NCBI GenBank assembly: GCA_040220235.1
Contig: JAVJTO010000126.1
DNA from: Coleofasciculus sp. B1-GNL1-01
Lineage (GTDB): Bacteria > Cyanobacteriota > Cyanobacteriia > Cyanobacteriales > Coleofasciculaceae
Length of the DNA: 40,015 nucleotides
Direction: 5' to 3' (one strand)
The first letter of the stretch is position 1; each line of letters begins with the position of its first letter. Position numbers and translations under genes: made by a program. Of this stretch, positions 1 to 40,015 are shown in pieces. A model generated the notes under the pieces. That model was not told where the DNA came from. It worked only from the letters and a program-made list of their open reading frames with translations, and made no database searches.

Positions 1-136
1 AAAATTCGGCGCTGAGGTTGGCAAAAATTCCAGGATGCAAGAGAGTGGTAGTGTAAAAACCTTGCACTTGTTGGGTCAAAAAATGGCTTGAAACCCCTAT
101 CTAGTCTACCTTACACACTTATGCAGCAAGCCCTAA
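1..136 (-). mobile_element. Partial MITE (GGGCTTGCTG terminal-inverted-repeat family), truncated by window edge
   Basis: Reverse complement of 1-136 aligns closely with 29561-29696 (TTAGGGCTTGCTG.ATAA.TGTGTAAGGTAGAC...ACCCAACAAGTGCAAGGTTTTTA). Confidence 0.8.
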
Positions 137-261
137 GTAGGGCGGCGGCTCGACTGAGCGCTCGCCGAACGTCTAAAAAATCGCGGAAAGCCGCACGGTG
201 AGGCAGTGCAAGATTTTTTGGTTGGGGGAACTTCAGTCTAAAGACGAGTGCATCTCTAGTT

Positions 262-315
262 TTAGTCCACTTGAGTGGACTTAAGCTATAAGCCAAGAAC
301 TTGAGTTCTTGGCGG
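262..315. repeat. Double-hairpin palindromic repeat downstream of VIT gene (possible terminator)
   Basis: AGTCCACTTGAGTGGACT and GCCAAGAACTTGAGTTCTTGGC are perfect inverted repeats. Confidence 0.55.
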
Positions 316-353
316 GTGTCGAGGCTGACTGACAAAGGTATAAGTTATCAGTT

Positions 354-2687
354 TTAACTGTCTGTTTGAATTCGTAAGGTTAAACGCACCGTATCCATTA
401 ACCATTGAGGCACTCGCCAACTTAAAAGCGATCGCTTAATTACATCAATGACAACGGCTTCATTGAGGCTAGAGGCATCCTCGTCCCATAATACCCGCAC
501 CACACGCCCCTTACGCACTGGAAACTCAAAGACAAGTTCACCACAGTATCCCGATGGTAAAATCACCTGTTGCAGGTGTTGCGTGAGTAGGGTAGCACTT
601 GACTTTTCTAATCCGGTAACGCTGAGAACTTGCAGGTTGGTAATGGTTTCATCCAGAACCGGGGGAGATGCGGTAGGAGTGATATCCACATCAGTACAGT
701 TCAGGAGTGGCTGCTGGATGGAATCACCTACAACCGGAGGAGACGCCCCATTAGTCGTGAGTGAGGGTGACAAACCAGAATTGCCTCGCGATCGCCTGAA
801 TTTAAGTCCGAGGAAACGCATGGGAGATTGATCGAATATTCCTTCATACGATACCCCTTCTGGCACCTCAACGGGTACAGAGACACAAATTCCTTTCCCT
901 TGCGGATCAGTTCGGATTTGTTCACTGACGGCAACAAACGCTGTATAGGGGGCTAAAATCTGATAGGTTAAAGCTGTTTCGATGATTGCTTCAACCTGTG
1001 CTTTCTTTTCACAATGCCACATTTGATGCATCAAATCTTTGATTCGCGCCCGCCCCCACAACTGCGCGATCGCACAATTACCCTCTGAATCAAATCTCAG
1101 GTGAAATTCCTGTTCATAACGCTTACCCCCGGTAACGGTTCCGGTAATTTTCAAGATACCCGTCTGTTCCGCATGAATCGGAGAAATGCGCCCAAATAAA
1201 ACTAAGGGTTGTTGGGTAAACAAATCGGGGGGAGTTGTCGGATAAATCATCGCCTCTCCCATTCCTTGCCACTCTACATTAATAGTAGTTAGAACGGGGT
1301 TATTAATTTGGCGCAAGAATTCTTCGGTTACCTTCTGAGTTGATTCATCCTGACGTACAATTCGCGATGTTCCTCGCCCTAATTCTGCCATCCGATTTAA
1401 GAGAAATCGATTCGGTGAACTGCCAACCCCAAAACTATATAAACGATTTCCCGGTTTGAGATACTGTTTCACCTCTGCCAGAATTTCTGATTCATTGCCA
1501 ATATAGCCGTCGGTGAGTAATACAATACTGCGTAAACGTCCTTCGGGTGCAGCGGGAAAATTTAAGACAGCGCGAATTCCATTGAGTAAATAAGTGCCGC
1601 CATTTGCCTTTAATTGATTGATGTAGGTGAGGGCTTTAATCCGATTTTGGGGTGTATTGGCTAAAGGTTTGGCAGACAATTGGGTCGTGATATCAGAAAA
1701 ATCCAGAATCGTAAATGTATCCTGGGGATTCAATCCCTGGATAAATCGGCGCATTAATTCCTGAGATTTGCGGAAGGGATCACCTTTTTGAGATCCGGAT
1801 GTATCGATGAGAAAAACGACATCTTTGGGAACAATTTCATGATCGAAATAATCCACCGCCGGAATCAAATAGAGGGCAAAATGACCGCCCCTTGTATCCG
1901 ATTGCGTCAGTACCGTCGCCTGAGTGCGATCGCCTGAGACTTGATAGCGTAAAATTAGGTCTTTGTTGGGAATAGTATCTCCTTCCCCCAGGAGTACGCG
2001 CACCCATGTCTCCTCATGTTCCACTTTGATCGGGTGCGAGGGAGAATTAATGTTGGAAATGGGAACCCCGGCGTCAATTTCCACCATGATTTGAATATCA
2101 TGTCCGGAACGGGTACTGGGTGGGATAATTGTAGGCATAATCCGTGACGCATCCGCCACGCGATCGCTATCCCCGGTTTCATCAATGGGAATCCCTGGAC
2201 AAAATCGGGGTCCTACTACCATCGGGAAAACAAATTCGCACTCACCGCCACTAAATTTCAGCGTATCAGTATAGCGAATCGTGACATCAATCCGTTCTCC
2301 GGGTTTAATATTTGCCAAAGATTGGGTAAAAATATTATCCCGTTCTTGTTCTAATAATCCAGCCGTTCGTCCCTCTTGGCGGGCTTGTTCATAAATTAGC
2401 TGCGCTTCTTCCCGTTTTTTAATCCCCCCTTTAATTATGCGATCGCCCAGTTTTATTTCCATCTCATCCACAACTGCCGCATCTGGCAAAGGGAAGATAT
2501 ATATGGCTTCTAACGGTTCCATAAAGGAATTTTCAAAGGTTTGCGTTACCTCGACGCGGGATAAATTCCCCGCCACTTTAGCCAGCACTTGCGTATGCTT
2601 CAATGGGAAAACCAAAGCATGTTCCCCCGTTTTGGTGTATAGTCCACCAAGGGGTTTATGAGAGCGGAGCGTTGTATTCATAACCAT
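354..2687 (-). CDS. VIT + von Willebrand factor A domain protein (inter-alpha-trypsin-inhibitor-like, with C-terminal after-VIT region)
   Basis: N-terminal VIT motifs (VEVTQTFENS..EPLEAIYIFPLP, LLEQERDNIFTQSLANIKPG) and vWA MIDAS (DVVFLIDTSGSQ, GGT, LLTDG). Start moved to ATG 2687, behind a GAAGGA RBS; the track uses TTG 2705. Confidence 0.9.
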   Translation of the reverse strand: MVMNTTLRSHKPLGGLYTKTGEHALVFPLKHTQVLAKVAGNLSRVEVTQTFENSFMEPLEAIYIFPLPDAAVVDEMEIKLGDRIIKGGIKKREEAQLIYEQARQEGRTAGLLEQERDNIFTQSLANIKPGERIDVTIRYTDTLKFSGGECEFVFPMVVGPRFCPGIPIDETGDSDRVADASRIMPTIIPPSTRSGHDIQIMVEIDAGVPISNINSPSHPIKVEHEETWVRVLLGEGDTIPNKDLILRYQVSGDRTQATVLTQSDTRGGHFALYLIPAVDYFDHEIVPKDVVFLIDTSGSQKGDPFRKSQELMRRFIQGLNPQDTFTILDFSDITTQLSAKPLANTPQNRIKALTYINQLKANGGTYLLNGIRAVLNFPAAPEGRLRSIVLLTDGYIGNESEILAEVKQYLKPGNRLYSFGVGSSPNRFLLNRMAELGRGTSRIVRQDESTQKVTEEFLRQINNPVLTTINVEWQGMGEAMIYPTTPPDLFTQQPLVLFGRISPIHAEQTGILKITGTVTGGKRYEQEFHLRFDSEGNCAIAQLWGRARIKDLMHQMWHCEKKAQVEAIIETALTYQILAPYTAFVAVSEQIRTDPQGKGICVSVPVEVPEGVSYEGIFDQSPMRFLGLKFRRSRGNSGLSPSLTTNGASPPVVGDSIQQPLLNCTDVDITPTASPPVLDETITNLQVLSVTGLEKSSATLLTQHLQQVILPSGYCGELVFEFPVRKGRVVRVLWDEDASSLNEAVVIDVIKRSLLSWRVPQWLMDTVRLTLRIQTDS

Positions 2688-2865
2688 GAGTAAATCCTTC
2701 ACCAATGAGGGGTATCTGTAATTAATGCTACTGTTGAGTTTTGGCGTTTCAGGAGTAGTTGACCCCTTATGCTAGCGTTAGCAATTTTCGTACATCCAGG
2801 GAAAATTAATAAATATAAAGTAGTTTGACGCCTTCAATGGCGGGATAGGAGCCATTACAGCCGTT

Positions 2866-3002
2866 CTGAAGTTCCCCGTGTGTGGTATCTTGATTGTGGG
2901 AACCGCCTCGCAGCCGGACAAATTTTGCTGGGCAGTTCTTTGGAAACTGACTCGGAGTTCTATAATTTTGGGAGATGGGGATATGCTAGGTTGCCATCTC
3001 TG
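2866..3002 (+). pseudogene. Fragment of a ThiF/E1-like (PRTRC-type) adenylyltransferase gene
   Basis: Reads VWYLDCGNRLAAGQILLGS...YARLPS, resembling the W-x-D-C-G-N-x4-G-Q-(V/I)-L-L-G...LPSP segment of PRTRC ThiF proteins. There is no N- or C-terminal remainder. Confidence 0.5.
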
Positions 3003-3225
3003 ATCCTTCTGTGGAGTTGGGGTGAGGTAGGACTGGAAGGCATGGAAAAAGTCTATTGTTACCAGTCATCATCCTTATGTAATTAATAATATTAGTCCTG
3101 CTTATTGGAAAATAGTGACTCGCCAAGGAAGTTTGGTAACTGTTAAAAATGCAAAAGATTTTCATATTTCCGAATCTAGACAAAAAGCTTTTATTGATTT
3201 AATTAATGTCCTTGAGGATGATAAA

Positions 3226-3421
3226 TAAGCTGTTCGGCATTTAAACTTTAATGTCAATAATGGCGAAAGCCTTGTACAGCACTTTCTAACACCGTGTAGT
3301 ACAGCAATCATCAGATAGCTTTGCTCTACTCTTGTTTAGCTGTATCACATGGAGTCTGAAAACGTTATAGTGCGAGCATCTTGCTCGCTACTAATACCCA
3401 ATTTAAATGCATGACAGCTTA
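3226..3421. mobile_element. MITE, AGCTGT family (TA target duplication), containing a nested 91-bp element
   Basis: TA-AGCTGTTCGGCATTTAAA...TTTAAATGCATGACAGCT-TA; sister copies at 18978-19217 and 39244-39346. Confidence 0.85.
3275..3369. mobile_element. Nested MITE, CAGC family (TA duplication)
   Basis: Absent from the sister copy at 39244 (CCTTG-TA-GTGCGAG). Flanked by TA...TA, with an imperfect 29-bp TIR (19/29 matches). A related element lies at 23404-23508. Confidence 0.75.
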
Positions 3422-3436
3422 TTTAGAATATGAATA

Positions 3437-3840
3437 ATGAATATTTATTTTTTAGTTGAATACAAAAACGCTGTATAGAGACTTGGTTATTAGGAAATAG
3501 AAAAATTTTTGATTCAAGACAACCACTAGAATCACCATTATCAGATTATGGAAACTATTATGATGTTTCTCAGTATGATCCTGAAAAAATGAGTAAGTAT
3601 AATATGAGAAACCACGCTGATTTTCATTTGAAATATGTACAAAAAAATTTTGAGTCGAAAAACATATCTTATACTAAAAAGTTTCCCGGTGATGCCATGG
3701 AAGAATATTATTTAGAGCAATTACAGAAAAGAGTACAAGATGACTCGAAACACATCGAAACCTTTCAAAATTTATTGAGTTTTTGTGAAACTCTTAAAAA
3801 GAGTATGGCGACGAATAGTTATGCTCAAGAGCAAAGGTAA
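3437..3840 (+). pseudogene. Internally deleted, frameshifted TOPRIM-like partner of the ATPase (DUF4276/RloB-like)
   Basis: ATG 3437 reads MNIYFLVE, then from 3460 in another frame IQKRCIETWLLGNRKIFDSR..., continuing into the track ORF 3589-3840. 'FLVE' and 'CIETWLLG' are typical motifs of ATPase-associated TOPRIM-type proteins. Confidence 0.65.
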
Positions 3841-3903
3841 CAAACCCGAACTGATTTTAGACCGCTCCAGCTTCAAAGTAATGAACAAAAGCGCCAGTTC
3901 CAG

Positions 3904-4092
3904 TTAACTTTCCACGTCTGTATCAATTTCCACGTCGAGGGTATCTTCATCAATCCGGACATACAAAATATTCGGTTGACAACAAACCTGACAATCCTCA
4001 ACATACGATTGCTGAGAGCCTGCACTAATGTCAATAAAGGTGACGTTGGTTTCGCCACAGTAGGCGCAACTGTATTCTGCTGTATTTTCCAT
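3904..4092 (-). CDS. CPXCG-motif cysteine-rich small protein
   Basis: CAYCGE...IDISAGSQQSYVEDCQVCCQPN, the typical Cys-rich CPXCG family pattern. Confidence 0.85.
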   Translation of the reverse strand: MENTAEYSCAYCGETNVTFIDISAGSQQSYVEDCQVCCQPNILYVRIDEDTLDVEIDTDVES

Positions 4093-4131
4093 TATGACGA
4101 CTGATAACGTATAGATCAGTTAGGGGTGAGA

Positions 4132-4220
4132 TAGGGCGGGTTTTGTTGTTCGGTTATTGGTGAATATCGAAATTTAGTGGCTAAACCCGCCCCTACCATT
4201 TCTTAAACCCGCCCCTACCA
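4132..4220. repeat. REP-like GTAGGGGCGGGTTT/AAACCCGCCCCTAC palindrome cluster between co-oriented genes
   Basis: TAGGGCGGGTTT...AAACCCGCCCCTAC x2; the same family occurs at 10531, 17779, 28050, 33391 and 35589. Confidence 0.8.
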
Positions 4221-4225
4221 TTGAT

Positions 4226-5665
4226 CTATGACTGATGATTGCGTTCCCAAAGTTGATGGAGAATTTGGACATGAACCTCGCGAGTAATCGGATAAAAATA
4301 GCTACAAACCAAACCGCAAATTAAGATCAACGTGGGTAAAGGACCAATAATCATCCGGATGGCGAACAACGCCGACTCCGGTTGCACCGGATTGGGTTCT
4401 CCCGCCACACTCGAAATAAACCCAGCCCAGTCGAGTATTTTTCCCACTAAAAAAAGTGCGATCGCAAACCCCATTTTCTGAAATAATACCATGAACCCAT
4501 AGAAAATCCCCTCCCGTCGTTGTCCGCTGTTGAGTTCATCGAGATCCACAACATCGGGTAACATTGACCAGGGAATCAGATAAGCCGTAGCAATACCAAA
4601 CCCTGCCAGTACAGCTAAACCATAGAGTAAACCAACTTGACCCGGTTGCAGGAAAAATAAGCCAGCTTCCGCCAAAATTAACAACGGCATTCCAATTAAA
4701 TACACCGCTTTTTTCCCCAACCGCTTACTCACGAAACTCCAAATAAACATCATCATCAGCGCCGTTCCTTGCACCGCGATCGCGACTTGGGTAAAGTGGT
4801 GATCGGGTAATCCCATCCAGTTAATCACAAAGTAGGGCAAAATCGCGGCAGTAATCTGTACCCCTAACCACGAACAAAGATAAATACCCATGACATACAA
4901 GAAAGGGCGATTGGCAAAAATATAGCCAATTTGCGATCGCCAGGGTAACGATGGGCGTACCGACGCATTCACTGTTTCCGTTGCTTGCTGATTGAGGACA
5001 ACCCGATGAGTTCCTAAAACACTGACGTAGGCAGATACAACAGCGCAAGTAGCACAGACAATTCCTAACACTAAATATTTTTGGCTAGGGTGTTCCACTA
5101 CAGAAAAGATCACTTGAGCCAAAACTAATGCCAGAATCGCGCCACCGACAGAAAATGCTGATTTAAAACTAATCAAGCTAGTCCGTTCATGATAATCTTG
5201 AGTCAGTTCGGGAGCTAGAGCAGAGAAAGGCAGCAGCACTGATGTAAACGCGGCATAAAATAGAACCCCTAAAACACCGTAGTAACCGAATAAAGCCTGC
5301 TGATTCAACGTTACATCTTGACTAAACGTCGGCACAATCCACAGCAACATAAAAAAGAGTCCCAAAGGAACCGCCCCACAGACAATCCACGGATACCGCC
5401 GTCCCCAACGTGAACGGGTGTGATCACTAAGCCAGCCAATCAACGGATCATTAATCGCATCCCAGGCTTTGCTAATCAGCATCACAGTACCCGCTTTACT
5501 CGCACTAAGTCCAGCGATATTCGTGAGAAAAAATAAGAAGAAAAAGGATAAAATATTGCCAGGAATCGCGGCTGCTAGCTCACCCACTCCATAGGTGAAC
5601 TTGGTGGTAAAACGCAGCGTTTTAGTTTCTGGCTGGGGTAAAGCAGATGAGGAAAACTGATCCAT
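4226..5665 (-). CDS. MFS transporter, GPH (MelB-like glycoside-pentoside-hexuronide:cation symporter) family
   Basis: WDAINDPLIGWLSDHTRSRWGRRYPW, ELTQDYHERTSL, SMLPDVVDLDELNSGQRREGIFYG; about 12 hydrophobic segments. Confidence 0.92.
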   Translation of the reverse strand: MDQFSSSALPQPETKTLRFTTKFTYGVGELAAAIPGNILSFFFLFFLTNIAGLSASKAGTVMLISKAWDAINDPLIGWLSDHTRSRWGRRYPWIVCGAVPLGLFFMLLWIVPTFSQDVTLNQQALFGYYGVLGVLFYAAFTSVLLPFSALAPELTQDYHERTSLISFKSAFSVGGAILALVLAQVIFSVVEHPSQKYLVLGIVCATCAVVSAYVSVLGTHRVVLNQQATETVNASVRPSLPWRSQIGYIFANRPFLYVMGIYLCSWLGVQITAAILPYFVINWMGLPDHHFTQVAIAVQGTALMMMFIWSFVSKRLGKKAVYLIGMPLLILAEAGLFFLQPGQVGLLYGLAVLAGFGIATAYLIPWSMLPDVVDLDELNSGQRREGIFYGFMVLFQKMGFAIALFLVGKILDWAGFISSVAGEPNPVQPESALFAIRMIIGPLPTLILICGLVCSYFYPITREVHVQILHQLWERNHQS

Positions 5666-5799
5666 AGCGTCAACTTTAGAGTTTGTAGTAAGCGCTTTAG
5701 CGCTGATCTCTCATGGACTGACAACAAAGCCAAAGCCTTATTATTACTACCTTATACCGGGTAGACTACCTACTTTCCAAGTAGCGTATCACCCCGTCA

Positions 5800-5861
5800 G
5801 GTTTATGGCACTAAAGTGCCTACTACGAACGGTTTATGGCACTAAAGTGCTTACTACGAAC
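5800..5861. repeat. Two tandem 31-bp units carrying a GTAG-type palindrome
   Basis: GGTTTATGGCACTAAAGTGC(C/T)TACTACGAAC x2; the reverse complement matches the GTAGTAAGCGCTTTAGCGCT motif at 5685 and a variant at 13805. Confidence 0.8.
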
Positions 5862-6237
5862 GGAACGAACGCGATCGCCTGATCAATTACGTCTACGTCT
5901 GACAATTTTGCTTCCCCTGACATCCCAGAGGATAGGCTGAATTGTAGGTATGCGATCGCTTACCTCCCACACGCTGAAGACGCCAGTAAAGCTCAGTAGC
6001 CTTTGGAGACTGCCGTTGTGCCTAGCATAAGAATCCTCATAATAATGCCTCCGTCGCAGGAAACTCCGTGTATGCGAGACCGGAGAGGAATGCGCGGTAG
6101 CGGTTTTAAACTCCTAAGCTTTCCACAGGTTATACTGATTCTATTGTTGCTGCCGTAGTAATTTAACTCAGGACAGCATAACTGAGTCTTCTGTTGATGT
6201 TAAAACGAGAGTTAAAAAATACTAATCGTGAGGATTT

Positions 6238-6765
6238 ATGACTATTTTAGATTCTAAAGGTCGTCTTTTTGGTAAAATCAGCATTCTTGATCTAGGGGCT
6301 GCCTTGGTCATTTTATTAGTGATTGTGGGAATCTTTTTCATTCCAGGTACAGGTTCCGTCGCCCAGATACCTGGAAGCAGCGCCGAAAAATCTGTTGAAG
6401 TTGATTTGATTGTTCGAGGGTTGAGCGTGCGTAAGCCAGAGGATTTGATGTCTCAATTTAGAGCAGAAAAGAAAACAAATATCGTTATTCGTAATCAACC
6501 CTCTGGTAAGGTAGACATCATATCGGTACAAGAATTGCCAAGACTGGTTATTGTACCTCAACCCGATGGCTCGGCTAAAGCGCTACCCGATCCCAGACCT
6601 GACACCTTTAGCACTGATATACTAATGACCCTCGGTGGTCAAGCCACTATTACCGATGATGGTCCGGTTCTGGGAAATAGCAAGCTTAAAATTGGAACGC
6701 CTGTGGAATTAGAGGGTAAGGATTACAATTTCAACGCTAGCGTGATTGATGTCAGGGTTGAGTAA
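6238..6765 (+). CDS. DUF4330 family cyanobacterial membrane-anchored protein
   Basis: MTILDSKGRLFGKISILDLGAALVILLV N-terminus and GAGGA RBS; the stop codon TAA is supplied by the IscB element end. Confidence 0.85.
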   Translation: MTILDSKGRLFGKISILDLGAALVILLVIVGIFFIPGTGSVAQIPGSSAEKSVEVDLIVRGLSVRKPEDLMSQFRAEKKTNIVIRNQPSGKVDIISVQELPRLVIVPQPDGSAKALPDPRPDTFSTDILMTLGGQATITDDGPVLGNSKLKIGTPVELEGKDYNFNASVIDVRVE

Positions 6766-6990
6766 ACTACCTGCCGCTAAGTCGGAGTACCGACTCTAGC
6801 GGGGGCTTTTAAAGAAGCCCAGAGTTTACCAGGCTGAGTGTTAATTCACTACGTTACGAAAGTCAAGATACCTAAGAATGCGTAGCCAGTTTTTAGCTCT
6901 ATCGTTTGCGATTAAACAGACATATCGGGTTGAAGTCAGTGTCGTAAACCCAAAAAGCTTTCGTAACATTGCCAAGGCTAACATTACCCG
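6762..6990 (+). ncRNA. omegaRNA / HEARO RNA scaffold (guide = upstream flank, about 6742-6761)
   Basis: HEARO-type landmarks in order: GTAAACT...AGTTTAC closing stem, CCAGGCTGAG, CTACGTT, ACCTAAGAATGC.TAGCCAGTTTTTAGCTCT, AACATTGCCAAGGCTAACATTACCC; lies directly upstream of iscB. Confidence 0.85.
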
Positions 6991-7006
6991 CAAGGAGACT
7001 CAAGCT

Positions 7007-8293
7007 TTGAGTAAAGTTTTCGTTTTAGACACCAACAAGCAACCTCTCAACCCCATCCATTCAGGTAGGGCAAGAATGCTGTTATCTCAAGGGAAAGCCG
7101 CTGTATTTCGGCGCTACCCTTTCACCGTGATACTGAACAAGGAGGTGGTCAACCCAAAAGTAGAATCGCTTCGAGTCAAAATCGACCCAGGCGCGAAAAC
7201 TACAGGACTAGCATTAGTCAACGACAGTACTGGTGAGGTTGTTTGGGCTGCCCAGTTACAACACCGAGGGTTTCAAATTCGGGATGCTTTAACGTCACGC
7301 CGCCAGTTAAGACGCTCACGCCGTAACCGCAAAACTCGTTACCGCAAGTCACGTTTTCTGAACCGTACTCGCCCTGAAGGATGGTTGCCACCATCGTTAA
7401 ACAGTCGAGTCGCCAACATCTTGACTTGGGTTAATCGCCTATCATCCATATCTCAAATTACTGCCATATCTCAAGAATTGGTCAGGTTTGACACTCAGCA
7501 GATGGAAGACGCTGAAATTAGCGGAATAGGCTATCAACAAGGCACACTATTCGGTTACGAAATCCGTGAGTTTTTGCTCGAAAAGTGGAACAGAACCTGT
7601 GCCTACTGTGGCGAAAAAGACACCCAACTTGAGATTGAGCATATAAATGCCCGCTCAAAAGGGGGTTCCAACCGAATCAGTAACTTGTGCCTAGCCTGTA
7701 CCTCTTGTAATCAGAAAAAGGGCAACCAGGATATTAAGGATTTCCTCAAGGGTAAACCTGACCTGCTCAAATGCATCCTGTCTCAAGCTAAAAGACCTTT
7801 GGCTGACACAGCAGCAGTCAACGCAACCCGATGGAATCTGTACTATAACCTCAAAAAAACGGGTTTACCTGTCGAAGTTGGCACGGGTGGTCGCACCAAG
7901 TACAACCGAACCATCCGAGGTTTAGACAAAACTCATTACTGGGACGCGGCCTGTGTTGGAGCTTCAACCCCAGAGCAGTTAATCACATCAGAAGTTAAAC
8001 CTCTATTGATTGCTGCTAAAGGTCACGGAACCCGTCAGCAGTGCCGTACTGACAAGTTCGGGTTTCCTAGTCGTTATTGCAAGAGAACAAAATTTCACAA
8101 AGGTTTTCAGACGGGTGACATCGTTAAAGCTGTTGTCACTTCTGGCAAAAAGATTGGAACTTACGTTGGGCGGGTAGCCACTCGTGCTACTGGAAGTTTC
8201 AATATTTCCACAACAGATGGACTGGTTCAAGGAATCAGTCATAAATACTGCTTGCCACTTCACAAAAAGGATGGGTATTCATACATACAGTGA
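7007..8293 (+). CDS. iscB: RNA-guided endonuclease IscB (428 aa)
   Basis: TTG start 7007 after an AAGGAG RBS. PLMP-like (VFVLDTNKQPLNP), RuvC-I (KIDPGAKTTG), Arg-rich bridge helix (RRQLRRSRR), RuvC-II (QELVRFD), HNH (CAYCG...EIEH...SN...CTSCNQKKGN), RuvC-III (HYWDAACV). The track's 6878 start runs through the omegaRNA. Confidence 0.95.
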   Translation: MSKVFVLDTNKQPLNPIHSGRARMLLSQGKAAVFRRYPFTVILNKEVVNPKVESLRVKIDPGAKTTGLALVNDSTGEVVWAAQLQHRGFQIRDALTSRRQLRRSRRNRKTRYRKSRFLNRTRPEGWLPPSLNSRVANILTWVNRLSSISQITAISQELVRFDTQQMEDAEISGIGYQQGTLFGYEIREFLLEKWNRTCAYCGEKDTQLEIEHINARSKGGSNRISNLCLACTSCNQKKGNQDIKDFLKGKPDLLKCILSQAKRPLADTAAVNATRWNLYYNLKKTGLPVEVGTGGRTKYNRTIRGLDKTHYWDAACVGASTPEQLITSEVKPLLIAAKGHGTRQQCRTDKFGFPSRYCKRTKFHKGFQTGDIVKAVVTSGKKIGTYVGRVATRATGSFNISTTDGLVQGISHKYCLPLHKKDGYSYIQ

Positions 8294-8296
8294 TTT

Positions 8297-8332
8297 GAAA
8301 AATTTAGGGGTATTGAACCCCATAAATTTTTC
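8297..8332 (+). terminator. Hairpin directly after iscB
   Basis: GAAAAATTTAGGGG-TATTGAA-CCCCATAAATTTTTC imperfect inverted repeat. Confidence 0.45.
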
Positions 8333-8429
8333 CTCGTTTCCTCCCGCCGCTAAAACTTTGGCGGTACTCGCTTCGCTTGTCCTAATCCGCCTCGTTTATA
8401 GCGGGGGTCTCCACGAGGAGGAAAGATGA

Positions 8430-8528
8430 AAGGGAACAGGGAATAGGGAGCATGTAGAGACGTAGCATGCTACGTCTGGGAGCTGGGGGAGATAATGAAA
8501 TGACAAAAGACTAATGACAAAGGACTAA
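8430..8528. repeat. Mixed short repeats (GGGAACA/GGGAATA heptamers, GTAGAGACGTAGCATGCTACGTCT palindrome, GACAAAG/GACTAAT heptamers)
   Basis: Seen directly; the palindrome family recurs at 10673-10696 and, degenerate, at 33467 and 35520. Confidence 0.7.
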
Positions 8529-9445
8529 TCTGCAATTCTGTCCTCAGACTTTAGCATTTTCAAATACTTTTGGATTAAACCAATTGTGACGGCTGGTAAT
8601 TCGAGCTGAGGAGTCAATCCAACATCCTCAAGGGTTTGAAAGACTTGAACAGCTTTCGGATTGAGAGCCGCCAGTCGTTTGCCGATTTCTGGGCTGGTAA
8701 ATTCCGATTTTTGTCCCCAGATAATTGCTGTGGGAGTGGTCAGTTGAGTAATGTACAGGGATAAGTCAAAGCACAAGTCTCCCCGTACAAACGACAGCGC
8801 TGCATATTCAGCATTGGGTTGTTGAGCTGAGGCTAAATAAGCATCCACAATTTCTGAGTAAATTCGGCTGGAACGAGCAAATTGCCGACTTTCCAAGAAA
8901 CTGCGGATACCGCCTTCAGTGGCGACACCAGTGCTGTAGAGGATGCGATCCAGAATCGGTGTGCTGATTAACTGAGCAAAAAAGCTACGTGTGTAGTCTT
9001 CCCCGAAATCAGAGAGTCCTGATGGAGTGGTGAGAATCAAAGACTTATACAGTTCAGGACGTGCGATCGCGGCTCGGATTGTCAAAGCGGCGGTTAGAGA
9101 CGAAGCAATCACTGGTGTTCCTTGAGGACAGGTTTGCTCTAGGAATTCATTAATCGTGGTGATGTAGTCATCAATCTGATAATTGCGTTCAGGATGCTCT
9201 GAACGACCCCAACCGATGAGGTCAGGGGCTAAAACTCGATACTCACTGGCAAATGCCGGATAGACCTTTGACCACTCATAGGCTGATGACCCGCCCCCAA
9301 AGCCATGCAAAAACACTAATGTTGGTCGTTCTTCTGGCTCAGGGGTTTCTGGGGTTTGCCACGGCATGTCGTCAGCCGTGTAGTATGTCATGCGTCCCAG
9401 TGAGGTCACTAAGGAGTGCTGTTTAAAACCGTTGGGTTCAATCAT
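8525..9445 (-). CDS. Alpha/beta fold hydrolase
   Basis: LVFLHGFGGGSSAYEW, VLAPDLIGWGRSEHP, nucleophile-elbow variant VIASSLTAA, TAIIWGQK. Confidence 0.9.
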   Translation of the reverse strand: MIEPNGFKQHSLVTSLGRMTYYTADDMPWQTPETPEPEERPTLVFLHGFGGGSSAYEWSKVYPAFASEYRVLAPDLIGWGRSEHPERNYQIDDYITTINEFLEQTCPQGTPVIASSLTAALTIRAAIARPELYKSLILTTPSGLSDFGEDYTRSFFAQLISTPILDRILYSTGVATEGGIRSFLESRQFARSSRIYSEIVDAYLASAQQPNAEYAALSFVRGDLCFDLSLYITQLTTPTAIIWGQKSEFTSPEIGKRLAALNPKAVQVFQTLEDVGLTPQLELPAVTIGLIQKYLKMLKSEDRIAD

Positions 9446-9931
9446 ATCTCAACCTTATCGCTATTGCTATCATCCCTGATTCTAGGGTCGAGAGCCTCTG
9501 ACTTTAAGTTGATTCCCTTAATCCGGAATCTTAGGTCAACGTGAGTCAATCTTTGAGAAAAGCGTTAAAATCATAAATTTTGAACTGAGGGAACTTTTCT
9601 CAATATTATTTCATCGGAGGATTTTATGTGAGTGGACGTTTACACACAAAAGGGTACAAACTCATATCAGTAATCATCTTAAAAACACTTGTAGTTTTGA
9701 GTGAGACGGTTCCAGGGAGCATCATTGCGGCTGAGTTTCCATTTGAGCATAACCCGCCTGTAAACGTGATTTGCCAGCAGAGCGGAGATATCTGGTGATT
9801 TTGAGAGCAGGAGATTTAAACGGTGCTTGAAACCTCAAACTTGACATTTTTTCTAGGCTTATAGAGTTATAAGCTTTCCGGTGTTCGATCTGATCAATTT
9901 ATTTATTTGTTGTTTAAAATCTGTTATAACA

Positions 9932-10480
9932 ATGCAATGCAATTTACAGTTACAGGAAATTATAGATGATAACTTCATCAAGTCGCAAGCGGCGATCGCT
10001 TCTCCTGCCTGGGATATAGCTGAATATGAGTCGAGTTTACTCGTGATAAGACCGAAGAGTGTCTGCCTTAATTTGGAAGCTTTAACCTGTTTTGAAGTGG
10101 TAGAGCATCAATTTCACCAGTTTGGAGTGACATTTAAGAACGCGATCGCTCTACAGCCATCAAACCCTGCCTATCCTCCCCGCTCTGGTACAATCGTACT
10201 CATGGCGGCACCTAAAAGCGGTTGGCTAGAAGCAACATTTTTGCAGCCGATTGCTCGGTTCTGCTGCTACGTCACCAGTTCCCAGCGAACGATCATGTCG
10301 GCTTACGACTCCCAGGGTATGCTTATTGATCAAGTGACGACTCAACCCAATTTAGCTGGATCAGATTCATCTACACCTCCCAATACCCAGCTACAGATTA
10401 ATGCGCCGAATATCTCTCGCATTACATTCTATGCCTTTGACGGTCAACTGACCGTAGATGACTTAAGTTTTGAGTGTTGA
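9932..10480 (+). CDS. Conserved hypothetical cyanobacterial protein (beta-rich)
   Basis: Open frame with HIP1 sites and natural composition (FGVTFKNAIALQPSNPAYPP...LTVDDLSF). ATG 9932 is preferred over GTG 9881. Confidence 0.7.
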   Translation: MQCNLQLQEIIDDNFIKSQAAIASPAWDIAEYESSLLVIRPKSVCLNLEALTCFEVVEHQFHQFGVTFKNAIALQPSNPAYPPRSGTIVLMAAPKSGWLEATFLQPIARFCCYVTSSQRTIMSAYDSQGMLIDQVTTQPNLAGSDSSTPPNTQLQINAPNISRITFYAFDGQLTVDDLSFEC

Positions 10481-10530
10481 GTTTTGACCCTTCACAACCT
10501 TTGAGGGCATGGCGCGTGAGTTTTGAGTGT

Positions 10531-10594
10531 GTAGGGGCGGGTTTCACTATTATCGTTTCTTGCCTCACCCGGATGTGACTAAACCCGCCCTGAC
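10531..10594. repeat. REP doublet GTAGGGGCGGGTTTCACTATTATC...ACTAAACCCGCCC
   Basis: Near-identical to 17779-17840 and to the in-gene copy 33391-33453. Confidence 0.85.
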
Positions 10595-10722
10595 TGAGTG
10601 TTGAGTGTTGACCCAACGCTAGGCTTAAAGGCATGATCTTGAGGTAGAGTTCGTCTATCTTCCCCAGCTTCCAGACGTGCCATGGCACGTCTCTACATTG
10701 CTTCCCCAGCTTCCCCACCCTT

Positions 10723-11391
10723 ATGCAGTTTGCCCCACTCTATCCCCTTTTATACCCAATTCTGAAGATAACCTTTCCCGATTGCCTTTGGTCAGGTTCA
10801 CCCCAGTCACGAACCATTGCCCTTACGTTTGATGATGGTCCTCACCCTCAGTACACCCCCCAACTTCTGCACGTTCTAGAACGCTACGATGTAAAAGCCA
10901 GCTTCTTCTGGTTAGGGACTTGTGTCAAATCGACACCAAACGTTGCCCGTGAGGTCTACGCCCAGGGTCATTGGATTGGATTGCACGGCTATCATCACCA
11001 CTCTTTCCCCTTGCTGACACCAGATACGCTCAAGCAAAGTTTAGAAAAAACCCAAGCAACAATTACCCAAGCTTGTGGACTGAACTCCGATCGCCTGCGG
11101 GATGTTCGCCCCCCGAATGGTTTGTTTACTCCCCAGACTCTCAGATTATTACACCAATGGCATTACCGACCTGTGATGTGGAGTGTTGTACCAGAAGACT
11201 GGGTACGTCCTGGGACTTCAGTCGTGATCCGGCGAGTTCTACAGCAAGTACAGAATGGATCACTCTTGGTCTTGCATGATGGTTACTGTGGAGGAGAAGA
11301 CGTGACACAAACGACAGCCAGCTTAATCCCAACTCTACTGGATCAAGGATATAATTTCGTGACTATTGATCAACTATGGCAACTCAAATGA
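10723..11391 (+). CDS. Polysaccharide deacetylase (NodB homology, CE4)
   Basis: IALTFDDGP, IGLHGYHH, RPPNG, WSVVPEDW, LVLHDG motifs. Confidence 0.93.
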   Translation: MQFAPLYPLLYPILKITFPDCLWSGSPQSRTIALTFDDGPHPQYTPQLLHVLERYDVKASFFWLGTCVKSTPNVAREVYAQGHWIGLHGYHHHSFPLLTPDTLKQSLEKTQATITQACGLNSDRLRDVRPPNGLFTPQTLRLLHQWHYRPVMWSVVPEDWVRPGTSVVIRRVLQQVQNGSLLVLHDGYCGGEDVTQTTASLIPTLLDQGYNFVTIDQLWQLK

Positions 11392-12497
11392 GGCATTCTT
11401 GCTGTGAACTAAGTTGGCGTTAACGCTATCGGTAGAGTAGCATCAGCCGAAAACTGGGATTATTGCAACTATATATAGAGTTAAATGTTAGGGGAAAGAA
11501 CCAGGGATATAGAGGCGCAGTGGCTGGTGATCTCCTGTTCGTCTAAACCCTGATTATTCTTTTTGACCTTGCCACCTTGATCTTGCCCTTCTGCCATCTG
11601 TCACCTGCCCCTTGCCTTGTCTCCATCTCCGACTGCCAGTTTACACAAGAGGACACAAGCGTTACGTATTGTAACCATCTCGGCGAATTTTATTCAGATT
11701 TTAAACACAACTACTCCTATTGTGTGCTAAAACAAATGTTTTACACACCATCGAGCCTTCGTGACTTATGCATTACCTCTACCCTCAAAAAATTTGTTGC
11801 ATGTACGCTGAACTTCGCTAACGTAGTCAAAGAAGAAGAATCCTCTCACTACAGAACGTTTGTACTAAAATAGGGTGTTTCATGAACTCTAGAGAAACTA
11901 AGGCTCTTGAAGTGTCAGCTAACTTCATTAAAATGGCTGATCACATTTCAGCGATTTGTCCGGGACGAACCAGTCGAGTCCCAGAGTACATTAAAGAAGG
12001 ATTGACATAACCGGGAGACATCAAGCAGACGGATTCAGTTTCGATGGCTTTCCCTAGCGTAACAGTAAAGCTTACGACTCTATTCGCGTACTTCCATCAA
12101 GTTAGACTTTAGTCCCTCAATTCATCTAGCCATGCAAATCGAGGAAAGACAATCTATAATGGTTTCATTCTTTAGGCAAATATTCATTTCGATTTCGCGC
12201 AAAAGCTCTTAACCGCTGAAGATTATCAGCCCATCTAAGTTGCCCAAAAGCGCGAACAAGTTTTTTGAATTAAAGCTAGAATCAAAAAGTCTCAACAGCC
12301 GCCAGGATGAAAAATTACTTTACCCGGCATTCATATCCCTATTGAGTTAAGAGGAATAAATTTCATCTGAGTTTCTCAGGCTCAACAATTCAATAACCGA
12401 TTAGAATGCAAAAGTAAGATGAAATCACTGGCTAAACTTTTAAGTAGATTATTAGACATCTACTGGTCTTTAACTGAAGGAGCATGAGGAAAAAGGC

Positions 12498-13637
12498 ATG
12501 ACCCAGGCACACGACGTACTTGCAACAATTTCTCAGCCTCAAAGCGAGTTTGAATTCTTGCTGGAGGATGACGCCACTCAAGATGATATGGCGGACGTGA
12601 ACTCGGAAGCTGTTCAACCCGAACCGGAGGAAGATGGTAAGCCTGGTAAGGTGCGTTCTACCCGCCGTCGCACACAAGCGAAAAAGAAGCACTATACCGA
12701 AGATTCCATTCGCCTCTACCTACAAGAAATTGGTCGAATTCGGCTATTACGGGCTGACGAAGAAATTGAACTGGCGCGTAAAATTGCTGACTTATTGGAA
12801 TTAGAACGGATTCGCGATCGCTTGTATGATCAGCTTGAGCGAGAACCGAAGGAAGGAGAATGGGCGAGTTCAGTCAACATGGAACTTCCCGCCTTTCGCA
12901 AACGCCTGTTCCTGGGTCGGCGGGCAAAAGAGAAAATGGTGCAGTCTAACCTGCGTCTAGTTGTGTCCATTGCCAAGAAATACATGAATCGGGGTCTGTC
13001 GTTTCAAGACCTGATTCAAGAAGGCTCTTTAGGACTGATCCGGGCGGCGGAAAAGTTCGACCACGAGAAAGGATACAAATTCTCCACCTACGCGACATGG
13101 TGGATTCGACAAGCCATCACTCGTGCGATCGCGGATCAATCCCGTACCATTCGCCTCCCCGTTCACCTCTACGAAACCATCTCCCGGATCAAAAAGACCA
13201 CCAAAATCCTCTCTCAAGAATTGGGTCGCAAACCCACCGAAGAAGAAATTGCAGATCGCATGGAAATGACCATCGAGAAGCTGCGATTTATTGCCAAATC
13301 TGCCCAACTTCCCATCTCCCTAGAAACACCAATTGGTAAAGAAGAAGACTCTCGCCTGGGTGACTTTATCGAAGCCGATGGTGAAACGCCAGAAGACCAA
13401 GTATCTAAAAATCTGCTGCGGGAAGACTTAGAAAGCGTCCTGGATACCTTAAGCCCCCGCGAACGAGACGTTCTCCGGTTGCGCTATGGGTTAGATGATG
13501 GACGGATGAAAACCCTAGAAGAAATCGGTCAAATCTTTAACGTGACCCGCGAACGCATTCGCCAAATCGAGGCAAAAGCCCTGCGGAAACTACGCCATCC
13601 TAATCGCAACAGCATTCTCAAGGAGTATATCCGCTAG
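12498..13637 (+). CDS. sigA: Principal RNA polymerase sigma factor SigA (RpoD)
   Basis: [23 protein letters not shown], region 2 ([12 protein letters not shown]...[29 protein letters not shown]), region 4 ([30 protein letters not shown]). Confidence 0.98.
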
Positions 13638-13656
13638 GACTAGGACAATACCAGAA

Positions 13657-13694
13657 AGCTGGGGTTCATAGGATTGAACACCCAGCTATTCTTT
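13657..13694 (+). terminator. Putative intrinsic terminator of sigA
   Basis: AGCTGGGGTTCA-TAGGAT-TGAACACCCAGCT hairpin followed by ATTCTTT, 20 nt after the stop. Confidence 0.6.
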
Positions 13695-13762
13695 CCCCAT
13701 TGCTTGAGACCCAGGGTGCTGAAAAGCGTGCATTTTGGGTCGCCGAAACCCTTGATATACCG

Positions 13763-14022
13763 TAGTGTCGTGGCACAGCTTATTTGATAGATTAGATTCG
13801 GCTTGTAGTAAGGGCTTTAGCCCTAGATTTCGTTGGGTTTCCTGGCGTCAACCCAACCTACAACCTAACCTATTCCACAATTTTAGCTGTGTCAGTCCAG
13901 TAGTGGCGTGGCACACCTTATTTGGTGGATTAGAATCACGCCCGGAAACCGTAGGGGCGCAAAGACTTGCGCCCAGTTTAACGTCAAATCTAATCCACAA
14001 TTTTAGCTGGGTCACACCGCCA
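13763..14022. mobile_element. Two tandem MITEs (AGTGGCGTGGCAC.../...TCCACAATTTTAGCTG family) sharing a TA at 13901
   Basis: Both units start TAGTG(T/G)CGTGGCACA and end TCCACAATTTTAGCTG.GTCA.; a third, inverted copy lies at about 28061-28295. Confidence 0.75.
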
Positions 14023-14097
14023 TCGTGGGTTTCGACTCCGCTCAACCCACCAGCATACCAGTCAGTGCCATTCTAGTTAAAACTGTAGGATGCCGTA

Positions 14098-14250
14098 TTA
14101 CAGAAGTCCCCAGAAATGTAACACACCTTGACCGGAAACATATTCCGTAATCAACGCGGCAACAAAACCAATCATCGCTAAACGACCATTCCAATTCTCA
14201 GCGTTCGCCGTGAACCCAAATTTTGCTTCTTTTTGCTGTTGCTCGTCCAT
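14098..14250 (-). CDS. hli: High-light-inducible protein (HLIP / small CAB-like protein), 50 aa; missing from ORF track
   Basis: Hand translation: [50 protein letters not shown], containing the [11 protein letters not shown] chlorophyll-binding motif. Confidence 0.95.
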
Positions 14251-14265
14251 AACTTCGTTGTTTTG

Positions 14266-14290
14266 GTTACATTATGTAAATTAATGTAAC
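14266..14290 (-). promoter_or_regulatory. HLR1 element (RpaB binding site) upstream of hli
   Basis: The minus strand reads GTTACATT-AA-TTTACATA (14290-14273), an exact match to (G/T)TTACA(T/A)(T/A)-N2-(G/T)TTACA(T/A)(T/A). An extra inverted half-site GTTACATT lies at 14266. Confidence 0.85.
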
Positions 14291-14433
14291 GAATTGTTGG
14301 CAAAACGACAAGAATTGGGTCAAGGTGACGGAAAGATAGGTGAATATTATGTCCGGAATGCTAATAAAAATTGCTCATTAGCTTTAACGAACCACCCCGG
14401 AAAAATAAATTTTGTTTAAAGTTTGATTAAGGG

Positions 14434-17400
14434 ATGTCTATCATCGCAGCTCAACAGCCAGCTCGACTCGACTATTATTACCAGCAGATTCGGATTATTC
14501 TCGATCGCCAAAATCCAATTACCGGATTATTACCCGCCAGTACAGCCGTCAATGCCCATGGTGACTACACCGATGCCTGGGTTAGGGATAACGTTTACAG
14601 CATTTTGGCAGTTTGGGGATTAGCCTTAGCGTACCGCAAACTTGACGCCGATAGTGGGCGCACCTTTGAACTGGAACAAAGTGTGGTCAAACTGATGCGG
14701 GGGCTGCTGTTTTGTATGATGCGGCAAGCCGCCAAAGTGGAACGGTTCAAAGACAACCAATCTCTGCTAGACGCACTGCACGCCAAGTATAATACCAGCA
14801 CGGGCGATGTAGTCGTGGGGGATGATGAGTGGGGTCATTTGCAGCTCGATGCTACCTCCCTATTCCTGTTGATGCTGGCTCAGATGACCGCATCAGGGTT
14901 ACACATTGTTTACACTATTGCTGAAGTGCATTTCATTCAGAATCTGGTGTATTACATTGGTCGTACCTATCGGACACCGGATTACGGAATTTGGGAACGG
15001 GGGAATAAAGTTAATCACGGGAATCCTGAATTGAATGCCAGTTCCGTTGGCATGGCAAAAGCCGCATTAGAGGCGATTAACGGACTCGATTTATTTGGGG
15101 TGCGGGGGTCTCAAGCTTCCGTCATTCACGTTCTCCCCGATGAAATTGCGCGATCGCGGATTACGTTAGAATCCCTATTACCACGGGAATCGAGTTCCAA
15201 GGAAACCGATGCGGCATTATTAAGTGTAATCGGGTTCCCGGCATTTGCCATCGAAGACGTGGAACTGCTGGAGAGAACTCGTCAAAAGATTGTCGATAAA
15301 CTACAAGGACTCTACGGGTGTAAGCGGTTCCTGCGAGATGGACATCAAACCGTCTTAGAAGATACCACTCGCTTGCATTATGAACCCTGGGAACTGCAAC
15401 AATTTGAACATATTGAATGCGAGTGGCCCCTATTTTTTACCTACTTAGCCCTAGATGGCTGGTTTCGAGGAGACGTTGAACGGGCGCGGAATTATCTGGG
15501 GCGTTTGGATACATTGCTGGTTGAGCGCGATGGGATGCGTTTATTACCGGAAGTGTATTACGTTCCCGAAGAGAAAATTGAAGCTGAACGCACGTCTCCC
15601 CATTCCCAAAATCGCAAACCCAATGAAAATTTACCCCTCGTCTGGGCGCAGAGTTTGTATCTGTTTGCCCAAATGCTTCATGACGGATTAATTACGCGGG
15701 GAGATGTTGACCCCTTAGGGCGTCATTTTTGCGTAGGGCGTCACCAAGATCCGGTGGTCCAAATTGCGCTGTTGGCAGAGGATGAAGCATTACAGGCGCA
15801 ACTGGCGGCTTATGGGATTGCCACCCAGACCCCCAAACAAGTTGATCCGGTGCAAGTGCGTCAGGCAACTGATTTATCCCGATTGTATGCCCAAATTGGA
15901 CGGTGTGATTCCTTAGGATTAACCGGACGCCCGATTCGACGCCTGCGAAGTTTGACCACATCTCGTATTTTTCGCTTCGGGCAAGAAACGATTGTATTTT
16001 TGCCCGCATTTTTAGACCAGCAACAGTTTTATTTGACCTTGGATTATCATTTCCTGGTGGCTCAAATTAAAAGTGAGCTGACGTATATTCAACGCCATTG
16101 GGGTGAGTTGGGACGTCCAACAGTGACATTGTTATTAACGCATCAGATGGTGCAGACGGCAGAAGAAACCAGTCATCCGGGACAAGAGCAACTTCAGGGT
16201 TCTGCTTTACTGGAATTAATCCAAGAATTGCAAGAGGGACTTTGTAATGGGGTGCGGGTAAAGTTAGGGCGTTTAAATCAGTTAATGCTCACAGCAGGCG
16301 TTGAACGCATTGATACGCTGCAAGGGTTTGAATTTAGCGACTCTGCGGTTCAAGATGCAGCACCACCTGAGTATTACCTGAGGAATCATCCGCTAAACAA
16401 TGGTCCGTTAAGTCATACCCAGGAATTCTTGCTGGAATGCGAAACGAATCTGCAACTCTTGCTGGACAGTTTGCGGCATTCAGAAAATTTTTATGAGCAA
16501 ATTGAATTATTACGCACTCTGAAAAATCTGCGGGGACTGGAGTTTGATACAGGGTTTGGTCAACCTCAACGAGTGGTGACGGTGGCGGATTTGCTGAATG
16601 AAGTGTATACGAGAGCTAGTAGTGAAGGAGCATCTCCCTACTGGGGTGTGATTCGTCAAGCGGCGGGGTTACTGAATAAAGTTGAAATTAGTTTGTCCGA
16701 TGCGGTGACGGATATTTTGGTGCGCGGGAAACAGATTACTGTTGGCAAAGCTTACAGTGAGGCTTCTCTAATTAAAAACCCAATGTCTCATCTGGAACTC
16801 CGGGCAAAGATCGACGAATTTTGCCGAGAAGATATTCGCGATCGCGTTTTAACTCAGGAAATCTTGATTTACTTGAGTATTTTGATTAAATCTGAACCGC
16901 ATCTGGTTGATGGCTTACTCACACTGCGGGTTGGGTATTTAATCCTGCTGTTGACGAGTGAACTGGCGGCTGAATTAGGCGTGACGCAAGATGAAGCGTA
17001 TGAAGCATTGATGCGCTTAAGCCCTTTTGACATCAAAATGCGCTTGCGTTCCTGTTTAGCCGGATATGAAGGGGTTAATCAAAAATTACGCCAACAAGAA
17101 TCGCTGCATGTTAAGCAACCGCAATATGCGATTAATTGGGTGATATTGCCAGAGGAACGAATCTATATTGACGAAGACATTACCATGGCGGAAAATTGGC
17201 TGAGAAAACGCCAACTTGATGGTAGTGCGGGTCGGGTTCCGAAAGACTTTTACCCGAAAGTTTGGCAAGTGATGAAACATTGTAAGGGTTTGGTGATTGG
17301 TGATAAATTAGAGCGTCGCAATCGACTGGATAGTCAACCCTTGCTCTCAGAAATGACACCTGGAGAAAAGAATTTTGCTCTACGGGTTGAGCATTTACTC

Positions 17401-17700
17401 AATAAAATTCAAGTGCCAACCTATCGACAGGTAAATATTGAGGCACTTGTGGAATTAGCCGCGATATTGGAACGAAATCCAGAGTTGGAAATTGAAGAAT
17501 ACATTGTCCTGGATGTGTTAATTGGTCATGCTGTGCGGTTAGGCTGGTTAGAGCGATATCCAGAACGAGCCGATAAGTATGACGAATATAAGGCAGCCGC
17601 TTGGCGGGCTTTTTATGATACGTCTCCTAAACAATGTGCGGCTTATATTGCTAAAGCGTTCCAGTTTTTGGCGCAAGTCGAACCTGCTAATGTTGCTTGA
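14434..17700 (+). CDS. Glycoside hydrolase family 15-like protein (phosphorylase kinase alpha/beta-subunit homologue)
   Basis: RQNPITGLLPAST...AWVRDNVYSILAVWGL, WGHLQLDATSLFLLMLAQM, DYGIWERG, YGCKRFLRDG, IECEWPLFF, EMTPGEKNFALRVE. Confidence 0.9.
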   Translation: MSIIAAQQPARLDYYYQQIRIILDRQNPITGLLPASTAVNAHGDYTDAWVRDNVYSILAVWGLALAYRKLDADSGRTFELEQSVVKLMRGLLFCMMRQAAKVERFKDNQSLLDALHAKYNTSTGDVVVGDDEWGHLQLDATSLFLLMLAQMTASGLHIVYTIAEVHFIQNLVYYIGRTYRTPDYGIWERGNKVNHGNPELNASSVGMAKAALEAINGLDLFGVRGSQASVIHVLPDEIARSRITLESLLPRESSSKETDAALLSVIGFPAFAIEDVELLERTRQKIVDKLQGLYGCKRFLRDGHQTVLEDTTRLHYEPWELQQFEHIECEWPLFFTYLALDGWFRGDVERARNYLGRLDTLLVERDGMRLLPEVYYVPEEKIEAERTSPHSQNRKPNENLPLVWAQSLYLFAQMLHDGLITRGDVDPLGRHFCVGRHQDPVVQIALLAEDEALQAQLAAYGIATQTPKQVDPVQVRQATDLSRLYAQIGRCDSLGLTGRPIRRLRSLTTSRIFRFGQETIVFLPAFLDQQQFYLTLDYHFLVAQIKSELTYIQRHWGELGRPTVTLLLTHQMVQTAEETSHPGQEQLQGSALLELIQELQEGLCNGVRVKLGRLNQLMLTAGVERIDTLQGFEFSDSAVQDAAPPEYYLRNHPLNNGPLSHTQEFLLECETNLQLLLDSLRHSENFYEQIELLRTLKNLRGLEFDTGFGQPQRVVTVADLLNEVYTRASSEGASPYWGVIRQAAGLLNKVEISLSDAVTDILVRGKQITVGKAYSEASLIKNPMSHLELRAKIDEFCREDIRDRVLTQEILIYLSILIKSEPHLVDGLLTLRVGYLILLLTSELAAELGVTQDEAYEALMRLSPFDIKMRLRSCLAGYEGVNQKLRQQESLHVKQPQYAINWVILPEERIYIDEDITMAENWLRKRQLDGSAGRVPKDFYPKVWQVMKHCKGLVIGDKLERRNRLDSQPLLSEMTPGEKNFALRVEHLLNKIQVPTYRQVNIEALVELAAILERNPELEIEEYIVLDVLIGHAVRLGWLERYPERADKYDEYKAAAWRAFYDTSPKQCAAYIAKAFQFLAQVEPANVA

Positions 17701-17703
17701 TTT

Positions 17704-17887
17704 TGTCATTCGTCATTTGTCATTTGTCATTCGTTATTCGTCAGGTAATAGGGAAGGGGGAATAGGGTTCGATAAATTGTAGGGGCGGGTTTGACTATTA
17801 TCGTTTTTCACCTCACCCAGATGCAACTAAACCCGCCCCGTGAGGTACACAGACAGATCCCCGACTTCTTCAAGAAGTCGGGGATCT
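17704..17887. repeat. Intergenic repeat cluster: GTCATT(T/C) heptamers, REP doublet (17779-17840), AGATCCCCGACTTCTT-C-AAGAAGTCGGGGATCT palindrome
   Basis: Seen directly between convergent genes; the palindrome could act as a bidirectional terminator. Confidence 0.75.
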
Positions 17888-17960
17888 TGCTTAGAGACTG
17901 TACCTCATCAAGTAAGTTCTGTCAGAGAAACTTTCCCAAAGTGGGTTGTTTTACTATAAC

Positions 17961-18911
17961 TCAATTTCCTGCTGATATCAGTTGCTTGCCTTGGGGTGAA
18001 TTTGCATAACCTAAGAAGGCTTGAACCGCTGGATTCGCTGGGTTTTTGTAGACGTAATAGAGGGTTCGTTGATAGGGATACGTCGGTTGATCGGGAAGTA
18101 CACCATTAACAGCTAAAGAACGCACGGTTTTCTGGTTCATCACCTGCGTGTAAGTCGCATAACCAATTCCGTCATTCCCTAATGCGCGAAGTAGGGGTGT
18201 TGTCGCGTCTTGGGGTAGGGTGGTAATATTCGGCGTTGTGCCAAAATTTTCTCCAGCTAATACTAATTCTTGAAATGCTTGATGGGTGCCACTAATCGCG
18301 GGACGATTGATGACGCGGATGGCATTTGCAGCACCGCCGACTTGTGACCAATTGGTAATTTTTCCTTGGAAAATATCCTCGACTTGAGTCGGAGTTAGTC
18401 CGCCTGTAAGGGGATTATACACACCAACGACGATCGCGATCGCATCCGTGGCAATTGGCATAGCGACTAAGTTTTGACTTTGTTCTTGAGGAGTCAGAGG
18501 TCGAGAAATCGCCGCGATATCCGTGTTCCCAGCTAATAGGTTTTGAATTCCTTGATCAGAACCTCTGGCTTGGGGAATAACGGTTGTATTCGGAAATTGT
18601 TGTTCAAAGCCATTTTTGAGAGTTTGATTAATACCCACCATACTCGTAGAACCATCAATTCTCACCTGAGTACCACTCGCGACAGCCGTTGGCGGCGGAA
18701 ACGAAGCAGCCGCAGGGGTTGGTGTGGGGGCGGGTGGAGGTGTTGGAGAGACACCAGATGAGGTGGGAGGAGGAGTTGTGGGAACGGTGGTGTTGATGGT
18801 TGGGGTTTGATTCTTCAGATAAAACCATCCGTAGCCAGCCGCGAGTAAGACGAGGGTGCTCAGAATATAAGGGATGGGAGACGGATCACCATGTTTGATC
18901 ATCAGATTCAC
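17961..18911 (-). CDS. Membrane-anchored PstS-like substrate-binding protein with Pro/Thr linker
   Basis: VRIDGSTSM, GSDQGIQNL, DIAAISRPL, DAIAIVV, SGTHQAF, YPYQRTLYYVY; N-terminal TM helix. The start may be ATG 18902. Confidence 0.85.
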   Translation of the reverse strand: MNLMIKHGDPSPIPYILSTLVLLAAGYGWFYLKNQTPTINTTVPTTPPPTSSGVSPTPPPAPTPTPAAASFPPPTAVASGTQVRIDGSTSMVGINQTLKNGFEQQFPNTTVIPQARGSDQGIQNLLAGNTDIAAISRPLTPQEQSQNLVAMPIATDAIAIVVGVYNPLTGGLTPTQVEDIFQGKITNWSQVGGAANAIRVINRPAISGTHQAFQELVLAGENFGTTPNITTLPQDATTPLLRALGNDGIGYATYTQVMNQKTVRSLAVNGVLPDQPTYPYQRTLYYVYKNPANPAVQAFLGYANSPQGKQLISAGN

Positions 18912-18977
18912 CTTGAGTGGGAACAGATATCTAGATGAGGCAAAATCACCGATAATTTAGAAAGTTTAGAGAGGAGT

Positions 18978-19217
18978 TAAGCTGTTCGGCATTTAAACCT
19001 TAATGCCAATAATGGCGAATTCCTTGTATGTAGTGCGAGCATCTTGCTCGCTACTAAACATCTTGCTCGCTACTAAACATCTTGCTCGCTACTAAACATC
19101 TTGCTCGCTACTAAGCATCTTGCTCGCTACTAAGCATCTTGCTCGCTACTAAACATCTTGCTCGCTACTAAACATCTTGCTCGCTACTAATACCAAATTT
19201 AAATGCATGACAGCTTA
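18978..19217. mobile_element. AGCTGT-family MITE with internal tandem amplification
   Basis: Same TIRs and TA flanks as the 3226 and 39244 copies. Confidence 0.85.
19040..19190 (+). repeat. Tandem array, 8 x 19-bp CATCTTGCTCGCTACTAA(A/G)
   Basis: Units start at 19040, 19059, 19078, 19097, 19116, 19135, 19154 and 19173; there are no spacers. Confidence 0.95.
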
Positions 19218-19379
19218 CGACCTGCTGCTAATTTTATGCAAACAATGGCTCTTAATCACCAAAATTAACAAAACTCTACACTTCCACTTAGCTTAACCAA
19301 AGCTTAAACTAATCGTGCTTATCTATTGCCATCAGGAATGGATGATGCCATTAAAGAGTGGTATTGGTAAGCGCTAATC

Positions 19380-20735
19380 ATGAAATGTATTCAATGTCAG
19401 ACGGATAATAATTTACAAGAACGGACTGAACATCAGGGGCGGTGTAAAAATTGTGGGCATCCCTTTGCTTTTGAGCCGACGAGTATGGGTACACCAACAT
19501 TTACTGACCCATTTTTTGCCAAGGCGATCGCAGATATTTCGGCTAACGGTACTCTGTTTTTTACACCTAAGCAATTCTTGTATTTTTTGGATAGGCGTTT
19601 GAGGGGTCGGTTTGGAAGCGGTGACTATGGATGCTCTTTCACCGGTTGTGCATATGTGAGTTTTTTATTTTTCTTGATGTTATATATATTCTTTGCTGGC
19701 TTTATATATAATGTTTTATTGTTGAATAATATATTGCCAAAGTTGTATTTTATGGTACTATCAATTATACCCAGCTTATTGACAATTGCTTATTTGTTAA
19801 AGGTCAGCAAACCCACTAAAACAAACCGCGAAAGCTACGAATCCAATTCTAAACTATTAAGACTTACAGGAGTCTTAATAATCTTTGTCGGCTTTTATTT
19901 AAACTTAGTAACTTTAAATTCATTAATTGCATTTTCTCTTTACATCATCATAGGAATGATATCCATATATTTGGGAAGCCGACAATTAAATCATAAATAT
20001 AAAATTCCTAAGTTGTTGTTTATAGACCCAAACAAAGTTCAATATTGGCTGAATCACTGGACAGACGTTAATGGTTCATTAGAAAAAATGCTACCCTCTC
20101 CTCGTGAGGAGAATACCGAAGCCGAAATCAGTCCAGATATCAGCGCCTATAGTTTTGACCGAGTAGTCGTTTGTGATAGTGCGACTATTGCACAACTCCT
20201 GATTGCGAATAATTTCCACTTTGAAAATAACTGCGCTGTTCTCAGTATCAATGGCTATCCCCGAAGAATTTTTAGAACAGTCTTACAAATGTTAAAACGT
20301 AATCCAGAATTAAAAGTTTATGCCCTCCATGATGCCAGTCCTCGTGGCGTCAGATTGCTTCATCACCTGCGAACTAGCCAAAACTGGTTTGCCGAAAGTA
20401 CAGTGACACTTTACGATTTGGGATTACTTCCTCGTCATATATTAAACAGCAAACGTAATTTTTTTGTCCGAGGATCAGCAGAATCAGCGCAACAGGCAAA
20501 ACAATTATCTCCAGATGTGCGGCAGAATTTGTCGGCAGAGGAACTAGAATGGTTAGAGTTGGGTAATTTTGTAGAATTGGAATCCTTTACTCCCCGAAGG
20601 TTGTTACAAATCGTGAGTCAAGGAATTGCTAGAAGACAGCTTTCTCCAGATGGCACAGATTCAGCTTTTGTAGAAATCGAGAGCGATTCGAGTAGTGGTG
20701 AATCTTATTTGTTAGCCTCTGAAAGTTTTGGTTAA
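19380..20735 (+). CDS. Hypothetical membrane protein: N-terminal Zn ribbon, 4 TM helices, C-terminal TOPRIM-like domain
   Basis: CIQC...CKNC; four hydrophobic segments; RVVVCD...LSINGYP...VYALHDASPRG...DLGLLP...VELESF. Confidence 0.8.
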   Translation: MKCIQCQTDNNLQERTEHQGRCKNCGHPFAFEPTSMGTPTFTDPFFAKAIADISANGTLFFTPKQFLYFLDRRLRGRFGSGDYGCSFTGCAYVSFLFFLMLYIFFAGFIYNVLLLNNILPKLYFMVLSIIPSLLTIAYLLKVSKPTKTNRESYESNSKLLRLTGVLIIFVGFYLNLVTLNSLIAFSLYIIIGMISIYLGSRQLNHKYKIPKLLFIDPNKVQYWLNHWTDVNGSLEKMLPSPREENTEAEISPDISAYSFDRVVVCDSATIAQLLIANNFHFENNCAVLSINGYPRRIFRTVLQMLKRNPELKVYALHDASPRGVRLLHHLRTSQNWFAESTVTLYDLGLLPRHILNSKRNFFVRGSAESAQQAKQLSPDVRQNLSAEELEWLELGNFVELESFTPRRLLQIVSQGIARRQLSPDGTDSAFVEIESDSSSGESYLLASESFG

Positions 20736-20856
20736 GCTGTAATACATTTAAGTTGGGTATTGGAATCACCTCCAAATAACAAATATATTCCGATTCCCTC
20801 CCCTTGCAGGGGAGGGCTAGGGAGGGGTCTTTTCTTCAACCAACAGCATCGATATC

Positions 20857-21711
20857 TTAATTCTCCTTTAACGCCATTGCATGATGGCGAATATGGTCTT
20901 CCACAAACGAGGAAATGAAATAATAACTGTGATTGTACCCTTCTTGGAAACGTAATGTTAAAGGAACCCCAGCTTTTTCACAAGCTTGGGCAAAGATACC
21001 AGGAAGCAATTGCTGCTTTTCCAAAAAAGGATCGGCTGTCCCTTGATCAATCAAAATTGGGCGCTTATATCCAACATTCAAAACTAATTCGCTAGCATCA
21101 TAGATATCCCAATTTTCTTCATCCTCACCCAAATAATTCGTAAATGCTTTTTGTCCCCAAGGACATTGTGTTGGTGCAGCAATGGGGGCTAACGCAGAAA
21201 CAGAGGTATATTGCTCAGGATTTCTTAAAGCACAAATCAGCGCCCCATGACCCCCCATGGAATGACCAAAAATGCCCTGATGATCAATTTGAGCCGGGAA
21301 ATGTTGGGCAATAATTGCTGGCAATTCCTCAACGACATAGCTATACATTTGATAATGGTCTGACCAGGGTTCTACTGTCGCATCGACGTAAAAACCCGCG
21401 CCAGTACCGAAGTCCCAGTCGTCATTTTCTCCCGGAATTCCCGTATCGCGGGGACTGGTATCTGGTGCCACCAGCATTAATTCATGCTCCGCCGCAAACT
21501 TCTGCGCCCCAGCTTTTGCCATGAAATTTTCTTCGGTACAGGTTAAGCCAGAAAGGAAATAGAGAACGGGGACTCGTTCGGATTTGGCTTGAGGCGGTTG
21601 GTAGACAGCAAACCGCATTTTACTGTTGCAGGTTTGAGAGTGATGGGAGTAAAAGCCAACTGTACCACCGAAGCATCGATTTTCTGAGATAATTTTAGGG
21701 GCTGTGGACAT
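20857..21711 (-). CDS. fghA: S-formylglutathione hydrolase
   Basis: VLYFLSGLTCTEENF, PDTSPR, WDFGTGAGFYVDAT, GIFGHSMGGHGAL, GYNHSYYFI. Confidence 0.96.
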   Translation of the reverse strand: MSTAPKIISENRCFGGTVGFYSHHSQTCNSKMRFAVYQPPQAKSERVPVLYFLSGLTCTEENFMAKAGAQKFAAEHELMLVAPDTSPRDTGIPGENDDWDFGTGAGFYVDATVEPWSDHYQMYSYVVEELPAIIAQHFPAQIDHQGIFGHSMGGHGALICALRNPEQYTSVSALAPIAAPTQCPWGQKAFTNYLGEDEENWDIYDASELVLNVGYKRPILIDQGTADPFLEKQQLLPGIFAQACEKAGVPLTLRFQEGYNHSYYFISSFVEDHIRHHAMALKEN

Positions 21712-22486
21712 AAATTAATTGTGTAGTGAGCAGCAGTAGATGTGGCTTTTAAAGTCGGCTGTTTTGATACCTGACGCACAACCCATACCCGCAAGAAGGC
21801 TAATATTCGCTATTGATCCGATAAAGCATGAAGCAAGCGTCAGTCCTATTCTATTGTCCCACAGACAGGCGATCATCGTCTGCTTTAGATTAGTGATTAT
21901 TATGAATCACTGCTCATGGGATCAAGTTGTCACAGGTTGAGAAAACTGCTAAGGTATCCGCGATCGCTCATCTTGAAAAAATTTTCCCCTATCCCTTACC
22001 TACCCTAGCTTTCGATGAAGTGATAGGGAAAGCGCGATCGCAGGATGGTGGAATAGTCTAGAATCGAAGCACAATCCGGATTGTGCGGCTATAGTAGAGT
22101 AGATTTACCTTGAATTCTAGACCTAAGGTAGCTTAAAATACCCACCTGGAAAAATTCTATCCCCCCTCCCAGGCTTGGGAAAGGGGATAGGGGTGAGGGC
22201 AAAACCTGTCTGTCAATTCCGAGCATTTTGGTTTAAATTGATACCAATATCAGGAACTATAGAAATTCTTATAACCCTGGTGATACTGCCTAGAAACGTT
22301 TTAAAATCCTTGGGGATGGACAATTGAGCCTTTCTCGTTTTCAATTAGAAAACGGAGAACAGCTAGAGAAACCCCCAAGAGACTCAATGAGGTATAAACT
22401 CATAAGGAGTCAAGTCTCACCAACGGCAGTCAGCCTGTATCAGTAACAATGTGTGGTAGTTCAGTTTTAAATGTGAGGTAAGAGCG

Positions 22487-23164
22487 ATGAGTGATGGTAT
22501 GGCATTCCTAACAGGGGCTGCCTTTGCGGGGGTAGCGGTTCTGTTTATGATGAAAGGCGGAGACAGTCTTGGCATTACCAATGCCCCTCCCTCTCAAACC
22601 GCTCAACTTCCACAGAGCAATCCTTATAATCCCTATAATCCGACTTATGGGCAGAACCCGCAAATGCCAGTTCAGACGACACCGGGTTTTGCAGGTAATG
22701 ATTTTGAACAGCAACAGGTTACAGTAGAACGCTTGAAAGGCATGCTGGAACAGCAACGCGCCGAAACGGAACAGCTAAAAGCTCAAGTGCAAAACCAGCA
22801 AGCGTTGATTGACAATCTTATGGGACAAACTAATCCCAATAATCCCAATAGTTTCATACCACCTCGGATTGAAGCAGCGCCCCCTGTAACTCCTGTTCAG
22901 CAGTCTGAGCAAGATAATTCGATTATTTCCGGCTTGGTTTGGGGATTGGGTGGTATGGCGGTAACAATTAGTGGTGGTGTTGTAGTTGTGGGATTATTGG
23001 CAGTGCTGTCGCGACAACAACAACCACGTCCTCCTCGGACGACTTACGTGGTTCCCCATCCCTACAATGCGCTTCCTTATGCCCCCTCAGCTAGGCGGCG
23101 CACTGAAGTAATACCGCCTCCTCTTGATGATAGACAAGTGGATTATGTGGAATATGAGCGTTAG
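22487..23164 (+). CDS. PatN-like (heterocyst-differentiation-related) membrane protein
   Basis: Hydrophobic N-terminus (MSDGMAFLTGAAFAGVAVLF), Gln-rich coiled coil, Gly-rich TM (GLVWGLGGMAVTISGGVVVVG); GAGG RBS. The family call rests on recalled similarity. Confidence 0.65.
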   Translation: MSDGMAFLTGAAFAGVAVLFMMKGGDSLGITNAPPSQTAQLPQSNPYNPYNPTYGQNPQMPVQTTPGFAGNDFEQQQVTVERLKGMLEQQRAETEQLKAQVQNQQALIDNLMGQTNPNNPNSFIPPRIEAAPPVTPVQQSEQDNSIISGLVWGLGGMAVTISGGVVVVGLLAVLSRQQQPRPPRTTYVVPHPYNALPYAPSARRRTEVIPPPLDDRQVDYVEYER

Positions 23165-23213
23165 TCCAAAAAGGCAGAAGACAGAGGACAAACCTACACC
23201 TGTCAGCCTTATA

Positions 23214-23346
23214 GATCCCCCTCCCGTCCCCCTTCAAAAGGGGGAAGCCAGCGGATGCTTCGCTTTTTTTGCACGGGAGAGGGGAGTAAGAGAATCCGAT
23301 CCCCCTTCTCCCCACGGTGGGAGAAGGGGTTAGGGGATGAGGGGGA
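23214..23346. repeat. C/G-rich palindromic repeat cluster
   Basis: GGGGGAAGCCAGCGGATGCTTCGCTTTTTTTGCACGGGAGAGGG recurs inverted at about 39789-39833; CCCCTTCTCCC...GGGAGAAGGGG hairpin. Confidence 0.65.
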
Positions 23347-23403
23347 AAATGTCAAGGAGTAGATAGACACAACTTAAAACCTTGTCAGTATTAGTTTGCA
23401 CCT

Positions 23404-23508
23404 TACAGCAGTTTGCTCTGCTATGCGGTACATTGTCGATCCCCCTAAATCCCCCTTAAAAAGGGGGACTTTGATCTACTGTACTTTATTACAGCGCAAA
23501 GCGCTGTA
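23404..23508. mobile_element. CAGC-family MITE carrying a TCCCCCTTAAAAAGGGGGA hairpin
   Basis: TA-CAGCAGTTTGC...GTACA / TGTAC...GCAAAGCGCTG-TA. Confidence 0.7.
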
Positions 23509-23654
23509 AGTTGATACCAATGCGTACCCAACGCTCCCCTACGGGAGAGCGTGGGCTTCTGATGCCTTGAATAAGACGCTAACTTGCTACCCTAAAAATA
23601 GGAATTCTCCCATCCACCCAAGCCCACGGCATCAAGCGTGCAGATAACAAATGT

Positions 23655-25736
23655 ATGAGTATTAAAGACAAACCGAAATCGCCACACGGTCGCCAGATTG
23701 GTCTTATTCTATTAGTTCTGGCGAGTGTATCCTTACTGGGGTACTTGTTTGTACCCAAATCCCCTCGGTTTCCCCTAGTACCCTATAGCGAATTTCTCGA
23801 CCAACTGGACGACGGAAAAGTCACACGGGTTTCGGTGGGGGAAGACCAAGTGATTTTTCAGCTTAAGCCAGCCCAAGATCCGCTGAAGGCGACTCAAGAC
23901 TTGCTGCAAGCCACTCAAGATCCTCTCCAAGCCACTCAAGACTTGCTGGAAACGCCAAAACCGCCCCTAGACACAGAAGTAGAACCGGATCTGGATACAC
24001 CCGACAATCCGTTAAATTCAACATCTGACGATCCGCTCAACCCAACCGATGAACTGCTCAACGAGGATGAGCAACAAGGACAAATCTATGCCACACTCCG
24101 GGTTTATGATCCAGACTTGGTGAACACGCTTCAGGAACAGGAGATTGAATTTTTTGCTGCGCCTCCTCCCAAAAATGGTTGGTTACTGAGTCTGTTAAGT
24201 TGGGTGGTTCCGCCGCTAATCCTCGTCGCCGCCTTTCAGTTTTTCCTGCGTCGCAATGACAGAGATGCTGAAGGTGCGCTTTCGTTTAGTAAAAGTAAGG
24301 CAAAGGTTTATGTAGAAGGAGAATCGGCTAAAATTACCTTTGCTAATGTCGCCGGGGCGGAGGAAGCTAAGACAGAATTAGTGGAAATTGTCGAATTCCT
24401 ACAAAACCCCGATCGCTTTACCGAAATTGGGGCGCGAATCCCCAAAGGGGTACTGCTGGTGGGACCTCCGGGAACGGGAAAAACACTCTTGGCAAAAGCG
24501 GTAGCTGGGGAAGCCGGGGTTCCTTTCTTTAGTATTTCTGCTTCGGAGTTTGTGGAACTGTTTGTAGGAACGGGTGCTGCGCGGGTGCGGGATTTGTTTG
24601 AGCAGGCAAAAAAGAAAGCGCCCTGTATTATCTTTATTGATGAATTAGATGCGATCGGCAAATCTCGGAGTAGCGGGAATTTCCATAGTGGCGGAAATGA
24701 TGAACGGGAACAGACGCTGAACCAATTGCTCACTGAGATGGATGGCTTTGCGGCTGGCGATGCGACGGTAATTGTCCTAGCGGCGACAAACCGCCCAGAA
24801 AGCTTAGACCGCGCCTTGTTACGTCCAGGACGCTTTGACCGTCAAGTATTGGTTGACCGTCCTGATTTAGCTGGGCGTAAAGAAATATTAAGCATTTATG
24901 CCCAGAAAGTAAAATTGGGCGAGGATGTGGATCTGCACGCGATCGCAACTCGGACACCTGGGTTTGCTGGGGCGGATTTAGCCAATCTAGTCAATGAAGC
25001 CGCCTTATTAGCTGCCCGCAGGCGACAGGATACCATTGCTCAAGCCGACTTTGCCGAAGCTATTGAACGAGTCGTGGCGGGATTGGAGAAGAAAAGCCGG
25101 GTTCTCAGCGATGTCGAGAAGAAGATTGTCGCCTATCACGAAGTTGGTCATGCTTTAGTGGGTGCGTTAATGCCAGGGAGTGGTAAAGTCGCGAAGATTT
25201 CCATTGTGCCACGGGGAATGTCTGCGTTGGGATACACACTGCAACTCCCCACAGAAGACCGTTTTTTGATGAATGAAGTGGAACTTCGCGGCGATATTGC
25301 CACCCTATTAGGAGGACGCGCTGCTGAAGAAATTGTCTTTGGTAATATCACCACCGGGGCTGCAAATGATTTGCAACGCGCCACAGAGTTAGCTGAACGC
25401 ATGGTCACGACTTATGGGATGAGTAAAGTTTTGGGTCCTTTGGCGTATAATCAGGCTCAAGGCAATAGTTTTCTGGGCAATAGTGGCGGGAATATACGCC
25501 GGAGTGTGAGTGATGAAACGGCAAAAGCGATTGATGTGGAAGTGCGAGAAATTGTGGAAACCTCTCATCAGAAAGCCTTAGCGATTCTCAATCACAATCG
25601 CGATTTACTCGAACAAATTGCCCAACAGATATTAGCAACGGAGGTGATTGAAGGGGAAGATTTACAAAATCTGCTGCAACAAGTGCGCCCAGCGGATAAT
25701 TTTGTCGCCTTGGAGGATAATCGCGTAGCGTCATAG
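23655..25736 (+). CDS. ftsH: ATP-dependent zinc metalloprotease FtsH (FtsH4-like)
   Basis: Two TMs, Walker A GPPGTGKT, Walker [37 protein letters not shown] Zn motif. Confidence 0.97.
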
Positions 25737-25737
25737 A

Positions 25738-25917
25738 AGAGATGGGGAAGATGAGGGAGATGGGGGAGATGGGGAAGATGGGGGAGATGGGGAAGATGAG
25801 GAAGATTGAATGATTATATCGTTATTTTTCGTCCTAATGTCACTAAACCCACCCCTCTAAATTATGTATTGCCTATTACCGAATTCCCTGTTCCCTGTTC
25901 CCTATTCCCTGTTCCCT
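25738..25917. repeat. Short tandem repeats (GATGGGGAA-like 9/10-mers; TTCCCTG heptamers)
   Basis: Seen directly; STRR-like repeats are typical of filamentous cyanobacteria. Confidence 0.85.
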
Positions 25918-25929
25918 CTTGTTTGACAA

Positions 25930-27300
25930 ATGATAAAATCCCTCCATATTCTAAACCGTCTCAGTTTTGGTACTCGTCCCGGTGATATTGAACAAATCCA
26001 ATCGATGGGGATTGAGGCTTATATTCAATCTCAACTTTCGCCAGACTCCATTCCCGAATCTCCACAAATAACTCGCCAGCTTAATCAATGGCGTACTCTT
26101 AAACTGACTCCAGTTCAATTACTCAGACAGTATAAACCTCGCCGCCAGAAACAGCGTTCAGAGGAGGAACGTCAGCAAGCTCGCCAAAAAGCTAAACAAC
26201 CCTTACAGCAAGCAATACAGGCGCGATTACTGCGTGCGATCGCCAGTCCTCGGCAATTGCAAGAGGTGATGGTAAACTTTTGGTTTAATCACTTTAATAT
26301 CTTTGCTAAAAAAGGAGATGTTAAATTCTGGGTGAGTGCCTATGAACAACAAGCGATTCGACCTTATGCGCTGGGTCATTTTCGAGATTTATTAGCCGCA
26401 ACGGTTCATCATCCGGCGATGTTAGTTTATTTAGATAACTGGCGCAATACTGCCCCTAATAGTCCGGGAGCAAAAGGGAGATTTCGCGGTATTAATGAGA
26501 ACTATGCCCGTGAATTGATGGAACTTCATACCTTGGGTGTTGATGGCGGCTATAGTCAGGATGATGTAATTGCTTTGGCTCATATTCTAACCGGATGGGG
26601 ATTGGATTTGGATGGGAATAAGGGGGATAGCAATGGCTTTTATTTTGATAGAAACCGCCATGACTATAGTGATAAACTGTTTCTGGGTCAACGGATAAAA
26701 GGCAGTGGTGTGGCGGAAGTGGAACAGGCGATCGATAGTTTAGCGAGTCATCCAGCAACTGCCCGTTATATTAGTTATAAACTTGCCCAATACTTTGTCG
26801 CCGATCAGCCGCCTTCTGGTTTAGTAAAGCAACTGGCTAAGGAATTTTTGCAGACAGAGGGAAATATTCGGGCTGTCTTAGAAATCCTTTTTAAAAGCCC
26901 TGAGTTTTGGCAGGCAAATGAGTATGGTCGTAAATTTAAGACTCCCTATCACTATATTATTTCCGCTGTCCGGGCGACGGGGACAAAAGAGCCAAATTTA
27001 AAGCGGATTTCGGGTATGTTAAATCAACTGAGTATGCCGCTTTATAACTGTTCCACGCCTGAGGGCTATAAAAATACTCAAGAGGCTTGGTTGAGTCCCG
27101 ATGCGATGCTGCGGCGGGTTAGTTTGGCAACGGCGATAGCCCAGGGGCGTTTGGGTGATAATCAATCAGTGGATGCGAGTCAACTTCTGAATACATTAGG
27201 TGATAGTATTTCGGCTCAAACTAAAATGGAGATTGAGAATAGTCCCGAAAAGTTACAGGCAGCTTTGATTTTAGGAAGTCCTGATATGATGTATCGATAA
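25930..27300 (+). CDS. DUF1800 family protein
   Basis: LNRLSFG, QLQEVMVNFWFNHFN, HPAMLVYLDN, NENYARELMELHTLGVDGGYSQDDV, HPATARYIS, KFKTP. Confidence 0.93.
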   Translation: MIKSLHILNRLSFGTRPGDIEQIQSMGIEAYIQSQLSPDSIPESPQITRQLNQWRTLKLTPVQLLRQYKPRRQKQRSEEERQQARQKAKQPLQQAIQARLLRAIASPRQLQEVMVNFWFNHFNIFAKKGDVKFWVSAYEQQAIRPYALGHFRDLLAATVHHPAMLVYLDNWRNTAPNSPGAKGRFRGINENYARELMELHTLGVDGGYSQDDVIALAHILTGWGLDLDGNKGDSNGFYFDRNRHDYSDKLFLGQRIKGSGVAEVEQAIDSLASHPATARYISYKLAQYFVADQPPSGLVKQLAKEFLQTEGNIRAVLEILFKSPEFWQANEYGRKFKTPYHYIISAVRATGTKEPNLKRISGMLNQLSMPLYNCSTPEGYKNTQEAWLSPDAMLRRVSLATAIAQGRLGDNQSVDASQLLNTLGDSISAQTKMEIENSPEKLQAALILGSPDMMYR

Positions 27301-27337
27301 TGGCTCAATTAAACTCGGTAACAGTCAAGGAGAGAAT

Positions 27338-27754
27338 ATGGGGAAGAAGTCACATCGAAAAAGGAATAATAAGGCAACTAGAGACTGTCTAAAGGACATT
27401 AAATCTATTCCTGAGGATGCAGTAGGCGAGATCCTAGTAGAAGCGGCTCGTTTGCAGGCTGAAGCTAATAAAACTTACTCCTTAGCGGATCTAAAACAAA
27501 TTGGTTCAGAGGCAGGAATTACGCCACATCTTGTTGATACAGCGGTCAGAAATATAGAAGAAAAACGGGGGCGCAAAAAGAAAAAACAACAGAAACTACA
27601 AAAGCAGATAAAAAAACAAGTAAAAAAAGGCATATCTGTGGGAATTTCGCTGATGATTCCAGCAATTATTGTGTCCAGTCTTTTTATATTTAGAGCGCCG
27701 TTGCAGCCAGTCATATCCGAGTTTATATCGCGCTTCGACTCTGACCAAAAGTGA
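27338..27754 (+). CDS. Hypothetical membrane protein (possibly the 5' part of a frameshifted gene)
   Basis: AAGGAG RBS; EILVEAARLQ...YSLADLKQIGSEAGI helical domain, Lys-rich coil, one TM. Confidence 0.7.
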   Translation: MGKKSHRKRNNKATRDCLKDIKSIPEDAVGEILVEAARLQAEANKTYSLADLKQIGSEAGITPHLVDTAVRNIEEKRGRKKKKQQKLQKQIKKQVKKGISVGISLMIPAIIVSSLFIFRAPLQPVISEFISRFDSDQK

Positions 27755-27984
27755 TGTTGCAAGACAATTTTCGCCGTGTGGTTTTGGGGAAGACTAAGCA
27801 GGAATTGATTCAAGCAGTCGGTAGACCTGATAGCACATTGGATTTGGGTAAAATCATCTGGAATAATGTTAGTTATTGGGATTATGATGATCAAACGTTA
27901 GATGCCGCTTCTGGTAAAATCAGTTCTGCAACTGTGAGATTTGAAAATAATGTCGTTGAGGATATAAGTTTCTCTGCTTACTAA
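27751..27984 (+). CDS. Small SmpA/BamE-like fold protein (possibly the 3' part of the same gene)
   Basis: VLGKTKQELIQAVGRPD...WDY...TVRFENNVV pattern; overlaps the previous stop (GTGA). Confidence 0.55.
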   Translation: MMLQDNFRRVVLGKTKQELIQAVGRPDSTLDLGKIIWNNVSYWDYDDQTLDAASGKISSATVRFENNVVEDISFSAY

Positions 27985-28060
27985 GCCCAAGTCATGAATA
28001 AAAGTGAGTTTTGTTAGTCGGTTATTGGTGATAAAGTAGCTGGAGTGGCTAAACCCGCCC

Positions 28061-28295
28061 CGTGATACCAAATCCGGGGAATTCTATCCCCGTTATAACC
28101 TAGTCCGCGCAGGCGGACGTTGTTTGTGTAGCAGCGATTTCAATCGCCTCCTCTTGCAGGGGGTAATAAAGGCGGATTGGGTATGACTAAAATTGTGGAA
28201 TGGATTTGACCATTGAACCGGGCGCAAAGCTTTGCGCCCCTACGGTTTCTGGGTTAATGGTTAATTTATATTGCCAAGGGTGTGCCACGCCACTA
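28061..28295. mobile_element. Inverted AGTGGCGTGGCAC-family MITE with a CCAAATCCG-family MITE (28066-28183) nested in its end
   Basis: 28184-28295 matches the reverse complement of 13901-14006. The inner element reads TA-CCAAATCCG...CGGATTGGG-TA; another ATACCAAATCCG end lies at 39928. Confidence 0.7.
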
Positions 28296-28328
28296 CAATT
28301 GACGGGTTATTTTATAAGTCATAATTTA

Positions 28329-29402
28329 ATGAACAAGAATTCTCTAAAACTACTGCTCATTTCTAGTCCAGTGGGTCCCTTGGGTCCGGGATTGACAGGC
28401 GGTGTTGAATTAACGTTACGTAATGTTGCTAGCGATTTAGTCAGACGTGGACATCAAGTCACCATTGTAGCAACGCAAGGGTCCACGGGTTGGGGTATGC
28501 CTCTGGTGGAAATTAGCGGAACGGTGCAAACTAGCGCTCAAACACAAACACGAGATACACCGATTATTATTCCTCCGTCTTCAGTTTTGGCAGGGTTTTG
28601 GGATTATGCACGACAAGTACAATTCGACTATGATTTAATTGTCAATTTTGCCTATGATTGGCTGCCCTTTTATGTAACCCCGTTTTTTTCTCGTCCCGTT
28701 GCCCATTGGGTGACGATGAGTTCTATCTCCGATGCGATGGATGAGATTATCGAGAAAGTGGTAATGGCGTTTCCGGGTACAGTGGGCGTCTATTCCCAAT
28801 CCCAGGCGGCTACATTTAGATTTGGCGATCGCTGTCGGTGTTTGGGTAGTGGTATTGATTTATCATGCTATAATTTTTGTCCAGAACCAGAACCGTGGAT
28901 CGGATGGATGGGGCGAATTGCCCCAGAAAAGGGGTTAGAGGATGCAGTGGCGGCGTCTCATAAGACGGGGATTCCCCTGAAAATTATGGGAGTGCTGCAA
29001 AATCAGGACTATTGGCAACAGATTTTGCGGGATTACCCGGAAGCGCCGATTGATTATTTAGGGTTTTTCTCGACGAGTGAGTTGCAGGAACAGTTACGGC
29101 GATGTCGGGGATTATTAATGACGCCGCGTTGGGTAGAAGCCTTTGGCAATGTGGCGATAGAAGCCCTCGCCTGTGGCGTTCCTGTGATTGCTTACCGTCG
29201 CGGTGGACCGGCGGAAATTGTCGAGGAGGGGAAAACGGGGTTTTTGGTAGAACCGGATTCTGTGGCGGGATTGGTTGAGGCGATTAACGGATTGGATAGG
29301 ATTAACCGCTATACCTGTCGTCAACAAGCTGAAGCCAAATACTCGACGCAAGCGATGGGCGATCGCGTGGAGCAGTGGTTATACACTATTCACGAGAGAT
29401 GA
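28329..29402 (+). CDS. Glycosyltransferase family 4 (GT-B)
   Basis: GGVELTL, WMGRIAPEKGLEDA, EAFGNVAIEALACGVPVI, GKTGFLV. Start moved to ATG 28329 because the upstream extension is MITE sequence. Confidence 0.93.
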   Translation: MNKNSLKLLLISSPVGPLGPGLTGGVELTLRNVASDLVRRGHQVTIVATQGSTGWGMPLVEISGTVQTSAQTQTRDTPIIIPPSSVLAGFWDYARQVQFDYDLIVNFAYDWLPFYVTPFFSRPVAHWVTMSSISDAMDEIIEKVVMAFPGTVGVYSQSQAATFRFGDRCRCLGSGIDLSCYNFCPEPEPWIGWMGRIAPEKGLEDAVAASHKTGIPLKIMGVLQNQDYWQQILRDYPEAPIDYLGFFSTSELQEQLRRCRGLLMTPRWVEAFGNVAIEALACGVPVIAYRRGGPAEIVEEGKTGFLVEPDSVAGLVEAINGLDRINRYTCRQQAEAKYSTQAMGDRVEQWLYTIHER

Positions 29403-29486
29403 ACACAATCCTGTGTGTTTTCAGCCATCTGGGATTCTTCATTACAACACTTCATACAGTGCCGTTTTCTTTTGTCCGACTACTTA
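29395..29486. mobile_element. AGTAGTCGGAC-family MITE remnant
   Basis: 29456-29486 is the reverse complement of 38812-38842 (30/31 identical). Confidence 0.6.
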
Positions 29487-29560
29487 ACACCCAATTTACA
29501 GTTACCGAGTATCCACACAGCCATTATTAGGACAATTGCGCTAATTTTTTGCATCATTAA

Positions 29561-29827
29561 TTAGGGCTTGCTGTATAAATGTGTAAGGTAGACCAGGTAG
29601 GGGTTTCAAACCATTTTTCGACCCAACAAGTGCAAGGTTTTTATACTACCCCCCTCTTGTATCCTGAACTTTTCGCCGACAACAGCACCAAATTTTCCCT
29701 CGACAGAGGGGTGAAACCATTGCCCATTGCCCATTCCACACCGAGCCTGTTACCGAGCGGAGTCGAGGTAAGCCGAGGTGTTCCCTATTCCCTCTCCCCA
29801 CCACAAGACTTATTCAGCAGCCCCTAA
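29561..29827. mobile_element. Complete GGGCTTGCTG-family MITE (about 265 bp)
   Basis: TA-GGGCTTGCTGTATAA...TTATTCAGCAGCCCC-TA; internal match to 1-136; carries the ACCGAGCGGAGTCGAGGT repeat also seen at about 38900-38940. Confidence 0.8.
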
Positions 29828-32800
29828 CTAGGTAATGCGATCGCAAATTCCGTTCCTTGACCGGGAATCGACTCACAGCGCAACTCACCCCCATGGCGTT
29901 CCACGACAATCTGATAACTGATGGATAATCCTAAACCTGTTCCCTTACCTACAGGTTTGGTGGTAAAAAATGGATCAAATATACGCTGATAAACCTCGGT
30001 CGGTATTTCTGCCCCATTGTTTCCCATATATATTACCACCTTTGAACTCCCCTGATTCTCGCTATCCTTAGACCCTTCCTCACCAGGAATCACAGCCGTG
30101 CGAACCCAAAGTTTGGGTTCAAAGTCCAGGTCAGTTTCCAGTTTCTCCTCTAAGGCATCAATAGCATTACTGAGGATATTCATAAACACCTGATTAAGCT
30201 GACCGGGATAACATTTAAGCGTTGGTAGTTGATTATACTCTTTAATCACCTGAATCTGAGGACGGTGGGATTGTTCTTTGAGTCGGTGCTGTAAGAGTAA
30301 TAGGGTATTATCAATCCCGTCCTGAATATTGACCTGCTTGCACTCCGCTTCATCCAAACGCGAAAAATTGCGTAAGGATTGGACAATCTTAATGATTCGA
30401 TTCGCCCCCTCTTCCATAGAGGCTAGTAGTTTGGGGAAATCGTAGGCAATAAAATCAACATCTATAGTATCCAGTTGTTCTGCGATCGCGCTGACAGGTT
30501 CTGGGTAATGCTGTCGATAAAGCTGGACTAAGTGGAGCAGAGTTTCCGCATACTCCGTCGCTGGCTCGATATTCCCATAGATAAAACTGGTGGGATTATT
30601 AATTTCGTGGGCAATTCCTGCCACCATTTGTCCCAACGAAGACATTTTTTCGGCTTGAATCAGTTGGGTTTGAGTGCGTTTTAATTCATTGAGAGTGAAT
30701 TCTAACTCCCGTGTTTTTTGCCGCTCTCGTTCCTCCGCCTGCTTGCGCTCCGTGATATCGGTAATTGAACCAACAGCGCGGACAGGATTGCCTAACTCAT
30801 CCCAATGTGCCTGTCCCCGCACCAATACCCATTTATAACTCCCATCTTGACAGCGCATCTGATACTCTAGGGAATAATCAGGTGTTTCGCGGTTTAGATG
30901 CCGTTGAAAGGTGTCCTGAACTAAGGGGACATGATCAGGATGAATGTAACTCATCCATTTGTCAAACGTATTGATATTCTCGTAGTCATATCCGAGTATT
31001 TCCAAACACCGGGGTGATAGGAAATGTTCATGGGTAATCAGGTTATAGTCCCAAATCCCATCATTATTGCCCTTAAGCGCTAATTGCCAGCGTTCCTCAC
31101 TCTTTCTCAGCTTGATTTCTGCCCGTTTGCGCTCAGTAATATCTTGCCCAATGCCAATACTGGTGCCATCACTAAGGCGAATATTTGCCCAAGAGGTTTC
31201 CAGAATTTGACCGTTTTTAGTTCGCAGGCTGAAATCTTGCCATTTCCCGGAAGCCTTGAACATAAAATCCAAAACCTGCTGGCGATCTTTGGGATTGGGA
31301 TAACATTCAGTTAACAAATCAATCGTATCCAATTCAGCTTTAGACCACCCTAAAATTCGTTCCACTTCTCGGTTGACTAATCGAATATGACCTGTGGCAT
31401 CATAAAAACAAATCATCACCGGAATATGGTCAAAAATCTTTTGTAGAAGTTCCTTCTGATAGCGGAGTTGATCTTCGGCTTGTTTGCGTTCGGTGATATC
31501 GCGGGTAGAACCCACCATTCGCACCGGATGTCCAGCCTCATCCCACAGGGCTTGGGCGCGAGAGTGTAGCCACTTGTAGGTTCCATCCTGACAGCGTAGA
31601 CGATACTCGATCGCGTAATGGGGTATTTTTTGCGCTAGGTAATCTTGTAGACTCTGATTCACCAAGGGAATATCATCGGGATGCAGATGGTTTTGCCATC
31701 CCTGAAAATCAAGTTTAAATTGAGCGGTATCGTATTCCAGGATTTCGCGGTAGCGATCAGAAATTAAGGCTTCCCCCGTGGTGATATTCCAATCCCAAAT
31801 CCCATCCTGATTACCCTGAAGCGCTAATTGCCATCGTTCTTCACTTTCCCGCAGCGCAGCTTCAGCTTGTTTGTGAGCGCTAATATCAGTGGCGGTTCCT
31901 AAAATTTGCTCCGGCTTCCCTTCCTGGTTCCAGGTAAAGACAGTCTCCCGACTAGAAAGCCAACGCCATTCCCCATTTTTGTGTTTAATTCGATATTCTA
32001 AATCAAACACCTGGTCAGCTTGAGCGGTTTCTATGTGCTGGAAATGGTGGTGAATTCTCGGTAAATCATCAGGATGCATTAGCGTCACCAGAACATCTTC
32101 CTCCATTTGGATGATTTCTTCCGGTGTATACCCAAGAAGATTCTGGATTTTGCGATTGAAATACAGTATTTGCCGATTGATGCGGTCATAAATATACAAG
32201 ATGCTGGGATTTGCCTGAGTAATGGCACGCAGCAACCGTTGGTTTCCTTGCAGGGCTTCTTCGATGCGTTTTTGCTCGGTAATATCTTGCATTTGGGCAA
32301 GACCATACAAGGGGTTTCCCTGACCATCTCGCACCAGGGAAACGCTCAAGAGAATCCAGATACTATGTCCTTGTTTATGAATATATCGCTTTTCTAAATG
32401 GTAGTAACGAAGTTCACCGTTGAGGAGTTTATGGGCATAATCACGTTCTGCTTCTAGATCGTTGGGATGGGTAATTTCTGGACAAGTCTTGGCTAATAAT
32501 TCGGCTTCGGAATAGCCAAGAATTTCACAAAAGTAACGATTGACTTTCAGGAAATGACCATCCAAGGCAACCAACGCCATGCCACTGGCGGCGTAGTTAA
32601 ACGCCTTACGGAAACAGTCTTCACTCTCTCGCAGGGAGGCTTCTATCTGTTTGCGATCGCTAATATCCCGCGCCACCCAGACAACGGAGTGTTCTGTGAT
32701 CGGGGAAATACTGGCGCTAAACCAAACCTCTCGCCCCTGTAGCCAAAGACAGTAATCTAAAGTCAGCGTTTGTTGAGTTGCGATCGCCTGTTGAATCGTT

Positions 32801-34074
32801 TCTACCCATACTGAATCCGTTTCTGTGGGATCTCCCAACAATCGCTGGATAATCTGATCTATAAATGTATCCTCATACAGACAACTTGAAGACGTGGGAA
32901 TAACTTCGATCTCTTGAATCTGGTGATCATGAGTATCAATAACCAGGACGATATCCGTCATTGCCTCAAATACAGCCCGGATTTTGGCTTCAGAGGATTG
33001 AAATTTTGCTTGCAGTAATTCACGCTTACTAATTTCCTGTCGCAATTGCTGATTTAACTGGCGTAATTGATAGGTTTGCTGATCTAACAAATGTTCTAAT
33101 GTACCCACGGTTTGATAAATATCAATGGGATTAATCGTATTCAGGATCTGCGTCTGCGTAATTACACCTGCCAATTCTCCGGCTGTACCCGACACTACCA
33201 ACCGTCGCACGCGATGCTGCTGCATGAGTTGATGGGCTGTCCAAATCGAGTCAGTAGGTTGAATGAGTAATAGAGGGGTACTCATTACGGTGGTAACGGG
33301 GGTTTTCGCCAGATCCAATCCCAAGTTGCCAAACTGGACAATATCCCGTTCGGTGACAATACCGATTGGATGAAGCACGTTTTGCGGAATGTAGGGGCGG
33401 GTTTCACTATTATCATTTTTTTCTCGCCCTGATCGGACTAAACCCGCCCCAACCGACGGTTTGAGTGTAGAAACGTGACATGATACCTCTGAATTTTGCT
33501 GGGAAACAGGAAATTCAGCCTCCTCAACAATCACCACACAACTGACTCGCTGTGTATTCATCAGTTGTGCGAGTTCCAAAATAGAAGTTGTCCCCATGGC
33601 GTGAATCACACGGGTAGACATTACATCAGAGACTTTTTTGTGGTTAAGTAAATCAACGGGTTGGAGAACATCGCGAATCGTTTGCGGTGTGATTACACCG
33701 ATTAAGTTTCCCCTCTCTCCCACCACCGGAAGATGACGAATTTTATATTGACGCAGCCGATTAATCACGGTAACAATATCTTGAGCTTCAATTTCGGTGA
33801 TCGTCATCACTGAAGTCGTCATCACAGACGCCAGAGATAAGGTTCGCCAGTCAACACCGGAAGCAATGAGTTGCACAGTATCTCGTTCAGTAAAAATACC
33901 TACAATCGGACTGTTCGGTTGATGATTTGCTAATACAAGTAGACAACTGCTGTGAGTCTGAGTCATCCGCGCCAAAGCCTCTTCTACCGAGATATCAGGT
34001 GTCACGGTGAGAGGATAGCGATTGATCGCTAAACCATTGTTATGATTCAGTTTAAAAGCAGTAGCAATGCTCAT
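29824..34074 (-). CDS. Sensor histidine kinase with 4 CBS and multiple PAS/PAC domains
   Basis: CBS motifs (GIFTERD, IRHLPVV, GIVTERD), repeated PAC ends (DITERKQAE), HisKA (LGQMVAGIAHEINNP), HATPase (QVFMNILSNAIDA, FFTTKPVGKGTGLGLSIS). Confidence 0.95.
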   Translation of the reverse strand: MSIATAFKLNHNNGLAINRYPLTVTPDISVEEALARMTQTHSSCLLVLANHQPNSPIVGIFTERDTVQLIASGVDWRTLSLASVMTTSVMTITEIEAQDIVTVINRLRQYKIRHLPVVGERGNLIGVITPQTIRDVLQPVDLLNHKKVSDVMSTRVIHAMGTTSILELAQLMNTQRVSCVVIVEEAEFPVSQQNSEVSCHVSTLKPSVGAGLVRSGREKNDNSETRPYIPQNVLHPIGIVTERDIVQFGNLGLDLAKTPVTTVMSTPLLLIQPTDSIWTAHQLMQQHRVRRLVVSGTAGELAGVITQTQILNTINPIDIYQTVGTLEHLLDQQTYQLRQLNQQLRQEISKRELLQAKFQSSEAKIRAVFEAMTDIVLVIDTHDHQIQEIEVIPTSSSCLYEDTFIDQIIQRLLGDPTETDSVWVETIQQAIATQQTLTLDYCLWLQGREVWFSASISPITEHSVVWVARDISDRKQIEASLRESEDCFRKAFNYAASGMALVALDGHFLKVNRYFCEILGYSEAELLAKTCPEITHPNDLEAERDYAHKLLNGELRYYHLEKRYIHKQGHSIWILLSVSLVRDGQGNPLYGLAQMQDITEQKRIEEALQGNQRLLRAITQANPSILYIYDRINRQILYFNRKIQNLLGYTPEEIIQMEEDVLVTLMHPDDLPRIHHHFQHIETAQADQVFDLEYRIKHKNGEWRWLSSRETVFTWNQEGKPEQILGTATDISAHKQAEAALRESEERWQLALQGNQDGIWDWNITTGEALISDRYREILEYDTAQFKLDFQGWQNHLHPDDIPLVNQSLQDYLAQKIPHYAIEYRLRCQDGTYKWLHSRAQALWDEAGHPVRMVGSTRDITERKQAEDQLRYQKELLQKIFDHIPVMICFYDATGHIRLVNREVERILGWSKAELDTIDLLTECYPNPKDRQQVLDFMFKASGKWQDFSLRTKNGQILETSWANIRLSDGTSIGIGQDITERKRAEIKLRKSEERWQLALKGNNDGIWDYNLITHEHFLSPRCLEILGYDYENINTFDKWMSYIHPDHVPLVQDTFQRHLNRETPDYSLEYQMRCQDGSYKWVLVRGQAHWDELGNPVRAVGSITDITERKQAEERERQKTRELEFTLNELKRTQTQLIQAEKMSSLGQMVAGIAHEINNPTSFIYGNIEPATEYAETLLHLVQLYRQHYPEPVSAIAEQLDTIDVDFIAYDFPKLLASMEEGANRIIKIVQSLRNFSRLDEAECKQVNIQDGIDNTLLLLQHRLKEQSHRPQIQVIKEYNQLPTLKCYPGQLNQVFMNILSNAIDALEEKLETDLDFEPKLWVRTAVIPGEEGSKDSENQGSSKVVIYMGNNGAEIPTEVYQRIFDPFFTTKPVGKGTGLGLSISYQIVVERHGGELRCESIPGQGTEFAIALPS
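33391..33453. repeat. REP doublet inserted in frame within the histidine kinase gene
   Basis: 63 bp, near-identical to intergenic 10531-10594; encodes VGAGLVRSGREKNDNSETRPY (residues 208-228). Confidence 0.9.
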
Positions 34075-34313
34075 GGAGAAGCGCTCCTGAAGCCAACGGT
34101 TTTTATGTCTTCCTATTTAATTCAAGATTTCTAGACTTGTTTCAGGGTTTTATCTAATTTTTTCTCTCGATACTTCATACTGGCTGGCTGGGGCGATTAT
34201 TTTTCTGCGATCGCCACGAAATGACTTAGGATTAAACCTGTCAAGTCCAATGAGTAAACCTTAAGTATAGACGACTTTTGGGGATATCTGTATTTTGTGG
34301 TCAGAGAAATACT

Positions 34314-35522
34314 ATGGAACGCTTAATTTCTGCCTCGGGGCTGCTGGTATTCATTGGTTTAGGTTACGTTTTATCCGTCAATCGGCGGGCGATTCGCTGG
34401 CAACCTGTATTATGGGGTATTGCCTTGCAGTTAATTCTGGCGGTGTTAATTCTCAGGACAGCACCAGGGTTGGTTATCTTTGAGTTTTTGGGGCAGTTAG
34501 TGACTCAGTTTCTGGATTTCTCTGATGCTGGGGCAAAGTTTGTCTTGGGTGAAAATTTAGAGGAGCGCTTTCTTGCCTTTAAAGTCTTACCTACGATTAT
34601 CTTTTTCTCGTCTTTCATCACGATTCTTTATCACTATAAAATTTTGCCGCAGGTGGTTAAGGCGGTGGCTTGGGTAATGTTCAAAACCTTGAAAACATCG
34701 GGTGCAGAAACTCTGAGTGCAGCGGCAAATATCTTTGTCGGTTCAACGGAAGCCCCGCTATTAATCAAACCTTACGTATCAACAATGACGCTTTCGGAGT
34801 TACACGCCGTCATGACAGGGGGATTTGCTACTGTAGCTGGGGGAGTCTTGGCGGCTTATATTTCCTTTGGAATTCCTCCCGAACATCTCATCGCCGCTTC
34901 GGTGATGTCCGCACCAGCCGCTTTAGCTATTTCTAAACTGTTGTATCCGGAAACAGAATCCTCGAAAACCGCAGGGAAAATTACCCTGGAGGTGAAGCCG
35001 ACAACAGTGAATGGGATTGATGCGGCGGCGACAGGGGCGCTGGATGGGTTAAAATTAGCCGCCAATGTAGCAGCAATGTTGATTGCATTCTTGGGACTGT
35101 TAGCCATGGTGAACGGTATTCTGGGGTGGTTGGGTGGATTAGTGGGACTACCCCAGCTCACGCTAGAATCAATTTTAGCGATTATTTTGGCTCCCGTGGC
35201 GTGGTTGATGGGCGTTCCTTGGTCAGACTGTGGTCAGGTGGCAGTTTTGTTAGGAAAAAAGACGATTTTGAGTGAATTTATTGCTTATCTGGATCTTAAG
35301 GCATTGATTGAGCAATCCCAGCTATCAAAACGGTCAATTCTTATTGCTACTTATGCCTTGTGTGGCTTTTCCAATATTGGTTCAATTGGAATTCAACTGG
35401 GTGGAATTGGTGGAATCGCGCCGAATCGGCAACCTGATTTAGCACGATTAGGCGTGCGAGCATTAATTGGCGGAACACTCGCTTGTTTTATGACCGCTTG
35501 TATTGCTGGAATGTTACTGTAG
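34314..35522 (+). CDS. Concentrative nucleoside transporter, NupC/CNT family
   Basis: VLPTIIFFSS, SGAETLSAAANIFVG.TEAPLLIKPY, MTGGFATVAG, YALCGFSNIGSIGIQLGG. ATG 34314 is preferred. Confidence 0.93.
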   Translation: MERLISASGLLVFIGLGYVLSVNRRAIRWQPVLWGIALQLILAVLILRTAPGLVIFEFLGQLVTQFLDFSDAGAKFVLGENLEERFLAFKVLPTIIFFSSFITILYHYKILPQVVKAVAWVMFKTLKTSGAETLSAAANIFVGSTEAPLLIKPYVSTMTLSELHAVMTGGFATVAGGVLAAYISFGIPPEHLIAASVMSAPAALAISKLLYPETESSKTAGKITLEVKPTTVNGIDAAATGALDGLKLAANVAAMLIAFLGLLAMVNGILGWLGGLVGLPQLTLESILAIILAPVAWLMGVPWSDCGQVAVLLGKKTILSEFIAYLDLKALIEQSQLSKRSILIATYALCGFSNIGSIGIQLGGIGGIAPNRQPDLARLGVRALIGGTLACFMTACIAGMLL

Positions 35523-35588
35523 AAATTACTAGCATGGCACGTCTTTCCTTAAAACCCGCTCTCCCTAATAATAATTAAACAAGCCACT

Positions 35589-35720
35589 GTAGGGGCGGGT
35601 TTAGGGACAATTGTAGGGGCGGGTTTAGGGAATAAATTTAGCTAGTCACCACTAACGTAACGGAACAACAAAACCCGCCCTTGCTCACCAATAGCTGAAC
35701 AACAAAACCCGCCATCCTCA
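35589..35720. repeat. REP cluster (2x GTAGGGGCGGGTTTAGGG, 2x GAACAACAAAACCCGCC)
   Basis: Seen directly; same family as 4132-4220. Confidence 0.8.
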
Positions 35721-35750
35721 CCGATAATTGAACAAAACGATTTAACAGCT

Positions 35751-36098
35751 ATGTCTAAACGCAAATCTTCTAATTCATCCCAAAAGCGCGTAGCATACCA
35801 AGAATTTGGTAGTAATCCGGCGGCTACGGAACGTGGAGTTCAAGAACTTCCACCCAATCAGCAAAACTTACGTATTCAAGCTTCTCGCAAGGGGCGCAAG
35901 GGGAAAACCGTGACAGTGATTAGTGGTTTTCAATGTAAACCGGACACTTTAACCCAACTGCTAAAACAGCTTAAAACTAAATGTGGTAGTGGTGGTACGC
36001 TTAAAGATGATACGTTGGAAATTCAAGGGGATCATGCTCATAAATTGCTGGAAATTTTGACGCAGTTGGGGTATAGAGCCAAAATTAGTGGCGGTTAG
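35751..36098 (+). CDS. yciH: SUI1-family translation initiation factor (YciH)
   Basis: RKGRKGKTVTVISG...LKTKCGSGGTLKDDTLEIQGDH...GYRAKISGG. Confidence 0.93.
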   Translation: MSKRKSSNSSQKRVAYQEFGSNPAATERGVQELPPNQQNLRIQASRKGRKGKTVTVISGFQCKPDTLTQLLKQLKTKCGSGGTLKDDTLEIQGDHAHKLLEILTQLGYRAKISGG

Positions 36099-36138
36099 TG
36101 CCTTTTGTAGAAATGTTGCAGTCATATTTCCCTCCTCC

Positions 36139-38115
36139 TTACTGTTGATCCGTCTGCCATCGGGCGATCGCCTGCTGCGCGGCTGGGTATGAGGGAGTAT
36201 CGGGCGGAACTAAGGCGGCGGTTGTTATCGCCAGTGACAACTGACCCCGCCATGCACGAGAATTGGCGATTAGATAAATCTGGCGACTCCATTGATTAAT
36301 TAACTGTTGCGCTTGATCATAACTCGGTTGATCTGGGGGAATTTTACTTAAAGTATTAATCGCCTGATTATAAGACGAGGCTTGATTCCGTCGCAGTTGC
36401 TGTTTAGCGGCTTGAATAATCCCTTGGTTTTGCTGCTGCTGTTTCGCTTGAGTCTGCCAGGTTTTAATTGCCGACTGCGCCCGATTATAAATCGAGGGAT
36501 TGGTAGACGGAACTAATTTTGCCGCCGCGATCGCAGACGCAAAATTGCCTTGTTTCGCCCGCCCTTCGGCTAAGTCAAGAATCACCTGACTCCAGCGCTG
36601 GATATCCTGTTGCGCTTGTTGGTACAGGGGTTCACCCGGTTGAATTTTCTGGGCTTGGGCGATCGCTTGACTGAAGAGTGAGGCTTGATTGGGTTGGATT
36701 CTACCCTTAGCTTGTGCCAAAATCCGTTGGTTCGCTTCCATGGATTCCGGATCAGAGGGCGAGGGTGAGTCTAGGGGCTGTTCTTGGGGTTTATCCTCAG
36801 ACACAGGGGCAATACGCTGATTCTCCACGGGTGAGGGGGGAAGCGGTGAACCAGTGGCTTCAGGTGCAGGGCTAGTCTGATCAGCGACGGGACTTTGAGT
36901 CACTGACCCCTCCGTCTCTTCATCGGCTTTGGGTTGGGTTTCGGTGACAGGCTGGATAATCTGGGGACTTGTCCCAGTTTGACGGTTAAGAATCTTGAGA
37001 GTGATTAGCATCAGCACTAAAACCAGTAGTAGTCCACCCCCTCGCATCAGCCATTGTTTCCATGTCTGATCCTTTGGATTATCGTCCTCGGACGCCAAAT
37101 CAGGTATCTTCACCAAAGCGGTTGCTGAGTTGGAAGTTGCTGAGTTGGACTGTTCATCGACATCCTTAGGTGTTAACGAGTGCGTCGGTTGTTTGTCCGG
37201 TATGGCAACGGCATACTTGGAGACAGGGGCGGTTGCGCCATTCCCATTATCAGTAGAGGCGTCTTGATAGGCTGACTTGCCATTGTTCTGATCCCCCGAT
37301 GTTAAGGTTGAGGCTACTGGTGTCGCCGTTTTCTCTTCGACGGAAGTAGACCCAGAGATAGGCAAAATGAGTTGTTGTCGGGTTGCTTCAGAAGGAATAA
37401 TAATTAAAGGCGTCTGTATCGGTCGCCAGTGGTGTTGACTTAACTCCGGTAAGCGATCGCCTAAATACTGCTCCAAGTTTGCCAGGGTTAGATCGGTTTG
37501 ATAGTAGCGCAGGGCTTCCAGTAAGGCGGCGCTAAACAAACCATTCCGCAACGCTGTCGCTTCGTGGGAAAATTGCCCAAGCTGACTGGACATGATCAGC
37601 GTAATTCCCATCTGACGGGCTAATTCCACGGTTTCCGCACCCACCGGTTCTCCAGCTTGCAGTCCCGGCGATCGGTTAATATCCAGTAAAACCAGCAGGT
37701 TTTCATCCCCTTGAGGCTGAAGCGAACTGAAAAGCGATCGCATCGGTATCCCGGTACGGGGAATATCCTGGGGATTCCCATCAATAGGCATTAGGTAATC
37801 AGCTTGTTGCCAACAGACCCCATAACCACTGAAAAAGAACCACCGCCAAGACTTCGACGCAGACGTTTTACCATTCGTTGGGGAGGGTTGGCGAGTCGCG
37901 TCCAGCCAGCGCCAAATATTGTCTTGATTGGGATAAGTGGATTGGCGATCAATCAGAGGTGAATGGTCGGTTAAAACTAAATAATCCTGGGATGACCCAT
38001 TCCCCTGCTGCATCAGAAACTGCCACAAGGCTTGAGCATCCGCCTGTCCGTAGTTTAAGGGCGGTAAAAACTGATAGCGATTAATGCCAATTGCAACGCA
38101 AGCGTAATTTGCCAT
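36139..38115 (-). CDS. Caspase-family (peptidase C14) domain membrane protein with substituted catalytic dyad
   Basis: VAIGINRY...LNYGQADA, FFFSGYG (His>Tyr), LLDINRS (Cys>Asn), NGLFSAALLEAL, QTP; one TM; C-terminal helical repeats. Confidence 0.85.
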   Translation of the reverse strand: MANYACVAIGINRYQFLPPLNYGQADAQALWQFLMQQGNGSSQDYLVLTDHSPLIDRQSTYPNQDNIWRWLDATRQPSPTNGKTSASKSWRWFFFSGYGVCWQQADYLMPIDGNPQDIPRTGIPMRSLFSSLQPQGDENLLVLLDINRSPGLQAGEPVGAETVELARQMGITLIMSSQLGQFSHEATALRNGLFSAALLEALRYYQTDLTLANLEQYLGDRLPELSQHHWRPIQTPLIIIPSEATRQQLILPISGSTSVEEKTATPVASTLTSGDQNNGKSAYQDASTDNGNGATAPVSKYAVAIPDKQPTHSLTPKDVDEQSNSATSNSATALVKIPDLASEDDNPKDQTWKQWLMRGGGLLLVLVLMLITLKILNRQTGTSPQIIQPVTETQPKADEETEGSVTQSPVADQTSPAPEATGSPLPPSPVENQRIAPVSEDKPQEQPLDSPSPSDPESMEANQRILAQAKGRIQPNQASLFSQAIAQAQKIQPGEPLYQQAQQDIQRWSQVILDLAEGRAKQGNFASAIAAAKLVPSTNPSIYNRAQSAIKTWQTQAKQQQQNQGIIQAAKQQLRRNQASSYNQAINTLSKIPPDQPSYDQAQQLINQWSRQIYLIANSRAWRGQLSLAITTAALVPPDTPSYPAAQQAIARWQTDQQ

Positions 38116-38370
38116 GGGTTTTGGGTTTCGACGTTGGCGGCTGGAACTTGATCAGTGTTGCCATCGTCTTGTCGGACTAACGGTTCAGTCTTGATCAAGA
38201 CATTAAAGACAAAATTATTTTATAGTCTTCGCCGCCTGTCCGTCAGGATAACCCTGAAATCGTCTGCAATGGGGAGATTTGAAGAATCATCAATAATCTG
38301 CCCTTCAGGGGTTATCCCAGGTAACGTCTGCTGTTAAAATTTCTGTTTCATAACCCGTCGTCTACCGCCA

Positions 38371-38814
38371 ATGCTCCAGTCAATTGCCCGAAAACAAATT
38401 GCGCCACTCGGTTTATGGGTGTTGTTCGGTTGTACCAGTATCAGTTGGCTGATCACCGCCGCGATCGCTCCTGAGATGGCTAAAGCTTACACGGCACGAG
38501 TTGAAGTCTCTCTGATCAGTCAGCCTGATGAAAGTTACGCTAATTTTCTCCGCCGCGCCGAAGCCGTTGCTAGAGCCGCCGCCCAACGCAGTTTCGATGG
38601 TGATATTTTGGTCACTGATGTCGCCGTGACCATTATTGGACAACATAATAACGCGATCGCTCCGATTTTGTTGCTAGACGTGAGTCGTCAAAACTGGAAA
38701 CGGCGTCCTATTGTTTCGTTTTGGGCAACTTATTTTCCGGGGACTCAATCCCTGCTAGACTTTAGCCAGCCATCAGAGTCTAACCAACCCCCTGAATCTG
38801 AGCCGAATCAGTAA
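38371..38814 (+). CDS. Conserved hypothetical exported cyanobacterial protein
   Basis: Signal-like N-terminus ending AKA-YT; ESYANFLRRAEAVARAAAQRSFD...WATYF. Confidence 0.8.
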   Translation: MLQSIARKQIAPLGLWVLFGCTSISWLITAAIAPEMAKAYTARVEVSLISQPDESYANFLRRAEAVARAAAQRSFDGDILVTDVAVTIIGQHNNAIAPILLLDVSRQNWKRRPIVSFWATYFPGTQSLLDFSQPSESNQPPESEPNQ

Positions 38815-38983
38815 GTAGTCGGACAAAAGAAAACGGTACTGTATTAAGTGCAAGTAAATTGCCCTAAAACCCTTACTGTTCCCTGTTCCCTGTGACACAC
38901 CGAGCGTGTTACCGAGCGGAGTCGAGGTAAGTCGAGGAGTTCCCTAATCTCAACCGTTAACTTTAATTGTGTCCACCCACTTA
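38812..38983. mobile_element. AGTAGTCGGAC-family MITE
   Basis: TA-AGTAGTCGGACAAAA...TTGTGTCCACCCACT-TA; the left end is repeated at 29456-29486. Confidence 0.7.
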
Positions 38984-39243
38984 AATAGAGAGAGGGCTTG
39001 TGCATAATATTTGAGGTAGCGTGCTGGTTCCTCAAATTGCCCAAGCCCTAAACCATTCAGGTTCTGATTTGTCCCTACATCAAATTGTGTCCTCTGAGGA
39101 TGGGTTCCCGCCTCAGCAAAACTTCTTAATCTTTTACGCCAATTGGCTGATAAGTCGGGCTAGCTGCATGAATGTATAAAGCATACCAGATAAAGCTTTC
39201 AAGCATTTTTTGGCTAAACAAGTCCAAGGTTTTAGATCCTAGA

Positions 39244-39346
39244 TAAGCTGTTCGGCATTTAAACCATAATGTCAAGAATTGCGAAATCCTTGTAGTGCGA
39301 GCATCTTGCTCGCTACTAATACCCAATTTAAATGCATGACAGCTTA
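39244..39346. mobile_element. AGCTGT-family MITE, simplest (about 100 bp) form
   Basis: TA-AGCTGTTCGGCATTTAAA...GTAGTGCGAGCATCTTGCTCGCTAC...TTTAAATGCATGACAGCT-TA. Confidence 0.85.
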
Positions 39347-39470
39347 CTCTACATCTTGGCATTATGTGCCTCAGTGGTCGCAGAATCTTCCTGACACAGG
39401 GATTGAAACTGTTGCCTATTGCCTATTGCCTGTTCCCTTCCCTAAACCAGCAACACGTATTCAGCAAGCC

Positions 39471-39632
39471 CTAATTCGACTGGTTTTGTTGTTGTTGACG
39501 CTCTTTAACAGCCTGAGTTAACAAGTAGGTCGCTAGGCTACTCAGTGACCTACTTTCTTCCTCTGCCCACTGTTCCAAGGCTCTCTGGATTTCTTCCGGT
39601 AGATAAGCAGTGACCCGCCCTTTGAGTTTCAT
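39471..39632 (-). CDS. Ribbon-helix-helix (CopG-like) DNA-binding protein, 53 aa; missing from ORF track
   Basis: Hand translation: MKLKGRVTAYLPEEIQRALEQWAEEESRSLSSLATYLLTQAVKERQQQQNQSN*, with the typical cyanobacterial RHH pattern. Confidence 0.8.
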   Translation of the reverse strand: MKLKGRVTAYLPEEIQRALEQWAEEESRSLSSLATYLLTQAVKERQQQQNQSN

Positions 39633-40015
39633 CAGCCCTAAATTTTAATGCTTCAACATATTCCAGTATATAGTTTTTCACTGTTTATTGCTCAATCTAA
39701 ATTCGTTATACATTAAAATAACACACTTTACACTAACAAGCCAGGTTGGTCAGCGTTTGGGCTTTGTACCCACCCTCCGGAGAGCGTTTCCCTCTCCCGT
39801 GCAAAAAAAGCGAAGCATCCCCTGGCTTCCCCCATGGAACAAAACGCGAAGCATCCTTTGGTCTCCCCCTTTTTAAGCAGGGCTAATTCATTGTGATGAG
39901 AGAAAATTAGGGCAACCAGGACTATTCATACCAAATCCGATTGCGAGAACCACCTTATAAATTAGAACAGCAAAATGCCATCAACAATGTTACATAAGGC
40001 TTTTACCGTTTTCAA

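What the first reader, a model, noticed from the sequence alone, without database searches (positions are those of the whole stretch)
6751..6829. Silent stop-codon swap: the element's end G-TAA replaces the host's A-TGA
Seen: the filled site reads GTT GA|G TAA and the reconstructed empty site reads GTT GA|A TGA, both V-E-stop. The element starts GTAAAC rather than the usual GTCAAC, and its pairing partner co-varies (GTTTAC at 6824 instead of GTTGAC), so the stem is kept while a TAA is created. Inference: whenever the ATGA TAM overlaps an in-frame TGA, this variant changes NNA to NNG (synonymous except ATA) and TGA to TAA. It would insert at gene ends at no protein cost while gaining a host promoter and guide. 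I do not know of this being described as a strategy for IscB elements.
Basis: partly seen in the sequence, partly recalled or inferred. Interest (0 to 1): 0.85.

Follow-up and report, generated by a model that had tools for sequence, protein, structure and literature searches.

The report
Transposon end that rebuilds stop codons
A known kind of small RNA-guided jumping gene (IscB) comes in a variant whose first bases spell a new stop codon, and copies of this variant sit exactly at the ends of host genes several times more often than the usual form, so they leave the host protein unchanged.

Summary
A 1,664-bp non-autonomous ISC/IscB-HEARO element (6762-8425) sits at the last codon of a DUF4330 gene. 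Three of 8 same-genus genomes carry the predicted empty allele, GTT GAA TGA AAGGG. The GTAA start is an inherited element end, not a local repair: its P1 partner and the putative TnpA guide (CTTG to CTTT) change with it, and near-identical siblings sit at non-stop sites. GTAA copies close a long upstream frame more often than GTCA copies: cyanobacteria 11 of 91 vs 4 of 163 sites (p=0.004); families with ATGA/GTGA targets 10 of 80 vs 2 of 70 (p=0.036). This genome has a second case, in the ndhC/ndhK ATGA overlap. Limits: only 12-17% of GTAA copies are at stops; the excess comes from GTAAAC starts, not GTAAGC (2 of 44); no independent GTAA replicate was available; and start codons are the main site class for both variants (56 of 106). 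Best reading: ordinary ATGA targeting plus better survival of copies that rebuild the stop. This scan noted start-codon and overlap parking before on other DNA; I found no earlier GTAA-versus-GTCA contrast.

The parts
6238..6765 (+). Host DUF4330 gene; its last sense codon (GAG) and its stop (TAA) are completed by the element
   Evidence: ORF; PF14221; orthologue ends
6742..6761 (+). Host flank predicted to be the omegaRNA guide (length approximate); with the ATGA TAM it matches the empty allele
   Evidence: Inference from IscB architecture (10.1101/2023.03.14.532601) and empty alleles L023-L025
6762..8425 (+). Complete non-autonomous ISC (IS200/IS605) element, 1,664 bp, no target duplication, no tnpA
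6762..6987 (+). HEARO / IscB omegaRNA scaffold
   Evidence: RF02033 145.7 bits, model 1-211
6762..6767 (+). Variant start GTAAAC: G completes the Glu codon, TAA (6763-6765) is the new stop; on the minus strand TTAC is the predicted TnpA right-end cleavage tetramer
   Evidence: TTAC/AAAG pair of IS608 in PMC3201880 (passages)
6806..6809 (+). CTTT (AAAG on the minus strand, at the foot of hairpin 1): predicted TnpA DNA guide for TTAC; usually CTTG in GTCAAC elements
   Evidence: Fold; covariation counts; role inferred
6824..6829 (+). GTTTAC, P1 pairing partner of the start
7007..8293 (+). iscB, 428 aa from an inferred TTG start; open frame with RRXRR and HNH domains
   Evidence: NF040563 guided_IscB 463.6 bits, cut-off 175; PF14239 and PF01844
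8330..8425 (+). ATGA-side end: hairpin, TCTC at 8408-8411 (predicted TnpA guide for the target) and a G-rich tail that can pair with 8332-8337
   Evidence: guide role inferred
8426..8429 (+). ATGA target / TAM; holds the displaced host A-TGA. Here it opens only a 6-codon frame, so this site is a stop only, not an overlap

Best explanation
An ISC/IscB element is moved in trans by a Y1 transposase (inferred; the genome has 13 Y1_Tnp matches) and is inserted in front of ATGA without reading any frame. One end variant starts GTAA instead of GTCA and carries compensating changes in the omegaRNA P1 partner and, in GTAAAC elements, in the TnpA guide, so it remains a working, inherited end (covariation shown, activity inferred). 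When the ATGA overlaps an in-frame TGA, this variant turns NN|A-TGA into NN|G-TAA and the host protein is unchanged (shown here and at ndhC). The usual end adds about 5 residues and sends ribosomes into the omegaRNA start. Copies at gene ends and at ATGA stop/start overlaps therefore survive better when they carry GTAA (enrichment shown, cause inferred). The host gene's transcript supplies guide and omegaRNA, and IscB can then cut empty alleles and retain the copy (known for the family, not tested here).
For: Empty alleles at two sites in this genome: DUF4330 in 3 of 8 genomes, and ndhC/ndhK empty in 4 of 5 genomes searched, filled in 1. P1 covariation 340 of 341 elements; among the 184 found with a pattern allowing either partner, 1 was mixed. 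Guide: CTTT in 26 of 44 GTAAAC loci vs CTTG in 146 of 208 GTCAAC loci. Long upstream frame in frames 0/1/2: GTAA 1/5/18 of 106, GTCA 10/16/10 of 243, p=1.4e-4; viral contigs 5 of 9 vs 3 of 46. Cyanobacteria pooled 11 of 91 vs 4 of 163, p=0.004. ATGA/GTGA-target families 10 of 80 vs 2 of 70, p=0.036. Element families with a stop site 10 of 45 vs 3 of 74, p=0.004. Nine of the 11 cyanobacterial upstream frames have Pfam hits. Siblings L569 and L570 keep the same end at non-stop sites.
Against: GTAAGC starts make the same TAA but are not clearly enriched (3 of 47 vs 3 of 131, p=0.19; 2 of 44), and this split was made after seeing the data. Most GTAA sites (88 of 106) are not at stops. The read-through avoided is a median of only 5 residues. 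Targets were inferred from a nearest neighbour for 27 GTAA and 42 GTCA sites and are unknown for 50. The planned replication gave 32 new GTCA sites but only 1 new GTAA site. Hosts differ in how often genes overlap, and the null comes from one genome. In GTAAGC and many GTCA elements the guide position is CTTC, which does not follow the simple pairing rule.
Confidence: 0.62

Rival explanations
1. Neutral variant with confounding: GTAA is just one of the tetramer/guide pairs that Y1 transposases tolerate, and the excess at stops comes from host mix (overlap-rich phages and archaea), element age or small numbers. The window's case is then a lucky insertion.
For: GTAAGC shows no excess. TTAC/AAAG is also IS608's natural left-end pair (PMC3201880). 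There are only 11 cyanobacterial stop sites, and no independent GTAA replicate. GTCA read-through is short.
Against: The contrast holds within cyanobacteria, within ATGA-target families and at family level. It is specific to frame 2: GTAA cyanobacteria 1/2/11, GTCA 3/8/3. Stop sites fall in several separate IscB clades.
Confidence: 0.22
2. Repair after insertion: a usual GTCA copy lands on a stop codon and host selection later fixes a C-to-A change in place.
For: One viral copy (L374) has a GTAAAC start at an in-frame stop but keeps the uncompensated GTTGAC partner and CTTG guide. The label changes at least 10 times on the IscB tree. This may be how the variant first arises.
Against: The window copy has all three changes, and near-identical siblings with the same end sit at non-stop sites. 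111 of 112 GTAA elements are compensated. Another mixed copy (L609) is not at a stop.
Confidence: 0.08
3. Active targeting: GTAA-type ends or their transposase prefer ATGA sites at gene ends at the moment of insertion, for example through longer pairing or single-stranded DNA at terminating complexes.
For: Only the enrichment itself. Meers et al. leave open whether IscB orientation bias is generated or retained (passage).
Against: In IS608, changes in the left guide but not the right guide change the target (PMC3201880), and the GTAA change is at the right end. The flanks upstream of GTAA copies share no evident sequence. Strong depletion inside genes shows that selection shapes the pattern (frame 1: 26% of ATGA sites vs 2 of 90).
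Confidence: 0.05

Closest known systems
ISC transposons with the N|ATGA target (ISC1-1_MA, ISC2-1_MS; Kapitonov, Makarova and Koonin 2016, PMC4810608; passages seen)
   Same: Non-autonomous IscB element, 5'-GT terminus, insertion before ATGA, no target duplication, subterminal hairpins, cyanobacterial hosts.
   Different: The main text has no 'GTAA', 'stop codon' or 'start codon' (0 occurrences each). Fig. 2B, Table 1 and the supplement, where unusual termini are shown, were not seen.
GstIscB / ISGst5 and the IscB orientation bias (Meers et al., bioRxiv 10.1101/2023.03.14.532601; passages seen)
   Same: TAM TTCAT (ATGAA on the other strand), guide from host flank, need for transcription from outside, TAM/TEM covarying with DNA guides, retention by cutting empty sites.
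   Different: Reports bias to same-strand upstream genes, not codon-exact placement; 'stop codon' occurs 0 times in the main text.
IS608 TnpA end recognition (He et al. 2011, PMC3201880; passages seen)
   Same: A four-base cleavage site read by a four-base guide at the foot of the hairpin; the pair TTAC/AAAG is the one found at this element's omegaRNA end.
   Different: In IS608 that pair is the left-end target pair; here it is the right, element-encoded end.
IStrons (PMC4227781 and 10.1101/2023.11.20.567912, search listings and abstract starts only; review PMC13565253, passages)
   Same: IS200/IS605-type elements whose insertion spares the host protein.
   Different: IStrons splice out of the RNA and can sit anywhere in a gene. 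This variant has no intron (Rfam finds only HEARO in the window) and is silent only at a stop codon.
ERIC and other bacterial MITEs co-transcribed with neighbouring genes (Delihas, PMC2229807; passages seen)
   Same: Small non-autonomous elements next to gene ends, co-transcribed with host genes.
   Different: They have inverted-repeat ends and TA duplications. The passages seen describe ORF fusions and mRNA stability, not stop replacement.

Membership tests
ISC / IscB-omegaRNA (OMEGA) elements | IscB protein with RRXRR/RuvC and HNH domains | tested here: met
   NF040563 463.6 bits vs cut-off 175; PF14239 and PF01844; motifs IDPG, SQELVRFD, IEHI, THYWDAA in an open 428-aa frame (their catalytic role is recalled)
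ISC / IscB-omegaRNA (OMEGA) elements | HEARO/omegaRNA directly upstream of iscB, starting at the element end | tested here: met
   RF02033 6762-6987, full model
ISC / IscB-omegaRNA (OMEGA) elements | Insertion at N|ATGA with no target duplication | tested here: met
   Empty alleles L023-L025; right end before 8426
IS200/IS605 superfamily | Subterminal hairpins with guide and cleavage tetramers on one strand | tested here: met
   Minus-strand DNA folds z -5.0 and -2.75; AAAG at the hairpin foot with terminal TTAC. The guide role is by analogy with IS608.
IS200/IS605 superfamily | Y1 transposase available (in cis or in trans) | tested here: met
   None in the element; 13 PF01797 matches over the cut-off elsewhere in G000. 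Which one is cognate was not tested.
ISC / IscB-omegaRNA (OMEGA) elements | RNA-guided cleavage of the empty site; TnpA-dependent excision | not testable with these tools
   Needs experiments; contigs of four runs showed no joint skipping the element, which proves nothing
IStrons | Group I intron fused to the element | tested here: not met
   The only Rfam match in the window at gathering score is HEARO

The most novel reading that the evidence does not exclude
The GTAA end is a repeatedly evolved adaptation of IscB elements. It rebuilds the upstream gene's stop, while the G-rich ATGA-side end can serve as the downstream gene's ribosome-binding site. The element can then sit, without splicing and without changing either protein, in ATGA stop/start overlaps of core operons such as ndhC/ndhK, where it is always transcribed and its guide matches a conserved sequence. 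It may arise by a single C-to-A change selected at a stop codon (as L374 suggests), later compensated in the RNA stem and the TnpA guide.
Probability: 0.35. Interest if true: 0.72.

Novelty: new variant of a known kind. Interest (0 to 1): 0.52.

Why it matters
The same four bases serve as transposase cleavage site, omegaRNA stem and host stop codon, and the two natural versions (GTCA and GTAA) share hosts and target. That gives a built-in control for asking whether transposon ends evolve to lower their cost to the host, and a two-allele experiment that can be run directly. It also means IscB elements at gene ends are easy to miss in annotation, because the host protein looks intact.

Tried and rejected
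Expression: contigs of two RNA-library runs and two DNA runs cover the gene-element junction (one RNA-library contig spans 6418-7555), but contigs cannot show transcription and the libraries may hold DNA. No joint skipping the element was listed. No conclusion drawn. Promoter and terminator scan of 5900-8700 gave counts at shuffle level (3 vs 3.6; 5 vs 3.2). The class-wide control search found only 9 of 401 genomes with the strict GTCA pattern. The planned replication in two more families added controls but only one new GTAA site, because the GTDB-wide scan had already caught nearly all of them. Looser patterns gave chance hits inside genes: 33 of 547 candidates were dropped by an omegaRNA profile, including some real but decayed copies of both classes. 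The Shine-Dalgarno role of the ATGA-side end is not accepted as shown: anti-SD pairing is stronger than in the displaced host sequence (median -7.25 vs -2.15 kcal/mol, n=56), but the end profile was seeded with G-rich ends, the tail can pair in a stem, and the anti-SD motif is recalled. Sharing of a site across genomes was too rare to test persistence. The ORF finder's ATG at 6878 was rejected as the iscB start because it lies inside the omegaRNA. The paper asked for as PMC8929163 (meant to be Altae-Tran et al. 2021; id recalled) was not held, and Weinberg et al. 2009 was not read, so what they say on insertion sites is unchecked.

Full report
The observation. The window reads GTT GAG TAA at 6757-6765, the end of a 175-aa DUF4330 gene. 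Rfam HEARO matches 6762-6987 over the whole model at 145.7 bits, so the element begins GTAAAC and supplies the last base of the Glu codon and the stop. Its pairing partner GTTTAC is at 6824-6829. An iscB frame follows (NF040563, 463.6 bits; 428 aa from an inferred TTG at 7007), and the element ends at 8425 before ATGA. DUF4330 was found in 39 of 41 genomes, and I read 30 of those loci. Among the 8 other same-genus genomes, 3 have exactly the predicted empty allele GTT GAA TGA AAGGG, 1 has GAA TGA with another next base, 2 end natively in GAA TAA, 1 shares the insertion and 1 has a different end.

What the element is. It is a non-autonomous ISC element of the IS200/IS605 superfamily. The N|ATGA target and 5'-GT terminus are described in PMC4810608 (passages). 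No transposase lies inside it, but the genome has 13 Y1_Tnp matches. On the minus strand both ends fold into hairpins (z -5.0 and -2.75). At the omegaRNA end, AAAG lies at the hairpin foot and TTAC at the terminus, the same guide/cleavage pair as at IS608's left end (PMC3201880, passages). That role is inferred by analogy.

The variant is inherited. Of 341 pattern-defined elements, 229 pair GTCA with TGAC, 111 pair GTAA with TTAC and 1 is mixed. Only the 184 metagenome and viral loci came from a scan that allowed either partner. The putative guide is CTTT in 26 of 44 GTAAAC loci and CTTG in 146 of 208 GTCAAC loci, but CTTC in 39 of 68 GTAAGC and 17 of 39 GTCAGC loci, where the rule does not hold simply (loci, not independent sites). 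On a quick IscB tree of 118 rows the label needs 17 changes, at least 10 forced by strongly supported branches (SH-aLRT only, and end swapping between elements could add changes). The window's closest siblings, L569 and L570, keep the same end at sites that are not stops.

The enrichment test. I gathered GTAA elements GTDB-wide (99 loci), GTCA controls from the same and related genomes, further GTAAAC loci and both classes from metagenome and viral contigs. Of 547 candidates, 33 failed an omegaRNA profile. Of the 514 left, 438 had at least 302 bases upstream, and these collapsed to 349 sites. A site counts if 99 or more codons are open upstream in a given frame; frame 2 is the one the target's TGA closes. 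Frames 0/1/2: GTAA 1/5/18 of 106; GTCA 10/16/10 of 243 (frame 2, p=1.4e-4). Cyanobacteria: 11 of 90 vs 3 of 131 (p=0.004); viral contigs: 5 of 9 vs 3 of 46. In this genome 1.05% of all ATGA sites, and 1.6% of those outside long same-strand frames, are in that class. Empty alleles showed that some GTCA families use other targets such as CTGG, GTGG or ATGG, so I restricted to ATGA/GTGA families: 10 of 80 vs 2 of 70, p=0.036 (many targets assigned from the nearest neighbour, 50 unknown). By element family it is 10 of 45 vs 3 of 74, p=0.004. A further search added 32 GTCA sites (1 in frame 2) and 1 GTAA site (0), giving 11 of 91 vs 4 of 163. Nine of the 11 cyanobacterial upstream frames have Pfam hits, among them DnaJ, a histidine kinase, CbiQ and NDH chain 3.

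Results against. The excess comes from GTAAAC starts (8 of 36 vs 2 of 59 GTCAAC); GTAAGC starts make the same TAA and are at 2 of 44. That split is post hoc and unexplained; young expansions of short GTAAGC copies are one untested possibility. There is no independent GTAA replicate. The usual start would add a median of only 5 residues in that frame, so the avoided cost is small unless ribosomes entering the omegaRNA start matter.

The wider pattern. At the other end, 56 of 106 called ends open a frame of 99 or more codons at the target's ATG with no long frame upstream (26 of 50 GTAA, 30 of 56 GTCA), against 4.7-7.8% in the null. Of the 45 cyanobacterial cases, 32 have Pfam hits, many starting near the N-terminus. 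So start codons are the main niche of both variants. Of 7 GTAA stop sites with a called right end, 5 are ATGA/GTGA stop/start overlaps. This genome has a second case on contig C6: a 449-base IscB-less GTAAAC copy in the ndhC/ndhK overlap, with TC|G TAA in the filled and TC|A TGA in the empty allele (empty in 4 of 5 genomes searched, filled in 1). The window's own site is a stop only. The G-rich tail pairs better with a recalled anti-SD motif than the displaced host sequence does, but that measure is biased by how ends were called and the tail can form a stem, so I leave it as inference.

Mechanism. Shown: exact junctions, an unchanged host protein, three-way covariation and a frame-specific excess. 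Inferred: TnpA mobilisation in trans, target choice by the four bases alone, better survival of stop-rebuilding copies, read-through transcription of guide and omegaRNA, and retention by cutting empty alleles. The last two are described for the family in 10.1101/2023.03.14.532601 (passages). One viral copy, L374, has an uncompensated GTAAAC at an in-frame stop, a hint of how the variant could arise; another mixed copy, L609, is not at a stop. Read mapping was inconclusive.

Novelty. Paper searches (listings and abstract starts) and term look-ups in PMC4810608, the Meers preprint, PMC13565253 and PMC9581776 ('stop codon' 0 times in each main text) gave no description of this. Figures and supplements were not seen, the library lacks most subscription papers, and the 2021 Science paper on IscB and the 2009 HEARO paper were not read. 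Earlier notes of this scan describe IscB copies at start codons, stops and overlaps on other DNA. I read them after my own counts, and none of the lines shown compares GTAA with GTCA. Verdict: a real, modest and testable variant of a known element. Interest 0.52.

Noticed in passing
G000:C6:80876-81324 (L003): 449-base IscB-less GTAAAC element in the ndhC/ndhK ATGA overlap, present in several same-genus genomes and absent in four others.
   Followed up: yes
window 8445-8493: Short repeat just downstream of the element with very high summed contig depth and many unrelated loose ends; probably a genome-wide intergenic repeat.
   Followed up: no
L374 (viral contig), element start: GTAAAC start with uncompensated GTTGAC partner and CTTG guide at the end of a frame of more than 800 codons; a possible intermediate.
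   Followed up: partly
L314 (metagenome), element start: A GTCA element completes TA|G, making a TAG stop from the host's last two bases.
   Followed up: no
G000:C64, C14, C11, C69 (L014, L016-L018): Weak HEARO-like matches starting TTCAAC or TTCATG, possibly ends of related TnpB-type elements.
   Followed up: no
L153, L509, L511, L517, L527, L437 and others: GTCA families in these cyanobacteria whose empty alleles begin CTGG, GTGG, ATGG, ATGC or ATAG rather than ATGA: natural TAM diversity.
   Followed up: partly
GTCA element starts, all hosts: The first stop inside GTCA elements comes after a median of 5 codons in frame 2 but 11-12 in the other frames; this may be chance from the hairpin loop or a weaker form of the same effect.
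   Followed up: partly
L021 / L589 (G006): The DUF4330 orthologue ends V-D-D-stop with unrelated sequence at exactly the insertion point; perhaps a scar or another insertion.
   Followed up: no
window 5797-5862: Direct repeat of about 30 bases in two copies, upstream of the divergent MFS transporter gene.
   Followed up: no
L583 (G485:C199): A GTAAAC start and a GTCAAC start lie about 155 bases apart, one nested in the other.
   Followed up: no

Follow-up and report, generated by a model that had tools for sequence, protein, structure and literature searches.

The window, as we call the 40,015-base stretch of Coleofasciculus DNA analysed here, contains a host gene for a 175-aa DUF4330 protein (6238..6765, + strand, from the ORF list; Pfam DUF4330, 5.7e-63) whose 3′ end runs into a mobile element on the same strand. 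The element (6762..8425, 1,664 bp) is an ISC-type, non-autonomous member of IS200/IS605 without a target-site duplication. Its ends are fixed exactly, at 6761|6762 and 8425|8426, by the empty-site alleles of relatives, in which 6761 is joined directly to 8426, indicating a precise insertion. An earlier note on this DNA had predicted the element-free allele as GTCAGGGTTGA|ATGAAAGGG, and that exact sequence, ...GTCAGGGTTGA|ATGAAAGGG, occurs without a single mismatch in three congeners (L024 in G001, L032 in G003, and L027 in G005). Both junctions of the occupied allele are also spanned by contigs from four RNA-labelled runs, which are independent assemblies (e.g., 6418-6791 and 8104-8474). The ORF list leaves no room for tnpA within 6762-8425, and the genome's 13 Y1_Tnp matches all fall on other contigs, in keeping with the original description of an IscB-omegaRNA element that lacks tnpA.

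The insertion falls on the stop codon of the DUF4330 gene without altering its product. Empty alleles end in GTT GAA TGA, while the window reads GTT GAG TAA, with the final G and the TAA stop supplied by the element. Because the change from GAA-TGA to GAG-TAA retains the protein end VRVE*, the DUF4330 protein is unchanged. The last 16 coding bases of this gene ahead of the junction are, at the same time, the predicted guide of the element.

Directly upstream of the iscB start at 7007, on the same + strand, lies the omegaRNA scaffold, a HEARO RNA at 6762..6987. The scaffold had been placed at 6762-6990 in the earlier note, and the covariance-model check returned a full-length match to Rfam RF02033 (145.7 bits vs. 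a cut-off of 83, E 1.1e-30, model positions 1-211 of 211), the sole Rfam match above the gathering score in the whole window. Among 25 subfamily loci, compensatory changes were found in 24 of the 52 predicted scaffold pairs, counting pairs in which at least one sequence was altered on both sides. In the alignment of these loci, conservation begins sharply at GTAAAC/GTCAAC and the preceding 16 nt are unrelated, supporting the proposed position of the guide 5′ of the scaffold. Its proposed length of 20 nt was not kept. Because the guide of OgeuIscB has been published as 16–17 nt (PMC9640706), we instead mark a predicted 16-nt guide segment (TTGATGTCAGGGTTGA, 6746..6761, + strand), which lies outside the transposon and directly 5′ of the scaffold. 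A search of the genome for this guide followed by ATGA found no further copy, i.e., no self-target.

A small hairpin, ACTC...GAGT, follows the scaffold at 6996..7012 (+ strand), with a loop that contains the start codon of iscB. Its four pairs (alignment columns 316-319 with 328-331) differ in the alignment: three have 3–4 sequences altered on both sides, and in the fourth only one side varies. This hairpin could belong to the omegaRNA as its 3′ part, or it could serve to control translation.

The iscB gene itself (7007..8293, + strand) opens with a TTG start preceded by AAGGAG 9 nt upstream, encodes 428 aa, and closes with a stop at 8291-8293. Pfam places RRXRR at residues 4-179 (5.9e-73) and HNH at residues 198-241 (3.4e-12), IscB chains in the PDB are matched with E-values of 1e-26 to 1e-39, and the PLMP-type N-terminus reads PLNP at residues 13-16. 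A 428-aa IscB with its RuvC and HNH residues in place was among the earlier claims, and all five catalytic residues could be aligned to OgeuIscB using the published list (PMC9640706): RuvC D60, E157, H310, and D313 with D61, E193, H340, and D343, and HNH H212 with H247. The same five residues do not vary in any of 19 more distant subfamily members.

Ten comparisons with relatives 84–89% identical in protein gave dN/dS values of 0.057–0.082. The closest comparisons appear to show weaker constraint on small counts: dN/dS rises to 0.37 against L053, the nearest copy at another locus, from only 12.5 synonymous and 15.5 non-synonymous changes, and the same-site copy, L052, differs by two non-synonymous and zero synonymous changes. 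Eleven positions on which at least 17 of the 19 other members agree are substituted in the Coleofasciculus lineage, and one of these changes is P215A, three residues past the HNH histidine. None of these 11 is private to the window copy.

At the other end of the element, the host DNA just outside it begins with ATGAA (8426..8430, + strand), which is the target motif of the transposon and, we predict, also the TAM, ATGA(A). This motif had been claimed from the window, and it recurs in the empty alleles; all 29 distinct subfamily sites have ATGA adjoining the 3′ end of the element, a count for which right ends were set from the sequence past the iscB stop. The fifth base over these sites is A at 18, T at 7, G at 3, and C at 1. 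An N|ATGA target has been published for cyanobacterial ISC transposons (PMC4810608), as has an NTGA TAM for the relative IsrB (PMC9581776), and the window IscB may well use ATGA(A) as its TAM. What comes after the guide flank at 6746-6761 differs between the alleles: ATGAAA where the site is empty, GTAAAC where it is occupied. We propose that GTAAA next to the same 16 nt protects the occupied allele from cleavage. With the guide as flank, the TAM as target motif, and an occupied allele without a TAM, the layout fits restorative homing.

Just past the iscB stop, a terminator-like hairpin with a T run (8297..8332, + strand) is followed at the iscB-distal end by a long imperfect subterminal hairpin (8337..8424, + strand; DNA fold z −5.3). 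The latter has CCGCTA...TAGCGGGGG in common with the first stem-loop of the opposite end and the purine-rich GAGGAGGAAAG as its 3′ arm. Conservation across loci extends to the end sequence, ..TCTCCAnGrGGrAAGAAAG. Subterminal hairpins at both ends had been noticed before, and when folded as single-stranded DNA, the two ends score z −4.9 to −5.6, and not one of 200 shuffles folds as well. BLAST with both ends found no second copy in the window's own genome, each end being single-copy, and in nine congeneric genomes the iscB-distal end was found only beside IscB copies, at 0–2 per genome. No element with matching ends carries Y1_Tnp in the own genome or in these nine, and no link to the element emerged for any of the 13 Y1_Tnp loci. 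A strict motif for the iscB-distal end was found at three places in the own genome, but the two besides the window's own have no hairpin and look like ordinary ribosome-binding regions, and we rejected them.

Comparison within the genus shows that the element has been mobile. Of the eight congeners at this site, one (G002) carries the same-site insertion, three are empty with ATGAA, one has ATGAC, two have ATAAA, and one has had its right flank replaced. Copies 97–98% identical occur at other loci (G003:C46 and G006:C212), the former with 35 differences over 1,664 bp and an open IscB. Since both of these sites are without the element in the window's own genome, the element has changed place within the genus. 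Each of the four copies (the window, L052, L022, and L053), which occupy three loci, is open. As a side observation, L021 carries an indel downstream of the element.

We read 6762-8425 as a non-autonomous ISC transposon that is intact and has entered the DUF4330 stop codon at TTGA|ATGAA, and it would likely act as an OMEGA homing system. It is a further, well-preserved member of the already known ISC/IscB-omegaRNA class, and each structural inference of the earlier note held up. In the published model, the guide lies beyond the transposon end, transcription comes from outside, and IscB carries out restorative homing (10.1101/2023.03.14.532601; PMC13565253). For the window element we infer read-through, cleavage, and homing from sequence, and TAM use from insertion sites only. 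Transcription from the co-oriented DUF4330 gene would enter the element and yield an RNA in which the ~16 nt ahead of the scaffold (6746-6761) serve as the guide. When a TnpA acting in trans excises the element, IscB with this RNA would cut the element-free allele, where the guide match is followed by ATGA, and repair from an occupied chromosome copy would restore the element. Moves to new ATGA sites would likewise need a Y1 transposase encoded elsewhere.

In a different account, the locus is a stranded relic whose open IscB and folded RNA persist by descent and are starting to decay. With no cognate transposase in the genome, the element would never be excised and the nuclease would never meet its target. 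The subfamily is single-copy in its own genome, congeners hold 0–2 copies each, and no same-end element without iscB was found. Both the dN/dS of up to 0.37 against the nearest copy elsewhere and the purely non-synonymous differences from the same-site copy would suit early decay, and an unaltered host protein implies no selection for removal. However, the raised dN/dS comes from small counts, each of the four copies, spread over three loci, is open, and no conserved-position substitution is private to the window copy. The reciprocal presence and absence between species further points to movement since their split. We regard a relic as a rather unlikely explanation. Far less credible still is a domesticated RNA-guided regulator, fixed and recruited by the host in the way that TldR proteins derive from TnpB. 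The gene-boundary position and intact host protein would agree with recruitment, but every nuclease residue is retained, the insertion is polymorphic in congeners, and the element also occupies other loci. Moreover, the guide matches its own flank only, and we saw neither genus-wide fixation nor a promoter match.

How an active system would be transcribed is a separate question, and here the omegaRNA could have a start of its own within the 3′ portion of the DUF4330 gene rather than arise by mRNA read-through. No terminator-like or promoter-like site was found between the DUF4330 gene and the scaffold, and a consensus scan of the + strand over 5600-7000 returned no sigma-70-like site. Cyanobacterial promoters often have no clear −35 box, and so the negative scan is compatible with a promoter of that kind. 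The upstream gene is also opposite at 5 of the 19 callable sites, meaning that some copies would be transcribed without a co-oriented host gene. Yet because the guide lies outside the element, each new site would have to offer a dedicated promoter already present in the host DNA. The published bias of IscB elements toward co-oriented upstream genes (10.1101/2023.03.14.532601) also argues against a separate start, as does our own crude count of 14 co-oriented and 5 opposite sites, with 10 unclear. We regard a start within the gene as unlikely. Read-through from the DUF4330 gene would be consistent with the absent terminator and promoter, and it fits both the published bias and the 14:5 count.

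Sequencing runs bear on the presence of the element rather than on its expression. Thirteen runs matched, 10 of them on record as RNA, and four RNA-labelled runs (X1-X4) were examined as contigs. These cover the whole of 5700-9500, with a depth over the element (~100–390) equal to that of its flanks and of the opposite-strand hydrolase gene. Such flat contig depth is what DNA carry-over would give, and it shows presence and both junctions, not transcription, strand, or 5′ ends. The X1-X4 contigs contained no empty-site joint, although contigs drop rare variants.

Several described systems resemble the window element in part. Like ISC1-1_MA (Microcystis aeruginosa), ISC2-1_HM, and ISC2-1_MS (Kapitonov, Makarova and Koonin 2016, PMC4810608), the window element is non-autonomous, and an IscB-family protein is all that it encodes. 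It shares with the ISC elements of that study a 5′-GT terminus, subterminal hairpins, the lack of a target-site duplication, and a position immediately 5′ of ATGA, and their ends were likewise defined from occupied vs. empty loci across genomes. By contrast, its host genus, Coleofasciculus, differs from those of the N|ATGA elements reported there, its 3′ terminus is ..GGAAAG rather than ..CG, and no IS605B partner with a common terminus was found for it. For Coleofasciculus chthonoplastes, the accessible portion of PMC4810608 lists only TT|GG and TT|GA ISC1 elements. With the window element, the published ISC catalogue gains an N|ATGA family from Coleofasciculus.

The IscB elements of Geobacillus stearothermophilus (Meers et al., 10.1101/2023.03.14.532601; PMC13565253) similarly have a HEARO-type omegaRNA upstream of iscB that spans the transposon end, with the guide outside, a co-oriented upstream gene, and a TAM that equals the target motif, as predicted here. 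That system has been tested experimentally and its TnpA identified, whereas activity, transcription, and transposase are deduced for the window. OgeuIscB (PDB 7XHT/7UTN; Kato et al. 2022, PMC9640706) has the same PLMP-type N-terminus (PLNP here), split RuvC with D/E/H/D, arginine-rich bridge helix, HNH histidine, and scaffold of ~200–230 nt. The similarity is distant (E 2.7e-26), the window protein is shorter (428 vs. 496 aa), and the OgeuIscB TAM is NWRRNA (PMC12660989) vs. the ATGA predicted here. A likeness to the predicted window TAM is seen in the OMEGA nickase DtIsrB (Hirano et al. 2022, PMC9581776), whose measured TAM, 3′ of the target, is NTGA/TTGA with ATGA accepted. However, IsrB is without HNH and only nicks DNA, while the window protein has the HNH domain.

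The known workings of OMEGA systems are unchanged by this element. Its value is as a clean natural specimen, in which element, guide, inferred TAM, and real empty target can all be read within one genus. A compact 428-aa IscB with a likely ATGA-type TAM is therefore ready for an interference assay on its native target. The locus is also a case of an element sitting on a gene boundary, at a stop codon, without harm to the host gene.

This position leads us to suggest, tentatively and with somewhat more doubt than confidence, that the subfamily is built for gene boundaries, entering transcribed and translated operons without breaking them and so securing transcription of its guide. The N|ATGA target would then be the start/stop overlap motif of bacterial operons, and the G-TAA of the 5′ end would give the upstream gene a new stop and a synonymous last codon, as in DUF4330. 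If true, the guide here, which the element cannot itself encode, would be cut from translated host mRNA. We did not find this habit in print, and the term "start codon" has 0 occurrences in the accessible portion of PMC4810608. Stop-codon supply as a general habit was considered and rejected as too weak, since an upstream frame of at least 80 codons is closed at 5 of 20 distinct sites with a GTAA terminus vs. 343 of 3,000 random positions. At the 3′ end, a purine-rich GGAGG-type stretch lies a few bases ahead of the ATG, and a frame of at least 80 codons opens after the element at 17 of 29 distinct sites, compared to 198 of 1,481 random ATGA sites.

The earlier note's observation of an IscB-omegaRNA (OMEGA) system was confirmed, and our results supported its interpretation on every structural point. 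As an ISC/IscB element that combines an N|ATGA target with a HEARO omegaRNA, it belongs to a described kind, of which it is an ordinary and well-preserved example, and its practical use is as a ready-made natural test case.

By querying 40 related genomes and the window's own (41 in all) with window 5700-9500, we found that the element-free allele reconstructed in the earlier note is real. The flanks directly adjoin in the congeners G003 and G001, with window 6761 joined to 8426 (...GTCAGGGTTGA|ATGAAAGGGAAC), and the 6761|8426 joint in G005 is identical. Because the empty alleles join these positions, the element spans 6762-8425 on the plus strand (1,664 bp) and lies in its site without target duplication. 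Upon insertion, the end of the host DUF4330 gene changes from GTT GAA TGA to GTT GAG TAA, and the protein end VRVE is kept. In G002 this site is occupied by the element, with 99.4% identity over 2,001 bases, and the insertion-site motif is ATGAC in G004 and ATAAA in G007 and G008. In G006 (contig C33), the left flank matches at 100% identity as far as the equivalent of window 6761, but ~222 unrelated bases stand in place of the ATGAAAGGG... flank before similarity returns at window 8494; this is a separate rearrangement at the same point. Both element junctions are bridged by contigs of four sequencing runs on record as RNA, and the assembly is therefore independently confirmed. Contig depth in these runs is the same over the element, its flanks, and an opposite-strand hydrolase gene, so these contigs attest the junctions rather than transcription. 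Close to the right end of the element lies a short, G-rich, palindrome-containing stretch (8431-8493, GTAGAGACGTAGCATGCTACGTCT). Its summed contig depth in the four runs was 28,000-60,000 vs. ~60-390 around it, and numerous distinct loose ends flank it on either side. It appears to be a short element present many times over in these genomes.

The only Rfam match above the gathering score in the whole window was HEARO (RF02033), which placed the scaffold, read earlier as 6762-6990, at 6762-6987 on the plus strand (145.7 bits vs. a cut-off of 83) and aligned to all 211 positions of the model. Across 25 aligned subfamily loci, 24 of the 52 predicted RNA pairs showed compensatory changes, including the first stem (GTAAAC/GTTTAC vs. 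GTCAAC/GTTGAC). Base 6772 is T in the window but C in all relatives and in the contigs of all four runs, which turns a C-G pair of the scaffold into a G-U pair. Downstream, a four-pair hairpin (ACTC...GAGT, 6996-7012, plus strand), also with compensatory changes, has a loop that contains the iscB start codon, whether TTG, GTG, or ATG across relatives. Three relatives have GGAC...GTCC instead, a swap that also exchanges the second iscB codon, AGT, for the synonymous serine codon TCC. This hairpin may be the omegaRNA 3′ end or a translation brake.

The iscB gene (7007-8293, plus strand) opens with TTG 20 bases beyond the scaffold, has AAGGAG 9 nt upstream, and runs for 428 codons. Its protein matched the Pfam domains RRXRR (residues 4-179, 5.9e-73) and HNH (residues 198-241, 3.4e-12), as well as solved IscB structures with E values of 1e-26 to 1e-39. 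In a HMMER alignment to 7xht_A, the OgeuIscB catalytic residues given by Kato et al. (PMC9640706), RuvC D61, E193, H340, and D343 and HNH H247, correspond to D60, E157, H310, D313, and H212, so that all five are kept, in line with the intact RuvC and HNH residues claimed for this 428-aa protein. At 11 positions that at least 17 of 19 other members conserve, the Coleofasciculus lineage carries a substitution, none of them private to the window copy. One is P215A (window 7649-7651), three residues beyond the catalytic HNH histidine, with Ala in all four Coleofasciculus-lineage copies and Pro in all 19 other subfamily members. Against ten relatives at 84-89% protein identity, dN/dS was 0.057-0.082. 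By contrast, it was 0.37 against the nearest copy at another locus (12.5 synonymous and 15.5 non-synonymous changes), and the same-site copy differed by two non-synonymous and no synonymous changes. These last comparisons, with their small counts, allow for a recent relaxation of constraint on iscB.

We scanned one genome per species and obtained 80 loci, the closest in records titled Coleofasciculus and others in Microcoleus, Laspinema, Lusitaniella, and more. The closest-protein set comprised 31 of the 80 (at least 80% identity), after exclusion of a truncated contig end, a record end, and a partial match. After the iscB stop, all 31 end in ..TCTCCAnGrGGrAAGAAAG followed by ATGA. The ATGA-type motif proposed earlier thus adjoins the element 3′ end at 29/29 distinct sites from these loci, counted with a pattern that demanded ATGA within 16 bases of the conserved core and with the sequences also read by eye. 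The most frequent fifth base was A (18 sites), ahead of T (7), G (3), and C (1). Kapitonov et al. (PMC4810608) describe the same N|ATGA target, together with a 5′-GT terminus, for cyanobacterial and proteobacterial ISC transposons. On the other side, the 16 bases 5′ of the element are unrelated among 25 aligned loci, and conservation starts exactly at GTAAAC/GTCAAC. This is what a flank-encoded guide predicts, and it agrees with the guide position assigned before. What comes directly after bases 6746-6761 differs between the alleles, GTAAAC when the element is present and ATGAAA when it is absent; no second guide plus ATGA site was found in the window's own genome.

In the model of Meers et al. 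(10.1101/2023.03.14.532601), the scaffold of IscB elements is the transposon end, the guide lies outside it, transcription has to begin outside, and there is a bias towards upstream genes in the same orientation. The window matches this model in that the co-oriented DUF4330 gene (6238-6765) runs into the scaffold, with no terminator-like or promoter-like site found between the two. By a crude count, 14 sites had a co-oriented upstream gene and 5 an opposite one, with 10 unclear. The allele difference after 6746-6761 and the lack of a second guide plus ATGA site agree with the model as well. Read-through from the DUF4330 gene would carry transcription into the scaffold, the 16 bases 6746-6761 would serve as the guide of the omegaRNA, and IscB would cleave with ATGA(A) as its predicted TAM. 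The outcome would probably be restorative homing, for which a 2026 review (PMC13565253) counts IscB among the systems in which it has been shown.

The target motif also bears on gene boundaries. Of the 29 distinct sites, 17 have a frame of at least 80 codons opening at the motif's ATG, vs. 198 of 1,481 ATGA sites sampled from the window's own genome, and the final bases of the element form a purine-rich, GGAGG-type stretch. We found no description of such a habit in the literature searched. The window site is not among the 17; its ATGA overlaps the stop codon, which the element's G-TAA replaces. Stop-codon supply is weak as a general habit of the subfamily, since the element closed an upstream frame of at least 80 codons at 5/20 sites vs. 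343/3,000 random positions.

The hairpins reported at both ends were borne out, as both ends, as single-stranded DNA, fold far more stably than shuffled sequence (z −4.9 to −5.6). After the iscB stop come a terminator-like hairpin with a T run (8297-8332) and a long imperfect hairpin (8337-8424), both on the plus strand. The absence of tnpA also stands: the ORF list of 6762-8425 leaves no space for a transposase gene, and the 13 Y1_Tnp matches of the genome all lie on contigs other than the window's. Across nine genomes of the genus, the element's iscB-distal end occurs 0-2 times per genome, always beside iscB. In neither these genomes nor the window's own did we find a transposon with matching ends and a transposase, and the element may therefore be a relic stranded in its genome, although we consider this unlikely. 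The element has moved between loci within the genus. Copies 97-98% identical to it occupy other loci in G003 (contig C46; 35 differing positions, IscB frame open) and G006 (contig C212), and the window's own genome lacks the element at both equivalent sites. One of these, on C94 (539|540), is a clean empty site. The other (G000:C39:70061-70095) has 35 extra bases, starting ATGAAA, between the left flank and ATGAAC. In G006 the element is followed by ATGAAC, without the DNA between the two ATGAA motifs; the difference may stem from a deletion linked to insertion or repair, or from an independent indel.

HEARO matches in the window's own genome numbered 19, 13 of them above the cut-off. Another IscB/HEARO family there, ~60% identical in protein to the window IscB, is split by contig ends in matching halves (C145:2-808, C154:2-783, C93:19391-20167, C69:8-784); the same N-terminal half stands at the end of two contigs, and the C-terminal half at the start of two more. 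This suggests that at least two near-identical copies broke the assembly and hence that this family was recently active. Two copies in records titled Laspinema (L073 and L077), from two species but occupying the same site, are shortened at the 3′ end: the iscB stop and ATGA are just 47 bases apart, and the subterminal hairpin is mostly gone. Both are probably immobilised.
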